Shown here in pieces: positions 1-38,545 of a stretch of 38,545 nt of DNA (the stretch's first letter is position 1; each line of letters opens with the position of its first letter). Where the stretch lies: the NCBI RefSeq assembly GCF_006345805.1, contig NW_021827526.1, forward strand, positions 1 to 38,545. The letters run 5' to 3'. The position numbers and the translations under genes were made by a program. The notes beneath the pieces are model-generated. The model ran no database searches. It saw nothing but the letters and a program-made list of their open reading frames with translations, and was not told the DNA's origin. This DNA comes from Octopus sinensis (Eukaryota).

Positions 1-140
1 AGACATAGATAGAACTATAGAGAAAGACTGGGGGAGATTTGTCCCCTGTTGACAAGGAAGGACACAGGGGATGGTTCAACTTTACAATGGCTGTTTCTTC
101 TAACATTTAAAATGCATAAAAAGTAGGAAATATAAGAGAC

Positions 141-190
141 TGAAGAAGAAGAAGAAGAAGAAGAAGAAGAAGATGATGATGATGATGATA

Positions 191-230
<40 letters not shown>

Positions 231-510
231 CGACGACGACGATGACGATGACGATGACGATGATGAAGATGAAGATGAAGATGATGATGATGAAGAGGAC
301 AAGAAGGAAGAGGATAATGATGACGAGAACAACTGCAACAAGAATGATGATGTTGATGGTGGTGGTGGTGGTGGAGGTGGTGAGGAGAAAAAAAAGGAGA
401 AAAATGGAGGAGGGAGGAGGAAAAGAAGAGTAATAGGAGGAGAAGGATGAAGGTGACGATAACGACGACGACGACCACGATGATGATGATGATGATGAGT
501 AGGAGGAGGA
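141..510. repeat. Compound trinucleotide microsatellite (GAA)n/(GAT)n/(GAC)n/(GGT)n
   Basis: Direct reading; explains the poly-S/H/M ORFs at 15-533. Confidence 0.95.
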
Positions 511-794
511 GAATCAGGGTCTACATTGTACATATTTTCTTTTTTTCTGTTTTTTTTTCTTTTGTTTTTTTCTCATAAAGTTTGAGCAATGGGGATTTGG
601 TTGTTATTTCCAGCAGGGTCGATGCTGCCTCATTGAAACACATAGCCATTTGTTAGATACAAAGTTAACTTTATTTCTGTGCTTTTGAGAAACTCCTTAA
701 ATATTCAGCTTTGGTAAAGGGCAGAGGATCAGATCGAAAGTATTTGGGCAGTTTAATAAAAGCAAGCTTTTGTTACTTTTTTTTATTTGTTTTA

Positions 795-1184
795 CTAGCA
801 GTATCGCCCGACGTTGCTCGGGTTTCTTTCGACCCTTTAGATTTGGAATTTTTAAAAAGTAAAAATTTTGCATTATGTAGCTTGTTATTCTCTTTAAGTG
901 AACATTTTTCTGGTTGAAATACACCGAAAAATTGCGACACAGCAGTCAAAAAATCGTAAAAATAGGGATTTTCATAGAAAAAAGCACCTTTTTGATGTAA
1001 ATATTTTTGGTGTTTAACATGGTCCGATTTGAATTGTTTCTTCTACGGAAGGAAGAGCAAGCCTTTTTCTATCATAGTCTCAATTTTGGTCAACTTGCAT
1101 CGCAGGGTCTCGGAGGAGATAGTGTTAGTTGAAGGCTACCAAACCTGCCATACACAGACAACTTCAGCTTTATAGAGAGAGAGA
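795..1184 (-). mobile_element. Non-autonomous Helitron (~390 bp)
   Basis: Minus strand reads A|TC...CTAG|T with no TSD. Subterminal hairpin CCCGA-6nt-TCGGG (807-822) lies just before the CTAG end. The 5' end reads TCTCTC..TATAAAGCTGAAG. Confidence 0.85.
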
Positions 1185-1685
1185 TTTGTTACAGATATGG
1201 GACTGCGGTCATGCTGGCGCACTGACTTGAAGGGTTTTTTCATCGAACAAATCAACCATAACACTTTTTTCTTTTGAAGTCAGGTGTTTATCCTATTGGT
1301 CCCTTCTTATTGAAACGCTATGTTCGGTAATGTAAACAAACCAACACCGGCAATCAAGCGGTGAGGGAGACGTGACAAACACCGAAACAAAATCACACAC
1401 TTATACGATGGATTTCCACATGGTTTCTGTCCACCAGATTCGCTCGCAAGGGTATCTGTCGGTCCCTGAAGGTGGCTTAGTGGTTAGGAGCATTCGCGTC
1501 ACGATCGTAAGGTCGAGGGTTCGATTCCTGACGGGGCGATGTGTCCTTGAGCAAAACAGTTTATTTCTTGTTGCTGCAGTCTACTAAACTAGCAAAAATG
1601 ACCGGTACCTGTAATTCAAAGGGGGCCTCACTTGTCACATTCTGTGTTACAATGAATCTCGTTGAGAACTACATTAAGGGTAAGC

Positions 1686-1725
<40 letters not shown>

Positions 1726-2070
1726 GCGTGTGCGTGCGTGTGTGTGTGTGTGCGTGTGTGTGCGCGTGCGTTTGTGTGTGCGCGCGTGTGTGTGCGTGTG
1801 TGTGTGTGTGTGTGCTCAGCACAATTAAGTCGATTACATTGACCCCAGTGTGTAACTGGTACTTATTTAATCGACCCCAAAATGATGAAAGGCTGTTCTG
1901 TTGATCGGATCAACTGGAATCCTCTCGTAGGCGTAACCGACGGAGTGCTAGTATTTGATGGTCTAGGGTTATAGCCGTAGGCCCTTGAAAAAGTGCCACA
2001 CAGTGGGACTGAAACCGATATAACTTAGTTACGAAGTGAGATTCTTAACCACACAAACATATCTACACCA
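1185..2070 (-). mobile_element. Degenerate family A SINE, interrupted by the family B-type SINE at ~1468-1950
   Basis: Diverged match to the family A copies (gactgcggtcatgctgg...aaacaaaccaacaccgg; gtgccacacagtgggactgaa at ~1993-2012). Confidence 0.65.
1468..1950 (+). mobile_element. tRNA-derived SINE with CORE-like middle and the tail shared with 18934-19311; internal (GT)n
   Basis: A box TGGCTTAGTGG, B box GGTTCGATTCC, CORE-like GTGTCCTTGAGCAA. Tail GTACCTGTAATTCAAAGGG...GTGCTCAGC...GATCGGATCAACTGGAA...GACGGAGTGC. Confidence 0.8.
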
Positions 2071-2111
2071 ATGACCAAGGTATTTAATTATACCTCACTA
2101 AATGATGATTT

Positions 2112-2431
2112 TTGTGGAGGCGCAATGGCCCAGTGGTTAGGGCAGCGGATTCGCGGTCGGAGGATCGCGGTTTCGATTCCCAGACCGGGCGTTGTGTGTG
2201 TTTATTGAGCGAAAACACCCAAAGCTCCACGACGCCCCGGCAGGGGGTGGGGGGTGGGTGAACCCTGTTGTACTCTTTCGCCCCAACTTTCTCTCACTCT
2301 TTCTTCCTGAGTAACGCTGCGATGGACTGGCATCCCGTCCAGCTGGGGAGGGGGGGACACATACGCCACAGAAACCGGGAAACCGGGCCCATGAGCCTGG
2401 CTAGGCTCAAAAAGGGCGCATAAATACATAA
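2112..2431 (+). mobile_element. Family B tRNA-derived SINE with V-domain-like tail
   Basis: A box TGGCCCAGTGG, B box GTTTCGATTCC; CTGCGATGGACTGGCATCCCGTCCAG motif; ~13 bp TSD TAAAYGATGATTT (2099-2111 / 2432-2444). Confidence 0.88.
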
Positions 2432-2494
2432 TAAACGATGATTTGTATCAGCCGAGTGTTGCTCTAGCCTCATTTTATCCAGCTACTACCCCAG

Positions 2495-2869
2495 CAAATC
2501 GACCCCAGGAATTATTCTTTCTAAGCCAAGTATTTATCCTATCGGTCTCTTTTACCGAACCGCTAGTTGACGAGGACGTAAACACACCAGCATCGATTGT
2601 CAAGCGATGGTGCGAGGACAAACACAGACTCTCTCTCTCTCTCTCCTCACACACACACACACACACACACCCACACACACACACTCACACACACACACAC
2701 ATATAGAACGGGCTTCTTTCAATTTCCGTCTACCAAATCCACTCACAAGGCTTTGGTCGGCCCGAGCCTATAGTAGAAGACACTAGCCCAAAGTGCCACG
2801 CAGTGGGTCTGAACCCGGAACAATGTGGTTGGCAAGCAAGCTACTTACCACGCAGTCACACCTGCACCT
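2495..2869 (-). mobile_element. Family A tRNA-derived CORE-type SINE with internal (CA)n
   Basis: Near-identical to the copies at 11914, 12586, 26307, 30322 and 31748; A/B boxes at the 2869 end. Confidence 0.9.
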
Positions 2870-2928
2870 ATACATGCAGAAAAATAGAAATGCTTGATCT
2901 TGCTCCAAAACATGTCATTATTATTATT

Positions 2929-3478
2929 GAGTGAGAGAGCAGTGCATGCCATCAAAGTGACACTGGGGTAAAATATACGAAGCCCAATATACCCATCATG
3001 ACCACCCGTCTGATAAAGGTACACCAGGCACATGCATCACAACCATATGTGCGCGACATGGTGACCTCACATCAAGATAAACAGCGCATGACCTTGCAGG
3101 TGGGGCTCAGTTAGAATTTTCTTCTGGTCGAGTAACCCATCCCGCACAAAAGGTCCCTGAAGGAGGGTTGTTTAAAGATGTTGAACGAACCACCTTGTTT
3201 CAAAGGTGAATTATCAAGCCTCCAGAATTCTTTCAACATGGCTATGATGCTCCCCCACTACTTCTGCTCGTGATCAGAGATGCACATATCGTCAGCCACT
3301 AAGGGACATGCTCAACTGGTTAAAGTCAAACAACTGACAAGCAAATCTGTGGTATTGAGCAGAATATTTGCTGTAGCCCATCTTTTATACCAAAACAAAA
3401 TAATGTACATGATAACACTTCCAATCAGTTAAGATCAGAAGCCATGAAGAGCCATTGTCTGGTACTGCATCAGGGCAT
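2929..3478. mobile_element. ~550 bp complex non-coding element embedded in (TTA/TAA)n, probably a non-autonomous retroelement
   Basis: High-complexity block with sharp boundaries and (TTA)n on both sides; no ORF; several hairpins. Family assignment is uncertain. Confidence 0.55.
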
Positions 3479-3534
3479 TTATTATTATTGTTGTTGTTGT
3501 TGTTGTTATCATTATTAGAATTATTATTATTATC

Positions 3535-3712
3535 AAGGCAGTGAGATGGCAGAGTCGTTAGCACGCTGGATGAAATGCTTAGCGGTATTTCACCCATCGC
3601 TACATTTTGAGTTCAAATTCCGCCGAGGTCGACTTTGCCTTTCATACTTTCAGTGGCGATTGAATAAGTCCTGAGGTCCATGTAATCGAATACCCCACCC
3701 AATCCCCCAAGA
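3535..3712 (+). mobile_element. Family C tRNA-derived SINE (partial)
   Basis: AAGGCAGTGAGATGGCAGA head, B box GAGTTCAAATTCC, GTCGACTTTGCCTTTCAT; matches 23507. Confidence 0.85.
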
Positions 3713-3908
3713 CGCTCGCTTTGCAGCCGCGTGGTTTTGGGTTCAGTCCCACTGCGTTGCTTGTGCAAGTGTTTCTACTGCAGAATCGAATCGTGCAAGG
3801 CCTTGTCAGTGAATCTCGTAAACAGAAACTATGTGGAAGCCCATTGTATATATATACATATATATATGTATATAAATATCTGTTGTGTGTGTATATATAT
3901 ATATATAT

Positions 3909-3944
<36 letters not shown>

Positions 3945-3949
<5 letters not shown>

Positions 3950-4110
3950 TAATCCAAACAAGAAAGCACAAAAAACACAACAACGCGAGGACGTGGAACA
4001 AATATAGTATTGGACGCTCAGGAAGAAGGAAAGAGGATGGTTTAACGTTTCGAGCGGATCTCTTCGTCGGAAACATAGGAGAAGGAAAGTTCCATAGAGA
4101 AAACAGAGGA
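3945..4110 (-). mobile_element. Short Penelope-like (pLTR-type) fragment in (TA)n carrying a hammerhead motif
   Basis: An inverted partial second copy lies at ~36642-36732; the fragment contains a minimal hammerhead at 4040-4074. Confidence 0.65.
4040..4074 (-). ncRNA. Minimal type I hammerhead ribozyme motif (variant core)
   Basis: GUUU-CCGACGA-A-GAG(auccg)CUC-GAAAC-GUU|AAAC: stem I GUUU/AAAC, stem II GAG/CUC, palindromic ACGU in place of stem III. Confidence 0.65.
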
Positions 4111-4620
4111 ATAATATAAAATAGATATGGATAGATAAATAGATAATACAACCTTGTGTGTATATATATATATTATATATATATATAATATATATATATA
4201 TTATATATATAATACATATGTATATATATATATATATTATATATATACACATATGTATAATATATACATATATATTCATATATACACACGTGAATACATA
4301 TATGTATACACACATACATGCATAAACACACAGCCATATACGTGTGTATCTGTGTGAGAGAGAGAAAGAGTGTGTATATGTATACCTATGTGTGTGTTTG
4401 TGTACTTGTCTTTGTCTTTAGTCCCCACTACCGCTTGACAACCGATGATGGTTTGCTTACGTCCCCGTAACAGAGAGATTTGGCATAAGTGACTGATGGA
4501 ATAAATACCAGACTTAAAAGAACAGGAAGAACTTGGGTAGATCTATTCGACTAAAAACCTTCAATGCGATGCCCCAGCTTGGTCGCAATCCAGTAACTGA
4601 ACCACCGGAAAAGAAGATTA

Positions 4621-4891
4621 CTGTATTTGTCGGTGTATAAGACATCTCGTATAAGACGTCTCGCATAAGACGAAGCCAAAGATTTTTGTGGAAAAAAACG
4701 AATATTTTGGGGGGGAAAAAAACGTATATTTTGTGGGAAAAAAACAAATTTGATATTATATCATTTATTCATAAATTCGGTATGTCATCCTTAATAAGGT
4801 TGCATTCGGCGCGTGGGTTCCTTTTTCATTTTTTTTTTTTTTGCTACATTAAATAATAAAAAACGCATGTCTTAAATACTGGCTTATACGG
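4621..4891. mobile_element. Tc1/mariner (pogo-like) MITE
   Basis: Diverged ~23 bp TIRs CTGTATTTGTCGGTGTATAAGAC / GTCTTAAATACTGGCTTATACGG; TA on both sides; subterminal TAAGAC direct repeats. Confidence 0.7.
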
Positions 4892-6174
4892 TAAAAGATA
4901 GGCTATTCTCAAAGAACTAATCCAACAGCATAACAAATAAGAGACACAATTCTCTCAGACAACTCCCGCAACGCTACGGTAAAAATTCCCTTAAAAACGT
5001 GAAAGCAGTTTTGATCATAAATATATACCATAAATATATACAAACGCGTTTATTCATTATTTACATGAATTGAAAAACACAAACATAAACAGAAATAAAT
5101 ACATACAAACATCAATAGCCAAATACACACGTCTATGTTTTTTTCTAGCAAATTACACATCTGCTCCTGCGTAAAAATCTTTAATTGGTGTTTGTATTTG
5201 TCTTTATAGCCAACCATTCATCCTCCAAAATATACACACACATAAGGATATACACACATACACATACACACACATATGCGTATACATCAATGTGTAATAT
5301 TCTCCTTTTTCTGTCTGTGTGTTTGTCATTATGTTTTCTACACTCCACCCAAGAAATTTAACGATTTAACCTGATGCCAGCAGCCATTACAATTTTTACA
5401 AAATAACTCTAATCGTGCTTCTCCATAACTAATAAACCAAGTAAAACAACTGGTTGCCCGGGGTTTCTTTTATTTTTTTCTTCCCTTTTTTGTTTCCTAT
5501 GCTTGCAGTTGTCGTTGTTGTTAACGTAGTCGCTGCTGTTGTTTTTAATGGCGGGGGTGTTCGGTGGTGCGGTGGTGCGGTGGTACGGTGAGGGTTATTC
5601 TGAAGAAATGGTGTCATATTCCGAAGTTATGAAAGAGTGGTGTAGAAAGGTTTTGTAGTGAATATTTGATCTAAGAAAGCATTTCCTTAGAAAATGCAAC
5701 ATTTCCGTTCGAGAAAACGGATGGTTGATGTCTTTATTTTATTTTATTATATTTCATTTTGCTAATGATGGTGATGGCAGCGGAGTAGAGAGAGGAGGAG
5801 GAGGGGGAGAAGAAGAAGTAGAAGAAGTATATGAATGAAAATGAAGGAGGTGGAGGAGGTAATGTAATGAATGAGGTGCGGGGGCGGTTCTTTGTGGCGA
5901 ATGTGTCTGGCTTACGTAAAATGTCTTTTTTGTTTCAGGTGAGATATCGTCTGATCGCTTCATTCGTCTTCTCTAAGACATTCCGTTCGTGGTGACGAGC
6001 GAAAAGAGAGAGAAAGAAAGGGTGAAAAGGAAGAAAGAAAGAGTTGGAAGGAGAGAGAGGGAGAAAGAGGCACAAATCTGTCAGCGAAGCAGACGACCCA
6101 GATGATGACATAAATTGCATGTTTCTTGAATCTTTCAATCGATTTAATCATCATTTCCTCATTGAATATTCCTT

Positions 6175-6842
6175 AAGGCGGTGAGCTGGCAGAAACGTTA
6201 GCACGCCGGGCGAAATGCTTAGCAGTATTTCTTTTGCCGCTACGTTCTGAGTTCAAATTCCACCGAGGCCGACATTGTTTTTCATCCTTTCGGGATCGAT
6301 TAAATAGGTACCAGTTACGCACTGAGGTCGATATAATCGACATAATACATTTGTCTGCCCTTATTTGTCCCCTCTGTGTTTAGTCCCTTATGGGTAGTAA
6401 AGAAATAGGTATTTATAAGGAGGCGAGCTGGCAGAAACGTTAGCACGCCGGGCGAAATGCTTAGCGGCATTTCATCTGCCGCTACGTTCTGCAAATTCCG
6501 CCGAGGTCGACTTTGCCTTTCATCCTTTCGGGGTCGATAAATTAAGTACCAATTACGCACTGGGCTCGATGTAATCGACTTAATATCTTTGTCTGTCCTT
6601 GTTTGTCCCCTCTATGTTTAGCCCCTTTTGGGCAATAAAGAAATAAGAAACGTTAGCACGCTGGGCGAAATGCTTAGCGGTATTTCGCCTATTTTTACGT
6701 CCTGAGTTCAAATTCCGCCGAGGTCGACTTTGCCTTTCATCCTTCCGGTGTCGATAAATTAAGTACCAGTTGCGTACTGGGAACGATCTAATCGACTGGC
6801 CCCCTCCCCAAAAATTTCGGGCCTTGTGCCTAGAGTAGAAAA
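6175..6842 (+). mobile_element. Family C SINE trimer flanked by one TSD
   Basis: Three units (6175, 6421, ~6648); perfect 11 bp TSD GAATATTCCTT at 6164-6174 and 6843-6853. Confidence 0.9.
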
Positions 6843-6949
6843 GAATATTCCTTTAGATACACACACACACAAATGGACACGTATGTATTTATATGCATGT
6901 AAATATATGTATGTAGGTAGGGCTGTAGAGAAGTTGGGAAGGAGGGAGG

Positions 6950-7119
6950 TAAATATGGCTGTGTGGTAAGAAGCTTGCTTCCCGACCACAAGGTTTCCTG
7001 TTCAGTCCCACTGCGTGGCACCTTGGGCAAGTGTGTTCTACTACAGAGTCGGGCTGACTAACCTTGTGATTGGATTTGGTAGACAGAAACTGAAAGAAAC
7101 CCGTCGTATATATATATAT

Positions 7120-7153
<34 letters not shown>

Positions 7154-7163
7154 ATATATTATG

Positions 7164-7197
<34 letters not shown>

Positions 7198-7330
7198 TGT
7201 ATGTATGTATGTATTACGGTATGCATGGGTGACTCTGATCTTCCATAAACAACCTTGCCCGGCTTTTGCCTGGGAGGGTAACTTTTAGGTGCAATCCCAT
7301 GGTCTGTCGTGAACCGAAGGGGGTCTCAGA
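6950..7330 (+). mobile_element. Family A SINE head with an alternative 3' tail
   Basis: TGGCTGTGTGG / TGTTCAGTCCC / ACCTTGGGCAAG head, then microsatellite, then a non-family-A tail (TGCCTGGGAGGGTAAC...CCGAAGGGGGTCT). Confidence 0.65.
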
Positions 7331-7759
7331 TATATATATATTTATATATATATATATCTTATATTATATATATATATATATCTATATATAATGTATGTAT
7401 GTAATGTATAATGTATGTTGTGTTATATATATATATATGTTATATATATATTGTATATATATTGTGTGTGTGTGTGTATGTATTTTGATTTGACTCCCTA
7501 GCTCTCGATTTCACATTTTCCCTTTATATTTCTTTATATATAACTACATTGCGTAGTTAGAATTATGACTCGCCTTAATCCGTATGGCTCTTTCTAACTT
7601 CGCCTTTTGATATGTAATAAAAGTTTTATGATTCGTCTTTATTTACGTACTTGGTTTGACTACGCGAACATCTATATATTTCTAGCGACCCCATTGTTAT
7701 TTACATGCACAAAATACTTATAGTAAACCGGGTTTCCAACAAGTTACATTGCTGCTTTT

Positions 7760-8062
7760 GTGGAGGCACATGGCCTAGTGGTTAAAGCAACAGACTCGCG
7801 GTTGAGGGATCGCGGGTTCGAATCTCAGACCGGGTGATGTGTGTGTTTATGAGCGAAAACACCTAAGCTCCACGCGGCTCCGGAAGAAGGTAATGGTGAA
7901 CTTCTGCTGACTCTTTCGCCACAACTTTCTCTCACTCTTTCCTCCTGCATCTTGCAGCTCACCTGCGACGGACCGGCGTCCCGTCCAGGTGGGGGGAACC
8001 TATACTCGAAGGAAACCGGGAAATCGGCCCTTATGAGCCAGGGATGACTCGAGAAGGAAGGA
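7760..8062 (+). mobile_element. Family B SINE with V-domain-like tail
   Basis: A box TGGCCTAGTGG, B box GGTTCGAATCT; CCTGCGACGGACCGGCGTCCCGTCCAGG; perfect 14 bp TSD ACATTGCTGCTTTT (7746-7759 / 8063-8076). Confidence 0.92.
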
Positions 8063-8940
8063 ACATTGCTGCTTTTACACTGCAGAAGACTATTTCGTTT
8101 GCAGTTCCCTCTGTTCAATATATTTTCTTTGATCTTGCCTCTATATGCCACCTTCTACGATCCTTACCTTTACTGCCCTTCTTTTGAAGGTTAAACTTCC
8201 CAGACTAACCGATGGCCCTCGCATTTGTCCATCATTTTCTCTTATTTGTCTTTTCCTTACAGTAACATCTTTTCCTTTTTTTCTCTTTGCTAATTCTACT
8301 CTTGACTTCACACTCATTCTATCCTTTTCCTTGCAGCTCCCCTTCCAATCATAACTGTTTCATGATTTCATTAATGTTCTGATTAAATAAAAATTTATCA
8401 TGTTTAGCTGATAAATGCAGCTTATTGCATTTGTCATCCATAATTCTATGGAAAGCGTTTGACAATTCCCGCTTGAAGTTACCTACACATCAAACTTGAA
8501 GCGAGTTGATTACAATTTTTGCTTATTTGGTGCGCACCATATTTCCTTATTATTTACTCCTTTTTGCATAATATAATTTTATGAGCCAACCATTCACAGC
8601 ATGTTTGAAACAGCTGTAAAGATCTACCTCCAACCTGTAATATGTATAGTTATTATAGGATTAATTATTTGTCCATCTTTTAACTTTATTACTCGCTCGA
8701 GCTCTGGATTCGTGTTGCCAACTTTTGCTTCGTAAGAGTTAGAGAAGTTGATCAGATCGAGAACCAATTCGAAACTAATCTATTACACAGTTGCACTAGC
8801 AACTTCTATAAATACATTTACGCATGTATGATATATAATATATATATATACATGCATACATACATGCATACACACACATACACACACACACATACACTTA
8901 CACACACACACACACACAAACACACATATATATATATATA

Positions 8941-9083
8941 CTTTATTTAAAGCAGCAGAAAATTCAACAAAACTTGTTACTCTGAGTTTCACGTTCCCAT
9001 TCGTCGGACAGTTTATTACTCTACACCACTGGTATTTGAGTACTCTTTTTCCACCTTGTTTCACATTTATGTGTTTACTCCGG
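8941..9083 (-). mobile_element. Short Penelope-like fragment in (TA)n carrying a hammerhead motif
   Basis: Complex 143 bp block between two (TA)n tracts; hammerhead at 8970-9014. Confidence 0.6.
8970..9014 (-). ncRNA. Minimal type I hammerhead ribozyme motif (variant core)
   Basis: AAACUGU-CCGACGA-AUG(ggaa)CGU-GAA-ACUC-A-GAGU-A|ACAAGUUU; GUA cleavage triplet; stem I has one bulge. Confidence 0.6.
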
Positions 9084-9084
9084 T

Positions 9085-9123
<39 letters not shown>

Positions 9124-9382
9124 CATATATATATATCGTTGCATTTATGTTAAACTGTCGGTATGTCCAGATTTGGCTAAATTGCTTATTTTTCATATTT
9201 ATTTTGCTTGCAATAGCCGTTCGTTTGGTCAACTATCGTATCTCCAGCTGCTTCAGATGCCAGGAATGGTGAAACTTTTTTCCGTTTTTGATAAAGCAAC
9301 GTTTAGGACTTGCGACACTTTTGCATAATAGCGACGATCTATCTATCTATCTATATAAATAGATAAATAGATATATAGATAG

Positions 9383-9469
9383 ATACATACATACATACAT
9401 ACATACATACATACATACATACATAGACATACATACATATATACATACATACATACATACATACATACA

Positions 9470-9498
<29 letters not shown>
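9383..9498. repeat. (TACA)n microsatellite
   Basis: Direct reading. Confidence 0.95.
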
Positions 9499-9503
<5 letters not shown>

Positions 9504-9569
9504 CACACCACACACATAGCTATTAACAACGGAAGCAGCTTTTTTATTAAGTTGGATGTATAAATTAAG

Positions 9570-9600
<31 letters not shown>

Positions 9601-10018
9601 CGTATGTATGTATATATGTGTATGTTGTACGTGAGTATATATATAATGTATTCGTCCGGCGCAGTTTAAAACTTAAGTTGCGTGACAAATAGCCAGAATT
9701 CAGAACTCTCTGTGTATTTCCTTTCCTGTATTGTAACTGTATCTTTTGTTATGAACCCCGGGTTTGAGTGTTACACAGACTATATGTAGAAAACAAAACA
9801 TGAGAGCTTGTTCATAAGATATTTAGTTACAGCATCTTACGTGCATTTCATTAACATAGGGTCATTATGAGTTACATAATATAACATAATATAAATTACA
9901 TTGTCAAGGTTTATTGTCAAATCATCAGAAATGTGTAGCTTTTTATACCTAACATTATTTGATTGAAATTCACCCTCGTAGACGTGTGTGTGAGAAAGAG
10001 GGGAAGAGAGTGTGGGTA

Positions 10019-10049
<31 letters not shown>

Positions 10050-10285
10050 TGTGTGTGGTATATAGTGTGTTTGTTTACAAAATCTTTGTTTTGTTTAATC
10101 TAACGTCATTAGACTACAGTTTATAACGCTTATGCTGCAGAATTTAAAGAAATGTAAATACATCTTGTTATTTTGTTCATAGATCGCTGTCTACTTTTGA
10201 GAGGTCAATCACCCTCACCCTTCTTCTAACCGATAGAACATCAATGTAATTGCTATATAAATCAGCCACAAGCAAGCACATTACT

Positions 10286-10444
10286 GCGTCCCTAAAGTCC
10301 ATCCCCTCCTCACCGTGGTGGGGACGCTGGCAACGGGTAGTGTCAGAGCTATGCCGTCGGGAACTTCGGTTCCTGGTAGGGCCACCCAAGGCGGATTGGT
10401 CTGACACCGAGTGGTATTAGGGCCACAACCCGGCAGACGGGGCT
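10286..10444 (+). ncRNA. HDV-like self-cleaving ribozyme fold
   Basis: P1 GCGUCCC/GGGACGC; L3 UCACCGU; P1.1 CA/UG; GCAAC junction; P4 base CGGGU/ACCCG; J4/2 G-C10434-AGA. P2 and P3 are imperfect in this copy. Confidence 0.72.
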
Positions 10445-10683
10445 CTGGTGAAAATCCTCGGAGTTTCTTTTTCGGCAACCGGCAGCTCCTCGGTCGTTCT
10501 GTCCCTGCATCTGCGGACAATCTGCGGCGAACAGGATGTCTCTACATGCGGGATTGTTGGGGATCGCTCGTGAAATTCATATTCCCACGAAACTTCTTCC
10601 ACCGCCATGGTTCGAGATGCCTCGAGGGTGGTGGAAGAAGCCGACTCAACCCTCACAGAGTGAATGTCGCCACAAGTACAATT
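10286..10683 (+). mobile_element. Bipartite non-autonomous RTE-derived retroelement (5' UTR plus 3' end)
   Basis: TSD AAGCAAGCACWTWACT (10270-10285 / 10684-10699, 14/16 identical). RTE 5'UTR-like GAGCTATGCCG...GGTAGGGCCACCCAAGGCGG. The 3' end (VRDASRVVEEADSTLTE*, GTGAATG..CAAGTACAA) aligns with the RTE LINE end at 32540-32614. Confidence 0.85.
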
Positions 10684-11145
10684 AAGCAAGCACTTAACTA
10701 TAGTGATAGAATTAATTTTTATATCATGTATAATCAACAGTAGTATATTCTTCTGCACAAACGGCTGTATTAGTAAAACTCAATATAGTTACAATACAGT
10801 TTGTAGTTAGAATACATCGAGTAAAGCAAACAGTGGTAAACACACATTGTTATTCTCTTCGCACATAGAAAAATAATGCAATTGCCTTGATATGCTTCAT
10901 GGTTCGTTGACCACTCATCAGGAGAGAGACACGCTTTCCTTTACCTACGAAATGCATCTTCAAAGCAATCGCTAGTTTAAACCCAGGTTAAAACTGAGTC
11001 AACATAAGACCAGAGATGTTTCAATACGCTGCTTCATGTTTTCTTCCAGACGATGTGCATCTGAGCCCTCAATTAACAATGTGCCGTTGTTTTTAAATAC
11101 AGTGTTATAAGTTTAAAATACAGTTTTAAATACAGTGTTATAAGT

Positions 11146-11447
11146 TTAAAGCTCAACGAGGCTCCGGCAGGAGGTAGTGGCGACCCCTGTTGTACTCTTT
11201 CGCTTCAACTTTCTCTCACTCTTTCTTCCTGTTTCTTGTCCCCGACTTCCTACGCAACCGCTGAGCCTCGATGCGCAATCATCCATCCGTCGATGCTCTC
11301 GGTGTCGGGGAGGTTGACCTGCTTTCTCTTCTGCGGGTCTTACGAATAGCAAAGGACCACGTTTCGGACTTCTCCCATCTTGCGAGCTCTGGAACGAAGA
11401 CCGTTTGCTCAACAGCAACAGCAACAGCAGCAACAGCAGCAGCAGCA
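11146..11447 (+). mobile_element. 5'-truncated family B SINE with a third, structured tail ending in (CAG/CAA)n
   Basis: AAAGCTCAACGAGGCTCCGGCAGG...CTTTCTCTCACTCTTTCTTCCTG matches the family B middle; the downstream sequence differs from the other copies. Confidence 0.75.
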
Positions 11448-11559
11448 GTTACCAGGGTGTGGCTGAGAATGATCTCGGAGCCAACTCTGAGAGTCAGGTT
11501 GGAACCAGTGTACCCGTCCATCCTTAAGGATGCTGTTACCGAAAACTAAGGCATTATTT

Positions 11560-11755
11560 CCATCCGAACACCTGAGTTGAGAGAGGGCGAAAGAGAGACA
11601 GAAAAAATGTTGGTTTAACAATATAAAGGACTGGACTGGTCACAACACAGCGAACTTGCTACGCATGAGAGAGAGCAGAAACGAGTGGCGACGGCTGACG
11701 AGGAAAGCGTCTTCAGTGGGACCTCAATAACTGGTTGCATCAGTTAAGGATTCTT
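11560..11755 (+). mobile_element. RTE/BovB-type LINE 3' end fragment
   Basis: Translates as RQKKCWFNNIKDWTGHNTANLLRMRESRNEWRRLTRKASSVGPQ*, a typical RTE ORF C-terminus. Confidence 0.75.
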
Positions 11756-11913
11756 GTTACCTCCTTTTGCTTCTTTCAGTCATTTGACTGGGGCCATGCT
11801 GGAGCAACGCCATTATTAATGAAGATAATTTTAGATAAGTTACATGAAAATAAGTTACATGAAGATACGTTTCCAAAACGCCTCCGACAACTTAATGGAT
11901 CCTTGATATAATT

Positions 11914-12096
11914 TCTCTTTTACTCTTTTACCTGTTTCAGTCATTTGACTGCGGCCATGCTGGAGGACAGCCTATAGTCGAACAAATTGACCCCAGGACT
12001 TATTATTTGTAAGCCTAGTACTCATTCTATCGGTCTCTTTCGCCGAATCGCTAAGTTACGGTTGTCAAGCGATGCTGGGGGAACAAACACACACAA

Positions 12097-12151
<55 letters not shown>

Positions 12152-12345
12152 ATTATATATATATATATATATACATATATACGACGGGCTTATTTCAGTT
12201 TCCGTCTACCAAATCCACTCACAAGGCTTTGGTCGGCCCGAGGCTATAGTAGAAGACACTTGCTCGAGGTGCCACGCAGTGGGAGTGAACCCGGAACCAT
12301 ATGGTTCGTAAGCAAGTTACTTACCACACAGCCACTCCTACGCCT
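11914..12345 (-). mobile_element. Family A SINE, near full length
   Basis: Head AGGCGTAGGAGTGGCTGTGTGG, central microsatellite, tail AAATGACTGAAACAGGTAAAAGAG. Confidence 0.92.
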
Positions 12346-12545
12346 ATATTTCTTTTTACTTTGGTAGTTAGGGGTTGACTTGCACACTTAATCGCTTCAG
12401 TGACGATCGTACCTGTGCCTTTTGGTTGTAAATTGCAAATAGCCACCTTATATGTGTGTGTATGTATGTATATATGTATGCATTTAGGTGTGTCTGTATA
12501 TATTTATATATTTTATGCGTGTGTATTAGTATATATATATATAGC

Positions 12546-12578
<33 letters not shown>

Positions 12579-12585
12579 AATGACT

Positions 12586-12758
12586 GTAGAAGTGGCTGTG
12601 TAGTAAATAGCTTGCTTACCAACCACATGGTTCTGGGTTCAGTCCCACTTGGGAAAGTGTCTCCTGCTATAGCCTCGGGCTGACCAAAGCCTTGTGAGTG
12701 GATTTGGTAGACGGAAACCTAAAGACGCCCGTCGTATATATGTATATATACACATATA

Positions 12759-12794
<36 letters not shown>

Positions 12795-13028
12795 TGTATG
12801 TATGTATGTATGCTTGTTTGTGTGTCTGTGTTTGTTCCCCCATCATCGCTTGACAACCGATGCTGCTATGTTTACGTCCCTGTAATTTAGCGGTTCGGCA
12901 AAGAGAGACCGGTAGAATAAGTACTAGGCTTACAAGGAGTAAGTCCTGGGGGTCGACTTACGCGACTAAAAGGCGGTGCTCCAGCATGGCCGCAGTCAAA
13001 TGACTGGAACAAGTAAAAGAGTAAAAGA
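12586..13028 (+). mobile_element. Family A SINE, near full length
   Basis: GTGGCTGTGTAG / GGTTCAGTCCC head; tail ends (GTAAAAGA)2. Confidence 0.92.
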
Positions 13029-13089
13029 TTATGTTCATATACATACACGGATATGTTATAATTATGGCTGCATAGATGCTTGTAAAGAT

Positions 13090-13156
<67 letters not shown>

Positions 13157-13742
13157 CAGAGAAATCTACGTATATACATGTATGTATATAGGTAGGTTTC
13201 CATGCAGTCCAATAAATATATACACCCCCTGTGCAGCTGTTTTTATATCATCTCTCTATTATATCAGTAAAACCGGAAATGACGGAAACATCAGCTGAAA
13301 GTACATTGAAGACGGCGGCCATATTGCGTCTCGAGGGAATGTGATATATATGTGAAGTAGACTCAGCAGAACTAAAGCGTTGTGTTCCAGCAACCGGATC
13401 CCGGTGGTTTGGACCGGCACACTTGGGAGATGCAAACCAGTCGAGGCTTGCTTCCCAAATAACTGTGTTCACCAAGAAAGAGAGAGAGAGTGTGTGAGAG
13501 AAAAAGAAGAGGGAAGAGGGAGAAATATGAAAGTATAACTTACGTGACAGGTGTATATAATAGCCGTATAGGGATTTCGATGATGTATATAATAGCTGTT
13601 TAGGGACTTGAGTAGGGTATATATTATACGTTCTGAACAATCTCTATTTCTTTATCAGCCCGTAGGTTTCGATGTAATACATACATATACACTTATGGGA
13701 GTGTGTATGCGAGTATATTTATATGTATGTATGCACGCATGA

Positions 13743-13787
<45 letters not shown>

Positions 13788-14159
13788 GGATGGATGTATA
13801 CACACATAGAGAGAGTTTCATATATACATGTATTCAGAAAGAGAGGGAGAGAAAGAGGGAGAGAGTGGAGGAAGATTAGAACCTTAGATATTCCCAATTC
13901 TCAGTAATGTATATAAAACAGGTGCGTGTTTATCAGCTAGGTGTCCATAGCAATCCTACAATGGCAAATTAAGTATGTAGATTTGAAATGTGTTGTGGAG
14001 AGGGTGTGTATAAAGATTGTATAGTGTATAGCATGGTAAATACAATTGCTCATAGCAATTGTATTACATAATATATTAGCGTGTTGGTTTTAATAGGCAC
14101 TCGCACACACACCAGAAAAACAAATAAAACACTAATACTTCATGATAAAAATAATAATA

Positions 14160-14450
14160 ATGCTTTCTGCTAAAGGCACAAAGCCTGAAACGATCCTGCT
14201 AGCTCACCGCCTTAAAATAATAATAACAATAATTCTTTCTACTATAGGCACAAAGCTTGAAATTTGGTGGGAGGGGATAGTTGATTACATCGACTCCAGT
14301 ACACAACTGGTATTTAGTTTATTGGCCCCCGAAAGGAAAAAAAAGCAAAGTCGACCTCGGTGGAATTTGAACTCAGGCCGTACGCACGAACGAAATGACG
14401 CGAAGCATTTTGCCTGGCGTGCTAATGACTCAGCCAGCTCGCCGCCTTAA
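14160..14450 (-). mobile_element. Degenerate family C SINE (type II tail, partly duplicated)
   Basis: CCAGCTCGCCGCCTT head end, GGAATTTGAACTC B box, TAGGCACAAAGC tail. Confidence 0.75.
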
Positions 14451-14595
14451 TAATGGACAGCAAAGTTTGTCTCTTAGGGGCAGTAAGGATCATCAAGAGG
14501 GTTCGCAACACTCGGGAGGCTGCTGAAAACTTGTGGATACCCACATAAATCTTACCAGAAATAAAACCAAACCTGAGCCAAACCAAAATATCAAT

Positions 14596-14961
14596 AACAG
14601 GAACACTCAGAGAGCGCAAACCTCCGCCAAAGCAACACCAACGTCCTCTCAACGTTTAGCCGGAGATGATTTTTAAAATGAGAATATCTGAAATAAACTC
14701 GACTGCTCTCACAAATGATAATAATAAAAAGGAACCCGACCGTTCTCAAAACGTAAACCGGAAAAATCATCCAGAATCCTTGTCCGGTCCTGGATCGATC
14801 CCAAAATCCAATCCATTCGTGCCAGTGATGAGGCCAAACATCCCTGAAAGTTACATTCGAATCCATCCAGCGGTTCTTGAGATATTTTATCCACAGACAA
14901 ACAAACAACAAACAAACGCAACTGAAAAACAATATCACCGCATTCACTAAGGCGGAGGTAA
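14596..14961 (-). mobile_element. Non-autonomous Helentron-type (HINE/DINE-1-like) element
   Basis: Subterminal inverted repeats ACCTCCGCC (14620-14628) / GGCGGAGGT (14951-14959); terminal hairpin ACACTC-aga-GAGCGC; internal (ACAA)n; TT ends; no TSD. Confidence 0.75.
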
Positions 14962-15015
14962 TATAATAATAATAATAATACTAATAATAATGATAGTTCA
15001 GACAATGATAGTCAT

Positions 15016-15240
15016 AAAAATGAACCAGACCGCTCTCAAAAATTAAGTAAAAAAAAAACAGGAAAAATAATCCAGAATCCTAGTCCGGTAGTGGATCGAT
15101 CCCAAAACCTAAGCAGTTCGTGCCAGTCACGAGGCCAATCATCCCTGAAAGTTTCATCCGAGTCCATCCAGCAGTTCTTGAGATATCTTGCCCACGGATA
15201 AACAAACAAACACGACTGAAAACAATACCTCCGCCTTAGC

Positions 15241-15242
<2 letters not shown>
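15016..15242 (-). mobile_element. Second, partial, diverged copy of the Helentron-type element
   Basis: Collinear with 14725-14945 (ATCCAGAATCCT..GGATCGATCCCAAAA..CATCCCTGAAAGTT..ACAAACAAAC). Confidence 0.8.
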
Positions 15243-15302
<60 letters not shown>

Positions 15303-15378
15303 TAATAATATAAATGATGATGATGATGATGATGATGATGATAATAATAATAATAACAACAACAACAACAACAATAAC
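15243..15378. repeat. (TAA)n/(TGA)n/(CAA)n microsatellite
   Basis: Direct reading. Confidence 0.95.
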
Positions 15379-15576
15379 GAAGAGAAGGAAAGTAGTGGAT
15401 AATATTCACCTAGTTCATGATCTGTATTATAGCCTAAAGAAACCAAGGAAAAAGCTTACCTCACTGCGATTTGAAACCAAAACATAAGGAGCCAAAAGGG
15501 ACTGTATCCGACGATCTAACGACTCTGAATTGTTCGTGTATAACCTAGATATACGTAATTCCATCACCTTAATATT

Positions 15577-16201
15577 CTTTTCTACTCTAGCCACAAGGCC
15601 CGAAATTTTGGGGGAGGGAGCCAGTCGTTAAGATCGACCTCTGTATGCAACTAGTACTAAATTTATCGACCCCGAAAGGATGAAAAGCAAAGTCGACCTC
15701 GGCGGAATTTGAACTCAGAACATAAAGACAGACGAAATACCTATTTCTTTACTACCCACAAGGGGCTAAACACAGAGGGGACAAACAAGGACAGACAAAC
15801 GGATTAAGTCGATTATATCGACCCTAGTACGTAACAGGTACTTAATTTATCGACCCCGAAAGGATGAAAGACAAAGTCGACCTTGGCGGAATTTGAACTC
15901 AAAACGTAGCGGCAGACGAAATACCGCTAAGAATTTCGCCTGGCGTGCTAACGTTTCTGCCAGCTCACCGCCTTAAAATATTCTCATCTACTCTAGGCAC
16001 AAGGACCGAAAGTTTTGGGAAGGGGACCAGTCGATAAGATCGACCCCAGTACGCAACTGGTACTTAATTTATCAGCCCCGAAAGGATGAAAGGCAAAGTC
16101 GACCTCGGCGGAATTTGAACTCACAACGTAGCGGCAGACGAAATACCGCTAAGCATTTCGCCCGGCGTGCTAACGTTTCTGCCATTTTGCCGCCTTGTAT
16201 A
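15577..16201 (-). mobile_element. Family C SINE trimer flanked by one TSD
   Basis: Three units with alternating tail types; perfect 11 bp TSD ACCTTAATATT (15566-15576 / 16202-16212). Confidence 0.9.
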
Positions 16202-16516
16202 ACCTTAATATTATACTGGCAAAGATAAAGAAACACTGTGAGCTACAAAATGTTTTTCAACGTTACATAATGAGTCACAAATACTATAATGTCTCGTATA
16301 TTATTTGGGTTGTAAATCAAATATAGTTGAAATATGATAAAACTATTATCGCCAAAAATACAATACAAGGAACGCTGTTGCATATCTACTAAAATTAATA
16401 TTTAGACATTGGTATAAAATATACCAAAGTATTTTTATTTTCCTGTATACATTCTTGTCTGTCTATCGATTTGTGCTGTATATAAGTGTGGAACAATACA
16501 AATTTTCAGGTATGTG

Positions 16517-16559
<43 letters not shown>

Positions 16560-16989
16560 TAATGTGATACTCCTATTGGGGCATGTTTGGGAATTTTCTG
16601 GTTAAGTTTTATTCTGATACTGTATTCTATGAAAAATATATATATTCGTTCTCAATGGTCTTCAACAAGAACTGTGTATGAATGTAATTAGGGAAGGTGC
16701 CTGTATATACATATATAGGTGTGTGTGTGTGTGTATGTATATATATATATATATATATGTGTATGTGTGTGTGTGTATGTATACTCACACATATATATAT
16801 ATGTATCTATGTATGCACATATACATATATATATCTAATACATATGCATATACATATATACGCATTTTCATATACACACATATATATATATATAAACACA
16901 TGTATTTGCATATATATTTACATACGCAAATATTCATATAAGCACACGCATACAGATATTTGTTTACAAAGATATTTAGACATGCAAAT

Positions 16990-17021
<32 letters not shown>

Positions 17022-17534
17022 GTTATACATATACATATAATATATGTCATATATATATATGAGTGTATAAATATGCATGTATGTATATAGATGTATTTAT
17101 CTGAATATATGTGTTTCAATATATATCTATATACATACATATATCTATAACCCAATATGAGTATGCTTTTGTGTCATAGGTGCGTATATACATTAATATA
17201 TGTTTGTGTATATATACACACACACATACACACACATTAATGTTTGTGCGTGTATACCTTAAATTAGGCAAATCCTTCGATTGCCCTTCCCACCTGAACG
17301 AACCGACACATCTCCCTAAAGATGAAACCTCCCCTTTTTTTACCTGTCCACCCACGCATATATCATTAGAGAAAAAACAAATCAGCCGCCCAGGGAAAAA
17401 GGGTAGTCTTTGGCTGTGGTGCACCCGAACTTCATAGCTGTTGCCACCCTTAATTGTGTAGCTGTGAACCCGCGTCCATATATGGATCTAAAGGCAGACA
17501 GACCAAGATGTACTTCTAACGAAATGTTTGCTGG

Positions 17535-17575
<41 letters not shown>

Positions 17576-17604
17576 TATATATATACTATATATACATATA
17601 TTGC

Positions 17605-17645
<41 letters not shown>

Positions 17646-18024
17646 TATAATATATATATATATTTATATTTATATATACAGGGTACCTAAACAATGCGTA
17701 CTTTCACGAAAATATAGTGTGTGTATATAAATTGTATATACAAATGTGCTTGTGCGCGTGTGGCGTGTGTGAGTGTGCGTGTGTGTGTGTGTATGTGTGT
17801 GTGTGGTGTGTGTGTGTAATGTGTGTGTGTGTATGTGTGTATGCATTTACGCATAACTACCTCAAATGTATGCTGTGACCATGTCGTTGATGTTACTGTA
17901 TCACCTGTATGTGCATGTGAGTGAACGTGTGTGTGTGTGTGTGTGTGTGTGTGCATTCTATACATCTCTTCATGTATGGGTATAGTTATACACACACATA
18001 CACATACACCACACACACACACAC

Positions 18025-18072
<48 letters not shown>

Positions 18073-18398
18073 CTATGAACGCCTGTTCATACATATATAT
18101 TGAGAGAGATTTTTGTATGTTATATGTATATATACTAAATATATATATATATATATATATATACTATTATGTATGTGTGTGTGTGTGTGTGTATGTATGT
18201 ATGCATATTATATAGATATATATATCGCAGAGTGTGTGTCTGCTTATATCTACATATATGTGTGTGCGTGCTTATGTGTATGTATACCCGTATGTGTTTG
18301 TTCATGTATGTATATATGTATATTTGTAAGTATGGCTGTATTGATGAAAGATTGGATGGGTATATATAGATGCGCATGTGTAACTGTTTGCGTAAGAT

Positions 18399-18585
<187 letters not shown>

Positions 18586-18933
18586 TACACACATACGTAC
18601 ATATATTATAATCTTTATGTGTGTATTTATGTCTGTGTATTTATATATGCCTATACATGTTTTTATCATAGTTAAATGGATAGATGTGTACGTATGTAGG
18701 AATGCATGGATGTATGTGTGCTTGTGTGTATGTGTGTATGCATATATGTATATACGCGCATGTGTTTAGCATGCGTGTGATAAAGTGTGTGTGTCCGTAT
18801 ACATAAAGCGCAAAGCATAAAACGCAACGCCATTCTGTATTGGTATACGTCTTTGGAAGTGTCTGTACTTCAACTAGAGTATAAGCGTTATTGCATAACT
18901 GAACATTCTGGTACGCCATTATGCGTTTAAACG

Positions 18934-19311
18934 TGGCATTCCGTCGGTCATGACGACGACGGTTCCAGTTGATCCGATCAACGGAACAGCTTGCTCGTGA
19001 AATTAACGTGCAAGTGGCTGAGCACTCCATAGATACGTGTACCCTTAATGTAGTTCTCGGGGAGATTCGGCGTGACGCAGAGTGGGACAAGGCTGGCCCT
19101 TTGAACTACAGGTACAACAGAAACGGGAAGAAAGAGTAAAAGAAAGTTGTGGTGAAAGAGTACAGCAGGGATCACTACCACCCCTTGCCGGAGCCACGTG
19201 AAGCTTTAGGTGTTTCCACTCAATAAACACAACGCCCTGTCTAGGAATTGAAACCGCGATCCTACGACCGCGAGTCTGCTTACCTAACCACTGGGCCATT
19301 GTGCCTCCACG
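18934..19311 (-). mobile_element. Family B SINE carrying the tail shared with 1468-1950
   Basis: Head GGAGGCACAATGGCCCAGTGG, B box GTTTCAATTCC; TSD TGCGTTTAWACG (18922-18933 / 19312-19323). Confidence 0.9.
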
Positions 19312-19844
19312 TGCGTTTATACGTGAGCTATGTCTGTGTGTTCTTGCTTTGATGTGAGTATGTGTGAGTGTGTGTGTGTATGTGTGTGTGTGTGTGTGAG
19401 TGTGTGTGTGTGTCTGTCTAAATATGTATATGTGTGCGTGTACCGTTATATGCTTTGTGAGTCGAGATGATTGGTTGTGATTAACGAAGAGTACATGTGT
19501 TCGTGTGTAAACGTGTGTGTAAACGTGTATGTGTGTGCATGTGTACATGTGTGTATGTGTGTATGTGTTCCGTATGCTTTTCTCAGGTCATGGCTCTGTG
19601 CGCATGCGGATGCAGATTAAAACTACAATGCATACTATGAGTGTGAAGACATATATATTAGTGTGTGCGTGTGTATGTGTATGAGTGTGTAGTATGTATG
19701 TATGTATATGTATATATGTATGCATGTATGTATATACACATATATATGTATATATATATATATACATATGTTTATATGTATGTCTGTCTGTCTATATGTA
19801 TATATATAATATATATGTATATATATAACGTGTATATATATACG

Positions 19845-19896
<52 letters not shown>

Positions 19897-20548
19897 GTAT
19901 ATATATATATTGATAAATGTGTGTGTATATGTATATATATGCATGTGTGTGAATATATGTATGGAAGTATGTGTATATGCATGCTTGTACACACGCACAT
20001 ATATACTTATATGTGTGTGTATGCGTGTGTGTGTGATGAATGTCTGTACACAAATACATATGGCGTCTATATACGTACTTATGCATACATATATATGCAT
20101 GGATATGCATATATATGTATGTATGTCTGTCAGAGACACACATGCACAAACACACACATGTAAGTAGCGTATACTACATGTGTTCGTACGTCTTCCTGTG
20201 CGCATACGGGTATATACACCTCCTAGGGTACCGCTACATCTCTTGTACAGGGTAGTGTTTGACACCGGAAGTTCAACATTTCTCGTCTGCATGCTTTCAA
20301 TTCTCTTAGTCAGGTCTTCCATTCTGTTGCTTAGAGTTTCGTTGCTAACTGCAACTATTTGTTGTTTTTTTTTTGTTGTTTTTGTAGCCGTTGTTTGTGT
20401 TTTAGTTATTATAGATGTTGTTGTTGTTGTTGTTGTCGTTGTTGCTGCTGCTGCTGCTACTACCGCTGCTGTTCCTGTTGTTTTTGAAGTCGGTGTTAAG
20501 TGTTGTAGCTGTTGGTTCTATTGTTGCTGTTGTTGTTGTTTTTGTCGT

Positions 20549-20600
<52 letters not shown>

Positions 20601-20940
20601 TGAATTGATGGTGGTGGTGGTGGTGGTGGTGGTGGCGGTGGTGGTGGTGTTACCGCTGCCTGCAGCCCCAGTTCAACCCCTATCAAACAAGCATGTGATG
20701 AAATGCATTCCATCCGTGACCATCTTGTCTTTCTTTTTCCTGTGTGCCGGGAACTCGTGTTACGATGGCGGCGGCGGCGGTGGTGGTGGTAATGGTGGTG
20801 GTGGTGGTGGTGGTCTTGGATGTAGTGGTGGATGTAGTGGTAGTGATGATGGTGGTGGTGATGGTGGTGGTATGGTGGTAGTGGTGGTGGTGGTGGTGAT
20901 GGTGGTGGTGATGGTGGTAGTGGTGGTGGTGGTGGTGGTG
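20549..20940. repeat. (TAG)n and (GGT)n/(GGC)n low-complexity tracts
   Basis: Direct reading. Confidence 0.9.
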
Positions 20941-21415
20941 TGCTTGCGTTGTTATCGATGAGCCCTAGATCAGTACTAATTGATAAGGTGTGTGTGTGTG
21001 TGTGTCCAAAACGGTTCCAGCTGTGACCATCCCGTATGGATATCTAAGTACACATGATTATATGTAGGCGGAATCTGAGATGGGTGTCGGCTGCTATTTC
21101 TAGGCAATCAAGCGACCGCATTGCGACTTCTTTCTTTGTTCGATGCTGCTGTTATTGTTTAACCCTAGGTCGGACCTGACAGGTCAAGCCTACGATCGGG
21201 GGTGTTCTAACCATGAAACTCCACCCATGTATTTTTCAGGCTGTGTATTAAAGACTACAGTTTTCAATATGTCCGTCCCTTTTTGGAGAATATAAGAGAT
21301 AGAGAGAGGGGGAGAAGGAGAGATAGAGAGAAGGGAGAGAGAGGGGAGAGAGGGGGAGAGAGAGGGGAGAGAGAAGGGGGGCGTTTGATTGCTATTTCTT
21401 GGAAGCCAAGTGAGC
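20670..21415 (-). mobile_element. Cluster of old, degenerate SINE-tail-like fragments
   Basis: Recurrent TTCCA.C.GTGACCATC, CCCTAG.TC.G and GCTATTTCT motifs (a similar motif lies at ~595-625); boundaries approximate. Confidence 0.4.
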
Positions 21416-21772
21416 ACTTACAGGCTTTTCCGTTCACACGTGCCTCACACTGCTTCATATCATTGTGTGTGTGTGTGTGTATGTGTGTGTGTGTGTGTGT
21501 GTGAGTGTATGCATGTGTTAGCAGAAAGCTCTAGGATGCCAGCAACGTTGATAGACAAAGAGTCTATCGCGAACCAGCAACCGGATCACGAGCTCTCGCT
21601 TTGAAGGTTATGCGTTTGCAATCCAGGAAAAACACCGATCGTTTGTGTGTGTGTGTATGTGTGTGTGTGTTTGTGTATGTGTGTGTGTGTGTGAGTGTGC
21701 TTATTTATGTATGTATGTATGTATATATGCATACATATATACATATATATATGTATATATATATGTATATAT

Positions 21773-21960
21773 TGATAGAAATGGTAAGATAACAAAAGAA
21801 TGAAAGAGACCTCGATATTATGTAAATAGAGGAATTAATCTGTAAGTATAATATGTGGCAATTATTTGGTAGCCTTGATAAAACTCCGAGTTTCGGATGC
21901 CGAGGTGGAAATCCACGCCGGCATCTCTTCAGTTATCCGGCCATCGGAAAAAATGGTAGC
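21773..21960 (-). mobile_element. Short Penelope-like fragment in (TA)n carrying a hammerhead
   Basis: Complex block between (TA)n tracts; hammerhead at 21877-21937. Confidence 0.65.
21877..21937 (-). ncRNA. Type I hammerhead ribozyme motif
   Basis: GAUAA-CUGAAGA-GAUGCCG..GUGG(auuu)CCAC..CGGCAUC-C-GAA-ACUC-G-GAGU-U|UUAUC; perfect 5 bp stem I and 7 bp stem II. Confidence 0.75.
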
Positions 21961-21984
21961 ATATATATATATATATATATATAT

Positions 21985-22152
21985 GATCGATGATCGGCTT
22001 GCAACAAAGTTTCTGTCCGTCAAATTCACTCTTGAGACATTGATCGATACAGGGCTTTCATACAACTCACGTACGCAAGGTGCCAAGCAGTGGGACTGAA
22101 CCCGAGCCCAAGTGATGTCAAATCAAACGTTTTAATCACAAAGTCACGCCTG
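21985..22152 (-). mobile_element. Degenerate family A SINE head
   Basis: CAAGGTGCCAAGCAGTGGGACTGAACCC motif. Confidence 0.65.
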
Positions 22153-22324
22153 AATATTTAGACATAATTAAAATAATTTTTTTTTCATTTTGCTTAATGT
22201 CAGTTTAAAATGGTTTCTCTGTAGAAATACCTGAACTTGAACCTAACTCTTTTAACTCCTCAGAGAACAAAATATAATAAAGAAAAGATCAAATTTAATA
22301 TCACAGCAAGATTCGTCTATTATA

Positions 22325-22849
22325 CAATAATCCCTCGCCATATCGCGGTTTACCTATCACGCAATCAGTACATCGCGGTTCACTTATTGCGCACTCAGTA
22401 CATCGCGGATTTTTCTGGCTAACATATGTAGATTTATATCGCTGGCCCCTCAGTATATCGCGGGTTTTTGCGGCTGATAGGTATTTATGTTTTTACGCTT
22501 TAATTATTTCTGTGGTAAAATAAGTATTTTCTCGCCTAAAAACTAATAAATCAATAAATGAAAGTACAATACGGTACTGCACTGTATAACACATTAATTA
22601 AAATATATTAAAAGAATATACGTAGTGTACCGTAGATGAGGAAACACAGAATCGCTCATGCTGTATGGAAAACAAAACTTGGGAGGTGAGTGTGTGGTGG
22701 TGTTTTGCATTTATAATATAATAAATATATACAAATTATAAAAATAATTTTTTAAATATATACAGTACAGAACTGTTTCTACTTCGCGGATTTTCACATA
22801 TCGTGAGGGTATTTGGAACGTAATACCCGCGATAGTCGAAGGATTACTG
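22325..22849. mobile_element. pogo/Tigger-like MITE
   Basis: TIRs CAATAATCCCTCGCCATATCGCGG / CCGCGATAGTCGAAGGATTACTG; TA on the left flank (CA on the right); subterminal ATCGCGG repeats. Confidence 0.8.
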
Positions 22850-23506
22850 CATACAAAAGAATTGTTTTATTTCAACAGTTAAAAACATCAATTTGTACTA
22901 TTTCAATGACACTGTTAACAACCACCGCCGCCCCACCCACACACACACATATACATACACGCACACATTCACATACACACATACATACATAGATACACAC
23001 AAACATCTTCTCAAACGAAGAAAGCAGTCTAATTTTAATAAGCGAAAGTGTTGCTTTGAGAGTTACACAACAGCATTTCTGTCATTCTTTTGCTAGCGTT
23101 GCTAGACACAAAAACGCTTTGAAATAAGTTACATCAGAAACAATATATTTTCCTATATTCCAAAGTAACAGCTGGAGTTAGCCTTAAGCTGTGTGCGGAG
23201 CGATATCTATTACACCTGGCGGTTTAGGGCTTATGGTACTGCAAGACTGATTTCCAAAACTGGGAACGAGGAGAGAAAGTAGACTAAGCCGATGCTGTAT
23301 GTACCTGCTTATAAGCTAATTGCACAATATACGGAACGTCACAGCATCGGAATACAGGTGCTAACGTTAAACCTTAGTAATTATCAATTTTGCAGCGTAA
23401 TATGTGCTCGTTTTGAGCCCCGAAATTACAAGAAACGATGTGCTGGTAGAGACGGGGTTTGCATGGTCGTGCAAGAACTAGTGACACCCGAAGAATAAGG
23501 GGTTTT

Positions 23507-25034
23507 AAGGCGGTGAGCTGGCAGAATTGTTAGCACGCCGGGCGAAATGCTCAGCGGTATTTCGTCTGCCGCTACGTTCTGATTTCAAATTCCGCCGAGG
23601 TTGACTTTGCCTTTCATCCTTTCGGGATCGATTAAATAAGTACCAGTTACGCACTGGAGTCGATGTAATCGACTTAATCCGTTTGTCTGTCCTTGTTTGT
23701 CCTCTCTGTGTGTAGCCCCTTGTGGGTAGTAAAGAAATAGGTATTTCGTCTGCCGCTACGTTCTGAGTTCAAATTCCGCCGAGGAAGACTTTACCTTTCA
23801 TCCTTTCGGGGTCGATTAAATAAGTACCAGTTACGCTCTGGGGTCGATGTAATCGACTTAATCCGTTTGTCTGTCCTTGTTTGTCTTCTCTGTGTTTAGC
23901 CCCTTGTGGGGAGTAAAGAAATAGGTATTTCGTATGCCGCTACGTTCTCAGTTCAAATTCCACCGAGGTCGACTTTGCCTTTCATCCTTTCGGGGTCGAT
24001 TAAATAAGTACCAGTTACGCACTGGGGTCGATGTAATCGGCTTAATCCGTTTGTCTGTCCTTGTTTGTCCCCTCTGTGTTTAGCCCCTTGTGGGCAGTAA
24101 AGAAATAGGTATTTCGTCTGCCGCTACGTTCTGAGTTCAAATTCTGCCGAGGTCGACTTTGCCTTTCATCCTTTCGGGGTCGATTAAATAAGTACCAGTT
24201 ACGCTCTGAAGTCGATGTAATTGACTTAATCCGTTTGTCTGTCCTTGTTTGTCTTCTCTGTGTTTAGCCCCTTGTGGGGAGTAAAGAAATAGGTATTTCG
24301 TATGCCGCTACGTTCTCAGTTCAAATTCCACCGAGGTCGACTTTGCCTTTCATCCTTTCGGGGTCGATTAAATAAGTACCAGTTACGCACTGGGGTCGAT
24401 GTAATCGGCTTAATCCGTTTGTCTGTCCTTGTTTGTCCCCTCTGTGTTTAGCCCCTTGTGGGTAGTAAAGAAATAGGTATTTCGTCTGCCGCTACGTTCT
24501 GAGTTCAAATTCTGCCGAGGTCGACTTTGCCTTTCATCCTTTCGGGGTCGATTAAATAAGTACCAGTTACGCTCTGAAGTCGATGTAATCGACTTAATCC
24601 GTTTGTCTGTCTTGTTTGTCTCTCTGTGTTTAGCCCCCTTGTGGGTAGTAAAGAATAGGTATTTCGTATGCCGCTACGTTCTGAGTTCAAATTCTGCCGA
24701 GGTCGACTTTGCCTTTCATCCTTTCGGGGTCGATTAAATAAGTACCAGTTACGCTCTGAAGTCGATGTAATCGACTTAATCCGTTTGTCTGTCCTTGTTT
24801 GTCCTCTCTGTGTTTAGCCCCTTGTGGGTAGTAAAGAAATAGGTATTTCGTATGCCGCTACGTTCTGAGTTCAAATTCCGCCGAGGTCGACTTTGCCTTT
24901 CATCCTTTCGGGGTCGATTAAATAAGTACCAGTTACGCTCTGAAGTCGATGTAATCGACTTAATCCGTTTGTCTGTCCTTGTTTGTCCACCCTGTGTGTG
25001 TAGCTCCTTGTGGGCAGTAAAAAAAAATAAAAAT
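23507..25034 (+). repeat. Family C SINE-derived tandem array: one head plus 8 x 184 bp units
   Basis: Units start at 23557, 23741, 23925, 24109, 24293, 24477, 24659 and 24843; TSD AAGAATAARGGGTTWT (23491-23506 / 25035-25050). Confidence 0.95.
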
Positions 25035-25050
25035 AAGAATAAAGGGTTAT

Positions 25051-25165
25051 TCCGGATCTGAGTCTTGACTGTGAAAAGAAACGCAATGAGGCTAATAGTG
25101 CAAAACAGAAAGCCCGGCTGTTATTTGTGCTGCAGCAAGGACCATTTGAAGGCTTTCTGAGCGGA
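25051..25165 (+). mobile_element. Decayed LINE ORF1 zinc-knuckle fragment
   Basis: MRLIVQNRKPGCYLCCSKDHLKAF* fits CX2CX4HX4C with the last Cys mutated to TGA. Confidence 0.5.
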
Positions 25166-26306
25166 AGGACTTCAAAACTAGAAAAAATGGCCAAAAGAGA
25201 TAGCAATAACAACGAAAGCAAGCAACAGAAAGTGTTGCTCTCTAAGTCCCGCCGGTATAGGATAAAGAAATAGCAGAAGAGATTATCTCATTCTCTGTTT
25301 CAGAAAACAGCGCCACCTGTACCATGATATTAGCTATTAGCACCATCCCATTGTTTTGTGATGAGATGAACATGGAACATGAGTAGCAGAAGAAATAGGA
25401 ATAAACGAGAAAGTACAACTCTTCCCTCAAGATAAAATAGTGTACCCCAAAAGAAGGTTTTTTTTAAAGGGCTCTAAGGGAAGCCATCCACGATATAGCC
25501 AGGATTTCGTCGTCGTTAGAAAGACCATCAGCAAGGTGGCGTAAAAATCAAGTCAGACCACGAGGATAATGCGCTAACTTGAAGAAATGGACAAAAACAC
25601 CAAAGGAATTCGGAAAACGTAGATTATAGACTGATTGTGACAATCACAGTATGAGTCTAACATCCTTCGAAAAGCGCCTGCCCGGATAAGGTAGTAAGCG
25701 ACGTTTTCAGGCCACGCAGAAAATACCTTCAAACACGTTTTGGTGCATCAGTTTCCAGTGCATTGAAATGTGCTCTAACATAACGTTAGTGTGTGGGGGG
25801 TATGACCTTTTTTTTTTTTACAGTTTTTCTTATTTTAATGTTTTTTAAATTATAACTCATGGGATGCACACACAGAAAGACAGAATGGACTAAACAGGAC
25901 AGGAGACACGTGGGATGGAGAATTGCCGAAGAAGTCACAGGATGTGTGACGAAAGATTTCAGACGAAGGACACGAAAATAAGAACAAGAATAATAAGGCT
26001 GAAGAGAAGAACGAGTATATAGTGCGTGTGGGGGTATTTGGCAAAAAAGGGGGAAAATGGCCAACTCCAAATATAACAATGTAACTCATTAATTTAATTT
26101 TAATTATTTTATGCTGTTACAAAAAATATTTAATAGATCTCAATATATTGTACAAAGCCTATGTCGCAACAATCATTTTTAACATAACTTTCTATATTTC
26201 AATGCTTTAACATTTTTTTTAAATGGTTTTCGCATGTCTAAATGGATCTTCCAGACCAATGGATAGTAAGAAACGAACGTCTTACCACGCAACTACTCCT
26301 TCGTCT

Positions 26307-26530
26307 ACTCTTTTATTCTTTTACTTGTTTCAGTCATTTGACACTGTGGCAACGATGGAGCACCAGCTTTAGTCGAACAAATCGACCCCCAGGACTTATT
26401 CCTTGTAAGCCTAGTACTTATTCTGTCGGTCTCTTTTGTCGAACGGCTAAGTTACGGGAACGTAAACACACCAGGTTGTCAAGCAATGTTGGGAGGGGAC
26501 AAACACAGATGCACAAACATACACCCCCCC

Positions 26531-26565
<35 letters not shown>

Positions 26566-26730
26566 CCTATATATATGACGGGCTTCTTTTAGTTTCCATC
26601 AACCAAATCCACTCACAAGGCTTTGGTCGGCCCGAGGCTATAGTAGAAGAGACTCGCCCAAGGTGCCATGCAGTGAGACTGAACCCAGAACCATGTGGTT
26701 GGTAAGCAAGCTACTTACCACACAGCCACT
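26307..26730 (-). mobile_element. Family A SINE, near full length
   Basis: Collinear with the other family A copies. Confidence 0.92.
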
Positions 26731-26731
26731 T

Positions 26732-26764
<33 letters not shown>

Positions 26765-27139
26765 ATTAGTGACCACTCTCCGAACGCCCAAACCATGTCA
26801 TCGCTCTCTTTGTAAACGAAATTGAAACTTTCTCGATTTATTAACAGCTTCGTCACCCCTCCACCCGTGCCCTACCTCACCGGATCTATCACAGCTGAAC
26901 TCTACTTCCTATCATTGATGTCTATAAAAACATATGTTTCTGTTTCATGCAATTATATTGTTCTAATCTGTTTCTATTGTATCCTATCGTGTAATACAAT
27001 ATATCATTGTGCTTCGTTATGTTCTGTTGTCATTAGGTATTGTTAGTTTAAGGGCGGTGGCTGCCAGAACCGGTAAACCGGTAAACCGGCTGGAAAAAAT
27101 GTCTTTTGGTACATTGCTACGTTTGTATTTCGCCTTTTT

Positions 27140-27280
27140 ACTAGTTTTAGTCAGAAGACTGCGGTCATGCTGGGGCACCGCTTTTTAGGGGTTTACCCGA
27201 ACAAAATCGAGCCTAGTGTGATTTTTTTTTAAAGCCTGATACGTACTCTAGCGATCTCTGATTGCCGAACCGCTAAGGAA
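27140..27280 (-). mobile_element. Degenerate family A tail fragment
   Basis: GACTGCGGTCATGCTGGGGCACCGC...GCCGAACCGCTAAG. Confidence 0.65.
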
Positions 27281-27285
27281 ATATC

Positions 27286-27300
27286 TGGTGGTGATAATGA

Positions 27301-27331
<31 letters not shown>

Positions 27332-27945
27332 CATCGTGGTCGTTGTCGGCGTCATAGTGGTGGTGATGGTAGTGGTGGTGGTGGTGGTGGAGAGTGGTGG
27401 TGATGGTGATGGAGAAGGAGAAGGTGGTGGTGGTCATCGTGGTCGTTGTCGGCGTCATAGTGGTGGTGATGGTAGTGGTGGTGGTGGTGGTGGAGAGTGG
27501 TGGTGATGGTGATGGAGAAGGAGGAGGTGGTGGTGGTCATCGTGGTCGTTGTCGGCGTCATAGTGGTGGTGATGGTAGTGGTTGTGGTGGTGGTGAGAGT
27601 GGTGGTGATGGTGATGGAGAAGGAGGAGGTGGTGGTGGTCATCGTGGTCGTTTTCGGCGTCATAATAGTGGTGGTGGGGTGATGGTGGTGGTGGTGGGGT
27701 GATGGTGGTGGTGGTGGAGGTGATGGTGGTGGTGGTGGTGGTGATGGAGGTGGTGGTGTTGAGGTGGGTGTGGAGGTGGTGATGGAGGTGGTGATGGAGG
27801 TGGTGGTGGTCGTTGTCGGCGTCATAGTGGTGGTGGTGGTGGCGACGGTGGTCGTTGTCATCATCGTCGTCTTCGTAGTTGTCGACCTTCTAATCGAAAC
27901 GGAGGAAATCGTTTCCATTGGTGGTCGTGGTGTTGGTGGTGGTGC
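27286..27945. repeat. (GGT)-rich region with a ~103 bp minisatellite (about 4 units)
   Basis: GTCATCGTGGTCGTTGTCGGCGTCATA recurs at ~27330, 27433, 27536 and 27638. Confidence 0.9.
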
Positions 27946-28365
27946 TGGTTCTTTCTGTTAGTCGAACCTCACTGAAAAAAGAAACCCTTCTTAATCCGAA
28001 AATCTACAGAAACCACAACACCTCAAAATTACAAACCCTAAAAACCTTTTAAAATGTTTAGCGGCAAGTGTATTACAAAGAGTTTGGAAACGTCCACAAG
28101 AAAACCACCCGTTTCTGGGAGAGCAGAAAGGATGCTGCAGTGCAGGGATGGCTGTGTGGTAAGTAGCTTGTTTACAGTTGGATAGATAGACAAATATAAC
28201 AAAATAATTTGACAAAAAATGTGAATTTTTAATTATTTTCTGAGATTTTACAAAAACAACAAAAATATTATTAAAAAAAAACAAAAATAGATGTGTTTTT
28301 TTATTTTGGCAGTGAGTCAAACGTTTTGTTGAACGTTGGATAATTTTTCTGTTGGAATTGTTGAA

Positions 28366-28798
28366 GGATCTTTTCGGTTTGAACGGCAGTTTTTTAAAAT
28401 AATTTCCACGTAACTAAACACTTTTAAACTTCGTATACTGGTAGAATGTGTTTATAAAACATCTTTTTCTCTTGGCTTTATTGAGAAAATTCTATAGTTT
28501 GTAAGATATTTGTTGTTGTTTTTTCTATTCAATTTCTGCAATTTCAACCAATCAATGACGTCTATTGAGGTGAAAACATTCTGTGCAGTATGAATATGTC
28601 CCTCGTTTAAGAAACAGGTTGGGTTTATTTACATTTCTGAAGAAAAAAAAAGATACCCTTCCCCCCACCCCTAACCCTAACTAACCCTAACCCTAAAACA
28701 GATTTAAATGCAATAGATCGATACTATGGTCATAATTATGGGTGACAATTTCATATGACACCGCTAGAAAAAAACTGCCGTTCAAACCGAAAAGATCC
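28366..28798. mobile_element. MITE with ~30 bp perfect TIRs and 8 bp TSD (Merlin-like), containing (CCCTAA)n
   Basis: GGATCTTTTCGGTTTGAACGGCAGTTTTTT at 28366 and its reverse complement ending at 28798; TSD TTGTTGAA / TCGTTGAA. Confidence 0.88.
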
Positions 28799-28944
28799 TC
28801 GTTGAATGTATATTGTTGAATATTTTCGAACCTTGAAACTTTGAAAATTTTTGTGCTTTTTCTCGGTGACGGGAGAAAGTAATTGTTTGTGTAAAGACAT
28901 TTTTACAGTAGTGAACCGTCGAAATATTGAACTTATTAAAGTTG

Positions 28945-29386
28945 TTGTAGGATTTATTGTCGTGCACCCCCCCCCCCCCCGCCACCCAGCGGGGGGTGGG
29001 ATTTGAACTGTTATCCTCATTAAGAGGAAAGAAATATTATAGGTTTCCCATTTTTTGGGATATTCAATTTATTATTGCGTGAAAAATTTTATTGTAGCCG
29101 TTGTAGGCTCTATTGTGACACCTGCCCCTAGCGGGAGTGAGATTTGAACTGTTGTCCACGTTGTGAGAAAAAAAAAATTATAGGTTTCCCGTTTTAGGGG
29201 ATTCTGTATTTTTATTATTGCGTGGAAAAAAAAATTAATTTCGAACGTTGTAGGCTTTGTTGTTACGTCTTGCCTTCCAGCGGGAGTAGAGATTTGAACT
29301 ATTGTCCTCGTTGAGAGAAAAAAAGTAAAAAATTATAGGTTTCCCATTTTCTGGGATTAAATTGTGTATAAATTTATTTCGAACGA
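28945..29386. repeat. Three diverged ~150 bp tandem repeats
   Basis: AGCGGG..GATTTGAACT.TT.TCC...TTATAGGTTTCCC.TTTT..GGGAT recurs three times. Confidence 0.8.
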
Positions 29387-29709
29387 ATATGTCGGTCGAA
29401 ATAATTCAAGAAACAAACCAGCTGCATGAACCAGTAAAAATTTCGCGGCAGTAGCCGCTGTACCGTGTAAAAATGTAGTAATACAAACGGAGAAGCTCTC
29501 CGAGCTTTTTGAGAGAATGAAAGAGGAGGGTGAGGATATACAGATCTAACCCTCCCCTAGTGTTGAAAATGTGAAGAGAAGGACACATGTTTACAAAACG
29601 TACTGTCCTTCATCGAAGAAATTCAAGCACTTCGAAAAATGCGAAATAGAAAAATGCCTGGCCCCTATATGGAAAGATATAAAATACATAGCGAGGTGCC
29701 GGGCATATG

Positions 29710-30508
29710 TATTCAAGATAGCCAACAGTTAGAAAATAGAGGCTGCAATGATAGATAGCGATGAAGGAAATAGAAAAGCAACAGAAATCGTGAAACCGCT
29801 AAAATCTAAACTAAAATTAGAACTAGAGTGTACCGTTATAAAATCCTCACCTACGTGGCCAGTACTGCTAAAAGTTGAACAAGGTGGAAATGGAGAAAGA
29901 AAAATCGTAACACCGGTTGAGAAGTATAAGATTCAAAGATTGAAGTTTTGTTGATTGTAGCACAGAACTAAAACTTCCCAATAAGAATCGACTAAAGACA
30001 TGTAAAGAAGTAGAAACAAGTGATTGTAAAGCATATGGAAATTGGGAAGACGACATTAATAGTATTTCTTTTGGCTGCCCAGACTTAGCGAAGGAAAAAT
30101 ATATTCACAGACCTGACATTTGTGGGACTTTATACACAGGAAATTGTGCCAGCATTATGAAATACCAACAAAAAAGAGAGAGTATTGGCATTCACAGGAA
30201 TATGTCTCCGACAAGGGCAAAGCAACCATATTCTAGGATCAACCAATACACAGAGAGAGATCAATGCAAATCGTCCAGATATTGTTTTAAGAACCGCCAA
30301 GACAAAAAGTGTCTCTTAACAGGCGCAGGAGTGGCTGTGTGGTAAGTAGCATGCTTACCAATCACATGGTTGCGGGTTCAGTCCTACTACGTGGCACCTT
30401 GGGTAAGTGTCTTCTACTATAGCCTCGGGCTGACCAAAGCCTTGTGAGTAGATTTGGTAGACGGAAACTGAAAGAAGCCTGGCGTATATAAGTATATGTG
30501 TGTATATG

Positions 30509-30539
<31 letters not shown>

Positions 30540-31125
30540 TGTGTCTGTGTTTGCCCCCCCCCCCAAACATCGCTTGACAACCGATGCTGGTGTGTTTACG
30601 TCCCCGTAAGTTAGCCATTCGGCAAAAGAGACCGATAGAATAAGTACTAGTCTTACAAAGAATAAGTCCTGCTGGTCGATTTTCTCGATTAAAGGCGGTA
30701 CTCCAGCATGGCCGCAGTCAAATGACTGAAACAAAGTAAAAGAGTAACAGATCAATCAGTCCCAACAGATGACAGTATATCTCTAACAGAAATGAAAAAG
30801 CTGTCGAAATAGAATGGTCTGGAAACAGAGACAACTCGAATGTTGAGCCTGAAACCAGAGACAACTCCTATCATAATTAGCGCTTCGGGAGTGTTCAACA
30901 ACATGATGACAAGTCCATAAACAAAACCCAAGGAATTACAAATACAGTTTTAAAAAAATATAGAGGAAATAGCACTGGAAGGCACGTCACACGTTCTACG
31001 TAAAGCATTTTCAATACAGTAAAAAATAACAATACCAAAAACACGCCACTCGACGTATCCAAGCACATGCCCAGAGATGCGCTAAGAAATGCAATGAAAA
31101 CACGCAATAAGAATAAGCTATTGAG
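29710..31125 (+). mobile_element. Decayed Dong/R4-clade LINE 3' half (zinc knuckle plus restriction-like endonuclease), split by a SINE
   Basis: Frameshifted translation gives GCPDLAKEKYIHR, ATIF*DQPIH..INANRPDIV, QDKKCLL|DQSVPTDDSISL, TPIIISASG and EIALEGTSHVLRKAFSIQ*; the 3' UTR ends in (TAA)n. Confidence 0.82.
30322..30744 (+). mobile_element. Family A SINE, full length, inserted in the Dong/R4 LINE
   Basis: GGCGCAGGAGTGGCTGTGTGG head, ACCTTGGGTAAG CORE-like motif; short TSD TAACA(G) at 30317 / 30745. Confidence 0.93.
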
Positions 31126-31308
31126 TAATAATAATAATAATGATAATAATAATAATAATAATAATAGTAATAGTAGTAATAATAATAATAACAATAATAA
31201 TAATAATAATAATATTAATAATAGTAATAGTAGTAATAATAATAATAACAATAATAACAATAATAATATATAATAATAAAAATATAAATAATAATAATAA
31301 TAATAATA
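31126..31308. repeat. (TAA)n microsatellite
   Basis: Direct reading. Confidence 0.95.
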
Positions 31309-31747
31309 AATGAGCAAATAGGTAAATAAATAGTACAACTAAGATAAAAATTTAGCAATATAATCTGACTTTCACTTTTATAGCAGTTTTATTTATGGTC
31401 GTTATCACACTGAAAAACAAAACGTATCCACGTAAGATGCCTTCCAGATGGCATTGTTGAGTGGATTAGGATCTCGAGATATTTCTCAGCATTCATTATT
31501 CCATCGATGTTTACCAAATCCCTCTCCCCCCCCCCGCGCTCCGTTTCGCTCACAAATAACCGCAGACATTAATAGACTCATCTCCACGTTTGTACTTTCG
31601 AACATATTTCTTCCCGCTTTTCGTTCATTCTTCGTCTTACATAACATCTTCTCTCTCTGTTCTGAAATTTTTTCAGATTTAAATTTATCGCTCTTTTGCA
31701 TGTTCTCCAAAAATTCTGAGCTCCATTTTTTTTTTGTATTCTTGTTC

Positions 31748-32140
31748 TCTTTTACTCTTTTTACTCTTTTACTTGTTTCAGTCATTTGACTGCAGCCATG
31801 CTGGAGCACCGCCTTTAGTCGAGCAAATCAACCCCGGGACTTATTCTTTGTAAGCCCAGTACTTATTCAATCGGTCTCTTTTGCCGAACCGCTAAGTGAT
31901 GGGGACGTAAACACATCAGCATCGGTTGTCAAGCAATGCTAGGGGGACAAACACAGACACACAAACACACACGGGCATATATGTATATACGACAGGCTTC
32001 TTTCAGTTTCCGTCTACCAAATCCACTCACAAGGCATTGGTCGGCCCGGGGCTATAGCAGAAGACACTTGCCCAAGATGCCACTCAGTGGGACTGAACCC
32101 GGAACCATGTGGTTGGTTAGCAAGCTACTTACCACACAGC
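31748..32140 (-). mobile_element. Family A SINE
   Basis: Collinear with the other copies; head clipped at the junction with the RTE fragment. Confidence 0.92.
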
Positions 32141-32614
32141 AAGTCGCTTTTGCTTTACTCAACCATGACCTTCTCCTAGCAGTATTCTCTTCGTGGACGA
32201 AGGATGAACCTGTGTGCCGTAAGTTTGGGTGCGATGTACACGTGGAATGTGCAGAATCACCTCCCTCCGACAAGTCATCCTAACGAGACGTCTGCTTTGG
32301 CTGGGTCATGCTCTCCGTCGTCAACCAGGAGAATTCATCTACGAAGCAATTGCCCCATCTCCCCTTCAGGGTTGGCGAAAGCGATGTGGTGGACGACGAA
32401 AAACCTGGCTGATGACAGTCAAGGCTGATCTGGAACCCAACCTAGGCCCCCATGTCAACGGTGTTCGCCGCTGGAATAAGGAGTAGTTGGAGATCACGCG
32501 GTCGTTAGCCTCAAATCGCCAAGCTTGGTCTGCGTTTGTGAGAGATGTAGCATTGATGATGAATGAAGCCAGCTCAACCCACTCCGGGTGAATGCTGTCT
32601 CAAGACAAGTCAAG
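32141..32614 (+). mobile_element. 5'-truncated RTE-clade LINE (3' end of the RT ORF, pseudogenised)
   Basis: RRLLWLGHALRR...GWRKRCGGRRKTWLMTVKADLE..GVRRWNKE*LEITRSLASNRQAWSAFVRD..SSTHSG* (internal TAG at 32484, end at 32591); CAAG-repeat tail. Confidence 0.9.
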
Positions 32615-32899
32615 GAAGTTTGGGCCATATTTGAGGTGACAGTGGATATATTTCCTTTTAGATACCTAATATTGATTTCAGATACTTTGAGAGACCCTTC
32701 CCCACACTTAAACTTCAGTTACCCCGGTTTCTATTTTTCTCTTGAGAATATCGTGAATGCCACATCTTGAGACCTTAATGTTTATGTGTGCGAGTGTGTG
32801 TATGAGTGTATGCGTGTGTGAGGGGGAAATTGTGTGTGGGGAGCTGAAAATTATTCAGTGAACTTCATTGCCTTACATCTGGTTTTGCTACAGGTTTCA

Positions 32900-33529
32900 G
32901 TGCGCTTAGAGCGGAGTATGTGTGCATCACCTTTTAGAAAATCCGGGGAAGTTATAATGTGATGCATTAACACTCAACTCTGGAGATGGGGTCGAAATAT
33001 AATTGGGCATGAACCTATTTTGGTAATCCTAGTGACTTCGTTCTGTCCAGGCTTCAAAACCTATTGTCAAAAAAAAGTGGTACGGTATAAACCGAAGGTC
33101 ATATTGAGTATGTGATGGAATTTCGATGTGTGTTGCACTTTGAGCTTGTCCCAGATGATCATGTTGTGAACGCTAGGCTTCGTGCTCAACAACTGCAGTG
33201 AATATATAATGCTTTGAAAGCTCACTAACCGGCATTTTTCCAATTCAAGTCGCGCACTCCAATAGCAAGTCAATACCCCAGTACATACTGTCAATGTGAC
33301 GCTACAGTCCGGACCTTGCAGCATCAGATTACCATCTTCTCCGAGTCAGGCTTCATTTCCTGCATGAATGGAGGTTCAACAATGTAGATGAGGCTGAAAA
33401 CTATTGCAGGGAGATGTTTTTTTCAACAGAAAATAGAATATGACAAGACATGTTTTGATGAATAAACGCATTTTGTATGTAACCTGTATAAATAAGTTTG
33501 AAATCCCAAAAACGTTGTGACTCAACCTG

Positions 33530-33532
<3 letters not shown>
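32900..33532 (+). mobile_element. Decayed mariner (DD34D) transposase remnant
   Basis: KPKVILSM*WNF..VLHFELVPDDHVVNARLRAQQLQ*IYNALKAH*PA...ALQ*QVNTPVHT resembles the mariner catalytic region; TIR-like end near 33460-33532. Confidence 0.75.
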
Positions 33533-33579
<47 letters not shown>

Positions 33580-33589
33580 GTATATATTA

Positions 33590-33622
<33 letters not shown>

Positions 33623-33812
33623 ACATGTATGTATGTCCGTCTAAAAATCGGAATGCAACGTTTTAAATAAATAAAACGCATGATTTCTGCAGATATATAT
33701 ATATATTATATATAATATAATATATATATATATACAAACATATACACACATATATATATACATATACATACATATGTACGTTTACATATATATATATATA
33801 TATGTGTGTGTG

Positions 33813-33850
<38 letters not shown>

Positions 33851-34540
33851 TGTACAAACACTTTTACTATGTTTACACTTTTATATGTTTATATATATAA
33901 TTTTTTTTCTTACTAATATACTTAATATTTTATACTTCCACCATTTAAACCATTTAAGGAAGTCCTGCTTCATCAGCAAATAACACGTGACAGCTTAGTT
34001 AACCTCCAATTTTTTTATTTTCTTTTTTCTGTATAACATTATTATATTGCAATACATGGTCATATGCATTATTTATTAATTTATTTTACTTTAAATTCCT
34101 GAAACAATATCTTCCTTTCTGCAACCAATTTCTATAGAAATCTCAATACACAACATTGCTCCATTTCTGTTATGCTACACGGTCGTCTTACTATCGTACA
34201 TCTGGGCAGATCAGGCCCTCTCAGGGTTGCTATGTGGGTGGTATGTAACATATGTCGCAAATTTCCTTCTTGTCATTTCTGTCTATTTAAAGCAATTACT
34301 TTCTTCTTCTTCTTCTTCTTGAATTCACGCCATTATTCCAGTCAGTCTCATATCAATCGCAACGGCCGTCCTCATTCTTGGAGGTTTATGCACAGTGCTT
34401 CCCTTAAATCAAGGTCACCGCCGAGAGGACTTGTTGTGCCAAAGCATTCAAAATTGTGGGTGCAAGAAATAGATATGACTAGCGATTTATACACATACGC
34501 ACACATACATACACATATACACATATGCATACACATACAC

Positions 34541-34620
<80 letters not shown>
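34541..34620. repeat. (GATA)n microsatellite
   Basis: Direct reading. Confidence 0.97.
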
Positions 34621-34704
34621 GTAAGAGAAGAGTGGTAAGATACAGGATTCTAATTCCATTCGTTTACAGCTGTTTCATAAACTTGCTAGTTACATAATAG
34701 ACGT

Positions 34705-35396
34705 TACACCATGACGTTGACTGGATGTTTGATTTTATCACTCTCGGTACATGTTTTGGGGACACGCAAGCCAACGGTTGTTTTGTGTGTTTACCATCTG
34801 ATTCTGGCAGAAATTTTTCTCATCTGTGAAAAACCAAGGCTTGTTCAGTTGGAGGGGATGATTGAGTTTCTTCAAAGCTTCGTAGCGCGGTCTTACCCTT
34901 GTCCTTGATGGCTTGGGATAAAAATTGGCCCTTTCTCATCTTGTATGAGAAATATGAAATGTCTTCATGCACAACCTGCCTGATATGAAACTCAGACACT
35001 CTCATGTCCCTGGTGATGGACCTGAGTGACTTGGAGGGATCTCACCAACAAATTTAGGAGTTCGTTTCTTTCAGGACGATCAGAGAAAGTTTTCCAAGAG
35101 GCCGTACCTTCGTAATCACCATTAGAATCATCCAACTTTTTCCGAATCCTCTGCACTGTACACAGACTGACACCCAAACCCTCTGAAATGTTCGTATTGG
35201 AGCTTCCGGTGTGAAAGCCAAGCAGTACAGCATGTTGTTTCCAAATTACTGGCAGAGTAAATTGCGTCGTGGTGCTGTTTTTCTCACAGACGGTGTCCAA
35301 CTGACCCTACTATTCTGTGTAGTCGACAAAATTAAAAACAGTGAGCATGCGTGAAATAAAAATATAAAATGGCAACAATTCCTCCATCACACGCTG
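34705..35396 (-). mobile_element. Decayed Tc1/mariner-superfamily transposon, 5' half
   Basis: HTH-like SNTNISEGLGVSLCTVQRIRKKL, then MRVSEFHIRQVVHEDI.YFSYKMRKGQFLS and FFTDEKNFCQNQMVNTQNNRWLA (first catalytic D); TIR-like CAGCGTGTGATGG at 35396. Confidence 0.85.
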
Positions 35397-35511
35397 TGTG
35401 TGTGTATTTATATATATGGTATATATTTATATATATACACAATATATATATATATATACAAAACAAAATATTAATATACATAAATTATCTATATATATTA
35501 TATAATATATA

Positions 35512-35668
35512 TATGGCGCGTTTCTTTCAGTTTCCGTCAACTATCTATCTACTCACAAACCTTTGATCGACCCGAGGCTGTAACAGTAGCCACTCATCCA
35601 AGGAAATGAAGGTGGAACTATAATCATGTAGTTGGGAACCAAATTTCTTACCACACAGCCACGCCTAT
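35512..35668 (-). mobile_element. Degenerate family A SINE head
   Basis: TTCTTTCAGTTTCCGTC...CTTACCACACAGCCACGCCT. Confidence 0.7.
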
Positions 35669-36071
35669 ATCTGTTTCCGATATTTACATTAAAACTGATT
35701 ATATATATATATATAATATAAATAATAAATAAATATATGCATATATACGTACATATATGTACATACCTAAACGAGGTTCTGGTGGCGAACGCGTAAATCA
35801 AGCTTGGACAGGAGACAGACAAGAACACGTCTTTCTTGTTCCAGCTACAACGGAGAGAAAGAAAGAAAAGCTTTTTTGGAGAAGGAAGTAAAATGGCCGA
35901 TGGTCACGTTGGAGCCACGTGAGCAAGGGAGGAGGAGTGAGGGAGAGAGAGTGACAGAGTAATAGGCTAGAATAGTGGGAGAAGAGGTGGTAAAAAAACA
36001 AAAGAGAGAGAAAGAGAGAAAAACGAAAGAATAAAAAGATTGTATAGTGTGCGCATCATAATTACTAAATC

Positions 36072-36215
36072 TGACGGTTCGGCAGGGGAGACCGATAGAA
36101 TATGTACTAGACTTACAAAGCATAAGTCCTGTTGCGGAGTGTGGGGGGGGGCGTCGATTGGTTCTACTAAAAGGTGGTGCTCCAGTATGGCCGCAGTCAA
36201 ATGACTGAAACATAT
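36072..36215 (+). mobile_element. Family A SINE tail fragment
   Basis: CGGTTCGGCA..GAGACCGATAGAAT...GGCCGCAGTCAAATGACTGAAAC. Confidence 0.8.
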
Positions 36216-36641
36216 ATAAGAAAAAAATAAGAATATATATTTATGCATATGTGTATGTATATACATATATATATACATGTATATACGCGTGTGTATGTGT
36301 GTGTGCACGAGAAAAGGTAGAGTGTGTGTGAATGATTATATTGCCATATATGCATATGTGTATGTGTACATAAGAGTGTATGCGTATATACATGCACACA
36401 TGTGTTTGCGTGTGTGAGTGCGTATATATACACACACACATACACCAGTTTTGATGATAATTTATCACGTAATTAGGTATATATCTGTATTCATATGTAC
36501 TACTTGTGTGTAGGGGGATTCATGTATGTTTGTGTGTGTGAGTGCACTGCATATGTATATACATAAGTGTATAAATAAATGTATGAATATATACATATAT
36601 ATTTACATATATATATATATAAATCCAAATATACATATATA

Positions 36642-36732
36642 TGTTCCTTCTTTCCTGAGCGTCCAATAATACTATATTTGTTCCACGTCCTCGCGTTCGT
36701 GTGTTTTTTTGTGCTTTCTTGTTTGGATTAAC
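36642..36732 (+). mobile_element. Truncated copy of the 3945-4110 Penelope-like fragment (no hammerhead part), in (TA)n
   Basis: Reverse complement of ~3946-4030 (CCTGAGCGTCCAATA..TTGTTCCACGTCCTCGCGTT..TTTGGATTAACT). Confidence 0.8.
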
Positions 36733-36747
36733 TAACATATATATATA

Positions 36748-36780
<33 letters not shown>

Positions 36781-36817
36781 CAATATATATATATCCAAAT
36801 ATACATATATATGTGTA

Positions 36818-36858
<41 letters not shown>

Positions 36859-36935
36859 ATATATATATATATATATAATATATATATATATATGGGTGTG
36901 TGTGTGTGTGTGGTGTCTATAATATTTACATATAC

Positions 36936-36966
<31 letters not shown>

Positions 36967-37264
36967 CTGTATATATATATATATAATAATATCACCCCTT
37001 TGGCACACTAAAAATGCATATGCCAGCCAAAATGGCTGAAACCAACAGAAAGAAAAGGAGTTCAAACGAAACTTTCCGAAAATATTCTAATACGGACACA
37101 CACCACACACACACACACACACACTCACACACACACACACACTCACACACACACACACACTCACACGGCATACAGGTTCTTTTATTATATTATATAGTAT
37201 ATAATATATATATATATATATATATAATATATATATATATATACACATATATGTATATGTACGC

Positions 37265-37297
<33 letters not shown>

Positions 37298-37367
37298 TGT
37301 ATATGTACGCATATATATATATATCTATAATATATATATATATATATACACTTATGTATATTACGCA

Positions 37368-37407
<40 letters not shown>

Positions 37408-38545
37408 CACATTTCACAGCGACATCGTCTACATGTCTAGTTTATGAAACCCCCTAAAGGCGGGGTGGCCTAGGATGGAGTAGGAGGTAAAAAAAAAACC
37501 CAAAAACTAAAGGCGCAGCAAACGAAAGGCGGGGGTGGAGGGTGGAAAAAAAACAAGACTTGTAAGCAAGGTAACATGAGAAGTGTTGGAGAAAATTAAG
37601 AGGTGCTTACACTACGGATCCTGAAAACTGCAAAATAACAGGAAATTGCCAACCGTATACCTACGTTGAAATATGTATTAAAGAGTACGAACGACAGAAC
37701 ATTTGGCTGATATCTTTAGTCTTTACAATACAGAACTGCTATAAGTTTTTCCGTGCTTATGTTTGGGTTTTTTTGGGGGTTTTTTTTTGCTGTGTTCTTG
37801 ATGTGTGTGTGCTTTGTTCTTGTTGTTGTTGCTGTGTGTTTTTTTTCTTTGTTTTTTGTTATCTTTACCATTAAGTATCGTATGCTATACGCGTTGACGG
37901 TGAGCCCTTTTCGTATTTTCATTCTTATCGTTTACTTAGCAAAGGTGCACTGTAAACGTGTGTGCATATACGTGAGTGTTTGTTTTAGTGCATGTGTGTG
38001 TGTATGTGTGTGTGTGTGTGTGGTGTGTGTGTGTGGACTTCTGTGTTTGTTTGTTTTGTTTGTTTGTTTGTGTGTGTGTGTGTGTGTATGTGTTTCTTTC
38101 TAGAAACGACGGGAACTTGGCCAACGAAAACTGGATCGCGCTGATATGCATGTTTATATGCATGTTTATATGCATGTTTATATGCATGTCAATGCACACG
38201 CATGTGTATGCGTGTGTATGTCTGTATGTTTGTGTGTATGATTGTGCATGTATGCGTAATTGTATTTGTGTGTGTATGTGTATATATGTGTGTGTTAGTG
38301 AATTTGTGTGTGTGAGTGTATATATATATATATATATACATATATATATAAATGTGTGTGTGTGTGTGTGTGTGTTTTGATGGTTCGCCATTAATTAAGA
38401 AATTTTTATATGCACATCATACCAGGAATCAAAACTGAAATAAATTTAAATACTAGGAATCCTAGCTGTTAAAGGAAATATAACAATGTAAATACAATAT
38501 ATTTTATCTATGCTTCTCATTTACAGAGGGAAAAGAAAGGAGGAA

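What the first reader, a model, noticed from the sequence alone, without database searches (positions are those of the whole stretch)
10286..10444. HDV-like ribozyme starting exactly at the 5' end of a small non-autonomous retroelement
Seen: P1 GCGUCCC (10286-92) pairs perfectly with GGGACGC (10321-27). Loop L3 is UCACCGU, with U at position 1 and G at position 6 as in HDV U20/G25. P1.1 is CA/UG. The next bases, GCAAC, are the same as genomic HDV G40-C44. C10334-U10338 pairs with A10428-G10432 and is followed by G, C10434, AGA (the C75-equivalent CNRA junction). P4 is enlarged: an 8 bp stem GUGUCAGA/UCUGACAC, a cUUCGg hairpin (10359-10374) and a GUGGU/GCCAC hairpin. The left TSD ends at 10285, so the element begins at the predicted cleavage G. 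Weak points: P3 has a U-U mismatch and P2 is only CCCC/GGGG, so this copy may be decayed. Established: HDV-like ribozymes process the 5' ends of R2/RTE-type retrotransposons. Inference: a ribozyme-capped, promoter-independent SINE-like family in a cephalopod.
Basis: partly seen in the sequence, partly recalled or inferred. Interest (0 to 1): 0.85.

Follow-up and report, generated by a model that had tools for sequence, protein, structure and literature searches.

The report
Short jumping element with self-cutting head
This is one copy of a 400-base jumping element made of the two ends of a longer retrotransposon, and its first 160 bases are predicted to fold into a hepatitis-delta-type self-cutting RNA that likely sets where each copy begins; the arrangement is known from other organisms, but this predicted fold has odd features shared by four related lineages.

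Summary
Confirmed. Window 10286-10683 is one of at least 94 copies of an internally deleted RTE-type LINE. Its first 316 nt are 95% and its last 82 nt 91% identical to the two ends of a full-length 3.4-kb endonuclease/RT element in the same genome (L233). Twelve of 30 copies sampled by their junction start exactly at G10286 and 25 of 30 start within 13 nt. Three related RTE lineages keep the fold with compensatory changes, and full-length copies of two of them mostly start at their own first P1 base. The P3 U-U and the 4-bp P2 are not decay: all four lineages share them. Cleavage and promoter independence are untested; a strict descriptor and Rfam's cut-off are not met. Ribozyme-headed bipartite LINE derivatives are known (R2 SIDEs, NARTc, RTE derivatives), and the scan noted a similar element in another genome. 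Unusual here: the non-canonical core, and a 99-nt P4 insert better conserved than the protein-coding DNA.

The parts
10270..10285 (+). left target-site duplication (16 nt, 14 of 16 identical to the right copy)
   Evidence: family D3
10286..10293 (+). P1 5' strand (8 nt); G10286 is the first base of the element and the predicted +1 after cleavage
10294..10302 (+). J1/2 (9 nt), nearly the same in all four lineages; may extend P2 by pairing with 10443-48 (inferred)
10303..10306 (+). P2 5' strand (4 bp); two pairs change on both sides in lineage E
10307..10319 (+). P3 (U-U plus 2 C-G pairs) and L3 10310-16 with the U20/G25 equivalents and the P1.1 5' bases
10320..10329 (+). P1 3' strand (10320-27) and P1.1 3' strand (10328-29)
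10334..10432 (+). enlarged P4 domain (99 nt, 35 predicted pairs, UUCG hairpin), 91-94% identical among lineages A, B, C
10433..10448 (+). J4/2 with the predicted catalytic C10434 (C-N-R-A pattern), one spare C, P2 3' strand 10439-42 and a conserved 6-nt tail
10449..10601 (+). rest of the parent RTE 5' UTR, ending at the A of the first downstream ATG of the parent
10593..10640 (+). 14-bp hairpin spanning the deletion junction (10601/10602)
   Evidence: pair I1
10602..10663 (+). last ~20 codons and stop codon of the parent RTE ORF
10664..10683 (+). very short 3' UTR and degenerate CAAGTA/AAGT repeat tail
10684..10699 (+). right target-site duplication

Best explanation
The element is the 5' UTR of an RTE-type LINE joined directly to that LINE's last 80 bases; its head is predicted to fold as an HDV-like ribozyme that likely cuts the RNA just before G10286, and the parent's endonuclease/reverse transcriptase would then copy the trimmed RNA into new sites. 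Shown: origin by internal deletion, copy number, tail, duplication, the pile-up of 5' ends at the first P1 base, and pair-preserving changes between lineages. Inferred: (1) a copy is transcribed by read-through from flanking DNA or from an internal Pol II promoter; (2) P1 forms during transcription and C10434 catalyses cleavage, leaving a 5'-OH; (3) RTE protein binds the 3' end in trans and primes reverse transcription at a nick; (4) reverse transcription runs to the cut end, so copies begin at or a few bases after +1.
For: Parent: L233 is a 3.4-kb element with the same head, 95% identity over 1-316 and 91% over the last 82 nt, and an 11-nt duplication. It matches one 1035-aa EN+RT protein over residues 41-1035; Pfam finds EN and RT in the sister element L163. 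Family: 94 exact junction matches, control 0. 5' ends: of the first 30 of 94 copies in genome order, 12 start at +1, 18 at +1 to +4 and 25 within 13 nt, and by eye none shares upstream sequence. The best-supported loose ends in three public DNA-like runs lie at 10285/10286. Structure tracks the end: lineage B starts at its first P1 base in 17 of 28 copies and lineage E in 13 of 25, although these begin with C and differ in sequence (both sets were picked by likeness to the head). Covariation: A to B changes 3 of 7 P1 pairs on both sides and keeps all 7 paired. All 6 P4 substitutions fall in pairs and break none; P(at least 2 two-sided) = 0.002 under random transitions. In E, P2 has two two-sided changes. 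L3 U1, C2, A3, G6, the P1.1 UG, and the C and A of C-N-R-A are fixed in all four lineages, while the N and R positions vary. Across 36 aligned heads 94.8% of cells pair, against 29-49% for slid partners. P1 forms with probability about 1.0 in transcript prefixes of the A majority up to 150 nt.
Against: No cleavage assay was run. The strict descriptor fails and Rfam's score is far below cut-off. P3 has only 2 Watson-Crick pairs, P2 has 4 (R2 consensus: at least 5) and P1 has 8 (R2: typically 6-7; PMC3774820 section 16). In lineage E, P1 has two internal mismatches, and in C it has 6 bp plus an unpaired A. In a pseudoknot-free model a strand-swapped fold beats the P1+P3+P4 half-structure at full length (-69.4 against -61.5 kcal/mol; P1 probability 0.40 for the majority, 0.14 for this copy), and P1 is mostly not predicted for B, C and E. 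The number of pairs with two-sided change (5) does not exceed shuffles (286 of 500); the covariation rests on a few inherited events. A sharp 5' end would also result from an internal promoter. Only 6 of 27 full-length A copies keep every core pair, so most copies are probably inactive.
Confidence: 0.78

Rival explanations
1. The head is a dual element like Pr77/L1TcRz: an internal Pol II promoter in the conserved J1/2 and P4 sequence starts transcription near +1, and the ribozyme only trims read-through transcripts, or is weak.
For: P4 is dispensable for catalysis in HDV-like ribozymes (own knowledge; absent in silkmoth R2, PMC3774820 passage). Yet it is 91-94% identical among A, B and C, against 73-83% for the downstream UTR and about 60-75% for endonuclease DNA, and its unpaired columns barely change (0 of 29 A/B, 2 of 29 A/C). 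The L1Tc precedent is in the PMC3383444 abstract. This is compatible with the best explanation and differs only on 'promoter-independent'.
Against: No promoter test was possible. B, C and E start with C, unlike the usual purine start of Pol II (own knowledge). No clear extra G at -1 (4 of 27 A, 6 of 17 B, 4 of 13 E). High P4 identity could also come from exchange of 5' modules between lineages.
Confidence: 0.3
2. The fold is a catalytically dead relic of an ancestral ribozyme; the stable P1 helix merely stops reverse transcriptase or marks the transcription start.
For: Non-canonical P3, P2 and P1; competing fold; HDV-like folds with P1 mismatches or a 3-bp P2 were inactive or weak in R2 and SIDER tests (PMC3774820 section 12; PMC4035085 passage).
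Against: The catalytic C, the L3 U/G, P1.1 and the C-N-R-A purine pattern are kept in four lineages whose proteins range from about 70-75% to about 30% identity to a common reference. An RT stop would fall at the 3' side of a helix, not at its 5' first base (inference). A ribozyme with a P3 mismatch from the jewel wasp did cleave (PMC3774820 sections 12, 16).
Confidence: 0.15
3. It is a classical Pol III SINE with a small-RNA head, and the ribozyme likeness is chance.
For: Its size and copy number are SINE-like.
Against: The whole element is collinear with the two ends of a LINE; ARAGORN finds no tRNA in the window; the motif is rare in shuffles.
Confidence: 0.02

Closest known systems
Bipartite non-autonomous RTE LINEs (RTESINE1/2, WALLSI3, MAR4_MD, Bov-A; Kojima 2018, PMC5786205, passages and section 23 read)
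   Same: Only the 5' and 3' ends of an RTE-type LINE, made by internal deletion; keeps the LINE's true 5' end; the paper links this class to 5' self-cleaving ribozymes.
   Different: Here the parent, the junction and the ribozyme fold with covariation are all traced in one genome; this family is not named in the passages read.
R2 SIDEs of Drosophila willistoni (Eickbush and Eickbush 2012, PMC3414825, abstract and section 5 read)
   Same: Short internally deleted element with a 5' HDV-like ribozyme and the parent's 3' end; the 5' junction matches the parent's.
   Different: R2 SIDEs are site-specific in 28S rDNA, end in poly(A) and were shown to cleave (89% and 54%); this family is dispersed, ends in CAAGTA/AAGT repeats, comes from an APE-type LINE and is untested.
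L1Tc/NARTc Pr77-L1TcRz and SIDERs of trypanosomatids (PMC3383444 abstract; PMC4035085 passages)
   Same: A ribozyme cutting before +1 is shared by a LINE and its non-autonomous derivative; short-P2 variants occur.
   Different: Ingi clade, compact 77-nt head with proven promoter activity; here a 160-nt head with a large P4, promoter not tested.
HDV-like ribozymes of RTE elements (Ruminski et al. 2011; paper not held; known through the citation in PMC5786205 and from recall)
   Same: Same LINE clade and same position at the 5' end.
   Different: Could not compare the structures; the U-U in P3, the CA/UG P1.1 and P1 of 6, 7 or 8 bp may or may not be among their variants.
SR3 of Schistosoma mansoni, RTE clade (PMC1291365, passages and section 8 read)
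   Same: Parent has the same build: about 3.2-3.4 kb, one EN+RT ORF, short 3' UTR, TAAG-type tetramer tail, 10-12 bp duplications.
   Different: No sequence comparison with SR3 was made; the 3' UTR here is only about 10-20 nt.

Membership tests
HDV-like ribozyme | Nested double-pseudoknot order P1, P2, P3/L3, P1.1, P4 | tested here: met
   kept in four lineages
HDV-like ribozyme | Catalytic C in a C-N-R-A J4/2, and U/G of the L3 reverse wobble | tested here: met
   C10434 differs in 1 of 48 A copies; pattern fixed in A, B, C, E
HDV-like ribozyme | Canonical helix sizes (P1 6-7 bp, P3 3 bp, P2 at least 5 bp) | tested here: not met
   P1 8 bp, P3 2 bp plus U-U, P2 4 bp; strict descriptor gives no hit. 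PMC3774820 section 16 reports an R2 ribozyme with a P3 mismatch and P2 mismatches in about a third of elements, so this is filed as a non-canonical variant
HDV-like ribozyme | Match to an Rfam HDV-like model at gathering score | tested here: not met
   0 hits; best 16 bits against 44; no ribozyme hit at E up to 10 in four full-length relatives
HDV-like ribozyme | Self-cleavage 5' of the first P1 base, dependent on the catalytic C | not testable with these tools
   only indirect: element ends coincide with the first P1 base
Bipartite non-autonomous LINE (SIDE type) | 5' end and 3' end of one autonomous LINE joined, coding region lost | tested here: met
Bipartite non-autonomous LINE (SIDE type) | Spread as a family with one junction, tail and target-site duplications | tested here: met
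   94 junction matches; a flanking repeat was called by the script in 19 of 30 sampled copies, a few of them doubtful
RTE clade (parent) | Single ORF of about 1000 aa with AP endonuclease then RT; about 3.3 kb; very short 3' UTR with 3-5 nt repeats | tested here: met
   criteria from PMC1291365 section 8. All genomic copies translated carry stops or frameshifts
RTE clade (parent) | Groups with reference RTE elements in an RT phylogeny | not tested
   no reference RT set at hand; clade assignment rests on architecture
Pol III SINE | Head derived from tRNA, 7SL or 5S RNA | tested here: not met

The most novel reading that the evidence does not exclude
These RTE elements carry an active HDV-like ribozyme with a distinct core (2-bp P3 capped by a conserved U-U, P1 of 6 to 8 bp, 4-bp P2) that standard searches miss, and its 99-nt P4 insert is a second functional module (promoter or RTE-protein binding site), more conserved than the enzyme gene. 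The protein's hold on the complete 5' UTR would explain why deletions and inversions keep breaking at the UTR/ORF boundary and keep spawning new ribozyme-headed non-autonomous families.
Probability: 0.25. Interest if true: 0.7.

Novelty: new variant of a known kind. Interest (0 to 1): 0.45.

Why it matters
If it cleaves, it widens the tolerated HDV-like core (P3 of two pairs, P1 up to 8 bp) and shows that descriptor and Rfam searches undercount RTE ribozymes. It also bears on a question Kojima 2018 leaves open (PMC5786205 section 23): why ribozyme-bearing clades such as RTE, Ingi and R2 are the ones that give rise to bipartite non-autonomous elements. Here parent, about 20 separate deletion junctions and four head variants sit in one genome and can be tested side by side. 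The element type itself is not new.

Tried and rejected
1. Pfam endonuclease search of the genome for the parent returned three groups of other LINEs with no match to the element.
2. An open frame running through the ribozyme and UTR: A/B differences over positions 164-316 were 9, 7 and 11 at codon positions 1, 2 and 3, and A has an in-frame stop in P4. Rejected.
3. A long-range duplex between the 5' UTR end and the 3' end as the cause of the deletion hot spot: in 5 full-length elements, 359-1086 of about 1000-1100 other windows paired as well, and 46-291 of 300 shuffles did as well. Rejected.
4. An untemplated cap-derived G at -1: not clear.
5. An exact pattern for a third head seen in public contigs found nothing; lineage C was found later through the protein search.
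6. Expression: no RNA holder was listed. One run guessed to be RNA held fragments as contigs, which shows neither strand, ends nor level.
7. No empty-site joint across the element appeared among the joints listed.
8. The sigma-70 scan is irrelevant for a eukaryote and found nothing.
9. Literature: no held paper contains octopus + ribozyme + HDV. Cephalopod + self-cleaving ribozyme + retrotransposon gave 2 papers, neither on this by title or abstract (one of them, PMC5786205, was read in part). 'Ribozyme' occurs 0 times in the main text of PMC9115989 and PMC13282606. Repbase/Dfam and supplements were not searched, and Ruminski 2011 was not held, so the family or fold may already be deposited there.

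Full report
Observation. The P4 sub-helices appear in the minimum-energy fold, whose energy is not unusual against shuffles (z -1.15), as expected for a pseudoknot. Rfam has no hit at gathering score in the window; in 10200-10800 its single weak hit is an HDV-like model starting at 10286 (E 2.2). A relaxed descriptor that I loosened to admit this element hits only 10286 in the window; it gave 7 hits in 1313 window shuffles and hit 5 of 126,701 element shuffles, and the strict form gives no hit. The flanking duplication is 16 nt at 88%.

The family. A DNA search of the own genome scored 40 of 1578 candidates; the 39 other than the window itself are 93-96% identical over nearly the full 395 nt. 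They end in CAAGTA/AAGT repeats. A pattern across the internal junction matches 94 places exactly, control 0, which is a lower bound. The first 30 of these in genome order were not chosen for their 5' ends: 12 start at G10286, 18 within 4 nt, 25 within 13 nt, and 5 are cut further (26, 58, 107, 125, 243; the one at 125 has the head inverted upstream). In contigs of three public DNA-like runs the best-supported loose ends are at 10285 and 10286; 396 weaker rows were not shown. The window copy differs from the majority at 12 of 395 places, only one in the head. Among 54 distinct copies from 60 loci (duplicates and copies lacking most of the head dropped), U10307 differs in 1 of 51 and U10319 in 0 of 52, and 6 of 27 full-length copies keep every core pair; the window copy keeps them all. 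So the weak-looking P3 and P2 are family features, not decay.

The parent. The last 80 nt read as the end of a LINE ORF. A pattern for the open-frame version hit 310 places, and the 30 fetched were mostly 5'-truncated LINE ends of two lineages, 11 of them 89-95% identical to the element's tail. Searching with the endonuclease of a full-length sister element gave L233: 3.4 kb, the same first base, 95% identity over 1-316 and 91% over the last 82 nt, an 11-nt duplication, and collinear with a single 1035-aa EN+RT protein. The junction joins the end of the 5' UTR (10601) to the last 20 codons (10602) with no added bases. The architecture fits the RTE criteria in PMC1291365 section 8; no phylogeny was run. 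No copy with a fully open ORF was seen among those translated.

Natural variation. Four head lineages were recovered: A (this one), B, C and E (protein about 30% identical to the reference). All keep the order P1, P2, P3/L3, P1.1, P4; the U-U above two C-G pairs; L3 U1, C2, A3, G6; the UG of P1.1; and C-N-R-A with N and R varying. P1 is 8 bp in A, 7 bp in B with three two-sided changes, 6 bp in C, and 8 nt with two mismatches in E. P2 is 4 bp in all, with two two-sided changes in E. In P4, whose fold was taken from A alone, all 6 A/B substitutions are in pairs (2 two-sided, 2 wobble, 0 broken of 35); A/C gives 2 two-sided, 1 wobble, 1 broken and 1 deleted pair. Random placement gives at least two two-sided changes with P 0.002 but breaks no pair with P 0.12. 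On 36 aligned heads (18 A, 16 B, 2 C; the outer four P1 pairs left out because the aligner misregisters them) 94.8% of cells pair against 29-49% for slid partners, but the number of covarying pairs is no higher than in shuffles, so the signal rests on few inherited events. B and E copies start at their own first P1 base in 17 of 28 and 13 of 25 cases (sets chosen by head similarity); C does so in only 4 of 18, since 7 belong to a sub-lineage that lost the P1 5' strand and extends upstream.

Mechanism. Most likely the head cuts itself free of upstream RNA at G10286, the parent's protein binds the 3' end and copies the RNA by target-primed reverse transcription, and copies therefore start at or just after +1. 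Origin, ends and structure conservation are shown; transcription source, cleavage and trans-mobilisation are inferred from R2 SIDE and L1Tc precedents (PMC3414825 section 5; PMC3383444 abstract). Against: non-canonical helix sizes, and a strand-swapped nested fold that is lower in energy than either pseudoknot-free half of the HDV fold at full length, although P1 dominates in A prefixes up to 150 nt. The program cannot score the full pseudoknot, so this is inconclusive.

What is unusual. The 99-nt P4 insert is 94%, 92% and 91% identical for A/B, A/C and B/C, while the following UTR is 83%, 76% and 73% and the first 360 nt of endonuclease DNA 75%, 60% and 61% (one copy per lineage for UTR and EN). 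This points to a second role for P4, or to exchange of 5' modules. Deletion junctions recur at the UTR/ORF boundary; a base-pairing explanation failed its test and a coding explanation for the UTR failed too.

Comparison and verdict. Bipartite RTE derivatives and ribozymes at RTE 5' ends are both known (PMC5786205 section 23, citing Ruminski 2011, which was not held), and active ribozymes on non-autonomous derivatives are shown for R2 SIDEs and described for NARTc. I found no held paper on such a ribozyme in octopus or cephalopods; repeat databases and supplements were not seen. The element meets all tested criteria of a bipartite non-autonomous LINE; the head works like an HDV-like ribozyme by topology and active-site pattern but misses the canonical helix sizes and is untested for activity. 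Verdict: real feature, known kind, non-canonical variant; interest 0.45.

Noticed in passing
window 32249-32612: 5'-truncated copy of the lineage C RTE (3' end of ORF and tail); 39 other genomic matches at 93-94%; a full-length relative is L285.
   Followed up: yes
L103-L162: Of 53 heads, 36 are joined directly to the 3' end and 11 have an inverted 3' end upstream, 3 of them more than 290 nt away. In 30 of 48 rows scored, the 5' part ends between -1 and +52 of the first ATG, with about 22 distinct junctions. L103-L132 were picked by a motif at that place, so only the upper limit is informative for them.
   Followed up: partly
L235-L244, L248, L251, L254, L257: A C sub-lineage has lost the P1 and P2 5' strands and carries up to about 190 nt of other shared sequence upstream; these copies extend past the usual start, as expected if the ribozyme is broken.
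   Followed up: partly
L006, L007, L010, L209, L210: Tandem duplications of the first 20-50 nt of the head at the 5' junction; in L209 several repeats each start at +1.
   Followed up: partly
window 10633: G here perfects the junction hairpin; G in 11 of 30 short copies but 0 of 11 A-type LINE 3' ends, so it seems to have arisen in the short element.
   Followed up: partly
window 10285 and other copies: T precedes +1 in 14 of 27 full-length A copies; unexplained.
   Followed up: no
window 23556-25025 and 6174-6645: Eight tandem copies of a 184-nt unit (94% matches) and two copies of a related 238-nt unit; they look like arrays of a tRNA-type SINE (by eye, not tested).
   Followed up: no
window 11140-11460: GC-rich stretch ending in a CAG repeat, likely another repeat element; the relaxed ribozyme scan did not hit it.
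   Followed up: no
L031-L060: Three groups of young LINEs with long open endonuclease frames (up to about 1150 aa), unrelated to this element.
   Followed up: no
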